Shown piece by piece: positions 1 to 64,000 of a stretch of DNA of 64,000 nucleotides. Positions within the stretch are counted from its first letter, which is position 1. Every line of letters starts with the position of its first letter. Both the position numbers and the translations under genes were made by a program. The notes under the pieces are model-generated. The model saw nothing but the letters and a program-made list of their open reading frames with translations. It was not told the origin of the DNA and did no database searches. This DNA is from Adineta vaga (Eukaryota; Animalia; Rotifera): NCBI GenBank assembly GCA_021613535.1, contig CP075497.1, positions 1,984,001 through 2,048,000 on the forward strand, written 5' to 3'.

Positions 1-77
1 TGCCTGACTTACAAACAGACATCGATCATGAAGAATTAACTAATGATGTCGTTCAACAACATATAAGTCAATCTTGA
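1..77 (+). CDS. 3' end of an upstream gene (unidentified)
   Basis: Open frame from position 3 (PDLQTDIDHEELTNDVVQQHISQS*) ending TGA at 75-77, followed by T-rich UTR-like sequence. Confidence 0.45.
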   Translation, partial: PDLQTDIDHEELTNDVVQQHISQS

Positions 78-184
78 ATGTTATTTTCTTTTCTCTTTGT
101 TATTGAATTAGCAAAAAATGAAGATATATATTTGTTATTGTTATAAAATCATTTGTTGATTTTCGTTACTTTTTTTTCTAGATT

Positions 185-901
185 ATGCAATCAGTACATG
201 CGAATACCCATACATCGAAACGGCGTCGTCGTTTTACGACTGAAACATTATTTCGATTGCTTAGTCAAAATAATCGTTTAGATGATTTTCGAGCATATTC
301 AACAACGGAAAATGATCAAACAAGTTCGTATACAAATGGTTTTACATTGGAAAATGATCTTCGGAATATTTGGGAACTTCTTTCTCAAATGATACGTAAA
401 AGACTTCTCAATCATGAACCGTGTTTATTACCTGAACTTGGTGCTTTTGTTCTAATTGATCATCCATCAAAAGATAATCTCCCAATTAAAGAACCATTTT
501 TTGTCTTAGATACAACTTTTGCTCGTCGTCATCGTTTATCACGTATAAAAAAACCTAATCTTTCATCGGCACTTTCTCTTTCACTTCAAGCCAATGGAAA
601 ATCTACACATATCGAACCCAATACAACTTTATCATCATTTAATATGCAAACATTAGATTATGTTTCATTACAAAATCAATCAGGTTTAACACGTGAACAA
701 TTAATGACTGCTATTGCACAGATCTTTGCCATTATTGATAAAGAAATTCATCCCTATGGATTTTGTGATTTAGAATTTCCTCAATTGGGACATTTTCGAA
801 TTTTATTTGGTTTAGCAACATTTGAATTTAGTGAAACATTTTCAACTGAATTTAAATTAACATTTGTGAAAAATGATTCAACAACATCAAATGACAAATA
901 A
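185..901 (+). CDS. CCDC81-like protein (HU-like domains)
   Basis: 238-aa ORF. LPELGAF...EPFFVLDTTFARRHRL and LDYVSL...LTREQL...IFAII...LEFPQLGHFRI...FEF match the two HU-like domains of CCDC81. Splice acceptor (tttttttctag) lies just before the ATG. Confidence 0.65.
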   Translation: MQSVHANTHTSKRRRRFTTETLFRLLSQNNRLDDFRAYSTTENDQTSSYTNGFTLENDLRNIWELLSQMIRKRLLNHEPCLLPELGAFVLIDHPSKDNLPIKEPFFVLDTTFARRHRLSRIKKPNLSSALSLSLQANGKSTHIEPNTTLSSFNMQTLDYVSLQNQSGLTREQLMTAIAQIFAIIDKEIHPYGFCDLEFPQLGHFRILFGLATFEFSETFSTEFKLTFVKNDSTTSNDK

Positions 902-1716
902 TATCGAAAAAAACAAAAAGACATTTTCTTTTAGAATGTCCGGTGATTCTATTTTTTGTTCGTTTTTTTTCTTTGTTGTTGTTGTTGTTGTTGTTCTTGT
1001 TGTCTTTATAATATTATTTTGAGTGTTGTGTCAGATTTTGTTGTTTTGTTTCTTAAATGTATTTTTGGTGTTTCTTTCTTTCTTTGTTTCTATGTAATTA
1101 GAACTTTTATTTGTATTTTGAGAAGTAAATATTTGTATAACATGTATAGTGATCAATAACTAAACTTTACTATCATTGAAGAATACGTTTCATTCTCTGT
1201 ACAATCTAGTGAATAGTTGCCAAAATTCCTAAGGATACATTAAATCTATGAAATTTACGATAGCTCATTCGACCATATTGCTTTTTAGGTGGAAGAAATA
1301 TCTTGGTTTCAGAGGTAAGTAACTTTGGGGGTATGCCATTCGAACTCCGGAGTTGAGGGTGTCTATATCGGCTTGGTTCTCCTTGTCGATTAACGTTACT
1401 GATGTCAAAATATATTCGGATGATAAAAGTGTTGATATTATAGACACTGAATATATTTAAACAACGTGTATCAAATATACATCTTACTGATTGAGATTGA
1501 AAGGATATATTTTTCACGTCTATGTAAAATCTTATTCTAACGACCTCTGATAGATGTCACTCATATAGTCATGAGTTCATAAACTCGTGAATCATTTGTA
1601 TATTTCTCATCATCATCATCATGTTTTTCTATTTATTCATTCGTTGTTGTGATTAATGACAAACTATATTAAATATTCTCAAATTCAAATCTGATTTTTT
1701 TCTGACAATAAACTCA

Positions 1717-2516
1717 ATGATATTTTTCAAGAATCTCTTCTCTTTTCTCTTCATTTTATTTGTTTATTTCAATTGTTCTGTTCAAGGTAATTTTCAATTT
1801 TTATTATTTTTTCATCTACGTTATTTTATCCCTTAGGACAAAATGAAACATTCACTTCAATAGCAACACAAGCAACGACAACAATAAACGATGTATCGAC
1901 AAGTAAAGATCTTGAACAGTAATTTCCTTTTAATGAATCAATATCTTTTAGATAAATCATGTCCTGGTGGTCATATTGATTTTCCAACTTGTACAAAATG
2001 TTCAATGAATTTTGAAAATAAAAATAATCAATGTTTTGAAATAAAAAGTAACTGAAGAATTGATTAAATATTCAATGTGTTCTACTGAAATTATTTTTAT
2101 TAGATAATGTTAATCCACCGCGTCGAAATGGTCGTAATGTTATTTTAATACTTCTTGCTTGTATTTTAACAGGTCTTTTACTTGTTTTAATGTTAATTAT
2201 GTATACACGTTTAAATAATCAACATCGTCGTCGTTTATCATCGAATCCGGCGAATGTTTCTCATATATCTGATTTTCCTTCGAATATCAATAATTTCTTT
2301 CGATCATTTGGTTTTAATAAACGTGGTCGATTTAATTTCTTTTCAATTTCAAATAATAATTCTTCATCAGGACAATATCGTCAACCAGATACATCACGTT
2401 CACATTTAAATGAATATCCTGATGAAGCTTTATTATTTGATGATCCATATGCAGATGGAGGTTATCCCAATTCATCAACAAATCCATATCGATCATTAAC
2501 ATTAGCTGTTACTTAA
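1717..2516 (+). CDS. Small type I membrane protein (signal peptide, Thr-rich and Cys-rich ectodomain, TM, cytoplasmic tail); 4 exons
   Basis: Manual splice: MIFFKNLFSFLFILFVYFNCSVQG | QNETFTSIATQATTT | KSCPGGHIDFPTCTKCSMNF..C | TM VILILLACILTGLLLVLMLIM, continuing into ORF 2190-2516. Introns are GT-AG and about 50 nt. Confidence 0.75.
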
Positions 2517-3946
2517 TTCTATATTGGTTATTTTTGAAATTTAAACGGACAGATTTTATCAATTGAAAACGTAATCTCATTTAAAGTTATTTTATTTTAT
2601 TTTAAAAAAATATATTTAATTTTTTCTTGTTTGCTTTCTATGGTTATTGATCTGTATTAAATACATATTTCTTTATAAACTTTAAATAAATATTCTATTT
2701 AAAATGTGTGTATTTCTTTCATTTAGTCTTCATTATATATTGCTAAACAAGAAAATGACTTCTATGGTAGAACAATGAGAATAATATAGAATGATATAAA
2801 AAGTCTCTAATGAAACACCATATATGGTTCATTTAAAAGTAATTACTACGAGGATATATTTATTTCACAGGTTGACACGTATTGTTATTTGAATAGCTTA
2901 AGTAGAGCTGTTGATTAAATAAAATGACAAAATTATTCAAGTCTCAAATAAAAGAACAAATGTTATAAATAGTAATGTGAACAAATCAAATTTATTTTTG
3001 CACGAATAATGAAGTTGTAATTTAATTATATTTCACTGAAAACTTTAACAATTTCGTAAGACATATATTAGCGACATCTATTAATCATTCTTCGGTATAG
3101 TAAACGTGTTAATGTAAAATATTTTTCTTGTTTACGACGCATATTTCCAATCACTCGTCACTAGAAAAATATGATTGAAACATATTATTTATTATTAAAA
3201 AAACACCCGAAAATCCTATGAGTAATAGGTACATCGTTCAAGGTCTTCAAGCCCTCTTGATACGGTCCATTAAATGAGAGTGGGGATGTAAAAGTTCAGA
3301 AATAAAATAGAATATTTTTTTCGCATTAGCAGTTTTTTTCGGTCCACAGCAAAGGATAATTAAGATGCTTCTTCTTACATACGCGTATAAATAGGTTGTT
3401 TTTCGCTAACGATAACGCCGACACAGAATGATATTAGTATTACCAATAATAATATCTTACAGGAATATATACATAACGATGTGACTTTTGTCGGGTATTA
3501 GAGTCGGAAATGTTTTCCTTCTATTCGAATATCTCGTCCATCGTAAGAAAAGAAACAGAACCGATTATTTTTTTGCTCTTGTCTTCTGATTTATTTATTC
3601 TTGTCGAAATCCAACAGAAAAAAAACAACGAGAGAAATTGTTTGTTGTTAAGAGGTGAGTACTACATGATATTTAGTCGTTGAATAATAAATGAGATAGA
3701 TAATACAGGAAATAGATATTGAAAATAAAGGAAAAAATCATGCAGTGTTTTTTTCCTATTCATCCGCTTTTGTAGTTTGTTTTTCCATTAGAATGATCAG
3801 ATGACGGATTCGAGATTCCACGAGAAAAAAGAGAATATAACTATGAAGATTAAAAGAAACGTGTTTTTCCTTCTCGCTCTTTTTTCTCTTCGTCAAGATC
3901 GTTACTACTAGTATCACTGTTACCATCGCTAACATCTTGTGACAAG

Positions 3947-5986
<2,040 letters not shown>

Positions 5987-6481
5987 ATCTAAGAGACCAA
6001 AAAAAAACAAATCATTGTGATAAAAACGCTTTTTTTTTGCTTTTGTATATGGCGAGAAAAAAAACATACGTACCCGCATTTTTCAATAGATTAACCAAAA
6101 TTTCACATTTTCCTTTTGGTTTTTTTGTATACCTATTCTCATTTCATATAAATATTATAGTTTTGCACGTATTTTAAACTATTTTTTCTCTCAATAAATC
6201 AAACAACAAGTATAAAACTTCTATAAATCTATTCTACAGTCATCAATTATATAAAAATGTTTTCATACAAGGTCACTATGTCTTCATAGATAATTAGAGT
6301 TTAATTAATAAAATCTATTTTCAATGATTACGATGACTGATCAATCCAATCGATAAAATATTTTTTTCTTATCAATGAATAACGGCCATCATGACATTTT
6401 GAAGGTTAATCCATACGTATATAAATACGTAGACAGGTATCTCATTCATATTATATACGGTTAACCGAATAGGTAATCGAA

Positions 6482-6892
6482 ATGTTCTATAACGACATGT
6501 CATATTTATATTCTGATGAATGTTTAACTTCGGCATCACAAGAATTACCATTAAAAGAAACAAAGATATGTACAAATGAGACAATTCGTACTCCAGTAAA
6601 TAGAAGAACAATGACAATGAATCATCGATCAAAACATTTATTATTGTTTAATGATGAAATGTTTAAACGTGATCGAAATCGATTAACAATACGAAAATTA
6701 AGAGAAAAACGACATTCGTTGGAAAGTAATATGTTCAAACAAATGTTTCAATCAGAAGATCTACAATCAGATTTAGAAAATCAATTGAACATATTACAAG
6801 TACAGAAAACGAGTTTAGAAGATGCAATGAACAACAATTTCTCCATGGAAATAACATTAACTTCTGATTTCAATTTTTCAAAGAAATCCTAA
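6482..6892 (+). CDS. bZIP-like protein (divergent basic region plus leucine zipper)
   Basis: KRDRNRLTIRKLREKR resembles the bZIP basic motif (N..R) and is followed by heptad leucines (QSDL, NIL, TSL). Confidence 0.6.
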   Translation: MFYNDMSYLYSDECLTSASQELPLKETKICTNETIRTPVNRRTMTMNHRSKHLLLFNDEMFKRDRNRLTIRKLREKRHSLESNMFKQMFQSEDLQSDLENQLNILQVQKTSLEDAMNNNFSMEITLTSDFNFSKKS

Positions 6893-7280
6893 TTTGTAAT
6901 GATTGTTTAATTATATTGTTATGTTTGAAATAAATGTACAAAGATTATCGAATAATATATTCTGTTATTAATATCAATGAAAAGACTATCTGAGCGAATT
7001 TATGATTTTAATATGATATTATTTTGACGAGATATAAATCTTGAAGAAAAATATGACATATATCCGATAGTTATCTGACCTGAAAGAAAGTACTTAGCGA
7101 GCTTACAATCATTGAAATGATTTGACATCACTGAAATAACGCCCCAAAGCATTTTTTTTCCTGTCGAATTTATCATTTATTTTGAAAATTATAACCTAAA
7201 GAATACATTATTTGATCGTATCACATTTTGAGAATGATAAAATAAGCTTGTATAAATAAGACCTAATTGAATACAATATA

Positions 7281-8191
7281 TCATGTGGTTTGTCTGAATT
7301 CTTTCGGAATGATACAAACAGGAACGTCTTTCATTTTATGTTCATTTGCTCGATGACGTTGTAAATAAATTTCCATTACTTTCTTTTGTCTTTGATTCAT
7401 TTGGTTTTTATGTTCATCTTTATGAGCCATTGCCCATTCAAGTTCATCATAGGTTGCACCGATTTGTGCTTCATCTGTACGCATATCACCAAAGAGACCA
7501 TCCGTCGGTGCTGCTTCGATTATTGAACGGTCAATTTCTAATTCACGTGCGATCGATCGAACTTCTGATTTTAATAAATCACCGATTGGACTTATATCAA
7601 CTCCACCATCGCCTAATTTATCAGATAGTTTCTCAATAAAAATAAAGATGAATCAAATGAATTTACCATATTTAGTAAAGAAACCAACACCAAAATCTTC
7701 AACTTTATTTCCCGTTCCTACTACAAGATGTCCATTGACTTGTGCAAAGTAGTAAAGTGTTAACTAGAGATAGAAATAATCAAAAATTACTTTTTGTTTC
7801 TTCATTCTCTTAAATTTACCATTCGTAATCGAGATTGAACATTTGCTAATGCTAATTCAGTGGTTTCATTGTCTTGTAATTTTGTATAAGTTTGTTTTAA
7901 TTGTTGATAAGCATCTGTTAAATTGACATTTAATGATCGAATTTGTTCATTACCATGTTTATTTTTTAACCAATCAATATGAATCGATTGACTTTTTTCT
8001 TTGGATTTAGAATGATGAATTGGTAATTCAATGGCTAGTAAAGGTAAACCAGTACGAGCACATAAGGTTGAAACAACTGATGAATCAATTCCATTCGAAA
8101 TTCCAACTGTGAAACCTTTAGCACCCGCTTTTTTTACTGCATAATCTTTTAACCATTTGACAATATGATCAACAACTTTGCCTGTTTTCAT
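7281..8191 (-). CDS. nadE: NH3-dependent NAD+ synthetase, bacterial type; 3 exons
   Basis: VGISNGIDSSV, ANVQSRLRM|LTLYYFAQ..LVVGTGNKVEDFGVGFFTKY|GDGGVDISPIGDLLKSEV, APTDGL..DEAQIGATYDELE. No glutaminase domain. Introns at 7764-7819 and 7613-7666. Confidence 0.95.
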
Positions 8192-8704
8192 CTCGATTGT
8201 ATATAGATATCCTTGAGTCTGAAGAAGAAGGGAAAAAAAAGCACGATATTTATTCAGTTTTGTCAATAGAGAAATGAATAAAGTCAGTTTAAGATTTGTC
8301 AATGAATAAAAGAACAGACGTAGCTGTCATAAGGAATGAAAAAACATGAGCAAGCAAGGCCTCAAATCGACTATTGGAAGAGTATTAGGTATACATTAAT
8401 GATAGTTGTCGATAGTATACGTATAATTTTATCATAAACATAAATTATGTGTTAAATTGATTGAATTTCGAAAACATAGCAGTTTATAAGACAACTAAAC
8501 AGTGTGGGTGAGGTTTTAGATGTAAACATTATCTTCAATTCACATTTACACCTTCAAGAGTTTCCTTGTCGGGAATTTCACATTTTTACTTTGTTAGATT
8601 TTATTCGTGAATGAAATGATAAAGCAAGATATCCTTTTTTAAATTAGATTACATACGTGAAAAATTTACAAAGTGATATCAACTATAATTACCGAGACGA
8701 AGTA

Positions 8705-10019
8705 TTTAATTTCCTTTCCATTGTGCTTTTTCGTTTTTCATTAGATCCTCGAATACCTTCATGACGATATTCCGTATCAGTTAATCCTTCACAATATTTC
8801 AATTCAATTGCTTTTGCTTCACCAATCGCTTGTTTGATGCCATTTGATGCAATCTTCATTTCTAATTCTATTCCTTCATTAAATGCTTCTTGAGCATTTC
8901 ATCTTCGTCCTCTAACAGCCATTTGTTATGCTGGTACTGGGCCAACAAAATGAGTAAGTAATTGACTACCTCCACCATCAGGCATAATTCCTCGAGTAAC
9001 TTCAGATAATGCAAATGATGCAGAATTCAAAACCACCAACTAAAAGATCTGATGTTGTTCTATCCATTGTTTCCATCGAATTATACTTTAACGTTCTTGT
9101 AAATCAGCATCTAAACAAAATGATTGTCTTTCATTAGAAACAATGACTGCTCATCGAATATCTTTTGATGTATGAATTCCTTGACAATGAGTAATAAGTT
9201 GTTGTGCAAATTTTGTATTCAAAGATAAATATGTGAATGCTGCATACATGTATTTAAGAAAATCAAAACTATTACAAAGCAAAAAGATGAGGGTGTTGTA
9301 GGAGTGGAATATTGTTGTTTTTTATTGTGTCGATGATAATGACGGAGAGAAATCAAAATTTTTTGTCTTTGGTTGATCGTTCTTCATCATCTTGAACATA
9401 GGATAATTGATGAACACTTGAATCAAGTTTTGCTGCTTCTTTTTCATGTTTTTCATCGGCTTCAACGATTGTCTCTGCATCTTCTTTACTGATTCTACCA
9501 CGATTTTTTAATGTTGTATTCGTAATTGAACAAACTTTTTCTTCAACTTTTGTTTCACCACTTGCTAATTTTTCCCAATATTTTCTTGTTTCATCAATAA
9601 CACGTTGTGCATAAGCACGATCACCATATTGTTCATTAAGTGCAAATTTATTTGGTGGTTTACCAGTTGGAACTTTATAATATTTAAACCAACGACGTGT
9701 TGCTTCAAGTAGACCGGGCAGATGTTTATCAACATCATCGATATCATTGATCTAGAATGAAAGAAAAATATTTCTTTCGAGTCCTCGAAAAATGAAGCTT
9801 TACTTGTGTGGCGAGTTTATCTCGAATATCAATACCGATTAATTTCCAATCCGTTTCTCCTTCATCAATTAAACCAAGTACGCCAACGATCTTAACAGGT
9901 ATAATCGAACCAGTTGCATGAAGAGTTGTACCAATTTCGCAAACATCTAAAGGATCATTATCACCTGTTGTTTTCGTATCTTCATCAACATGATTTGGAT
10001 CTTCCCATGTTTGTGGTAA
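8705..10019. repeat. Direct segmental duplication, copy A (partner 14726-16040)
   Basis: Constant offset of 6021. No differences seen by eye, and ORF translations 9565-9747 and 15586-15768 are identical. Confidence 0.95.
8706..9249 (-). pseudogene. Enoyl-CoA hydratase/crotonase pseudogene, copy A
   Basis: SFCLDADLQER (cf. FCAGADLKE), ASFALSEVTRGIMPDGGGSQ, and TEYRHEGIRGSNEKRK followed after a frameshift by AQWKGN*. Several in-frame stops and deletions. Confidence 0.8.
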
Positions 10020-10182
10020 TGCAGCATCATTTCTTAAATAACTAGAATAAAAAGATATACCATGAAATAGACGGAAATTAAATTTTCGTAGTTTTCTCAA
10101 AGTCTCGACTTTAGTTGGATTTTCTTATGTATAGAAGAAGGGATTGTTATAATTATTTTTGTTCTTACCTATGGTCTATCAT
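9353..10182 (-). pseudogene. 5'-truncated inorganic pyrophosphatase copy (possibly an expressed truncated gene)
   Basis: Contains [22 protein letters not shown] through to the stop at 9353. The N-terminal part is missing and a possible 14-nt first exon lies at 10169-10182. Confidence 0.75.
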
Positions 10183-10989
10183 TCACCCGGCATTCACATG
10201 GTTACAAGTGCGCAACCAGACAGTTGAACCCAAAATTGATGACCCTATAGAAAGTGAGAGAAATCTTTCGAAGTTAAATAATGTAGACAAATATGTAGTT
10301 CAAATCAAAATTATTCTAAAAGGAAATAGGAAAGGTTTAGGCTGAACTAGTGCAGATCAAAAAGATTTTAATCTAAACTGATTTCAGTCTCTTCTATGAC
10401 ATATATATACACAAAAGATATGTATTCTGGAAAAGATGCCTTCAAGAGTAAAAGATATTTTTTTGATTGTTGTCTTAAAATTTCGAAATTCAGCTAGCTT
10501 CATTCTCATAATGATAAAGTTATTCTCTTAGATGCAGATAAAATATCCTATCATAATAATAACAAACTAATTGAAAAATTGCTTTCCATTAAAGCAATGT
10601 TGAGTGCTCGTCGGCTTTGATGTCAAATTTCAAAGTTTAGTTTCAACCCGAAACGTGTTCAACTCTATTCCTATGAACGATCTATCAGCTGGATTTTCAT
10701 ACGGATATTAGTTATCTCCAAAAACTTCACTCTGTGATAAAAGTTTTGTCAGAAAAGTGCCAGAAAACTTGATCTAACATCGTTTTAAATATTACAATGT
10801 ATAGTCAATGACAAAAGTCTTATCATGTCTCTCGAGTTCATTCTAAGGTAAGATTGTTAACGAACAAATCACCATATTCAATAATCTATTTTGAAGTATT
10901 ATCCAAAAATAAACTACGCTGTTCTTTTTAGTTGCAAAAGTAAAGGCAATAACTTTGGCTATTATAGACAAGATATATGTATACATATA

Positions 10990-13587
10990 TGTACTTACAC
11001 GCCAAACAAGAAGAAGACGACACCGACAGACCCTAAAATAAAACAAAAAATAAAAAATATTATGTTATCATGGATTTGTTATAAACATCGAAAGAAATAT
11101 TTAGTTTTCTTTGTCATCTATTTGATAATCAGTCTTTTCCTCACTCACTTCCAAAGCTTTTTATAGAAGAATCTCACTTCTCTCCTTGAATCGATTTCCA
11201 GTAAGAAAAAAGTAATTGAGATCGAATAATTTTGTCCGAAAAAACTATTGCGTCTGAATTAATCCCTTGTAAGACTCAATTACTTAATTCTCTGTCACAA
11301 ATGAAACTTTCTCTGCTTCATATAGTGCCAGGAAAGATATTTAGCAGACTTGTTCAAATCGGAAGAAACAAGCGATTTTCAATAGATATAATGTTGCTAA
11401 AATTCGATAAACTCTCTGCATGAATCGATTTCTTCAGAAATTGGTAAATTCCTATGTCATCTTTCAGCTATAGGTAGTCTTTATCAGTAAAACTCAATAT
11501 AATTCTGCTAATACGAAAGAAAAGGTCGGACCATCTCAAATTGCCATCACATTGTTATTTTTTCACGTGATTGATAAAGTCACATTGATACGATCGACAC
11601 GTATTCCTCAGCTTTAATCAAATTCTGCGGCAAAATTCTTAAGTCAAATACATAGAAGCAAAGATCGTACTAGTGAATAAGTTTGAATGAATGAAATCAA
11701 GAGGGTATCATCGGCTTCTGTCTTTAGAGAGAGATGAATTGATTTAATAGAAGCAATCATTGAAAAAATGCATCCAAAATATGAAGCTAAGTTACAGTTC
11801 ATGCAAATATTTAAGCGTTAACTGATACAACATTTTAAATGAAGTTATTAACGATGAATAAATCACAACAATTACAAAACAGATAATACTGTACCATTAC
11901 TTTGATTTTGACTTTGAAGTTGAAACAGTTTTATTTGTTAAATAACGCCATAGCGTAATAGGCACTTGAAAAAACGGATTGTGGAATGTCCAGCTGGAAG
12001 AACTAGTGTCGTTAGAGAGTAAAGAATCTCTACTTCCACTAGTCACAGGCGTTATGCTTTCGTCATCTGTAGATAATATAATAAAGATTAGTTCTGTCTA
12101 CATGTCTGCCAACTTTTGCAAGATTTTTTCGATTTGCAAAAGTTACACTATACAGCCGTTCATATAAAACATAAAAGCTGATGGTTGATACATTCTTATT
12201 GCGATGCGATAAGCAGAAAGATTTATGTAGTCCTTCGTTTACGTATATTTTAATGATATTTTATGCAATTTCGTGACGCGATGATCTCAAGAATTTCACA
12301 TTAGAAAAAATTGATTGAAGCGCTAGACGAAAGTATCGGGAGTCAATCGATAACATTTGTCATGAAAATCTAATCGTAAAATTCGATTCGCAGAGGATGA
12401 CCAGAAAAAAGACGATTTTGACTTAGAAGTTTTCGAAATAATTAAAGTCAAGTTGTTAAGAAGAAAGTTAGACACGACTTTCGATCAACAAATGCTTCAC
12501 AGTTGATAGAACAGATAATGAAAGATACATGAATGTAAAAAAAGTAATACTCTGTACAATCTATATTGTTCATCTCAGCAAAATTCCGTAGTCGAGTGAA
12601 GCTTGAATACCATCTAGTTCTGAACAGTTATCTCAGATTTTGAAAAAAAAAACTTTTACAAAAATAATTTTCATATCTCGTCAGAGCGTTCTCTACTCAA
12701 AGATGAGGTTGTTTAATCTATTTGATCAAATTAATTGAAGTGAATGCTGATTAATTCTACTACGCGTAGTGTTGTCGCACAGTATATTTTGATGTAAGCA
12801 TCCATCTCTGTGAGACTAAAGTCAAGTAATTATGACTATTATTTCCATTACGTTCACTTTTGTGCAATCTTCTGCAAGTAATCTGAAAAATGAATTGTCC
12901 AGAAATAGGCAAAACACATAAAATCAGCAGTATCATACCATCTTGATTGTTGAAAGAATCTGCTCGCACTTATGCAAAATATCGTGTACGAAAAAGAAAA
13001 TAAACCTTTATCCTCGAAATTCCTTGTCTGATAAAAATTGAATTATTCGGTTTGTAGTTAAAATTAAAAGTCTCCTATCTATCTATATGTATATATATTA
13101 CTTACAATTTGATGATAATGAATTAATTTGTTGATTGAATCTAGATGCTAAATCGACATTTCTGTGCATGGTTCGGGTTCTACTTGAATCGATTGATGAT
13201 AATCGAATACCTTCACGACTGGTGTTCTCTTGGTTTGTCGATTCAACAGGAGCTAGACAGGGTGAAAATAAAGAAATGAAAATTTATGTATAACACATTG
13301 AATGACAACATTTGATTACACTTACATTCACGATCAGATCCATTCATCACTAGAAAATGAATTGGTCGATCATATGTTGTTGATTCTGGAACTGGATCAA
13401 CTGGTGATAAATATTCTCCATCAAAGAAAGCTTTGTGCTTCATTAAAGACACGTTATGTTGATCTTTAATTGAACCTTTCAAATCAACAATACTGGAGAT
13501 ATTTTCACCAGCAATCAATCGATCAGCTTCATATTGATCCACCTTAAACCATACGTGTCGTGATGAGTTTGATAAAGTTGTAAACAT
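10990..13587 (-). pseudogene. Decayed multi-exon gene with a possible ubiquitin-like (Crinkler-header-like) N-terminal domain
   Basis: Exon 13587-13327: VWFKV..IVDLKGSIK..LSPVDPVPESTTYDRPIHF. Further AG/GT-bounded exons at about 13253-13104 and 12066-11901. A long frame near 11100-11460 is interrupted by stops. Confidence 0.4.
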
Positions 13588-14725
13588 CTGAAAAATATAA
13601 ATATGTGTCTTGTTTTATAGCTGTTAAATAGGATAGATTGCATTAGGATTATAGACATTTTTTTACGGTTTCGATTTGACATAAGAATCCATGCTCAAAA
13701 CACGTTTGCCTCTGTTCACGAAATGAGTTTTTATCTCCTTGCAATGTGCGAGAGATGGCGCCATATATTGATCGGTTCACGGATTTATATCATTGTTAAT
13801 TCCGATTCGGATATGGATGGGTCAATGATTATAATAAAACAATAAGATATTATTTATGCATATTCAGAGATATAGAAAAACAAACATTCGCATCCATCGA
13901 TAATTTGAGGGCAGTTGAATAACACTATTTATTTCTCAATCATGATCGTTCTTTTTAGATAAATATTTAAAAGTTCCCTTCTTTGAATAACTATACTCGT
14001 CGTCTATACGCGAGTGCTGTGACAAGTGACTAGTGATAATGGTATTGAATTCATCGTTAATTAAATTTTTGACAGAGTCGATAAAAATTCTTCCTATTCT
14101 AAGCCGTTCAATTAAAGCAACTTACTGTGATGACTTACAAAATAAATAATAATTGATAATTAACAATGATTTCTTTTCCTGAAATGAGACGAAAATCTGT
14201 GTTTATATTCAGAGTGACAACTCGATCAGACATGAGACACCACTTGCTTCTATTTCCAATCTGTTTGTTGTAAATACTAAATATGAACAACAACGAGGAA
14301 ATTTTTCAAAATGATTTTATACAAAATTCTGCAGTTTTCTTCTCCCTAAAGTTTTTTTGTGTTGTGAATTTGAATGACGAACGACGTTCCAATAGTACAC
14401 ATCACTATTTCGTCACAAATGTAATGGTTAATCAAGCTCACATTGTCAATAATAGGTCCCATTTTAATACCGATTGTCGCTGCTTTCCAAAGAGTAGAGA
14501 TGAAAATGTTTTTTTCTGTGCTCTCAATTCCATCACTACCTATTTAACATCTCTATACCCATTAAATGAAGGTTCTTCAGAATCAAGTTCTTTGCTTAAA
14601 TTAAGAACACATTTATAAATACCAGTTTTGATGCATTCGCTACCATAGATTTTTTATTTTCCATTTGTTAAGAGCGATAACTAAAGAATAATACTATAAA
14701 GTGACATAGGTTACAATAATTATTT

Positions 14726-16040
14726 TTTAATTTCCTTTCCATTGTGCTTTTTCGTTTTTCATTAGATCCTCGAATACCTTCATGACGATATTCCGTATCA
14801 GTTAATCCTTCACAATATTTCAATTCAATTGCTTTTGCTTCACCAATCGCTTGTTTGATGCCATTTGATGCAATCTTCATTTCTAATTCTATTCCTTCAT
14901 TAAATGCTTCTTGAGCATTTCATCTTCGTCCTCTAACAGCCATTTGTTATGCTGGTACTGGGCCAACAAAATGAGTAAGTAATTGACTACCTCCACCATC
15001 AGGCATAATTCCTCGAGTAACTTCAGATAATGCAAATGATGCAGAATTCAAAACCACCAACTAAAAGATCTGATGTTGTTCTATCCATTGTTTCCATCGA
15101 ATTATACTTTAACGTTCTTGTAAATCAGCATCTAAACAAAATGATTGTCTTTCATTAGAAACAATGACTGCTCATCGAATATCTTTTGATGTATGAATTC
15201 CTTGACAATGAGTAATAAGTTGTTGTGCAAATTTTGTATTCAAAGATAAATATGTGAATGCTGCATACATGTATTTAAGAAAATCAAAACTATTACAAAG
15301 CAAAAAGATGAGGGTGTTGTAGGAGTGGAATATTGTTGTTTTTTATTGTGTCGATGATAATGACGGAGAGAAATCAAAATTTTTTGTCTTTGGTTGATCG
15401 TTCTTCATCATCTTGAACATAGGATAATTGATGAACACTTGAATCAAGTTTTGCTGCTTCTTTTTCATGTTTTTCATCGGCTTCAACGATTGTCTCTGCA
15501 TCTTCTTTACTGATTCTACCACGATTTTTTAATGTTGTATTCGTAATTGAACAAACTTTTTCTTCAACTTTTGTTTCACCACTTGCTAATTTTTCCCAAT
15601 ATTTTCTTGTTTCATCAATAACACGTTGTGCATAAGCACGATCACCATATTGTTCATTAAGTGCAAATTTATTTGGTGGTTTACCAGTTGGAACTTTATA
15701 ATATTTAAACCAACGACGTGTTGCTTCAAGTAGACCGGGCAGATGTTTATCAACATCATCGATATCATTGATCTAGAATGAAAGAAAAATATTTCTTTCG
15801 AGTCCTCGAAAAATGAAGCTTTACTTGTGTGGCGAGTTTATCTCGAATATCAATACCGATTAATTTCCAATCCGTTTCTCCTTCATCAATTAAACCAAGT
15901 ACGCCAACGATCTTAACAGGTATAATCGAACCAGTTGCATGAAGAGTTGTACCAATTTCGCAAACATCTAAAGGATCATTATCACCTGTTGTTTTCGTAT
16001 CTTCATCAACATGATTTGGATCTTCCCATGTTTGTGGTAA
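14726..16040. repeat. Direct segmental duplication, copy B (partner 8705-10019)
   Basis: See copy A. Confidence 0.95.
14727..15270 (-). pseudogene. Enoyl-CoA hydratase/crotonase pseudogene, copy B
   Basis: Same sequence and same lesions as copy A. Confidence 0.8.
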
Positions 16041-16609
16041 GGCACCATAATTCCATAAATAACCGTGATATGGAAAGACATTATGAACAAAACGCGGTTT
16101 ACCTTAAAAAGAGAATTGGTTGTCGTTTAAAATTTGATTTCGATAAAAGTCACCTCACCATTTTTAATATCTTGAACCAGTGGATTCATTTTGAGTTGCT
16201 TATTTATTTCCATTTTTGCATTTGTCCATCGTGGTACTTCAACAACCATATTATAAATTGTTTCACTTTGATCTTTGTTATGTTCTTCATTAACAAGTGG
16301 AATATCATGAAATGGTGATACAATTGTATTTGTTTGAGTATCTCGAAAATAACAACGATAATTTAATGTATGTAATTGTCCACGTTGAACAATTTCATAA
16401 CGACGATTTTCATTGTCACTTGATTTGGGTGCTTTACTTGCTAATGCTTCACCTTGAGTACCTTTGTTTACATCTGGTTTTTTGGGTGTCGTGGACATTA
16501 TAGAAAACGGTTTGGAATTGATCAAATGATTGTTCGTTGAAGATAGAGATGCAGTCGTTGTTTCTAGAATGAACGAGGATAAAGAAAAGAATCGTCGAAG
16601 TAAAAACAT
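15374..16609 (-). CDS. PPA: Family I inorganic pyrophosphatase; 3 exons
   Basis: [78 protein letters not shown]. Introns at 16103-16158 and 15773-15824. Confidence 0.96.
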
Positions 16610-17290
16610 TGATTTTCTGAAAACATAATTGAAAAAAAAACACAAAAATCAAAACAGAAAAATAACACAAATCAGGTAACCCATGAATAAGTTGATCTTC
16701 CATCTGAATGCACGAAAAAAAACAAATCTTTATCGTTACTAAATATAAGAATTAGATTTGAGATGTTATGTTCCGAAGTAAATTACGAGCAAGAAATAGT
16801 TGTTGTTTTTTTGTAAATGCAAGTCACTAGATACCTTTTCGAGGAATTCTTTCCTGACTTCCTTTGACGTCAATTCCAAAAGAATAATGAAAAATAAGAA
16901 CGGTAAAACGTTTCTTTTTTTAAAATCAAACATGACGCATGCAATGTTGTTTTGAGATAAATTCTTTACTCAAGTATGAGAATGAAAAAACAACAACTCT
17001 TAAGACAATCGGAAAACTATTTTAATTGAATGTTTCAACGGAATTATTACTCAATATATCCAATAATTCTTTGGTTTTCCATAGGCCAAAGGTGAATTTA
17101 AAAATTAACGAAATAGAAAATTTTAGTTTACAAAAATTCTTCACTTTTTTAATCTGAAATTTCCTTCAACATAACATGATGTTTTTTTCTGTTAAATGTA
17201 CCAGTGACCTCTATGTTTATGTTGTTATGGTAATAAAAGGAATAATGGTAACATTAATTGATTTTGACTATTGATTAAAAGCAAACAAAA

Positions 17291-18466
17291 ATGTCACCAA
17301 AAGGAAAGAAAGTCGTACTAGAAAAGAAGACTTGTGATGAACAACACGAAATACGTCTTCCTTCTGAAAGAGAAACGGCTCTACGAACAAAGTAAATCAT
17401 TTTAAGTACTTAAAAAGTTCTTAACTGAAGTATTTTTAGACTCGAACAGAAAGTAAAAGATTTAACTGAGTTAAAAATGCGTGTTAAAAAAGCGTAAGTA
17501 AAAGTTCTATTGTCATAAATGTTTAACTTTTGTTCTGTTTATAAAAGTGAAGAACAACACAAATGGCTTGATAAAGAAGCACGTAGACTTCAAATAGAAA
17601 CGGTAAAAAAACACGTTCTTTTTCCTATAAAGCGAAAAAAAGTCAATGTGATTTTAGAGTGAATATAAACAATTCATATTGAGAAAGAAAAATATTCGAG
17701 AAACACAAATGATCACATTAAGTGATTATCATCGAGAAGAAATTGAAAATATTAATCAGAGTAAAGATACTATGATAGAAAAATCTCAACAAAGGAAAGA
17801 AGGTAATATATATTTAAATATTTTGAAAAATTCCCTTATTCAAACTATGATGTAGAGTTACGATTACAATTTATCGAAAAATCTCAATTACTATTGAAAG
17901 CACAACATGAATTAGAAGAAATGGATGGATACAAAGTAAGAATTAAGAAAAATCAGAGAGAGAGAGGAGATTAAGTTTATTTATTTGTAGATAATCCGAG
18001 ATCAACGAAGGGAAGAAATTAAACATTTAGAACAAGCAGTTAAACAAATGCGAGCTGATCATGTTCATGAAATTGATCGTTTTAAATTAGATTTTCGAAA
18101 TGAATGTGAAGATAATCGAATTTATGAAAATATTAAACTTGAAGAATTTGAAAAACAAGCGAAACAAGTAAGTTTGATTGAAAAGTAAACTAAATGATGT
18201 TTAATACGAATGAATATTAGGAAGCAGAACAATATCTTTATGACCAAACAATAAGTATTCAAAATGAAAATACAGGATTAAGAAAAAAAATACGAAATAT
18301 ATTAAAACAACAGCAAGAATTAAATAAATTAAGAAAAAAATTAGAAGAAGAACAATTATATTTGATTGGTCGTTTGAAAATAGTTACTGATTTAAAGAAA
18401 ATACGTTTAGATAAAGCATCAGTCAATATTCCAAAGAAATCATCGAAATCTATTCTATATCATTAA
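17291..18466 (+). CDS. Coiled-coil protein, CCDC166/CCDC121 (DUF4515)-like; 7 exons
   Basis: Manual splice: MSPKGKK..PSERETALRTK..ITLSDYHREEI..QNENTGLRKKI... Continuous frame across six short GT-AG introns. Confidence 0.7.
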
Positions 18467-18563
18467 GATAAAATTATCTATTTTATTATTGTTGTTGTTG
18501 TAAATTTCCTTTTGTGCAATATTTATTCAGTCATTCCTTATCTCATCTATTTTAATAAACAAC

Positions 18564-19931
18564 ATGTCTATGATAAGACATAATATTATAAAGAGAAAAG
18601 ATTCAATGATCTGTATAGTTTTGTCTTTTATTTTATTGTCTTCTGTATGCAATATAAATGCTCGAAGAAATATTCAATATTTGATTTTTGAAGGTGGTGG
18701 TCCTGATGAAGGTCCAGGACCGAATCAAACTGAAAATATCGCTTCATTAAAACGTACATTTGGAGAAATTAATCCATGTGCTAATCGTATGTATGCATAT
18801 GGCAAACAACAAATGAGAATTTTGACACGATCCATTGCTTTTGTTCGTTCAGAATTAGAAATAGCTTTTGATTTAGCTGAACAAACGAATATACCACTTT
18901 TTATTCATATTGATCCGATTTATGGTTGGGGTGCAGATGAAGAAAATTCAACGGACAATGCACCAGCGATTAAATATTGGAAAAACGAAACAATGAGAGA
19001 ATGGATTGAATTTCCATCGAATGAAACACAGTTACCCAATCGAATCCCTCGTACTTGGTTTAACTGGGGTTCTTGGTGTTCACCATCATCTGCATTTCCA
19101 GCAATTGGTGCACCAAATTTTCTGAATTTTTCATCGATACAATTCAATGAAAGTATTAGTCAACCTCTTGGTCAATGGTTAGAAAAACTAAATCATCAAA
19201 ATCGATCTTATCTATTTGCTGGAATTAATATTGGATGGGAAACAAATATTCTTAATTATCGACAAATTGATCCAACTCATCTACCTACAGCAGTATGGCC
19301 TTTGAATGCAAGAAATATATCAATGAAATCATGGGAAGCAGGTGCTCAACTTGGTTATGCTTCACTTTATTGGCAAGGATGGACAGAAGAGAAACTTGTT
19401 CGTGAAGCTCAACATCGAAATCTAACACGAAACGAATTGTTTAACTTACTTTGTTATGAAATAATTCATAATTATTTACAAATTTTAGCTCAAATTTGTT
19501 ATAATAATCAAATTCCGAGAGAACGAATCTATACTCATATAGTTCCAATGGCTTCCGTTGATCCTTCCCGTACTGAAACAACTATTCCACCTATATGGAC
19601 TGCAGTAAATTCTTATTCTATTCCAGGATTTACAATGGATAATCGAGGTGCAGCAATTTATAATTTGACCGAACTTAAACATCAAATAACTATTGTAGAT
19701 CCTTCTCAATCTCATTTTGCTGTTAGTGAATCTTACCTTTTTAATTATGGTGATGAAGAAAGTATGCGTGAAAATCTAGCAGAAGCATTTCATAATGGTG
19801 CTTTGATAAAAGCAGTCTATGGTGCATTACCATTTGCAAGTGAAGATCCTCAACCAATAGGAGCGATCAAAGCAGTACAACAATGGCTAAATTTTAATGA
19901 AACATCTTCTTTCTCGAGAAAGATAATTTGA
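18564..19931 (+). CDS. Intronless secreted protein, possibly a glycoside-hydrolase-like TIM barrel
   Basis: 455-aa ORF with a hydrophobic signal (ICIVLSFILLSSVCNINA), Trp-rich. LFAGINIGWET and FAVSESY resemble the two Glu-bearing strands of clan GH-A enzymes (inference). Confidence 0.8.
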   Translation: MSMIRHNIIKRKDSMICIVLSFILLSSVCNINARRNIQYLIFEGGGPDEGPGPNQTENIASLKRTFGEINPCANRMYAYGKQQMRILTRSIAFVRSELEIAFDLAEQTNIPLFIHIDPIYGWGADEENSTDNAPAIKYWKNETMREWIEFPSNETQLPNRIPRTWFNWGSWCSPSSAFPAIGAPNFLNFSSIQFNESISQPLGQWLEKLNHQNRSYLFAGINIGWETNILNYRQIDPTHLPTAVWPLNARNISMKSWEAGAQLGYASLYWQGWTEEKLVREAQHRNLTRNELFNLLCYEIIHNYLQILAQICYNNQIPRERIYTHIVPMASVDPSRTETTIPPIWTAVNSYSIPGFTMDNRGAAIYNLTELKHQITIVDPSQSHFAVSESYLFNYGDEESMRENLAEAFHNGALIKAVYGALPFASEDPQPIGAIKAVQQWLNFNETSSFSRKII

Positions 19932-20000
19932 GAAATTTAATATCTATATTTTATTAAATCGTTTATTTGTAAATCTAATTTTTACCAAACAAAAGCACTT

Positions 20001-20552
20001 CTAAGCAAGTAGTTGATCAATTCGTCCATCAATTTCTTCAATCCGTATTTTCTTCTCATTTTCCTCGACACTTTTCGCTTCTTGATTCAACAATCGTTTT
20101 GCTTCTTCATAATTCAATTTTGCTAAACTTCGTTGATCAATTCGTGCTAGAGCAAGTCCTTCTTCAAGTAATAATTTCGATAAATCATTAGCCATTTGTT
20201 CATACAACTCATCTTCAATCGTAAATATTCCTTTTACTTTTATTTCACCTTCCATGGCTTGACGAGCTCGATCAAGATCTGCACAAAAAACATAAATGCT
20301 CTGTAAACAAATGTGACATGACAGTCTTGGAACTAATAAACGAGACATGCCACCAGACATCACACTAATTATTTTGTTATTCGTTGCGTTTTCAACATAA
20401 GATGTAAATTCATCTGACAAATTGAAATATAACCATTGAGAAATAAATGTTGACAAAGTTTCAAAACGTTCTTTGATATATCTATGCATTCCTGCTTCAC
20501 CAATACCTTGATCTACCCATGCCACTATAATTGATGGTCTCTTTGCCGACAT
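20001..20552 (-). CDS. Receiver-like alpha/beta domain protein with a C-terminal TPR-like helical hairpin
   Basis: VAWVD..IISVMSG..LVPRL..LQSIYVFC..KVKGIFT pattern typical of the domain found in bdelloid TPR/ADP-ribosyltransferase proteins; C-terminal AKLNYEEAKRLL. Confidence 0.7.
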   Translation of the reverse strand: MSAKRPSIIVAWVDQGIGEAGMHRYIKERFETLSTFISQWLYFNLSDEFTSYVENATNNKIISVMSGGMSRLLVPRLSCHICLQSIYVFCADLDRARQAMEGEIKVKGIFTIEDELYEQMANDLSKLLLEEGLALARIDQRSLAKLNYEEAKRLLNQEAKSVEENEKKIRIEEIDGRIDQLLA

Positions 20553-23139
20553 CAGTGTACAATTATATGGATAGTTTTCGACTTCGATAGGAATAAGAAT
20601 ATGATAGATGGCGGTTAAATATACATGAGTGTATTGGTTTTTTCCTTTTTTTTCATGTAGGAGAAGAAACCATTAAAAAAGGGAAACTGCCAACATGACA
20701 CCTACTAATGGGTAAAGTTGAGATGACTGACTGTGCATATGAATGGAGATATTTATTCTTTCCTTACACTTCAATACGCACGTTACATTATGTTTTTCTA
20801 ATGACATGACCTTCGATCTCAAAGGTATTTTATATCACTATTTGCATTGTTAATTCTACTCGGAATAACATCAGTAGCATTTCACACATTTAATACACGA
20901 AAGTTGAGCCATCTTGAAGGTGTGGATACGAATGATAATCAATAAATTCTTCATTGATAAAGGATCTGATTGAAATAAATTAAGGGGATGAAAAGGACTA
21001 GATGGAGTTTATAATCTATGTCTTTTATGACTAAAAGTAGAGACATACAATTCAAATTTTCCGCAAACTCTTCACTTAATGTATCGAAATCTTGGAAAAG
21101 CTATTGGATTTCTACAATCGAATCTTTAATCGATTCAATTAATTAGTTGAAACTAATGAATCACATTTTCTCACTCCATATCTGCGTTCGATGAGAATTC
21201 GATTCCAAAATTGATTTCTTTTGTATCAACTTTGTCTCTTGAGTTTTCCATATGCTCATTTCTCACACAAATCACAATCAAAAATGAAGTATTATGTATT
21301 TGATCAATAGTTCATTTTCAAATAAAGTAGAAGAAAAAGCTTTTTAGTTTGTCGTACTTTTGTTTTCTTGCAATCCAAATAATAAACTTAACAAAATGAT
21401 TCTCTCTATTTTATTTATTATCACCTTCGATTGATTCACAGGTACGGCTTATTTTTTAATAGAACAAATAAATCTTTTGACAACAATAAATTGTTTCATT
21501 GAATTATTATAAATCTTCAATTCTTTTCTGCACCAGCCGACAATTAGAAATATTTTCATTTTTAATTGTTACTATTCATGACTAGTTGACAAAGATTAAT
21601 ATGATTTCGTCGCCTTTATCGTTTTTTCAGGATAACAGGATGAAGTTTTCTCCTTTTTTCATATGGCGAATGATTCGAAGTTGAGACGAGTAGAATGCTG
21701 ATGAAAGTGATTTCTTTTAGTGAATTTTATGCATTATATCTGTATTCGATAGAAATACAGAAAATATAGATATAAACTCAAAAGTCGAACGAGATGAGTC
21801 ACTTGTAATCATTCGATGTCGTTATTTTATCAAATATGTCAATGTCAACATGCCATTCATTACCAGAATCTTCTGATCTCTAATTCAATACGTATTTGAG
21901 ATTCTCAATATAAAATCAAGGATTACTTTCTAAAGCTCTACTTTTTTTAACCTATGATCATCTTTTTAAATAAATAAATACGCAGAATCAGTTCTACTTA
22001 TGAATTTCTATCCTAATGCAAGAGCAAATAAGTAGATGTGCATGTCAGATAGATTCGATTGAACAACGCATTTCAAACTGTTACGATCATTTGTGTTACT
22101 GTAAAAACTAAATCCTACTTCACGATCTATTTTTGTTGATATTCTTTTTATCAACTTTTGCATTTCATTTGTAACAAGTTTGTTGTTCACGATGAATAAC
22201 TATTGCGGGTGTATAGATGGATCAAAGAACACTGACGAATAAGCAGAAACAAATATTAAAATATCACCAACAAACTAGAAATACAAAGTTAAAATACCTC
22301 CTTTCGATCTAGTTCATAGATAGATCGATAGTTCTTCTTCTCCGAAAACATTAATTGAAATCATCAACTCAAGTACATGATGGATATCATCAGTAACTCG
22401 ATCATACATATATTATATTGGAACATTAGAAATTAAAGAAACACACTTTACCAGATATCTCATTCATCAATAAATGAAAGTCAATTCTACAAAAGAAAGC
22501 TGTACACACCACGAACAAAATACAAGTTTATCGGTGAAAATACGACTTAGCATCACTCTCTTCTAAAATGCTGTTTTCTACTCATTTCATCCTAATACAT
22601 TATTTGATGGAATTCACGCCACAGATCACATTTACTAACATATACATCGAACGACTAGTCAAACATCAACTTCTCTGGAACAAAATAGATGAGTTGAAGC
22701 TTGTACTGTTATTAATTTGTTTCCGATCAATTTGATGATTTGCACCGAAAATCAGACGACGTTATTTGTCTGTTAAGAAGTCATTGTTAAAAGTAGACCC
22801 CATCATTAGTCATTCGACCATTTCTAATTCTATGATACCCAATCTACACTATTCCGCTATGTTAATCAAGCTTCACAAAATAGGACTCTTTAACACTGCG
22901 ATATCTTATGAATAAAACTAGGAGTACTCTCACATATCCGATATGCCGCAACTGATTAAAACATGAAATATGCAAATTTCTTTTATTCGAATTTCATGAG
23001 ACTTCAAATAGAAAGATGATCATGAATATGTCTCTTCATCATGAAGAAATTAAATAGAGCAGCGTTCAATACGAAATACGAAAATTCTGAAAGAAAATAA
23101 AACCAGAATAAATGTTTCATACAGATCGAAAGACACCAA

Positions 23140-23990
23140 ACATTTTCATGTTCACTCGTGAATCATCAGCCAAGTGCTGTTTTCCTTGATCACCGATATC
23201 ATTGCCATGACGATCCAGTGTGGTGAGTGTCTGAAGAAAAGAGTGACACGAAAGAAGACGATCAAAGAGCGAATTGAAAACACTGTATTTACTCGCTGCG
23301 TGTCTGCTAAGAATAATACTGCCTTAAGGGATAAAGAGCGTCTAGACTCTAGGTAATACTGTATTATAAACCGTAGTTAGTAGTCGAATACCGGAAACTG
23401 ACAGATACTCGTATTGGATTTCAAACCAGCGATGAGTTTTTTCGGTTGTGCTTAGCACGCTGTTTTTCTGAGTAAGTATGTGGTTTTTTGTTGAAGCGAC
23501 AATTTATTGAAATGTGACTGCATAGTCTTTCGGTGCCCAGGTTGACTAATCCAACGTTGGATCGGATCGTCGGATTCCGACGGAATCCGGTATAGGATCC
23601 GATCGAATCCGAGTACGGGATTGGTGAGCCTGGGTGGAAATAAATGGAAGTAAGAATAAGAAGATATTATAAGCAAATGTTGTTGTTCGGTGATACTTTT
23701 TGAGTGCGGTAGTATTTAACGAAGAAATGAAGGGAAGAGAGGATTGGTGTGAATAGGTCTGAAAGAGAGTGAGCACATCTTTATTGTCGCGGATTTCTCA
23801 GCCATTGTTTCTCATGTCTTCATTCTTCAGGAATAACTGGGAACAAATCGTATCATTTTGTTGCGGTATATGTTGAAAGTGATTTTGAACACTCTTTCAT
23901 GAATGCTTTCTCTAGTATGTTTTGTGGATTACTGTTTTCTAGAGCTCAAGTGCGGATTCCGATCGAAGAAAAGGTGAATTCTAAGAAAAT
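23140..23990 (-). pseudogene. Decayed RI-like/NLRC3-type LRR gene
   Basis: Exon after the ttcttcag acceptor at 23231: TLTTLDRHGNDIGDQGKQHLADDSRVN. Further degenerate exon-like stretches upstream. Confidence 0.6.
23536..23634. mobile_element. CCCAGG...CCTGGG MITE (probably CMC/EnSpm type), short copy
   Basis: Termini CCCAGGTTGACTAATCC / GGATTGGTGAGCCTGGG, internal GGATCCGA/GGAATCCG repeats, flanking TG/TG possible 2-bp TSD. Related to 32816-33087. Confidence 0.75.
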
Positions 23991-24015
23991 TTTTGGTTTT
24001 GTATCGTTTTCTTCA

Positions 24016-24384
24016 TCGGTTTGAAGCTAGCACGACGGAGCTAGCATGACGAAACAAAGATTTAGCTAAAAATTTTTTATAAAGTTAGTCCCATTCATAA
24101 AGACGAGTCCATTCGACTCAGAATTTAATTCTACATCGAATGGTGCTACTTTTATTCACGGGACAAGCTTTGGAAAAATGTTATCTAGGTTTTTTTCTCT
24201 TACATAGGAGGAAAATAAAGATGTATGCAAAACTTTTCCCAAAGCTTGTCCCATGACTAAAACTAGCACCATTCGATGTAGAATTAAATTCTGAGTCGAA
24301 TGGACTCGTCTTTATGAATGGGACTAACTTTATAAAAAAAGTTTTAGCTAAATCTTTGTTTCGTCGTGCTAGCTTCACACCGAT
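24016..24384. mobile_element. Foldback MITE with ~150-bp inverted arms
   Basis: Left arm 24016-24178 is the reverse complement of right arm 24234-24384 (e.g. GTCCCATTCATAAAGACGAGTCCATTCGACTCAG / CTGAGTCGAATGGACTCGTCTTTATGAATGGGAC), with a ~55-bp spacer. Confidence 0.9.
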
Positions 24385-24563
24385 TTTTTTTTCTTCTTCT
24401 TCTTTCTTCTTTCATTCGGATAAGGTAACAATATAAGGAATTTAGTCGTTTAGAAATACAAATGTTTCATTTGTTTTAGATAGTGTAGCACAAGTTTCAT
24501 CACAAACAGAAGAACAAGAATTATTTCATTTGATTGTTGATATAATCAACCTATATGCCGCAG

Positions 24564-24750
24564 CAGTAATGGGCAACGCCGGGGGTAACCAGCTCCGACT
24601 CTGAGTGAAAAAGCGTCAACTCGGGAGTTAACTCTAACTCCAGTTCAACTCCACAGTAGGATTTACCTGTACTTACTGCAAAAAAAGTAGATCAGTTGGA
24701 GTTGAATTGGAGTTGAAAAAAAGTGTTAACTCTAACTCCACTCCAATTCA
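24564..24750. mobile_element. One end of a hAT-like non-autonomous element with AACTC/GAGTT subterminal repeats
   Basis: Starts CAGTAATGGGCA and carries repeated AACTC(C)/GGAGTT motifs in both orientations. The other terminus was not found. Confidence 0.5.
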
Positions 24751-25313
24751 ATATCGATATCCAAAATGATTTATTTCAAGGAATAAAACCATTAGATTAT
24801 TATTCCCTTTTCTGAAAGAAAGGGTTATAGGCACGTTAAATAGGGTCGTTAAAATGCTTAAAGTTTGTTTGTTTTTCCAAGCCAATCAGGTGAAAGCAGC
24901 GTATAAATCGATGAAAACTTACCCCTGGTCATCGGACAACGATTCGTCATATGTAATCGAGATCGAGGAATACGAATCTTGGGTTCCTTTCCTAAAAATA
25001 TTTTTCTATGAACCATAATTAATTAATTGTTATTTCTTATTTGTCTAATCCAGTCAGATTGCAGCAATATAAAAATTCATGAAAATTTACTAATAATCAT
25101 CTGTAAATGATTTACCCAAAAGTAATCGAAGTCGAGGATTTCAAATCTGATGTTAGCTTTTCATAATTCTAATCAATTATTATAATTATTGCGAAACTGA
25201 AAATAACCTGTTATTAAGCATAAAAGAAAAAATTCTGACTATGAATTATTTAACAAAGCTACTAGGTTAATTGAAGAAATGTTTTTTCAGTAGAAGTTGA
25301 GGGTGTGCGTCTG

Positions 25314-25444
25314 CAAGGGGGAAAAAGCGGATCCTGGATACTCAAATCCTATAAAACTTTCGGACCCTCATGGGTTATCATTGGTTATCATGAACTGTGT
25401 GATCGCAGGAACTATGAGGATCCAGGATCGGCCTTTTCTCCTTG
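25314..25444. mobile_element. 131-bp MITE nested in a TGTGGG-repeat element
   Basis: TIRs CAAGGGGGAAAAAGCGGATCCTGGATACTCA / TGAGGATCCAGGATCGGCCTTTTCTCCTTG; flanks TG/TG. Confidence 0.75.
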
Positions 25445-26657
25445 TGTGGATGCAAGTATGTGCGTACTCTGTCAACGAACACTTACACCCACGCCTTATT
25501 CCTTCCACAGAAAGGAGCGTCGTATAGAAAAAAAGTTTCTGTGCGCTTTTGTTTCAGTGTCAAAGGTCAAAAAACCATTTTTTGCAAGACTGTCTTAAAC
25601 ATCAGAAACCGAGAGTAGATTAAGGGTAGGATGATAGGTGGGGTCAATGTGAAAGATCAAGGGTTAAAAGTTAAAGGCTGCACAAAATCAAAATATTGCT
25701 CTACCCTTCAGTACGAGCTAAGTACGCGCTTTCGACAGATACAATATCAGACTACAATCAGTCGGTCGTTATTTATTCATAAAATCATTAAAAGTTTAGT
25801 AATATTGAAATAGAAACTATTGATCATTCTAGAGATGATAATACAATAAATGAACACATAGGTAGAATCGAACCCGGAGCAGGTTTGAGAAAAATAAAGT
25901 ACAGTCAATTTTGTCTAGTTTGAAAACTATTAGAATCAATGAAAAACATAGGGGAATAAGCAAATCATATAAGAACATCTTAGAAATACGATGGCATAGA
26001 CATGCAACAGTCTCAGTTAACTAGGTGAGAGTCAGACTCGAACTTAGTTTATACTTTCATGTATTTTCTTTTGCTTTTGAGAATATTTGATACATCACCA
26101 ATTGTTAATACGAAAAATTTATCTCGCACATCACGATAAGATGAACCGGCTTTGTTTTCTTTAATTTAATTAAATTTCTTGTTAAGATCTTTAAGGATAG
26201 ACGTATTTGAAATAAAGATTGCCTTACGTCGAACTAATAGAATGAAATTAGTTTATGAGGGTATGGAGTGTGAGCGTGAAAAGTAGAGACTATCGGTATC
26301 TACCCTCAAAGATTTCCTTTTCTGATTGAACTTTTGTTGAATATCACATGCAAAAATATCCTTTCTTAAAACGAACTCTTTTGTAAAACTCAAAAAATTA
26401 CTAATGAAAAATACGTATCTTGAGTGTATACTGACACTGATAATCACACACGTCAGACGAAACTCCACTCAATACATACGTTAACGCCATCGTTCTGCAT
26501 AAAAGAACTATTCGCTTTTGTTGAAATCATCAGATTCCATTATCTTTTTCGAAAAAAAAAATACAATACTATCAGTAAAGCGAATTTCTTTTCATAACGA
26601 ACGAAACATATTCAATAGCCTGTATTCTCAACAAACTTTGTGGAATTTAAAGCGAAT

Positions 26658-27699
26658 ATGTACACATTTTCAACATTACCGATTGAACTCGTCTATCGAA
26701 TTTTGGATCATCTGTCTAGTTTTACACTATTTTGCTCCATGCAAAATGTTTGCCAACGTTTTAATCAAATTCTGAACATTTATCATCGATATCAAGTAAG
26801 TTTGCAAAGTGCTTTACCTATTTTCTCATCTGTTCAAGCACACATGAGCCTCGCAATATCTAACTTAATCAGTTTACTCCAAGAAGAAGCAAATTTCACA
26901 ATTCCGAAGCAATTTTCACGAGTCAACCAAACACAACATTGACTCATGCTATTAAAACAACCCTTCCTCTCACCTGTTCTTTTCTATCTATGCCCATAAA
27001 ATATATATCTTATTAAACGTGCACTCATGTGCCGCACCAGAACAAAACCGCAGCATTAAAACACCTATCCCGTTTCGAACAAATATCTCTATTGCAACTC
27101 TTAAACAAGGCAACAACTATCTTTGAAACACACCGAATAAAATAAAGTGAATTGTTTTATATTCTAACCCAACTCAATACGATCTTTCGCAAACCAAATC
27201 TAAAAATAAAAATCCAAAACCATTCGAAACAAACAAGTATCACTACATTCAGTACAGTACTCACTCTGCTCATTCGACGATTCGAACATTAACTCAGTAA
27301 TAATCAGACGAGCAACGATTTCTCTTTTCACTCCATGAACCCAGATCGAACACTTTCACACACTGCCGCAACTCCTCTTGCATAATGCTATATCTAATTA
27401 AAAAACCTTACTCTAAAGTTCCGATTGCTTTACCCACATTCTCGAAAGGAATATTCTATACATAGACACTCACCACACTAAATCTCGAGAACAATCGAAT
27501 CGACGATCTAGGAGCACTACATATTGGTGATGCCTTGCGAACAAACACAGTAATATTCATTCGCTCTTGTCCTAAATGACACATCCGTACTCTCTCTCCT
27601 CTATAAACACTTACCACAGTAAATCTCGGGGGCAATCAAATCGGCGACCAACAAAGAAAGTATCTCCGAAATGTTTTTGGAGATAGGTTGACGTTGTAG
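26658..27699 (+). pseudogene. F-box plus RI-like LRR gene, probably a pseudogene
   Basis: MYTFSTLPIELVYRILDHL..MQNVCQRFNQIL (F-box); exons TLTTLNLENNRIDDLGAHYIGDALRTNT and TLTTVNLGGNQIGD. The last acceptor is mutated (ataa) and the middle exons are degenerate. Confidence 0.75.
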
Positions 27700-30415
27700 T
27701 TTGGACTCGAGGGACATTGTGTTTTCGTGCTCTTTTCTGGAGAAGTTTTTCTGAGGAATCCGATGTGGTGAGAAATGAATACACAGTGTGCTTCGAAGTC
27801 GTATTTATCGTACAATAATGTGTTTTGTTTTAAGCTCTTGATTTCCGACCGTGAGAGATGTGTTTATCATCTAAGTTGTTGATTTGTGTATGTCCGAGGT
27901 AGCGAAATCCCGTGTTTGAAATGCACTATAGTTTATCAGTTGAAGTTTGACGGGTATCATATGATATTTTGTGAAACTGTCTACTCTTAGTATAATGTCT
28001 TCTGAAAATTTTTCAATAGTGGAAAGGTTATGAAGAAGAAGGACGACCGTCGATGCGTCTTATGAGCCTTTTAATGGGTCCGCTGCACTTATTCGCATCG
28101 CTGATCTATTAGAAACGACTGGAAAATTATTTCTTAAACATTCTGTTGTGCATGAAAACGTAGCAAAATATTCTTCCGAACTTTATTTTGAATATTTCTC
28201 ATAATAGAGAGTTTAGTTTAAAGTCTGAGTGCCTCACAAATCGTTACTATGTTTGTAACGTTAAAGAGTTGGGATTGACGTCAAGATAAAATGGATGACG
28301 AGTTTGACAACTTTATTTAGTTGCTTCTTTGATTTGACGTTTGATGTCTAATGATAGAAAGATGTTTTGTATTCGTACATCTTTCAAGATAAAAAAGAAA
28401 GTTTTAGAGAAAAGAGTGCATCTCAGTCTCAACTAACTAATGTTTAGAGACACAATTTAGGATGCAAATCGCATCTGGATGCAACTTCCGATATATTCGA
28501 GCTTCAATGAAAGACGGCGAAATGCATTTGTAAACACAAAGAGTGTTTCATGTTTACATAGTGACCCGTACTTATAGTCCCTTCCTATTCATTATCATTC
28601 TGAGAATTACAAGAGTATGATTAATTCGCGAGTGGTAAAGTCGTTCTGTCTTGAGTTTACACATATTTCTTTTTGAATATATTCATCATCGTTTTCGATG
28701 AAACCGACTATACTAGATCTATCGAAGTTTTTCATGCTGTGCATTCAAATAATTACACATGATAATGAACATTTAGTTGCTGAATGTACATCCAAAATAG
28801 TTTCTTTATCTAATATGACGATTTTGTTTATTTGAGAAATCAATGTGAATTGCCTTTCTGAATTAATCGATTGTGATGAACATTCTTCTAAAATATACCA
28901 TCGGCGCATGTATCATGACATTTATTTCATTGAACTAATGGCATATTGATCACTGACTTTTTGACTATGAATATATTGATGAAGTATATAATTGTCATAT
29001 TTACACTAAATGAAAATTTTCTTTCATATAATATTGGTATTTTAACAAAGATAGGATTATATCTGACATGAACTAACAAATAATATCTAACATTAGTCGA
29101 AAAGAGATAAAAAAAATTAATGATAAACTTTGTTTGGTTTGATTTAATCAATTTGGATTGCAATGCTCTAAATATATTTGTAAAAAATATCGAATTCGTA
29201 TAATAGTTACCTAAAACCTTTGAACAATTTCACAGCATCCAAACAATGAGAATTCAAACGAGTGTTGCATCATAATCAAGATAAAAATGAAGACATTATC
29301 AAGCGTCATTCGAAAGACGAGCTTGTAAATTTTAAAATAATCGATTGTCATAATTAGGTAAATAACTATTGAATCCATACAAAAAATTCAATAAACTCTT
29401 TTTCTTTATTCATTAATACTTGATGTTTCCAGATAAAAACTTTCTCTTCTATCAGAAAACATATACATTTTGACCAAAAATATAGAGTATATGATTGTTC
29501 GTTCTTTTTTCAATGTTTTAAATTCTAATGAAAACAAATAATAATGTTGATGTCTTGCGTAGAAGAAGTTTTTCTTTTCTACTTTCATGGCAAAAGAGAT
29601 AAAAAAAACTTCCATGTTTAGACTTACGAAATGAGAACAAAATTAAAAATGAACATTTCGTAAATCTCATCTATATTTCTACTCATTTTGTTTCTTATTT
29701 ATAGACAAGCAGTAATTTATTAGAACAACTCTATTTTCATTTAATTATCATAAGTGTTCTAATCTTTTTTGATCATTGTCTTTGAAGGTAATATTTGTTT
29801 AAAGCATCATGTGATATATCCTTCTCATTATCGACTTTCGATAGATCCCTATTATTTTATTCTTCTATAGAATAATGTTGTCTATTCATTTATGTAAATC
29901 TATGTTTACAATAGAAGACCTTCTGGAATACTCGACTGTTTTTTTCGAAACCTATTTAATTCTCATTTGATCGTATCTTACGTTAATATTACGAGAAACT
30001 ATGTTTTATTTCAGATTCTCTCAACATTAAAAATCTATTGTGGAACACTTTCATATTATTTTCCTTCGACACAATCTGAGATCAATTGTCTCTATACTTT
30101 CCGAAATATACACAATACATTATGGCTTTCTCATATAGCTCAATGGAATATTTACTCGTTGATAATTCAATATATTGTAATCAATTGATTTGTTTATTAT
30201 CGTGTGTTCCATAATTTCGTTATTTATCAGCAAATTTATTACGTCAATATGGTCCTACACAACCAAATTTATACGACATGATGTTGATTAATTTGACATA
30301 TGCATCTTTTAAATTCAAATCCGAAGCAGTTAATATTTTTGAACAATTTTTTATCAATCATTTTCCTTCTATTGAAATTTTATTCATCGCATCAGATATT
30401 AGATGCATGAAAGCC

Positions 30416-32652
30416 AACTCTGAAAATAAAAAAGGAGTTTTTCAGAACCTTTTTGGGGATTCGGCCCGCTGGTAAAATTCAGAACCCACAAAAAGCTTCT
30501 GGCTCATAGAGGGTTCTGTTAATACCTAACAGAACTCTTCATTATTCTATACAAAAATAAGGTTCAGTCTGACATAAAAGATGTGTTAAATGGTTTTTCA
30601 GAAAATTATTTTCTCTTTATATCTAGGTTGATTTGTACACACATTCCAGTGTTGCAAGTGCGTCTGTTTATGTTAAGCTCTCAAATAGACCGAAAAAGTG
30701 AATTAAGCTACAGTCGAATCACGCTTTTTGCTTGCTGCCGATTGGCTCAATTCAGCCCTAACCTAATTCACTTTCTCAGTCTGTTTTTGACCTTGTAATA
30801 TAAACAAACGCACTAACAGTACTTGAATACGTGTACAAATCAACCTAGATATAAAAAGAAAATGATTCTACTTCTTTTGTTTCTAATATCACACTTACCA
30901 TTTCTCTGCAATATAGATCGGTCTAAATATAAAAGAAGAAAATATTTAGTTTTCTATATAAAATATAACTCACATTTCGTTAGACTTCGATCTGAATCTA
31001 AATGACAATAGAAAATATTTAATCTAAAATTCAAACTGTCACTCAACTTTAATCAGATATGGCTATGAACCTAAATGATAACACAATACTTAGTTTTTCA
31101 TTTTAAATATAATAACATAAACATTCTCGCTAAAAGCTATGATCTTCTCAATATCTGCTGCTATCAGGGACTGATATTTAGTTTCGAAAGCTGTCCGAAT
31201 AGAAAGAGGCATTGAACAAGTCGTATTGAATATATCTCTTGATAGCTTCTGAAAGACTTGAAATCTGTGGATGAAATTCGATGTAGATTCCGATAACATT
31301 CTAAGAATCTGAGTACTGCTCAAGCCAAAAACAAAAGTTGGGTGTAGCAATTAAAAGAATTTTTTTTCGCAAACTTCAATCACAAAATGTTTTTGGTAAA
31401 AAGTCACCATTTGGGTCACTTATCATCTTTCATAAGTTTCATGCGGGACCCATCCTTTGAAGTTACGTTTTCGAGTATTATAAAATCCTCAGCTCGTCCC
31501 TGTCTGCTGGTCTCATTATATAAAGATATCTTCTATGCTCAAGGGTATACAAATACCCCTACATACTATTAGTTGATGACTGCGTGATATCTCTACATAA
31601 TCGAATAGAGGAATCGCTGAAAAAGATCATTTTATTTGTAAAGAATATTTTTAAAAGATTGAGCTCGGTGAAATGATAAACTTTCGAATAGTTCTTTAGT
31701 TCATTTCATCAGAGTTCATGGACTTGAGCTGATCAACTCCTACCCTCTATTGTTGACATAACATATAAGTTAGTTTGAGCTATATTAGAGTCGTTCTCTG
31801 TTAACTTGTAACTGGCCTGAACATGATTTTTTTACATGTAAGTAATGAGAGAAAAACCTCCCTCAGATTTGGATGACTGAAAAATTGCTTGGAATAATCA
31901 TATACTGATAGTGGACTCCCACCATCGTCGATGCAAAACATTAAGTTGCTCAGTTCATACCTAAGATCGTTATTGAAAACTTCAAATGGCCAAAGCATTT
32001 CCGTTTTTTGTTATGACAAAACTCAAAAGAGAAAAGAAATTTGTTAAATTGTTGTTGACTTGTATGAACAAACGAACATATATACATTTTTTGAGTGTGT
32101 GACTCTCTTCTTCAGTTGAGGAAACTTACGATACTCCAACATTCACTGGGGCAGCTATATCAGGTTGCGGATTTTAGAGAAGAAACTTTACGTTTAGTAA
32201 CGTCGAAGGAAAAAATCTCTATGATTCGATATTATCAGACCGAACCCTTTCAAACTGAGTATTTTTGGGCAGAACCCTTTTGGTTCAAAATAAATAAAAC
32301 AGAACTCTTTAGGGTTCGGGACTTAATAGGCAGAACCATTTCGATTTCTTACAAGCCTGCTCATAAGCTTACATGGTTTCGGATTGGTACACAGAACTTT
32401 TTAAAGTTCTGCAGTTGTACTAACGAACCAACTGGATTCAGTTTCGTCTCACGAAGGAGTTTTCAAGGTTCAGTAGAAAAATAACTAAACCTTCTGTAGT
32501 TTAAGGGATGACTGACAGAACTCTTCATAGTTCAGAATTATTGCCCAGAACCTTTCTTGGTTTCTCATATGTCATACAGAACTTTTTCTGGTTCTGGAGA
32601 TGTTGCAGAACCCAAAAAGGTTTTGGATCACTCCTTTGCTTCTTTCAGAGGA
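30416..32652. mobile_element. ~2.2-kb degenerate CACTA/EnSpm-type element
   Basis: TIRs ctctgaaaataaaaaaggagtttttcagaaccttttt versus the reverse complement of aaaaaggttttggatcactcctttgcttctttcagag (about 29/37 identical). Many subterminal AGAACC/GGTTC repeats. The host reading frame resumes on the far side. Confidence 0.8.
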
Positions 32653-32815
32653 TAGATAAAAATAATTAATATCATTATATTTATCAAATTTACGTATTTT
32701 TAATGTTCGACTAGTACCGATCGGTCCACAGAAAGAATATCGAAATAGAGGATTTTGTTCAGTTTTCGATGCTGTATCTTTTAGTACATTAAACGAATAA
32801 TTTCATAAAGCTCTC

Positions 32816-33087
32816 CCCAGATCGACAAATCCGATATGGGATCCGATAGAACCTTATAGGATCCAACGTTCCGACAAAATCCTATCGGATTGCTGGTGAC
32901 GGATCTGTATTGGATTCCGTCAGTAGAATTTCCGTCGGAAGCTGCAAATTTTATGAGCGTTCTTTTTAGCTATATTTTATTCTGGTCTTATGGCAACCTG
33001 TCAGATCCGTCGAAATCCGTTTTTTCGAAACTATAGTATCCTATGTTGGATCCGATAGGATTCGAGTATCCGATTGGTCGACCTGGG
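32816..33087. mobile_element. CCCAG...CCTGGG MITE, 272 bp
   Basis: TIR CCCAGATCGACAAATCCGATA versus the reverse complement of TATCCGATTGGTCGACCTGGG (18/21); GGATCCGATAG repeats. Confidence 0.85.
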
Positions 33088-34612
33088 TTAGAGTCTAAAT
33101 AAATCTCGATTTCTGGGCATATTTTTTGACAAATCTCAAAATAGTTTCGGGAGTGGTTGTCAGTAAAATTTATGTATTTTTTTATTCGTTCAACCAGATG
33201 CGCTAAAATTTGGATCTCGAGGTTTTCAATGATGCTGAACAAAATCAAAACATGAAATAAAGAAAAGAAATTTTGACGAGTGTTTCTTCTCTTTAAGAGA
33301 GTTTTTTAAAGAATATAGATGCGTTAATCATCATTATAGTTCTTTCAGAGAGGGGTCAGCGAATCCTACGGATGAGCGTTACTTGTCATTATAAACGAGC
33401 ATTATAACATGTTATGGTGATACATTGAAAAAATAAAAGCTTTATTTTTCTTCTGTTTGTAAGTTATTTGACTTTTTTCTAATAAATGAAATCAATAATT
33501 TAATTAATGAAAATAATTCTTATCTTATTGATAAAACAATCATTTTTATGATTTATAAAACAAAATCTTTAGTTTTAAAACAATTCAGACGATAGGATTT
33601 AATATTTTGTAGATATGTAGAGAAATGAATCATCGATTCAATTCAAAATTGTTTCAGTAAGACATAATTTATCGATAGATTTTGAATGTGTATGACTTAT
33701 TTGAAATTATTATTCTTATTACATACATTTAAATTTTGTTTTGATTTTACTGATGATAAACTTAAAATTAATGAAAATCTAGCAAAATGTCAAGAATTCG
33801 AAACAACATTTTGGTATCAACATCATTGGTTTGTAAACTATGGAATTGATGAATTTAGATTATTCATTTATACAACACCATATATTCGTAAAGAATATAA
33901 ATTATTTCCATCAACCGAAAATTTTCTTTATAATTTTAACGATGAAAATGCTTTCGATAATGTTACACAATTAACTTTATACGAAAATTTAAATAACACT
34001 TAATCACGTTATTTTCGAAATGTTTTATAATTAATATTAAAAAGTTTGATGAATTCTTATTTATATTAAAAAGATATCCAAATTTATCAATGATCAATTT
34101 AGGATACATTGGCAATGAAATATATTCATGGATTCAATTAAATGCATCAAGTTTAGATATTAATATTGATTTTAAATTGTCAAACGATAAAGATCGATTA
34201 ATAACAAGACGAAAATCATTTAAAATTGATCTAATTGTGGATTTGATCTATTATATTGTTCTTTTGTTAATATTAACAAATAAAAATTCATGTTTCTTGT
34301 TTGTTTATTATATGATCATTTTCTAATACAGTTCTCACAAAAATTTGATTACATTTCTCATCTTGAAAAGGCAATGATTTGAGGTAGAAGAGTGTCGAGA
34401 ATATGTTCATGTCGATTCTTAAACAGATGTAATACGTTTGAATATAATAGATCATTCATTGAAGTCTATAACTTACGATTTGACTCTATTGTATTATCTT
34501 GATATAATCATATTTTATTTTATGTACTTTGAAATACCGCTGAAAAAGAATCTAATAAGACTGTCTTCTTCATTTTAATGTATAAAATCCATTTGATCAT
34601 AAAATCTATTAT

Positions 34613-34671
34613 TGAAGATGGCGTGGGTGTGGATGTCTTGTATTCACTCACACCCACACCCACACCCTTAA
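34613..34671. repeat. Palindromic (GGGTGT)n..(ACACCC)n mini-element
   Basis: GGCGTGGGTGTGG..CACACCCACACCCACACCCTTAA. Relatives at 25297-25498, 62217-62278 and 62689-62798. Confidence 0.7.
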
Positions 34672-37245
34672 GTTGTTTTCTCAAGTCTATAAAAGTTGCT
34701 CAATAACATAAACATTTTAACAAAAATTGGAAACATTTCTATATACAACGCAAGAGAAAAAACACGTTTTCAATCTATTTAAATTATTCTCGAATAAAAT
34801 TGATCTCATTTGGAAAATCATGACTTGAATATTCTACATAAACTCTCAAACTTAACAAGTGATCTTTGATAATATATACAGTAATCACACAAACATCGAA
34901 TTTTTATAGAATTTCCATAGATTTTATGTGATAAAATATACTACCAAGTATGTGACTGACTGGTATTCAAATCCGAAGGATTGTTCTTGATACTTGTATC
35001 TATTTTTATTATTTGACCCGTGACAAGATCACAATCGCATACATTTTTATATGACTCTGCCTTTGATTGAGAGATGATAAAATTGTTCATTTATTATTCA
35101 ATTCATGTTGAACATTTGTATTTCGAAATAATTCTATCTATACTTACTCGAGTAAGAGAAAGAGAGTTAATAATAGAATGGTTAAACACAAAACAATGCG
35201 AAAAAGAAAGAGGAAATAGGAGTTTCCGATTATAAATCTTGATTAAGATATTATAAACTCTAATAATAACCTTAGGATGTAATAAGATTAAAGACATATT
35301 CATCCAAACAATCAAGAATATCCTATTCTCCAAGTGTTATATTCCTTTATGAAATACAAACTCCAAGATGTGTTGAACTCTAGTGCTGTTAAAGGTCAAA
35401 CTATTGTCATCTCTCTAGGCATCCAGATAATTCCCAATTGTCAAGAACTAAATTGATCCGAATTACAGAAACTATTTATCGTCGTTCGTATTTCTATCAA
35501 TACTAATAGTTCTCTATAATTATCTCTCAATTAGTTCTCTTGTCTTCAGTGAATCGAAACTAATCAATAAATCTCCTTAGGAATGTCAATTTATAGTGCC
35601 AATGATATTAGAGTTTTTTCAGTAGTATACTCTTAGGTAAGATATATGTTGTCTCGAGGTCATAAGAAACTTCGACGCTATTATTTACATTATAAAGCTT
35701 ATAATGAATTCGATCGCATACACAATAAAATAAACAGACGGAAAATAACATCGATATATATCCTCTATAAACAAATCATAATCGAGGATACTACTAAATC
35801 AATTTCTTCTGAAAACTAATCGTATATCTAAACTTCTCTATTTCTCGTATTATATACAAGTTACAATATATATGAAAAGAAAAGACGAATTACTTAAGCT
35901 CGAAATGATTAACTATTAATTCATTCTAATAGCAAGAAAAGTAATACTCAAATGTAATAAACTAGTAATATAGACTATATCTAATCATTTTCATCTTTTT
36001 CGCTTATAGCAAAATTAGCCGTTGAGAGAACATATACATTCTCGCATATGTTCACAATTTCTTTCCTTTCTCATCAAATGTCTTTCATTAACCATTCATG
36101 CGTATGAAATCAATCTCTATTATTTATGATGCTATCGGCGAACAAAGCGATTCGAATTCTTTTCTAATCAAATGATCAATGCTTGAGTTAGTATAGAAAG
36201 CGAAAATTCTATTTCAATCGAACATATATATTTAATAAATCGAAAGAAAAAAACATGATAAAAAATTCTATTTATAAATACATTTAAGCGAAGAATTTCT
36301 GTAAATCATTTCCGATCAATGTACCATCTGTTGATTGTCATTCATTTTCTCCATTCAAGTACTTGTTTTGACATAGAACAAAGCATAACAATAGATTCGT
36401 TAATGAATATACTCCTGTAGATAGATTGTACGAGAATGTCATTTGATGACCTCGAGTAACAAATACAAAGAATATTAGACTAATTAAGCTTTTTGCCGGA
36501 TGTCAACCATAGTCAACGATGTCATCTTCAACTCTAATCGAGTTGGATAATATTATCATTTTCTTTTCGCTTTCCCAATGGAATCATTCGAACATCTTCG
36601 ATGCTCTTTTATACATCAATTAGTCTTCCAGGAAGATAGATGAGAGTAATAAAAAGAAAATATTTCGAAATATTCAAGGTTGATGACATATGAATGGATT
36701 GAATAAAATATTTATGATTTTTGAAAAGACCATGACGAAGAAATTATGCAAATATAAGAGATATATTAATATTCTATTATCATTAGAAAATCATTCAAGC
36801 TCAAATAAAGAGAAAAGTGTCTTTTGTTTCAAAATGTTCACTGATGTGATCATTCCTTCTATGATATTTGAACTAATGAAAAAAACATTTCATATTTACT
36901 CTTTCGCTCTCATGTAGAACACCCGAGACATAGTAAAGATGATTTAATCAGTAGTATAACATCGCTTACAGCGTGTGATGATCGATTACTCGATCACACA
37001 CGTACTCATTATTCCTTATCATCGTGTTCAATAGAAATTGTATCACTCATCAACATACATACATATATATATATGTGTGTGTATACATAAAAATGACAAT
37101 AGTAGAGAGGGAGAGAGAGAAAAACTAAGACGATTTTTCTTTTCTTGTTGTTGTCGTCATCGTCGTCGTTTTTCTCTTTGACGCAAAATCAATTATCTAG
37201 ATGCAATTTTATCTTCAGAATTTTCCTTAGTGACATTGTCGCCAG

Positions 37246-37278
<33 letters not shown>

Positions 37279-37676
37279 AAAAAGAAAGAAACCAGGAAGA
37301 ATGAGGCGTACTGTGCGTATGTATATTAAATATTGAATTGTTCGAAGATTGACATCGACGAACAAGAATATCTAAATCTATAGTTCTGTTTTTTATATTC
37401 ATTTTTTCCTCTTTTTCCACTTGATTAAGATGCAGACAGAGGGAAAAAATAAGATTCTATTTTTTTTATAGAGTGACGATGAACCATATAGATTTATTTT
37501 TTCCGTTCTTTTCTTCTTCTCTCTTTCCTTCTCTCGACATCAAAGTATTTAATCAATAGAAATATTGTATGTGTATTTTTATAGATACATCGAAATGATG
37601 TGATCATTGTATCGCCTGGTGCACACGTCTCTTCATTACTATTGTTAACAATTTTCGATCATACTCCAATAAAGAA

Positions 37677-40600
37677 ATGGCGTTATTAAAGTAAGTTTAT
37701 TTTTCTCCAGGCGTTTTCAACAAATAGAAGAACTAAGTAGTTCCCTTTTCAAATAAATATGTATAACTTGTCTTTGACAAGTTATTTCTAATTGCATAAT
37801 GTTCTAAGTAGAATAATTGTTTTTTGATAGATTTTGCTATGCATACTAAATAGTTTGCGAAAAGAAAAAAACACGATTAGTCTTCAAGTATATGCGCATT
37901 TGTAATTGTCATTTTTGCTGTCTAGTTTATCTAATCAGTCTTGTCATTTTCATTCAAATGATCTCATCGAAGTATCGAAGCGGAAATCATCAATGTTAGA
38001 AAACGGAACTTATGCAACATATTTCTAATTATCCGTTCTTTTTCTTTTCTTACTTGTAAACTATAGCCGATAATGATGATAAGAAAGTTTTATATTACTA
38101 ACATGATTAGCACGAATGAGAATCTATGAATGATGTAACATCTTTTGAAAAATGGAAACAAAGACATCATTTGATTTTCAATGATCCTTTAAAACTATTC
38201 GAGATATACAAGTTATTCTTTCTTCTATCAATACAACTAAAGTGTACTAGTGCTGTTGACATATACATATATTGAAAGATAGATACTCGTCTTGTCGATC
38301 ATGAGAATGACATAAACAGAGATATTGTTATGACAGTTCTCATAAATATCCATCTCCTTGTCTTTGAAGGTGATAGACAGACAACTGGATATAGAGACAT
38401 ATACTTTGATTTCAACTCCCTCATCTCAATAATCATACAAATCTGTCTTTATCTACATTATACAGTTGATAGATGAGACAATTTGTTCGATATCATCTTT
38501 TTCTCTTTTCAAACGACATTTCTTTTATTCTATTAAGACCTTACTGTTGATCATAGAATCAAAACGATAGGATTATATATAATAAAAATGTCGATGAAAT
38601 CAAATGGTATTTATTACTGTATACATTCTTTGTCTATGTATAAAATAGAAAAGGAAGAGCTTAACTCATTGTTTTACGAACCGAATGAGGTCAATGTAAA
38701 ATAAAAACGAACGAAATCATTTTATCCTTCTATATTCGTCAATAAACTATTATAAAAAGAAAAAGAAACCTCCGAAATCTTTTCTCAGTTTTTCTTCTCT
38801 CTCTCTCTCTTGTTAATGTACATTGATATTTCAAATTGATATTCGAATAAAACGAGAGATATGTATGTAATAATATGATATCATCATCATTTGGTAAGAA
38901 GAACTCATCTTTATATTCGTAATAATGAGTAAAGAATCGATGTACGATGTAACACGTTTACATCTAGGGTAGCAGGACAGGTGATGATGTTCATTTAGAG
39001 AAAAAAGAATATGACACATGTCATGAAAGTTAAAGTAATTGTAGTACAATGACGTTCTTTGAGAAAAGTATTCAGGGACATCAAACGACTGTACATGGGT
39101 TTTTTTTTGTGTTTAATAAGGAATGATGATTAGATAAAGTTATAACTAATCAGTCGTCTGAGACATTTGATGAAACAAATTAGATGTTTTATCCATGTAA
39201 AGTCATGTTCAATTAGGGTAATTTCAACATATATCACCTACTAGTGACATCTATTATAAATTTTATTTCTCTTTTATTTCAAATATAAACAAAAACCATC
39301 GAATTTCTCGTTTAATTATTAATCACAACGATTTTGTAAATATATTTGATAATTTCTTCAAATTTATCTCTTCCTAAAATCCAATGAAAAAAACTCAACT
39401 GAAATTTTTGTCTTTGTGCATTGCAATGTTTCCATCTATTTCTATAGATCATTACTTATGTCGGCAAAAAATCGGGATTATGATCCGATGTCTGAGGATG
39501 GTTATGATAGTAAAATTCCATTACACAATGATGAAGCTTTTCAACATGGAATACAATTCAATGCGAAAGTAAAATATTGATTATTAATTTTCAACTGCAA
39601 AATATAATTTCTGTCTTTAGTTTATTGGTTCATTGGAAGTACCGAAACCAACAAGTCGGGTAGAAATTGTCTCAGCCATGCGACGTATTCGAGTAATTAT
39701 GAAATTGTTTATTAAATTTGAATAAATTCGATTCTTTTTTTCTAGTATGATTTCAAAGCAAAAGGCGTGAAAAAACGCAAAGTGAATTTATCAATCTCAA
39801 TCAATGGAATTAAAGTTTCCCTATCGAAAAAAACGAAGAAAGAATTGTATATTGATGAAAGTGATATTGTAATTATGCAACATCCAATCTATCGGTATGA
39901 ATTTCAAAACAACCAACCTTCGAAATAAAAAAAGTTCATTTTATTGTTTAATTTTAGAGTATTTTATGTTTCACATGACAGTCAAGATTTGAAAATCTTC
40001 AGTTTTATTGCACGTGATCATATTAATAATTCATTTCGTTGTAATGTTTTTAAAGCATATAAAAAGGTAAATCTTGTCTAAAAACTAAATGGTTCGATAA
40101 ATTTTCTTTTAGAATGAAGCAATGCGTATTGTTCGTACAATTGGTCAAGCTTTTGAAGTTTGTCATAAATTAGCATTACAACAACGTCAACAAAGTACAT
40201 CAAATTCGACCTCTAGTCCAACTAAAATCAATGCAATACCTATTGAAGACGACACAATTCGTATAGTTTCTCCAATCAATTCTTCTTCGCATAATCTCTC
40301 AATTTCTTTAGCTCAACCAATTTCTCAAGACCAACTCGATTCCAAAGAAAAAACCGATCGTTATTTACAAAGTGTTGATATTCCTTCGGTAAAACTTCCT
40401 TCTTTTTTTTTCAAAACGAATCACTTCATCTCATTCATTTCTTAACAGTCACCAATAATTCTTTCGGAAAGTAAATCAATGAATCTATTTCCAACACATT
40501 CATCAAGTGAATTTACACTTAAACATCAAATGCAATTCATGCAAGAGCAATTACAACAAATGCAAAATGAATCAGAATTAGCATTTAATCAAATCAAATT

Positions 40601-41283
40601 AATCAAAGAACAATTAAATATTGAAATCACTGCACGAATCGATGCACAAGTAGTTTGTCAAAGAATATACATCAGATCGTTTTCTTAACTTTCAAATTCT
40701 TTTCTTTTAGAATAAAAATACTCAATTACTTCAACGTAATCGTGAATTATTAACTCATATTCAACAGATATTACTTTATACTAATGAACTTGAAATCAAA
40801 TTAACAAAAACAAATCATTTTGATTCATTAAAACTTCTTCCAACACGTCCAACTGATTTACATTTTGTTCCAACTCTATTAAATCAACAAGGTCTATCAA
40901 GTGATTCACCTGATTCGGGTAAAGGAAAAGAAATTTCATCGGAAAGTATATCCGATCCATTTACATCGAATCATTCTAATCATCAACAACAATTACATAA
41001 TTCAACCAAAACGTATTCAATTCATGATGATTTAACAACTCAATCAATCTCTGTTAATGAATCGTCACAACATACACGAGCATATGGATCATCATCACCA
41101 TCGTTAGCTTCATCATCTTCATCACGTTCATCATTGCGTTCAATGAAAAAAGTACCGAAAACTAATGAACAATATATTTATCATCCAATAAAATCTACTG
41201 GCTCATCTTCATTTACAAATTCAGCGTTTAGTCAAAGTCCACTTCGAACAGTAACCAAAGAATTTGATCCATTAATGAAATAA
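37677..41283 (+). CDS. NOS1AP: CAPON/NOS1AP (dyc-1-like) PTB-domain adaptor, multi-exon
   Basis: [18 protein letters not shown]|[24 protein letters not shown]|[18 protein letters not shown]|[15 protein letters not shown]..|[18 protein letters not shown], then a coiled coil with ARIDAQ. The first exon (MALLK, 37677) is uncertain; alternative start MSAK at 39458. Confidence 0.93.
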
Positions 41284-41601
41284 CAACAAAACAAAGAGAG
41301 AGAGAGAGAGAAACCTCTGTGTGTTTGTGTGTCTTTCAGTAGTCGTTCTTTTCTTTCTCAGTGCTTTCTCCTCGGTGTGTATGCGTAAGCTTTGTATTCT
41401 ATATCATATAGAACTTGAACATTAATATATTTTTTTTCCTTCTTTCTCTCATGTATCTATTACATCTATTCTTCTCTCTCTCTCTCTTAATTGTAGACAA
41501 TTGTCAGATATGTTTTTCTTTCTTTTTGTTTTGACGTTATAATTTTAGCAATAAAATAATATTACTTAGAAGAATTTGGGTTTTTTTTGTATCTCTGTAA
41601 G

Positions 41602-41681
41602 TAGACATGTATGTTCAGGACACACAGATATGAAAATCCCAAATTCATATACCCGAATTGTTCGGGTTTAGTGCATGTCTA
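41602..41681. mobile_element. 80-bp hAT-type MITE
   Basis: TIR TAGACATG(T/C)A..TGCATGTCTA with an 8-bp TSD TCTGTAAG / TCTGTAAA. Confidence 0.75.
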
Positions 41682-41775
41682 TCTGTAAATTTTCGTGAAT
41701 AATGTGAAGGAAACGAACTCGAATGAGAAAATCATATGATTTTATTCTTAATTTCAGATCGTTTGAAAAGAAAAC

Positions 41776-44677
41776 ATGTCCTCCGAAGATGAAGAAATGG
41801 AAGTAAATAAAGAGGAGATCGAAGACGATGATGATGATGATACATCAAGTGATTCTTCTGAAGAACAAATTGATGATGCTAAACAAGAAAATGAATTAAT
41901 TGCACTTCGTGAAACTGTTCAATCAAATTTATATAATTATGATTCTCATATTAGTTATATCACATTAGCTCGTCAGTATGGTAATCTCGAACATTTACGT
42001 TTTGCTCGTGAAAAAATGTCGGAAGTCTTTCCATTAACTGAACAACTTTGGCTTGAATGGATTTCTGATGAAAAACAATTATTAGTCTCAACAACTGAAG
42101 AAAATCCAAAATTAATTCAATTATTTGAACGTGCGATTCAAGATTATCTATCAATAATGATTTGGATTGAATATGTTCAATACCGAATTTCATATTATGT
42201 TTCCAAACAGGCGGTTGAAGAGTTACGAACTTTATTTGAACGTGGACTTAGTTCATGTGCTTATCATTTAACAAACGGAAGTCTTCTTTGGGCAGCATAT
42301 ATTGAAACAGAAAAGGCAATTCTAAATGGAATTTATTTGAATTATAAACAAAATAATGAGAATTCAGATTTGAAAGAAAAGATTTTTCAACATGTCGAAC
42401 ATATTTTAACATTATATCGTCGACAATTAACAATTCCTTTACGTGGAATGAATGACATTTATTATAAAGATTACAATGAATTTTGTCAACAATATAAAGA
42501 ATATTTACCAACGAATTATACGGAACAATATGATTTGAAATTGAAACGAGATTTTGATCGTGCATTTGAACGTTTAGAAAAATGTGAAAAATTTGAAAAG
42601 GAATTAGAAGATACAAATAGAAGTGCAGCAACTTATAAGAAATATATTGCATTTGAAAAAGATCCAGCAGGAATTCAATGTCTCTATGAACGCGCAATCG
42701 GTAAGAATAACGTGAAGTAACATGATTAATTGATTGAAATTTTTATTTTAGTTGATAATTGTCTTGACGGTGATACATGGTTATCATATACTAATTTTGT
42801 GGAAGAATCCAATCTTTCTCCGACCATTCGTCAATCAATTTTTGAACGTTCATTACGTAATTGTCCATGGGTAGCGGGATTATGGATACAGTATGCTGAA
42901 TATATGGAATTGAGTAAAACTGCTGATCATACCCAATTAAAACAGATCTATGATCGTGCTTTAAATTCTGATCCAACAAATTTAGTTTCATTTGTTGAAA
43001 TACAATTATCATATTTTCAATATCGTCATCGTCATTATCTTCAACATTTGAATACACCTGATCAATGTGAAACTTTAAAAGAAGAAATTCGTCATGCATG
43101 TGAATCTGCTTGTAATCAATATCAAGAATTGTTTCTTTCATCAGCTGATCCAAAATTATTCTTGAAATATAATGCTCAATTAGAACTCTATTGGATTCAT
43201 TTAGAAGTTCAATCATTTCGTTCTATTGTACAAGCACGACAAATTTGGAATGGTCAAACATTAATGAGTAAATCACATAATCAATTAATTGCAAATCTTT
43301 GGAAGAATTATTATTATACAGAAATTCATTATGGAGATGAAAAACATGCGAGAAGAGTTTTATATCGAGCTGTAAATCATGTTGAAGCAATGGATTATCC
43401 AACAAGTATTTGTGAACTTTTATTAGATCATGAAAAAAAATATGGAACAATTGAACAATTAAAAGAAACAAAAGATTTATTGAGAACTGTTCAAAAGAAA
43501 TTCATTCCAAAAGAACAACCACAAAAACAACAAGTCAATAATAAAAAACAGAAAGATTCAAAACCAAAATCAAAGAAAACGACAAATAATCAAATGGATA
43601 CAAGTAGAATTTCTTTTCTTTAAATTCAAATTCAAAAGTACTTACTTCTCTTTCTTTATTTTAGCTGCTCCTCCTGTTCATACTAATGGTAATACAAGTA
43701 ATCAACAAAAATCATCACCTCGGAAACGAAAATTATCACCCGAAGAAGCACAAACTGTTAAAAAGAAACCCACACCTGCAACGATCGATAGTGATGGTTT
43801 CAAAATTCCTGCACCGCCACCACCAACAGTAGCAACAGCAGCAGCAACCCCAATTCTATCTTCTTCAACACCTTCTTCTACTAAAACATTCATTAAGCCA
43901 GCAGATATCGATCATCTCAATACTGTATTTGTTGCTAATCTTGCTTATGAAACCGATGAAGAAAAGATTCGTGAAGCACTTTCAGCCGCTGGCTCAATAA
44001 AAGCCATTCGTATTGTTAAACATGAATGGTCCGGTAAATCGAAAGGTTTCGGTTATGTTGATTTCGATACTGTTGAAGGTTCTCGTCAAGCATTAAAATT
44101 AGATCATACACCAATTGATGGTCGTCCAATGTTTGTTAGTGTTTATGATCCGAATAAATCTACCTCAGATGATTTATCAAAGAAATTTAAATATTCAACA
44201 AAACTAGAACAAACTAAATTATTCATATCAAAATTACCATTTTCAGCAACGAAAGAACATGTTGAGAAAGTGTTCAATGAAAAAGGTTTTCAAGTTAAAG
44301 ATGTTCGTTTAGTTACACATAAAAGTGGAAAATCCAAAGGACTTGCTTATGTTGAATTTCATGATGCACAAACAGCTTCTCAAGCACTTATTCAAGTTGA
44401 TGGAACAGTTCTTGATGGACACACAATCAGAGTTGCTATTAGTAATCCACCACAACGTAAAGATCCAATAAAGTCAACATCTGATGAAACGAAACCGACA
44501 TCTTTGGGTGAAGCACCGAAAGCTACAGGACCAAGAGGTAGAGGACACTCACAGATTGCATTAGTACCAAGAAGATTAGCAATCGGTACCACAACACCCA
44601 AAAGCCAACCAGCAACAGTCATGGCAAATACAAAGAATAATGATGACTTTAGAAAAATGCTTTTAAATGAGAAATAA
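41776..44677 (+). CDS. SART3: SART3/Tip110 (U4/U6 recycling factor); 3 exons
   Basis: Acidic N-terminus, HAT repeats (FPLTEQLWLEW, ERSLRNCPW), two RRMs (SGKSKGFGYVDF, SGKSKGLAYVEF) and the C-terminal LSm-binding NDDFRKML. Introns at 42701-42751 and 43604-43664. Confidence 0.95.
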
Positions 44678-45142
44678 ATTCTTTTTTCGTTGTGGATCTT
44701 TTTTCGATGATTTGTAATTTATATTAAAAAAACAGATAAAAAGTTAAAATTGGATTACTTCATGTATTTTCTGCGATCGTTAGTCATACAAATCGTCGTA
44801 GGAAGAATCATTTCCTTTTCGAGTCTATTCCAGAAACTTCTAATGTTATTGTTTGATATAGCTGATGAAATAAACTTTTCAATGATTAAGTACACGAGAA
44901 TTTCCATGAAAAAAAAGTGGACAAGTGTCGAGTTAATTACGAGTTCAGAATTAATAACCCGAGGGCAATTTAATTCCTTTGTCCAAGTATGCTTCAGGCT
45001 CAAACGGAATGAAACTCGCAATCACGGCTTGTCCGATTTAAGAATACGATGAAAAAGGTATTTATTCTGTTTTATATTAGTGATGGTGCAATATTTTTTC
45101 ACTCCTCTCAATTTATTACCTATGATCAACGAGCACGTCGAA

Positions 45143-45238
45143 ATTGCATCACGGTTTGGCAAGACCCAACATAGCAACGGTTGCGCAAGATTTCATCAGA
45201 CTTGTTCTAGCTTCTTCCTCGAGATAGAAAGTATATAA
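45143..45238 (+). promoter_or_regulatory. TATA box with C/EBP-ATF (CARE) and C/EBP sites
   Basis: ATTGCATCA 45143-45151, TTGCGCAA 45181-45188, ATTTCATCA 45190-45198, TATATAA 45232-45238. Confidence 0.55.
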
Positions 45239-45281
45239 GTCGCATTGCAAGTCGAATGGATTCAGTTTTCATCAACAAACA

Positions 45282-46011
45282 ATGCCTTCCAAACGTCAAT
45301 CACAAAATGCTTCACTTGCGCCTGAACAAAAACCAACAAAATCAATCGTTGCATCGCACGTTTCAACAGGCGAAAATGTTAACAAAATTATGATCGATTT
45401 AGGACACAATTATGTGGGTGCGGAAAAAGTTTCTCAACTTTATGGTAAAGATGGAAAAGCAATTTCTGCCATTCGCATCGATTTTAGAACGGAAAATCTG
45501 GCAAAATCCATTCTCGATCAAGGTTTCATTCTCATCGATGGAAAACGATGTCCAGTTCGACCATATCAACCACTCATCTGTCATCGATGTCACGAAGAAG
45601 GACATCATGTTTCTCAATGTCCACAAAAACCATTGACGGAACAACGTATCATGGAATTGCTCAGACAACAACAAATGTAAGATCAATCATATCACTCTCA
45701 TTTCATCTATTTCTTTTCTCTTTCACAGGCAACTTCAGTCGATGATGAATGCATTTGAAAACAAATGGAATGCACAATTATCATCATTGAATACTTCTTC
45801 GACTTCGTCGTCGTCGTCAGCGAATAATAATAATATTGATAAACTGGTTCCAATTGTGAAAGAATTGACAACTGTTTGTCAGCAATTCAATCAACAAAAT
45901 GTTCAGATACAACAACAACTCAATGGTGTTGTTAATCGAGTACGAGATGTACAATTACAAGTAACAAATGAACAAGTACGATTACCATTCTTTGCTCAAA
46001 ATGGACATTAG
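45282..46011 (+). CDS. LINE ORF1/gag-like RRM plus CCHC zinc-knuckle protein with Gln-rich coiled coil; 2 exons (copy 1)
   Basis: AIRIDF..ILDQGFILIDGKRCPVRPYQPLI-CHRCHEEGHHVSQC (CX2CX4HX4C). Intron 45677-45728 joins the two ORFs in frame. Confidence 0.85.
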
Positions 46012-49000
46012 AAATGAAAAAATAAAGCAACGATTTATTATTTGGAAAGAAACATCTAGTCGAAGTTGTGATAAAGATATTTTTCAAATTCAAGACGTTT
46101 ATCAGTTTTCTAGGAAATTCAAAATTTTATATTTATATAATAAAGAAATGAAATATATCTCTGACATAAAACAAACTATTTATACACACATGTATGTTAT
46201 TCTGTCTCATAGATATAAATCATGATAGAAACATCTGTAATCATATTCTCTCTTCTCTTCAAGGTTCATTCTATGATCTAATCATTCTAAAACCATGAAA
46301 TCATGTTCTCGGAATGAATAACTAATGAATTTCTTTCTCCTGACACAAACTATTTGTGACAAACGTGATGAATTACAAAATCATATCATGATTTACTTCG
46401 AGAATTAATCATTCAATTCTCTTTTACATTTTAAAAATACATCGGAAATGAACATTAACATTCTATTGAATTGCATATGAATAAGAATGATTTCAAACAA
46501 TTTACGATGACATCGATGATCTTCAAAAGAAGAAAAGAATGACGATTTTATTAGACTTCTTTTATCATATAAAGTTCGATATGATTTTGTCAATTAGTTC
46601 TTATCAGACTGACTGATATGAATCAAATTAAACTTAAACATCAAAACTAACGATGACAATCAAACACTTTGAATTCAAGTGAATTTAGGTCATTGTTACT
46701 ATATTCTATTTTCATTCTGTCTACTAATAAAAGAATTGATCATATTCATCTATATAAAGAACACTTCAATTGTCCCGTATATTATCAAAAGAGAATGTCC
46801 AGACAAGGGGTTTCTTTGTTGAACACAAAGTAGATAGTTAAATTCAAATCAATCAACTAGAACTATAAGACAAAGTAGTATATTAACAAATGAAATTTCC
46901 TTATTTTGATCACCTTGATAATGGTTCAATAGATCACTACAAACTTTCTTTTCTTTGCTTGATTTAATTGAGATTAAGAAAGATCTCTTCTAATATGCCA
47001 ATTAGAATTAAATAAGCTAACTGATGATGCAGAAAGATTCATTCCGGTATAGTTAATTTATCTTTAGATTGTCTAGAAAAACAATCATTCGTATAACTTC
47101 TATTGATTTGGTTTGTTAGCGAAAGAAAAACAAATTATTTCATCGTATAACCTTCGGATATCCGGAGATAAGATTTCCCTTTGTCAAAACATCTCTTATG
47201 TATATTTTCAATAAGAACAAAAGAAAAAATCATTTCTTCTGCTACATGATGATTAGCTCGATATAACATCAAGCCTTGGGTGATTATCGAATGTTCCCTA
47301 TGGTGTATAAGATTCTATATCTAAGAGTGTCAACATCTTCGAACAAAAGAACAGATTATATATATCTATCTACCGAGAAGAGAAAAAAAAGGCAATATCG
47401 AACATCGTTATAGAAATCTATTTCTCCTTGGTTGTCTTGTTATGATTGTATGTCAAAATGTGTCTTATGTGAATGTATATCTTCGATGAGTTAATTACAC
47501 TTTCCCATATTTTGCAGTACACTTGAGAAAAAGAAAAAGGCCGATTACAACACACGCTCATGTTAATAAGCTAGTTGGAGACCTAATGTCAGCAAATTTT
47601 TTTTCTTTTTCTTTATTCTATTCCATTCCTTCTTTTTCTTCTCTTTGGTCAAACAAAGGGTAGAAGATCTAATTTCTCGTTCATATATACACACCAATTT
47701 ATGATGTGAAAAAAGGAAGTGCAAAGAAAAGGCATTGAACTTTTTACGTCATCATCTTATAGGAATATGATCGAAGTACTATTGTTTGTTCATTCGATTG
47801 GCTCTAACCATCTAAAGTTCAATCAAATCGTCAATAATGAATCATTTTTTTCCATCAATATAAAATTTGATGACATTCGTTACATACTGTGTTCTCGAAT
47901 GCGAAAGTTCGATGAATGGATTAGCAGGTGTTTGTTTACAATGATTCCATTGAGAAGAAGAATGAAGAACAAGCCGACAAAATTAGCTGCAGCTGTTTAG
48001 TGTTATTCGACTTAGAGTGAGAAGCTAGTTGAGATATGATTTCATGCTGGTTTTATCAAGGTTTTATTGACACTCGAAGATTCAACCGAAATGAACATGT
48101 AATACTCTTTTCTTCTTCTCTTGGTCAATAACCTTTTCGAACTTGAATGATGATGATGATGATAGTGCTCATTTGTCTGTTGATTGAGAGCGTGTTTATT
48201 TCCTCTAGTAAAGATCTAACATGATTGTACGGTGTACAGCCGATGGCACTAACTATTGCTTATGCTCACGCAATTCTCTTTTTTTTCCCGTTCTCATTAT
48301 GTCAGTATATATATATATGGATAAATGTATGTAGATTACGTGTTCTGGAATTAGCCGACACAATACATGACATACGACGATGTGAGGAAAGCATGAATCT
48401 ACTCACAGATGGTCAAAATTAGCAAGTAGCAAAGCCTTTGGACATCACGAGCGGTATTGTACTAACGACTCATCACAATAATTATAGACAAGTGCTTTTT
48501 GATTGTTCTTTCTATATTTAAGTTTGCATCAATAAGATACACACTTGTCATCGGTTATATACACATCCGTTCGATTGGCACTAGTAGTAGTAGCAATAGA
48601 ATAGCCTTCGAGTAGGTCATCTTTTCTCTTTTCTCATCATGCTTTTCAGAGAATCAAGAGAGAAAGATACACACACACACATATACACAAAGCCAAGTGC
48701 TTGATGGTGTTCCCTTCTTCTTTCTTACTTCCGTCCATTATAGACTTAACTTCCAGTTCTTTCTCTCACTCTCCTTTATATGTTAGATTCGGGTGTCGCC
48801 TACTTTTCCCTTAAGTCGGCATTCGTATATACAACAAAACCTTCCTAATAAAAAAAGAGAAAGAGAATGAATAAATCGTTTACCCCTTATTTCAAGGTAA
48901 TCAATTGCTATTAAATGATTGTGTTCATTTATCCATTCAATCGATCGTTTGTTCGTCAAGCAAATTATCCATATCGTATGCGTGTGAATTTCTTTGAAAA

Positions 49001-52000
49001 CATAAAAACGAGAACATGAATCTTTCTAATTAGAGACACACTCATTGAAGACTAACAATAAGATTGATATCGCACGAAAAATAGACATGATTTCTAATTG
49101 AATATAAAGACATCTTCTTTCGAAACAGTGAACACGTGTATGTAAGTTTTCTTTTCTAAAATTTCGAGTTCTTCTTTTTCTTTTTGATAATCATCTAATC
49201 TTTGTCTTACACGAATTAATCGTCTTTCGTTCGTTTCATCTGATTATGCATCTTTATATCTATTCGATCATAATCAAATATATTTTGTTATTGTTTTTCT
49301 TCTTCTCTTCTCTTCTCTTCTCGTCATCAGATGTAGCAGATGAACATCCGTGTCTATATAAACTACATAATTTCAATCTGATGCCGCATTTCCATTTCTA
49401 TAGTCGAGACGATTAATGAATATTCAACACGAAAAGTCTGCTTTGCGTGTCAAACGAACATCTGACGACGTTCAATGTCAACAAGTATCGTTTAATCACT
49501 ATCTTTTCATATATATATATATAGAGAGAGAGAGAGTGAAAGAATGAAGTTTATTAACACATTTCTTTCGGTGAGTTTTAAAATGCATTGAACCGCATCG
49601 TTTATCTTGATTATAGAGATAAAAAACATCGAGAACAACCTTGATGGTGCATAATGTTCTGTTTTACAATTGAGTGCGCATAAGAATTTGTCTTATCTCA
49701 TCCTTCTTTTTATACCTTCGAAACCAACAACTGACATTGACTACTAAGACCTTGAATCAAAGGAGAGAATTCTTTGATTCTGTCTAAAAATTTATGCGCT
49801 TGCCTGAACATTCTCATTTCATCATAGCACATCGTAATTTAATCTTTCTCGTTGTATTCCTCTTGCTATTCGTCATTTGACAAGAGAGATCGTTTTACGA
49901 TGTCGTCGACAATTCCTTTTTTTTTCTCTTTTCTCCTCTGAACTCTTTAAAAGAAAGACATTCAAGTTTATTTCTTTTCCTCATTTTTCCTTTTTCTTTT
50001 GTTTGATTGAAATATAATTAGAATGAATAACGAAGGTAACTCTTTTTTTTTCAATATACCACTGTATACATTTGACTTTTCATCTTGATTGCAACTACTT
50101 GATCAGAGAAGAACTATGTTTTCTCATTGTTCTTGAACGAAGTAATTTTTTATTTATAAGAAAGAAAAATTTTCTTGCGATCGAAGAAATGTTAGTTTTT
50201 CTAATTCTTCTTCTTCTTCTTTCTCTAAATTCAATATTTGCGTTCGTTGTGGAAATGATCGACTAGTCATTCGCATATGTACAAGAGAAAACGCCTCATT
50301 CACGCGAATGTATGCTTAGTGATTGATCATTGAGTATACATATATGCATAGAATATGAACAAGGGAAATGGGTTAGCAAATAATCGAAATGAGGAAATCG
50401 AAAGATGAGTAAATGTACATTAGAATTTTCTAAAAATGGTCAAACATAGTTCATTATTATCGAACATAGAAAGAGTGAGTAGAGAAGAAAAAGAAAAGAA
50501 ATGTTCATTCGTTCATATTTCTTTCTTTCCAATGCCTCGATGAACAAAATTGTAATCTAATTTTTCATTTTCTGACAGCTTGTATATTGAGCTGTTTTTG
50601 TGTTATGGTATCATTATTCATTTATATCACATATTTTTTTCATTTGTCACCTAAATATTCACGCTTTCACTTTTATTCTATTTCTTCTTCTCCTCCCCTT
50701 GCGTCTAATACCTCGTTATACAATAATAATAAATCGATTGTAATAAAAAGAAGAATCCTTGTTCTTAATCGATATAAAGAAATCAGATTACGAATTAAGT
50801 TGAACGTTTTTCTTTTCGTTAAACATGTCGTGTCATCTTTTAACAATACTATTCATAAATTAAATCATGTAATATATGAGAATAGAATATGTACATGTAT
50901 GTGTGTGATCATGATCATTTTATCAATTGTTTAAATGTCTTTATTATATATATATTTGTGTGAGAGAGTTCATACATCTATTCAAGATAACCCTGCGGCG
51001 TCAATGTTCCCATTACTAACTAGATCGTATGTATAGTAAAGATATTTTCAATTTTTATTGTCAATCGATAGGGTGGTATGGACAACTATCGAGGATACAG
51101 ATCATTGAACGCAAAGAGGTTGATGAATTGCCTGTGATTTGCCCTGTGCTATGTGTATACATATACATATATATATATATATATATATGAGAGCACCTCT
51201 AATTGCCGGTGGTAGTTGAGATATGAAAGAAAAAAGGAGAGAGAGAGAGCGAGAATGTCGATTCATTGAACATCGAAGAGTATATAGATGTGATTCAAGT
51301 TACAATAAGAACCAAGGATAAGTTGTTCGATTTGAGTTACCTTTGTAGATTTCTTCTAAAAAGAAATAAAAGATGATAGTGTTAAACAAGTATCATTAGA
51401 TCAAGTAGAGTTTTAGTTTTCTTTTTTGTTCAATTAGGTTTTTTTTATTCTTCAAGAGATCAAATTTTTTCTTTTTTCATTTTAGATAGATTATAAATAG
51501 AAACCCTAGAGGTAAAAAATTACAAAGATAACGATGTTATTCAATAAATCTACATCAAATTCATTCCTTTCTCTTTCTTTCTTTTCTCTTTTGTTTTTCT
51601 TCTCTTCTTTTCTAAACATGTTAGTCATATGTTTATCGAAATAGTAGTGGTCATTCAGAACGACAACGACGAGACGAGAAGGTAAGAAGAATACACATAT
51701 ATACATCGAGTGGCATCTAATGATGCCTATAAGCAAAACAGCAGCTTTTGTAGAAAAAGAAATAATTTAGATGTTGATTAGGATAGTGTTAGATCTTTCT
51801 TTTTGTATCTGTCCCGGAAGATGATGAGATCGTGTACGTTTTTTTAAGCTAAAGATGTATATATATATATACATGATGATTACCAGACAGGCAGACAACG
51901 AATCTTTTTATCTTGATGTGTATGTATAACGTTGTTTGGACTCGTAAATCACTTTCGGTCGAACACACACACGTACACATTCTTATATATATATCTATCT

Positions 52001-55000
52001 ATATAGATGGATAGAAAGAAGTAGAAGAAAAAGAAAAGAAGTATACGAGGATATGTCCCTTGAGCAGCTGGTGCTAATCAGAATTGATTTGCGTGTATCT
52101 TCAGTCAGTGTACTGACTGGATCATTAGAGACCCATCTGCGAAATGAGCCGATCAATGAATGTTAGTTAGAAGTTGTGAACGATTGATTTATTTTCTATG
52201 TACATTTGACCACGCCCGTCTGTCAATGCTAGTAAACTTTCATATGTGTTCAATTGATTATTGACGATGAACACCTTGAAAAGAATTTTGATTCTCATAA
52301 TTGAATAGAGTGAATGAATGTTCATTGAAAAGTCCTGTCATAATAATTGTCGTTTCGTGTAGTAGTTTTTCTTCTTCTATATACACGAATTCTACGTTCA
52401 ACAGCTGGAGGTCAATGATGGCACTCCACCATCATTTTTCTTATTCGCATGTGGACGACGATGATGATGATGATGATGATCAACATCATTCATATGTATA
52501 CTGAACATTTATCGATGACACGCACACAGACATACACGGTTCACATGTTACTTTTTCCTTCTTTTTCGTCGAACTTTTCTAAGTGAGTAATAAACAGTTG
52601 GAAATTCGAACATATGTGTGAAGCTTTATTCACGGTACAACTGATTTCCTCTATCTGCTCGATTACATCGTTGATCAAAATGTTTATCGATTTTGTTGTT
52701 GTTATTCGATTTTTCAAAAGAATCAATAGAAATTTCCGGGAATGAAGCCTGGAATCGAAATATAAACAAAACTATGAGCAGGTGAAAGTCAAACGATACA
52801 AAAAATAGATAGATATGTATACACATTTAGCCATCTGCGTTATATTCGTGATTATTTTATCTATTGAAGAAAAGATCCTTTTGTCTATTCTATTCACTAA
52901 AGAGCATCATTTCCTTATCATGTCTCCTGTTGCGGAGTTCTATCGTAAAAGATTATAAGAAAAGAAAGCAAATGGATGAGAGGGAGAGAGAGAGAGAAAA
53001 AGGTCATGCAATCACATAGTCTAGTTCATATTTTTTTCAAATCCATGACGTAGTATTAGTGCGTGCGTGTGATCCACAGGGGAGCTTCTGGTATTTTGAT
53101 TCGAATGCCCCATTATTTCCGACAATAAAATCAGTATATAAAAGAGGATACGTGGCCATCACAAAATCATTGTTTTACGTGTCAGAACAAATTAATGATT
53201 AATATCATTATTTGACTTTTTTTGGTCAAGATACTCCTGTCAATTCTTTCTTTCTTTCTTCCTATTCCCATGTTCTAGATCACGGACAAAATATGTATAT
53301 ATATACATATACCTACATTTGTTAGCTTGTTTATATATAGAAATATCTACTATCTATTGACGAACATTTGGTCATTTATTTTATTCGACAGCTATGGTTT
53401 ATGAGGCGGACAACAACAAACATCTATATGTATAGAGAAAGATATAGATAGGAGAAAATGAGATTTATAGACCTATAAAAATGTCATTTCATAAGATAGA
53501 ACTAATCATTCTTGATAGAGTATTTGAAATGCAATTGACAACATATTTTTTCAATCAATAACGATAGTGTTGATTCGATATTCGTTTTATTGACTTAAGA
53601 CCGTTTGGCTTTATATCGTCGTCTGCCATTTGATCTGTCATTTTTTTTCTTTTAATTTTGCTATTGCCTTCTTTTGAGCAGATTATGACTTCTTTTCCTC
53701 TCTCTCTCTCTCTCTGTCTGTCTTATGTCATTCACTTGATGAAGTAAAGTTTGACAAAGAAATGTTCATCTAATCTATCGAAGGGAGGAAAGAAAACGAA
53801 TGATAGAGCGGTCTATATTTTTGTTTTGTTTCAAGAGTCTAGTCTTATCTTTTTAACGAAATCATGAATGAAGAGAAGGTCAAGTGGTAACTACTGTTTG
53901 ATCATTCATGATACATACATGTAACTGAACATGCGCATATGTAGAATGGAAAAAAATCTGCAATGTATCATCGACTTGTATAGAATAGAAAGATCAGAGA
54001 AACAAAACCGAGTGTTCATAAAACAGCTCAAGGCAAATGTGTAATCATTAGATTTTTTTTCAGTGAGAGAGAGAGCAAAAAGCAAAAGAAAAGTTGACAA
54101 TTAGCTTTTGTATTTCTACATGTGTATATATCGAGTATATGTCAATATTTGATACAACGTCTCTCTTATTTTGCCTTTCGATAATGATCGTATAGGTACG
54201 ATAATCTTTCCTACGAAATAAAGTCGTAGATGGCGGCAGCACTTGTACATTTAATTTCAACATAGAGTGAGAGAAAGAGAGAAGAGTAAATAAGAGATCG
54301 AGTATGTTTGAACAGTTTAAAGTCCTCACCGAGATGATCGAAGGAGAGAAGAGAAGAAGAAACAACGATTGATCGAGCATGATCCGTGTGAAAACAATGA
54401 ACACAAGGATACCTTAGAAAGTCAGTTCGATAGAGAGACATAGAACTGCAAGGATATATGATGTAATTTGATATGTACATGTTTACCAGAAGCAAAAAAA
54501 AGAGAAGGAAGAGGTAAGTTCTTTTCATCATTTTTTGTTAATGTTAAATTCAAATCAAAAGTTAGGTAATGTACAAAGAAGAAATGATTTCTATTTCTAT
54601 TAGAAAATGTAAAGATTATAAGATACTAAATTAAATCTTTGCTTTTTCCCCTTCTTCTTCTTCTTCTATTTCATGCGAGACACGACCATTAACAAGAGAA
54701 TAGCAACACATTATAAGAATGATGATGATTTTGTGTTAGGAATGGTCAATAGTCATCAAGGGAATTACATTCAGCATGTCTCCTATTGACCAGTGGTCGT
54801 ATTTTTCTCTTCACGCTTTTTATTCATCTTTTTATACACTCTCTTGTCATAATTATTCAAATGGTTCATATTTCTCGCCTCGTCGCGGCGATAGATGTAA
54901 CTGATCCCTTTTAACATTCGTCCTGGTCGAGACGGAAGGAAATCTGTCGTGTGACTTGACATAATTGTCCTTTAACATTCGTTCATACACTGTGTCATCA

Positions 55001-56638
55001 TTTCATTTTCTATTTCTCTCGACATATATATTACGCTAGGGCACGACACTCTATGATTAGATGTTTTTTTTGCTTTCTAGTTACTTGTTAGAACATGCAT
55101 TTACAATTAGCTATTCATTCATTCATTCATTCTGTCTGTCTAAACTTGAACATTATACTTGTACTATTCACATTTTCTTCACTCGATGAGTACTAGTTAT
55201 TTTTTCAAGTGTAGATACAGTGAAATTTGAGTCGGAATTGATTTGAACTTAAATTGACTTTTACTTGCGTCATAGACTTATGCGAAACAGAATGAGGGAT
55301 CAAATGTAAGAAGGTATGTTTTTTTAAGCCGGATAGACACACAGAATACCTTTTTTTTCTTTCTAATAATATATATATTTATATATAAATACATTGTTAA
55401 TCGAGCTCTAATGTCACGTCATCAATGTTGAAAAAAAAACGAAGTGTTGATCAAACTCCCACTTGCGTCATCCATTATGTATTGACACTTGGTTTTTGTA
55501 CCGGTATATTTGAACATCGACATGCCCCCATGACGTATTAAATGCTCATTATGATGATGGTGGTGGTGGTCAGTCGTCGCCGCCAGTGGTAGTTACATGA
55601 AAAGAACGAACGAAGAAAAAGAAAAGACGCTAGGCGCGTTCGTTAAAGCGTGAACATCGCTTTTTTTCTTTGACGATTTCATTCTAGACACGGATCAACA
55701 TGAATTGTTACTAAAAGAAAGATGCACATGTGTGGACGATGCCACATAGGCACGTTCGATTTGCCATACGGGCCACTGAACACAGTGTGTGCATACATAA
55801 TACACCCGTAAGGCATGTCGTTGCATAGAACACATTCTTTTTTTTTGTTCTCTCTTCTGTTCGTTCCCTATTCTTCTTTCAAATAGAGCTTACCTGTAGG
55901 CGGTCAGTCATCGGTCGATGGAATGCTAATTAAAAGTGAATCCCTTTTACCCACTCATTCGTCAGCTTTTTTTTCTCTTTATCTTCTTTATTTATAGACC
56001 ATTCATTCCAATGTTTATTTCTGTTGAACAGCCGTGCACATAATGAGCTTTGTTTTTTTCCTTTTACTTATCTGTTCAATTCCAGCAGCATGTTATTTAT
56101 TGTTCTCTATCGAATCTTCTAAATGCACGGCATGTCGTCGTCGCGCACCTGATATTGATTTGCATACGGGACAACATCGTGTGTGTCTGATTGCTGAACG
56201 ATAACCTATTACCATAAATTAACACCGAAGAGAGGAAGAAGGAGAAGAAGAAGATAGAGAGAGTATGAACGCATAAACAAATAGAAGTCGCACCCACGTG
56301 TGACGACAAGACATATATCGATATACCAGAAATGATCAATTCATTCATTTGTTTTTTTTCTATTTGTATATGCGGCAACAAAGATAGTCTAATATTGACA
56401 TTGAATAAATTCGATCGGCTGAATGCCAATGCAATTCTCTCTTTTTTTCTCTCTTTGACATGTGTCAAAAAAAAGATATAAGAATGAGTATCGCGGCATC
56501 GGCATTCCTGATCTAAGGTTAAACATATATATATAAATACATGTTATTATTGCTTCTGTCTATTTTAGATATATAGAAAAGATGGTCTTCTTATTTATCA
56601 CAAAATAGCAATAACAATATCTTTGTATATAGAATATT

Positions 56639-59226
56639 ATGAAAATGTCACTGATGTTCTTTTTATTTATTCTTTTCGGTAAGAATTTAAAGAAAATCTT
56701 TTTGTTTTTGTTTGAATCTTTATCTTTTGCTTTTTCTTTAGTTTCACCTATCTTATCCTTTTCATCAATATCTGATGAATGGCATTCAAAATCTCAGTGT
56801 ACTCAAAAAGAATTTGCTAATCACATGGATATTAGTTGTAAATCGAATGAATTTATACTTATTGGTTGGTCACATTATGGAACAAAGAAATCAGGATATA
56901 ATAAACAAGATCAACAACGGTAAATCTCATTTAAATATTCAATTTGATAAAGAATTTTTTAATACGATTAACAATTTAGATGTGAACCATCTGAAAGTGA
57001 TTGTATTATGGATTATACCCATAAAATAGCTGAACTTTGTAATGGTGCTCCACAATGTGAAGTTATTCTCACTCAACAATTTATTCATAAATGTTCCGAT
57101 GAAGCAACGTATTTATTTATCTCTTACCAATGTATTAATAGTAAGTCGAATAAAATAAATTACATTGATAACTGAATTCCTTCTTTTTTTCTCGAATTAT
57201 AGATTCAACAATTGTTGATGTATGTTCATCACGTAGTATGACATCAACGAATGGTCTTAATATAATTAGTCCATCTTTTCCAAATGAATATCCCAATAAT
57301 GTTAATTGTACATGTAGAATTGAACCAACTGAATCCCATGGACAATCTTTACCAATTGCAATCGATGTTGAGGTAAAAGGAGAAAAAAACATGTTCTTTT
57401 TCTAATCTGAAAATCTTTTTGGTTGATTTTAGAGTCTTTCATTTAATTTACAAGATAATGATTATTTATCAACATCAAAATCTTTATCCTTATCGGGCAC
57501 ACTTCCGTTTGGTGCTTCATTATTCAATGAGATCAATTCTCTTCGTCTTCGATTTTTTACAGATGAAACATTAAGTCAATCGGGATTTTGGATTCGTTTA
57601 CATGGTAAATATTTTCATTCAATCTTTCATCGAAACGATTTTTCTCTCTTAGGATATTATCAATGTAATAAAGATGAATATTCTCTTGGTCCAAAATGTA
57701 TAAAAATATTTCAAGAGAAACAAACATGGTCAAATGCACAAGAGAAATGTCTAGCACTTGGTTCACGTTTAATTTATATCAATGATATTGTACAAGAAAA
57801 GAAACTTGCGTATTTTCTTTCAACAAATCAACAACAAACATCATTTTGGATATCCGATGAAAAAGATAAACATAATGGTAAGAAAAATAGACTTGAAAGA
57901 CAATTTATCGTAATTTTCAATTGTTGTTTTAAAAGTTCGATCATGGTGGCCATGGCGATCATCATCGGAAGAAGGTAAATGTATTCTACGGACACAAGAT
58001 GGTTGGTTTAAACGACCTTGTCATGAATTACAAGCATTCATTTGTGAACGAGATACCGATCAACAATCTATACCTCTGACTGTTCGTTGTGGAAATGATC
58101 AAGTACCTTTATCAACGACAACGATCACAACAACAACATTATCATCCTCAATACGAACAACTATCATAACAACAAATGCAGCAGTCCGAGCGTCACCTCC
58201 GACAGTTTCGTTTGTTCAACCTCCTATTGATCAAGTAGAAATTTCATCATTAGCTTCTAAAGAACATATTTTCGTTCCGGCAATTAATCCGGAACAAAGT
58301 TTAACAACCGTTGAACCAAAAACAAATTCATTTGATCCAAGTATGAAATGAACATAATTTGTTCTTATTTAATTCATAAATCAATTGCTCTTTTTCTTAA
58401 AGATATTCTTGCTGCTATATTAGGTGGAATAGCAATTGCGATATTCTCTGTAAATATTATCGTTTGTTATGTATGTAAAAGGTAAAGAATACTTTTGAAT
58501 ATCTCATTAAAAGGTTTAATTGGACTCTTTTTTCTTCTTCTTCTTTACAGACGAACTCAAAAACCTTCGAAATGTAAAACACCTAATGAATCTCAATCAT
58601 CATTTACTCATGAAGAATTACAACGTAGTCTTATGCAACATTTATATCATGAACAGACAAATACCATCTCTTCTTCATCATCCTCATCATCGAAACATTC
58701 ACAATCGAAATCGAATGATACATCAACGACGACAGCAAATGTCAATCTTCTTCAATTATGTTCTCCACCACATTCTTCAAATTCGTCTCATCCGTATATG
58801 ACTCGTTCGAATGCTGCTGCAACCGCATTATGTTTTCGTAATCCTCATGCAGCTATTCATGGAAATGGTGATCCAGTTGATTATCATGTTTATGAAACGA
58901 TTCCTCCAGAAAATACCAACTATACGATATGTACTGCACATAGTGCGTTTAAACCCGTTCTACAAGCAAATTCGCATACAATTCGACCATTTCTTCCACG
59001 AACAAATATTCTCTATCATCCTCCAAATCCTTCGAAACAGTCTTATGAAATATGTTCTCCAACTCCAACGACTTCTGCTGTTTTAATGCCTGTTTGTTGC
59101 CATCATCATTTATCACAGTGTTCAACAGGAACATTAAGACAACATGTTACATCACAGATTATTCCACCGATACCATCGATGAATACACAAGAACAGATCT
59201 ATGCTGGATCCGAAAGTATTGTATGA
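56639..59226 (+). CDS. Type I receptor: SUEL/Gal-lectin-like, CUB and C-type lectin domains, Thr/Ser stalk, TM, tail; multi-exon
   Basis: Signal peptide; ISC..ILIGWSHYG..ELCNGAPQC..YLFISYQC; IISPSFPNEYPNNVNCTC; KCIKIFQEKQTWSNAQEKC..AFICE; TM ILAAILGGIAIAIFSVNIIVCYV; ends ESIV*. Confidence 0.85.
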
Positions 59227-59534
59227 ACAATTCAATGATTTTTATTGTCATACGAAAACGGTGTTGTCAGATGATTTTAATACTAAGTTCAAATATCAAT
59301 CAGAATCGTTCGCGAGTTGTTTTGCCTTTTCTTTTATAACTGTACTTTTCTTTGTTGATGTTGTTTTTCTTTCTCTTTCTTTACTAATAATTTCTTGTCT
59401 CTTTTCTTTTTCTCTCGCGTGTTTATTCTTTATTTTTGTTACCGGTCCTATGTCCTCTGCAATAAAGATTATTAATCATTTCTCTTTTTCTAATGACATT
59501 TTCAAGAAAAAAAAACAACAACAGAGCATTGCTT

Positions 59535-60893
59535 TTACATGGCTTGCAATCTATCCGTATTCCATAACTGTTTAATCGCTGAGTCGTAACTATCAGGAAT
59601 AAGTCGTGGTTCACGATCGATTTGACGAATTATATTTTGCCAATTTTCGATTAATTTTGCTTTTCTTTTTACATTTTCTTCAAACATTTGTTGATTTATC
59701 TGAACGAAATTTGTTCCCGTTAATTTATCAATTAACTCTTCCCATGATGAAAATGTTTGAATATATGGTAATTGATAATAATCCGCAAATTGTAACCAAT
59801 AACTCATTCCTTCATTTGAAATGATATCTTCCGGTGAATAAGGATGATGTGAATTTGGATGTTGTTTTGGCATATCGGAAAAATTTAAATAAGAACCACA
59901 ATAATGAATATCGATCAATGTTCGATCATAGATAAGTTTTAATTCGACAAGAAATTTAATTGATGGAACAAACATTGGTATTCCTAATGCATATAATTCT
60001 GTTATACCATAACTTAAAACAGCATAAGGTAAGATAACTACAGCACGATGATCAGCTATTTGATCAAGTTCATATCGACCGTAAAGACTTTTAGCAGTAG
60101 CGAAGATAAATGTAGACTTCTTTGATTTAGCAGCTTCTGTCATATTTGCTATTAGATGATGGGATAGATGTTGTAAGGGTCCAACTAAAATTTCATTTCT
60201 TTTTTGTGTAAATTTCGTTATATTAAATGCATACCAAAGAGAATTGGCTGGAAGTAGAATAGCATCTAAACCAGTGTAATATTTAATATATTCTTGATCA
60301 TAGCGACCAGCTGCTGCAAGAAAATGTTTTGGTTGTTGATTTGGATGAACTGATTGTTGAAGATGTTGAATAAGTCGATCGATTTCTGGACGTGAACATC
60401 GTGCAAGTGTAAAACGATGTGCTGGTAACCAAATAACTGTTCGATTAAACGGCATATAAACTTCACATAAAGACATTGGAAACGAACAATAAAATGCATT
60501 AGTACTGAACATAACTGGATCTTTGTGATAAAAGGAGAAAAAATTCCGAATATCATCTTCAGTTAAACGATCACTATGTGATCGATGAGTATGCATTAGA
60601 CGAGCAAGTTGATGTTTTTCTTTTAAGAAAATGATATTTGGACGAGTAAAGGCTTTTATATAAGGATTTCTTCGTCCAACAAGATCAGCAATAATAATAG
60701 TTTGATTTAGACCTTGAAGAAGAGTTGCCGTGTCAACACGACAGCCATCATGATTATTAATAACCCAAAATTTTAATGATGACGATGATGATAATTTTTG
60801 TATGTATACTGATTTAGGATATTTCCAAGTTAGAATAAATAGAAATGAAATAAATAAAATAAAAATTGATATAGTACAAAAATTCAGACGCAT
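59535..60893 (-). CDS. Intronless type II membrane protein, glycosyltransferase (GT-B)-like
   Basis: 452-aa ORF with an N-terminal TM anchor. AVVILPYAVLSYGITELYALGIPMFVP resembles the GT-B C-terminal nucleotide-sugar-binding motif. Confidence 0.8.
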   Translation of the reverse strand: MRLNFCTISIFILFISFLFILTWKYPKSVYIQKLSSSSSLKFWVINNHDGCRVDTATLLQGLNQTIIIADLVGRRNPYIKAFTRPNIIFLKEKHQLARLMHTHRSHSDRLTEDDIRNFFSFYHKDPVMFSTNAFYCSFPMSLCEVYMPFNRTVIWLPAHRFTLARCSRPEIDRLIQHLQQSVHPNQQPKHFLAAAGRYDQEYIKYYTGLDAILLPANSLWYAFNITKFTQKRNEILVGPLQHLSHHLIANMTEAAKSKKSTFIFATAKSLYGRYELDQIADHRAVVILPYAVLSYGITELYALGIPMFVPSIKFLVELKLIYDRTLIDIHYCGSYLNFSDMPKQHPNSHHPYSPEDIISNEGMSYWLQFADYYQLPYIQTFSSWEELIDKLTGTNFVQINQQMFEENVKRKAKLIENWQNIIRQIDREPRLIPDSYDSAIKQLWNTDRLQAM

Positions 60894-61155
60894 ATTATAT
60901 TATTTATGTTCTACTTTGAAATGTAAGATCTATTTATACTTACTCTAATGACTATTCATTTACTTCTCAGTTGATAGATCGCTTTTTTTATATCGATGAT
61001 ATGTATTGAAGTAATTATGCAATCAACTCGCTGTTCTTATTTTACCTTGGTATGTATCAAAGTATCAATAGTTTTATGATATCAATTAGATGTAGTATCT
61101 CTTTATTTGCATAAATATTTCAGAAAAAAATTCTCTAAACTGGAGATCGTGCTTG

Positions 61156-61855
61156 TTAATTACTCATTTGTATATCTCGTACATGATTGACAACACCATT
61201 GAGTTGTTGTTGTATCTGAACATTTTGTTGATTGAATTGCTGACAAACGATTGACAATTCTTTCAAAATGAGGATCAATTTCTCAACATTATTATTATTA
61301 TTATTATTCGTTGACGACGACGAAGTCGAAGAAGTATTCAATGATGATAATTGTGCATTCCATTTGTTTTCAAATGCATTCATCATCGATTGAAGTTGCC
61401 TGTGAAAGAGAAAAGAAATAGATGAAATGAGAGTGATGTGATTGATCTTACATTTGTTGTTGTCTGAGCAATTCCATGACACGTTGTTCCGTCAATGGTT
61501 TTTGTGGACACTGAGAAACATAATGTCCTTCTTCGTGACATCGATGACAGATGAGTGGTTGATATGGTCGAACTGGATGTCGTTTTCCATTGATAAGAAT
61601 GAAACCTTGATCGAGAATGGGTTTTGTCTGAGTTTCCGATTTGAAATCAATACGAATAGCGGGAATTGGTTGTCTATCTGCATCATAAAGTCGACAAACT
61701 TTCTCAACACCCATATAATTGTGTCCTAAACTGGTGATAATTTTGCTTACATATTCATCTAATGGAACTTTTGATACAAGGATTGATTTCGTTTTTTGTT
61801 CAGGTATAGACAAAGCATTTTGTGATTGTCGTGGTGACTGATGTTTGGAAGACAT
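61156..61855 (-). CDS. LINE ORF1/gag-like zinc-knuckle protein; 2 exons (copy 2)
   Basis: Paralog of 45282-46011 with CHRCHEEGHYVSQC. Intron 61400-61451 is at the same position. Confidence 0.85.
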
Positions 61856-61898
61856 TGTTTGTTGATGAATAATGGCTTTATAACACTTACAATACGCC

Positions 61899-62213
61899 TT
61901 ATATACTTTTTTCACAACAGAAGAAAACTTACTCAACGATCATAGAAAAAAAGAAAGTAAATCAGATAGTATGTATAATGATAGAGTCGTTAATTTCTTT
62001 ACCATCGGTAAGAAAACGTCGATGACGTCATTTTGACATGCACTTCTCCTACGTCGTGATAACGGAGATTGCATCATCGTTTTCATCGGCTATAAAAAAA
62101 TGTGACTGTTTGGTTATATCCTAATTCGACATGAATCAAAGTTTTTCCATTATATTGCGTTTGAATTGCGAATACACTTGAAATTTAAGATTAACCTACT
62201 TCCGTATGACTCA
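61899..62213 (-). promoter_or_regulatory. TATA box with CRE, CARE and AP-1 sites
   Basis: TATATAA (minus strand) 61899-61905, ATGACGTCAT 62022-62031, ATTGCATCA 62068-62076, TGACTCA 62207-62213. Confidence 0.55.
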
Positions 62214-62216
62214 TTT

Positions 62217-62278
62217 TTGAGGGTGTGGGTAAGGGTGAAGGATAAATCTCACAACTCAAACCACATCCATACCGTCAA
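62217..62278. repeat. Palindromic TGTGGG-type mini-element
   Basis: TTGAGGGTGTGGGT..ACATCCATACCGTCAA. Confidence 0.6.
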
Positions 62279-62521
62279 GATGAAACTTACTTGATGTTGA
62301 TAAAAATTACCCATAACTTTATTAAATTCATAAGGTATAAATAGTGTAAGGAATGAAATCATTTTGATAAGTAAGAATTCGTTTGTAGGAATTCTATTTT
62401 TCATAATCGTTTAATTAATTGTTTAATAGATTGGTGAATTTGTATGTAGAACGAACAAAATCTGTATTGAATCAGTATGAAAATTATTCTTAGTAATAAA
62501 TAGATAATAAAATATTTCTAT

Positions 62522-62688
62522 TTAAATTCGATTGATCCAAATATATAAATCAAAAGGATAATCTTCACTATTAAATTCAGCAGTTATATCTAATCCAAGT
62601 TTTTCGATTTCTTTTTTAATCGAACATATTTCATTTGTCTTTTTTCTTTCATGATTGTGTAGATACGTTAATTTAGGCAAATGTTTAA
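62522..62688 (-). pseudogene. C-terminal remnant of an F-box/LRR-family gene
   Basis: LIKHLPKLTYL..DLYIWINRI*, cut off by the repeat element at 62689. Confidence 0.45.
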
Positions 62689-62798
62689 TTAAGGGGTGGG
62701 TGTGGGTGTGGGTGTGGGTAGGAGTGCTAGTTGTATCTGGCCCCCACCACACCCACACTCACATCCACACACCTACTCACAACCACATCCACCCTTCA
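62689..62798. repeat. Palindromic (TGTGGG)n..(CCCACA)n mini-element
   Basis: TTAAGGGGTGGGTGTGGGTGTGGGTGTGGG..CCACACCCACAC..CACCCTTCA. Confidence 0.8.
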
Positions 62799-62848
62799 TA
62801 TTTTCCAGTTTTTAGAATTCTATAATGAAATAAAACAATGAACACGGA

Positions 62849-63508
62849 TTATTCATGATTTTCTTTATTGATTTTTGAATGATTAATAATTAAATATCCT
62901 CGTGACTCTGATGCCATTTTATCTTCTGTACACATCATTCGTACTAAATCTTTCAAAGATAACCAATGATGAGGAAATCTTATGTTATTTGGATCCAAAA
63001 TGAGAACATGATCTGTTTTTGGATTGAATCCACCAATTAAAGCAAAATGTCCACTTTGATGAATATAATCTTTATCTCGAATATAATATTGTCTCCAATA
63101 ATTAATAATAATAAAATTATTTTCGTTAAGAAGATCTTCACGAAATATTTTTTCATATGAATAATTTTGACAATAATGTATTTGAGAAGATATTCCACAA
63201 AGATGAAGAATTTTCGCTAGATTAATTAATGTTATTCCATTTGACATATAATCTTTTGCAATTGTTGAATAAATTAATGATTGATTCCATTTTTGAATTG
63301 GTAATAATGTTTTTAATAATGTTGATATGCAAGCAATACCACAAAATGAAAGATGTTCTTGATATTCAAAATAAGAATTAAGATAATCATATGCAATATG
63401 AAATGATTGAGAAAAAAACTCTTCGCCACTTGACGAAGATAAAGGGATTATCACAGATGGATACCACAGATCTGTTGGAATTTGTGTTTTAAATGTATTA
63501 GCATCCAT
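62849..63508 (-). CDS. Phytochelatin synthase-like protein (catalytic domain only), intronless
   Basis: QEHLSFCG (Gln/Cys), GITL..L, SGHFALIGG (His), VLILDP (Asp), HWLSLKDL..M..D..SRGY; 219 aa. Confidence 0.9.
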   Translation of the reverse strand: MDANTFKTQIPTDLWYPSVIIPLSSSSGEEFFSQSFHIAYDYLNSYFEYQEHLSFCGIACISTLLKTLLPIQKWNQSLIYSTIAKDYMSNGITLINLAKILHLCGISSQIHYCQNYSYEKIFREDLLNENNFIIINYWRQYYIRDKDYIHQSGHFALIGGFNPKTDHVLILDPNNIRFPHHWLSLKDLVRMMCTEDKMASESRGYLIINHSKINKENHE

Positions 63509-64000
63509 TTAATAATTATTTTGACAGATTTATATTGAGTTTCCTTTTCTTACGAAATACGGAAGGCTTTTACGCAATATAATGATTCATTCGCTAAATA
63601 GGAACAAATCATAATCAACCTCAAATGATAGATATCACATATTTACAGTTTTTTTATTTATTTCAATCATAATTCTAAAATCAACTAAAATCTTCCATAC
63701 TCCATTATCATTATAGACAACATAATTCAAATAAGAACTTTCTTATTGATTTGATTTGCAAAAATAATAAATAACTTATTATTTCATAAAAGTATTTTTC
63801 TATGGAAATATATACAAACAATTTGATTAATAAAAAAGAAATCTACATGAATTGAAATAAAAGATCAAAATCTGGTTGAACAAAAACTAGGCTTTGGAAA
63901 ACACTGTTGGCTGAATTTTCAAGTTGACATAATTCGATTGGTGAAAAGCATGATATCGAAAATAATGAGCATTGGTATTTAAACAATATTTTCTTGACTT

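Follow-up and report, generated by a model that had tools for sequence, protein, structure and literature searches.

A bdelloid gene family whose RRM-knuckle module probably descends from a type I LINE ORF1

Introduction

Bdelloid rotifers are a classic case for the control of retroelements in an ancient asexual lineage. The 64,000-nt stretch of Adineta vaga DNA analysed here (the window) carries two short paralogous genes, A and B, whose products resemble the ORF1 protein of LINEs. This raises the question of whether they are pieces of a retrotransposon or cellular genes that have kept a retrotransposon module. LINE ORF1 domestication is rare, and L1TD1 has been described as the sole known gene domesticated from L1 (PMC4161310, PMC11014241).

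Results

A first-pass annotation of the window had described A and B as two intact paralogs, each encoding an RRM-like region, one zinc knuckle and a Q/N-rich helical tail and sharing a 52-nt intron at the same site. All of these features are present, and the genes can be laid out as follows.

45232-45239, + strand: gene A TATA box TATATAAG, 50 nt before the ATG
45282-45676, + strand: gene A exon 1, with the ATG at 45282, an S/Q-rich N-terminus, an RRM-like domain (about 45330-45572), a CCHC knuckle (45579-45620) and a conserved PLTEQR linker
45677-45728, + strand: gene A intron of 52 nt in phase 2, with GT-AG ends and a TAA codon in frame directly behind the donor
45729-46011, + strand: gene A exon 2, encoding the Q/N-rich tail of two helices and its poly-S/poly-N linker, and ending with the stop codon (46009-46011)
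46021-46026, + strand: AATAAA, read from the sequence as the probable poly(A) signal of gene A
61156-61399, - strand: gene B exon 2, encoding a tail that lacks about 15 residues relative to gene A
61400-61451, - strand: gene B intron, 52 nt, matching the gene A intron at 51 of 52 positions
61452-61855, - strand: gene B exon 1, RRM-like domain and CCHC knuckle
61898-61905, - strand: gene B TATA box TATATAAG, at -50

These exon models equal the NCBI models for Adineta vaga, I4U23_027881 (A, 225 aa) and I4U23_027885 (B, 215 aa). Splicing of both genes is predicted from comparative data and the database gene models; an exact look-up of the spliced proteins (P0001, P0002) in assemblies returned no transcript-derived records. 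Exons were searched, aligned and counted separately, the split codon was left out of dN/dS counts, and the only joined sequences used were the database models P0001, P0002, P0010, P0015 and P0039. The conserved upstream box that the annotation had placed about 50 nt before both genes proved to be TATATAAG, and a TATA-type box stands at an equal distance in B, in a paralog on contig 3 (C) and in orthologs on four further contigs (L011, L015, L016 and L024). Neighbouring genes encode a SART3-like protein and a phytochelatin synthase, in agreement with the annotation. A LINE ORF1 would lie directly upstream of an endonuclease/RT ORF2, and a LINE insertion would be intronless and dispersed, ending in poly(A) or a 3' repeat and bounded by a target-site duplication; A and B have none of these properties. 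As had been reported, no RT or endonuclease ORF occurs between 40 and 64 kb in the window, and flank comparison revealed neither a poly(A) tail nor a target-site duplication at A or B.

Each protein contains, directly after the RRM fold, one C-X2-C-X4-H-X4-C knuckle (residues 100-113); this knuckle scores 24.4 bits in A and 27.0 bits in B against Pfam zf-CCHC_2 (cut-off 27). In the AlphaFold2 model, residues 21-94 adopt an RRM-type fold (beta-alpha-beta-beta-alpha-beta, pLDDT about 90), and residues 120-157 and 164-216 form two long helices. Solved RRM domains match the predicted fold with Z of about 10 over about 80 residues, and Foldseek and VIA searches against the PDB led to generic RRMs; matches to SFPQ/NONO were discarded, as their rmsd is huge and they reflect merely the presence of an RRM and long helices. 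Although the fold is that of an RRM, the family does not match Pfam RRM_1 at E values up to 10, and on reading the sequence the RNP1/RNP2 aromatic residues are mostly missing. Transposase_22 (PF02994) gave no match, and L1 ORF1p was missing from both the PDB sequence matches and the listed fold matches. Profile search of PDB sequences found no host RRM-knuckle protein, its matches being weak and confined to the knuckle. Feature and shape searches of the ESM Atlas yielded nothing beyond leads (all <0.9 or TM <0.5); the language-model neighbours among these leads were arthropod proteins of 425-619 aa, one set of them with PRE_C2HC. Pfam search of the tails returned noise only, and a homodimer prediction for two copies of residues 115-225 scored 0.25 (mark 0.32), which counts neither for nor against a dimer.

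In type I ORF1, by definition, a CCHC knuckle comes immediately after the RRM (PMC4120745), and A and B have this layout. Their proposed origin from a Jockey/I-type LINE ORF1 is supported by hhalign, which aligned family residues 17-117 to ten LINE ORF1s at 99.4% probability (E 5e-21, 33% identity); pairwise BLASTP between family and LINE ORF1 reached 3e-13. Beyond the family itself, a genome search matched solely long ORFs of 388-687 aa, each with three CCHC knuckles. The best non-family relatives are LINE ORF1s and not ordinary host ZCCHC proteins. All three of the long ORFs that were checked (L007, L008 and L009) have a downstream ORF2 with RVT_1, and endonuclease domains were also shown in the ORF2 of L007 and L008. 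Hebe, a Jockey-clade LINE of A. vaga, has an ORF1 with three knuckles (PMC2861651), and the nearest relatives of the family module are putatively Hebe-like elements with such ORF1s, still living in the A. vaga genome. The tail is a different matter: hhalign against LINE ORF1 C-terminal regions gave 5.9%, that is, undetectable homology. Because the tail lacks this homology, the LINE-derived share of the A/B protein would be half at most.

An unrooted tree sets the LINE ORF1s apart from the family by one branch (87/89); within the family, A and B are sisters (100/99), and C groups with an Adineta ricciae sequence (97/90). Since the tree cannot be rooted, a LINE-to-host direction is argued from distribution: named matches of the short family come from bdelloids only, whereas type I ORF1 is widespread: across eukaryotes, LINEs of the I, Jockey, R1, Tad1, plant L1 and L2 clades generally have an RRM and, immediately after it, CCHC knuckles (PMC4120745). 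The opposite history, in which a LINE lineage captured a bdelloid host RRM-knuckle gene, or both lines arose independently from an older cellular protein and nothing was domesticated, would equally leave LINE ORF1s and the short family on two sides of one branch, and the long matches whose names were looked up are all bdelloid (Rotaria, Didymodactylos). We nevertheless regard it as quite unlikely, given the breadth of the type I layout and the failure of Pfam and PDB profile searches to match the family to any canonical host RRM-knuckle protein.

The two genes, first described as a pair, do not stand alone: they belong to an older family that spans the bdelloids and includes variants, among them double-RRM forms that lack the knuckle. 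The A. vaga genome (100.8 Mb) holds three knuckle-type copies and one double-RRM relative; many copies linked to RT were not found, the other matches being LINE ORF1s with their own ORF2. The intron keeps its site and phase in four A. vaga paralogs (A, B, C and a gene on contig 1), in A. ricciae, in Rotaria sp. and in three metagenomic orthologs, with a length of 52-62 nt and a diverging sequence. Chromosomal position is conserved as well. In other Adineta-like contigs gene A has SART3 upstream and the same genes downstream. Orthologs next to SART3 occur on two independent contigs: L011 (21 kb) is collinear with the window at 38.3-52 kb, with SART3 upstream of the ortholog, and SART3 is likewise upstream on L015. 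The region around paralog C (C3:12878000-12887999) is collinear, in inverted order, with the window at 40.5-57.2 kb across five anchors and looks like an old duplication; no second SART3 copy adjoins C. The A. ricciae ortholog of C type retains its PID-domain neighbour, and in Rotaria the lectin-type gene still lies downstream, no more than 3 kb away, with the small RNA described below still upstream.

Coding sequences have evolved under constraint. Ortholog dN/dS (omega) is 0.28-0.46, not neutral: the bootstrap intervals stay below 1, and at most 0.2% of 1000 codon-bootstrap replicates reach 1; exon 2 alone gives 0.26-0.46, and comparisons between A and C types give 0.41-0.48. A housekeeping gene would be expected to show lower values than the 0.3-0.6 seen in the family. 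A and B thus combine what is expected of a domesticated gene, namely orthologs at one chromosomal position across species and long purifying selection on an intact reading frame. That A and B might instead be remnants of ORF1-only non-autonomous retroelements, or recently decayed LINE fragments, would account for their resemblance to LINE ORF1 and for rather fast evolution: A and C, presumed old duplicates, share 37% identity, against 60-87% for neighbouring genes in tblastx pieces. This explanation is highly improbable in the face of a very low genomic copy number, a position kept in several species and in the collinear duplicated block, a conserved intron, an external TATA promoter and purifying selection, together with the missing RT, poly(A) tail and target-site duplication.

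Gene B is a recent inverted duplicate of A, made at the DNA level and placed 15 kb away. Similarity between the two extends from about 60 nt before the ATG to the stop codon and is about 50%, the chance level, outside these limits. Exon 1 proteins are 73% identical, and similarity is unevenly spread.

45516-45815, + strand, versus about 61313-61612: gene-conversion tract between A and B, with 97% identity (intron included) compared with 78% in 5' exon 1 (Fisher p 5e-12)

Between A and B, dS is 0.057 within this tract and 0.375 in the 5' part; gene conversion has homogenised the 3' half of B with A. One or both window copies, B more readily than A, could be unexpressed or decaying duplicates: omega between them is 0.61, with a 95% interval that touches 1 (0.39-1.02), and rises to 0.70 in the unconverted 5' half, B has lost the last 15 or so residues, and the small-RNA copy beside B is degenerate. 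However, reading frames, splice sites and TATA boxes are intact in both genes, A and B are equally far from the L011 ortholog (dN 0.290 and 0.297; omega 0.32 and 0.33), and the short end of the B tail resembles the natural end of C-type proteins. We judge this reading unlikely.

Gene A also has a non-coding neighbour upstream.

44909-45060, - strand: structured, covarying small-RNA gene, pol III-like, head-to-head with gene A
45082-45092, + strand: GATGGTGCAAT motif; its reverse complement, ATTGCACCATC, serves as a conserved element upstream of the small-RNA gene

The motif has a second copy in the window, at 62068-62078 upstream of B, making two matches in 64 kb where 0.17 are expected. Genome-wide, the upstream element precedes all eight members of the small-RNA family. 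The small RNA matches no Rfam family and forms no part of the related LINEs. Its linkage to the protein gene is kept in Adineta and Rotaria, at a spacing of about 170-240 nt, while other neighbours have changed. We also considered the motif (GATGRTGCAAT / TGATGCAAT) as a bZIP (C/EBP-ATF-like) stress element of A and B and rejected this, since it is the upstream element of all eight small-RNA genes. Similar motifs occur upstream of paralog C and of the contig-1 gene, where no small RNA was found.

Discussion

We favor the view, with a probability of roughly 80%, that A and B belong to a bdelloid-specific family of cellular genes whose N-terminal RRM and knuckle descended from a type I LINE ORF1. 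The founding gene would have been fixed at a single chromosomal site, under its own TATA promoter and with one spliceosomal intron just past the knuckle linker, its product ending in a two-helix Q/N-rich tail that has no detectable LINE counterpart. It appears to be older than both the large-scale duplication that gave rise to paralog C on contig 3 and the split between Adineta and Rotaria. Later diversification would have involved RRM duplication, loss or gain of the knuckle, and local duplication.

From domain content, the A and B proteins may act as self-associating RNA binders or chaperones, possibly on LINE RNPs. The annotation had suggested restriction of retroelements, stress RNA chaperoning or condensate formation. 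The RRM and knuckle would bind single-stranded RNA in the manner of ORF1p, and the helices of the tail may drive self-association into RNP assemblies. The likeliest targets would be LINE RNA or ORF1p particles, restricted or modulated as by L1TD1; alternatively, the proteins may serve more generally as chaperones of stress RNPs. The conserved linkage to the small RNA invites a further, rather doubtful suggestion: protein and small RNA could work together as a cellular RNP, an inheritance from LINEs, in which ORF1p coats RNA made at its own locus. In parallel, the protein family could be a fast-evolving restriction factor of Hebe-like LINEs.

The first-pass annotation recognised no described gene family of this form, and our literature and locus-tag searches found no published description either, so the host gene family is apparently undescribed. 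It is also old, having arisen before the bdelloid families split and before an apparent large-scale duplication, and it shows an intron and visible domain tinkering. As a retained, fast-evolving and remodelled LINE RNA-packaging module, it offers a testable candidate for retroelement control or, otherwise, for RNP handling in desiccation.

Comparison with known systems places the family closest to the ORF1p of type I LINEs. Both have a non-canonical RRM followed directly by a gag-like CCHC knuckle, with clear sequence homology, and the ORF1s of A. vaga LINEs also have a helical region after a low-complexity linker. In contrast to type I LINE ORF1p, A and B have one knuckle rather than three, about 220 aa rather than 485-680 aa and no ORF2; they also have an intron, an external TATA promoter, a tail with no detectable homology and only 3-4 copies at fixed syntenic sites. 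Among cellular proteins, SRSF7 and RBM4/Lark have an RRM and then a CCHC knuckle, in the same domain order as A and B, and the predicted shape of A and B is similar to that of RBM5/RBM10 (RRM-zinc-finger). Unlike such proteins, A and B do not match RRM_1, and the PDB profile search returned none of them.

The nearest precedent in kind is L1TD1, a mammalian gene domesticated from L1 ORF1 that still associates with ORF1p and RNP granules (PMC4161310, PMC11925450). Like the rotifer family, it arose as a host gene out of the RNA-binding ORF1 protein of a LINE and is lineage-restricted and fast-evolving, with domain duplication in some members, and its association with ORF1p and RNP granules is the working model that we propose, by analogy, for the rotifer proteins. 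L1TD1 differs in its type II ORF1 origin (coiled coil-RRM-CTD, Transposase_22) and arose in a different phylum by an independent event. Its source is the other structural type of ORF1. The rotifer family, which is multi-membered, much smaller and has its helical region at the C-terminus rather than the N-terminus, would represent a separate domestication, that of a type I (RRM-knuckle) ORF1. The EKA (AVRk1/AVRa10) effectors of Blumeria graminis are likewise a family reported to derive from a LINE ORF1 (PMC4641428). Compared by description only, EKA is a large fungal effector family, whereas the rotifer genes are low-copy and syntenic.

Fv1 is a restriction factor derived from Gag (LTR-element/retroviral). 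Ty1 p22/p18 is a further Gag-derived restriction factor (PMC12530519). Both stem from LTR-element or retroviral Gag, unlike A and B, and by analogy they suggest a possible mode of action for the rotifer proteins, in which a truncated or diverged retroelement structural protein would interfere with particle assembly by that element.

Genes A and B belong to a real bdelloid gene family that arose when a type I LINE ORF1 module was domesticated. The first-pass annotation had taken them for LINE-ORF1-derived host genes of no recognised family; both their profile kinship to ORF1 and their behavior as host genes agree with this, and the family is apparently undescribed.

Gene models and predicted fold

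The window lies on A. vaga contig 6 (1984001-2048000; assembly of 100.8 Mb in six contigs), and its relevant features are as follows.

41776-44677: SART3-like gene (HAT repeats, RRM, LSM-interacting tail)
44909-45060 (-): small-RNA gene
45282-46011 (+): gene A, reading frame resuming after an intron
61855-61156 (-): gene B, built as gene A
62849-63508: phytochelatin synthase gene, neighboring gene B

The first frame of gene A meets a TAA stop directly after a GTAAG donor at 45677, and a pyrimidine-rich tract with an AG 52 bases past the donor restores the frame; the introns of A and B are identical at 51 of 52 bases. NCBI models I4U23_027881 (A, 225 aa) and I4U23_027885 (B, 215 aa) match these proteins, each under the name "hypothetical protein". 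Both genes carry TATATAAG 50 nt 5' of the ATG, and both proteins contain one CX2CX4HX4C knuckle scoring at the Pfam threshold. AlphaFold2 (mean pLDDT 75, ~90 within the first domain) predicts a beta-alpha-beta-beta-alpha-beta fold at residues 21-94, then the knuckle and helices at 120-157 and 164-216. Solved RRM domains superpose on this model with Z ~10 across ~80 residues, but Pfam RRM_1 did not match either protein, so the RRM is non-canonical. The earlier description of two intact, intron-bearing paralogs with an RRM-like region, a knuckle, and the shared upstream element thus held in every detail visible from sequence.

Near A and B, no reverse transcriptase (RT) or endonuclease ORF was found. 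An intronless 452-aa ORF at 59535-60893 (-) has a hydrophobic N-terminal segment and no Pfam match; its family occupies at least eight genomic loci, several with internal stops. Telomere-repeat-like tracts, (GTGGGT)4 and an inverted ACCCAC-type tract (62696-62719 and 62746-62792), lie between the gene B promoter region and the phytochelatin synthase gene.

Kinship with LINE ORF1

A whole-genome search with exon 1 returned A, B, a third knuckle-type gene (paralog C, 37% identity, on contig 3), and long open frames of 388-687 aa. Each of the three long frames examined encodes a protein with three CCHC knuckles directly 5' of an RT-bearing ORF2, which identifies these loci as true LINEs.

Contig 5, 2533232-2537760 (L004/L007): LINE with open three-knuckle ORF1
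Contig 3, 3543478-3548171 (L008): LINE with open three-knuckle ORF1, meeting ORF2 at an ATGA overlap
Contig 3, 17251004-17256029 (L006/L009): LINE with open three-knuckle ORF1

Two copies have a complete, open ORF2 carrying both AP-endonuclease and RT domains; the ORF2 of the third shows an RT domain only and extends to the limit of the sequence retrieved. In architecture these copies resemble A. vaga Hebe, a basal Jockey-clade LINE whose 485-aa ORF1 has three knuckles (PMC2861651).

The proposed likeness to the LINE ORF1 layout was supported by profile-profile comparison of the short family with ten LINE ORF1s (99.4% probability, E 5e-21, 33% identity), aligned over the RRM and first knuckle, and by pairwise BLASTP against the nearest LINE ORF1 (3e-13). 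A CCHC knuckle with an RRM immediately upstream defines type I ORF1, a layout that occurs in the I, Jockey, R1, Tad1, plant L1, and L2 clades (PMC4120745). Descent from ordinary host ZCCHC proteins, the alternative named at the outset, would predict best matches among them; a PDB-sequence profile search turned up no host RRM-knuckle protein, and its matches, which included retroviral nucleocapsids, were weak and confined to the knuckle. For the helical tail of exon 2, no counterpart was detectable in LINE ORF1 C-termini; these are likewise laid out, in broad terms, as a low-complexity linker and then helices.

The maximum-likelihood tree separates the LINE ORF1s from the short family at one branch (87/89). 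It recovers A and B as sister genes (100/99), joins C to A. ricciae (97/90), and places the knuckle-less, double-RRM Rotaria forms inside the A type. Of 1.8 billion cluster representatives, 318 matched in a profile search; among these, the named short forms are exclusively bdelloid (A. vaga, A. ricciae, Rotaria) and the named long forms are also bdelloid (Rotaria, Didymodactylos).

Family variants include P0009, P0010, P0014, P0016-P0018, and P0021 (Rotaria and metagenomes); P0019 and P0027; and P0024, P0032, P0039, P0044, and P0049. Some have two RRM-like repeats with a low-complexity linker in place of the knuckle, others two knuckles, and more distant forms two or three RRM repeats; variants reaching past the splice site retain the conserved linker and tail start.

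Host genes rather than transposons

Dispersed, RT-linked copies would mark an active element; the genome profile search instead yielded three knuckle-type genes, one double-RRM relative (contig 1, I4U23_003871), and, beyond these, about six LINE ORF1s. The intron occupies one and the same site, in the same phase, in A, B, C, the contig-1 relative, the A. ricciae C ortholog, the Rotaria sp. Silwood2 ortholog, and three metagenomic orthologs, while the introns themselves (52-62 nt) are divergent in sequence. An in-frame stop follows the donor immediately in A-type genes and the contig-1 relative and three codons later in C, and exon 2 is conserved in the spliced frame only.

Syntenic orthologs next to SART3, a check proposed at the outset, were found on two independent contigs. 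One (L011, a 21-kb metagenome contig) is collinear with window 38.3-52 kb, in the order PID-domain gene, SART3, gene-A ortholog, and downstream genes; on the other (L015), SART3 again lies just upstream. Five anchors align contig 3 12878000-12887999 collinearly, but inverted, with window 40.5-57.2 kb, and the surroundings of paralog C therefore look like an old duplicated block. SART3, single-copy in the assembly, has been lost from that block. The PID neighbor is retained beside the C-type gene of A. ricciae, and the lectin-type gene of window 55.8-59.2 kb lies within 3 kb of the Rotaria ortholog. The gene upstream of the latter (L027/L028, 1-1052) encodes kinase and PCMT domains.

Omega, from Nei-Gojobori counts made separately for each exon and excluding the split codon, was 0.28-0.46 between orthologs and 0.41-0.48 between A and C types, reaching 1 in at most 0.2% of 1000 codon-bootstrap replicates. 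Evolution is therefore not neutral, and low copy number, a kept intron, synteny, and constraint together uphold the reading as host genes.

The A/B duplication

The two genes resemble each other from ~60 nt 5' of the ATG to the stop codon. Since promoter and intron were copied too, duplication took place at the DNA level and not through retroposition. The genes are 78% identical across 45282-45515 versus 97% across 45516-45815, a stretch that takes in the intron (Fisher p 5e-12). Between these segments dS falls from 0.375 to 0.057, the pattern that gene conversion between inverted repeats leaves. For the A-B pair, omega is 0.61 (interval 0.39-1.02). A and B stand equally far from the L011 ortholog (dN 0.290 and 0.297), so neither looks like a decaying copy.

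A structured small-RNA family beside gene A

The 150 nt at 44909-45060 (-) are 71-83% conserved among A. vaga, Rotaria, and metagenome contigs, more than the adjoining coding exon, and the head-to-head arrangement with gene A is kept in Adineta and Rotaria. The predicted fold has a closing stem and three-way junction, with a T run directly after the 3' arm and ATTGCACCATC ~60-70 nt 5' of the closing stem. A covariance model picked up seven weaker genomic relatives, each of which has this upstream element and the T run.

Contig 5, 14592828: small-RNA relative
Contig 3, 9850855, 9851083, 9855487, and 9855715: small-RNA relatives
Contig 3, 14607518: small-RNA relative
Contig 1, 4602966: small-RNA relative
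Rotaria stretch L027, 5608-5763: family member in Rotaria, additional to the seven

Members are ~130-150 nt long and share the closing stem, the three-way junction, and an invariant internal loop; their T-run terminator and common upstream ATTGCAC[AC]A element suggest transcription by pol III. The 11-sequence alignment, itself fitted to the model, has 93.8% of its cells paired, and compensatory change occurs at 26 of its 37 pairs; none of 500 shuffles reached these values, and slid controls paired at 30-46%. The family had no match in Rfam.

A decayed copy lies 5' of gene B (62150-62220, +; 16.8 bits, E 0.46) with its upstream motif at 62068-62078, so the A-to-B duplication once reached further upstream than the present 60 nt. 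The small-RNA gene and this decayed copy also explain GATGRTGCAAT, which occurs only twice in the window, 5' of A and 5' of B. No copy was found near paralog C, near the contig-1 gene, or within related LINEs. Those two genes, neither with a small-RNA neighbor, carry TGATGCAAT-type motifs and a common CGTCATCATTGCA 13-mer 80-220 nt upstream (L003 ~2030-2075 for C; L025 450-470 and 577-596 for the contig-1 gene), possibly a common regulatory element.

Proposed function and comparison with known systems

In these proteins, an intact RRM-knuckle module, conserved and descended from ORF1, is followed by a helical tail that is conserved as well. By analogy with ORF1p, which packages and chaperones RNA (PMC4120745, PMC6428221), and with L1TD1, a mammalian domesticated LINE ORF1 (PMC11925450), they would bind single-stranded RNA and assemble into RNPs. 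Conflict-driven genes such as L1TD1 show fast evolution, repeated domain remodelling, lineage-specific duplication, and persistent likeness to resident LINE ORF1s (PMC4161310). The rotifer family has these features in common with L1TD1, which makes action on LINE RNPs a slightly likelier candidate role than RNP chaperoning in general. Domestication of a LINE ORF1 is a known but rare kind of event, to which the A/B family adds a variant.
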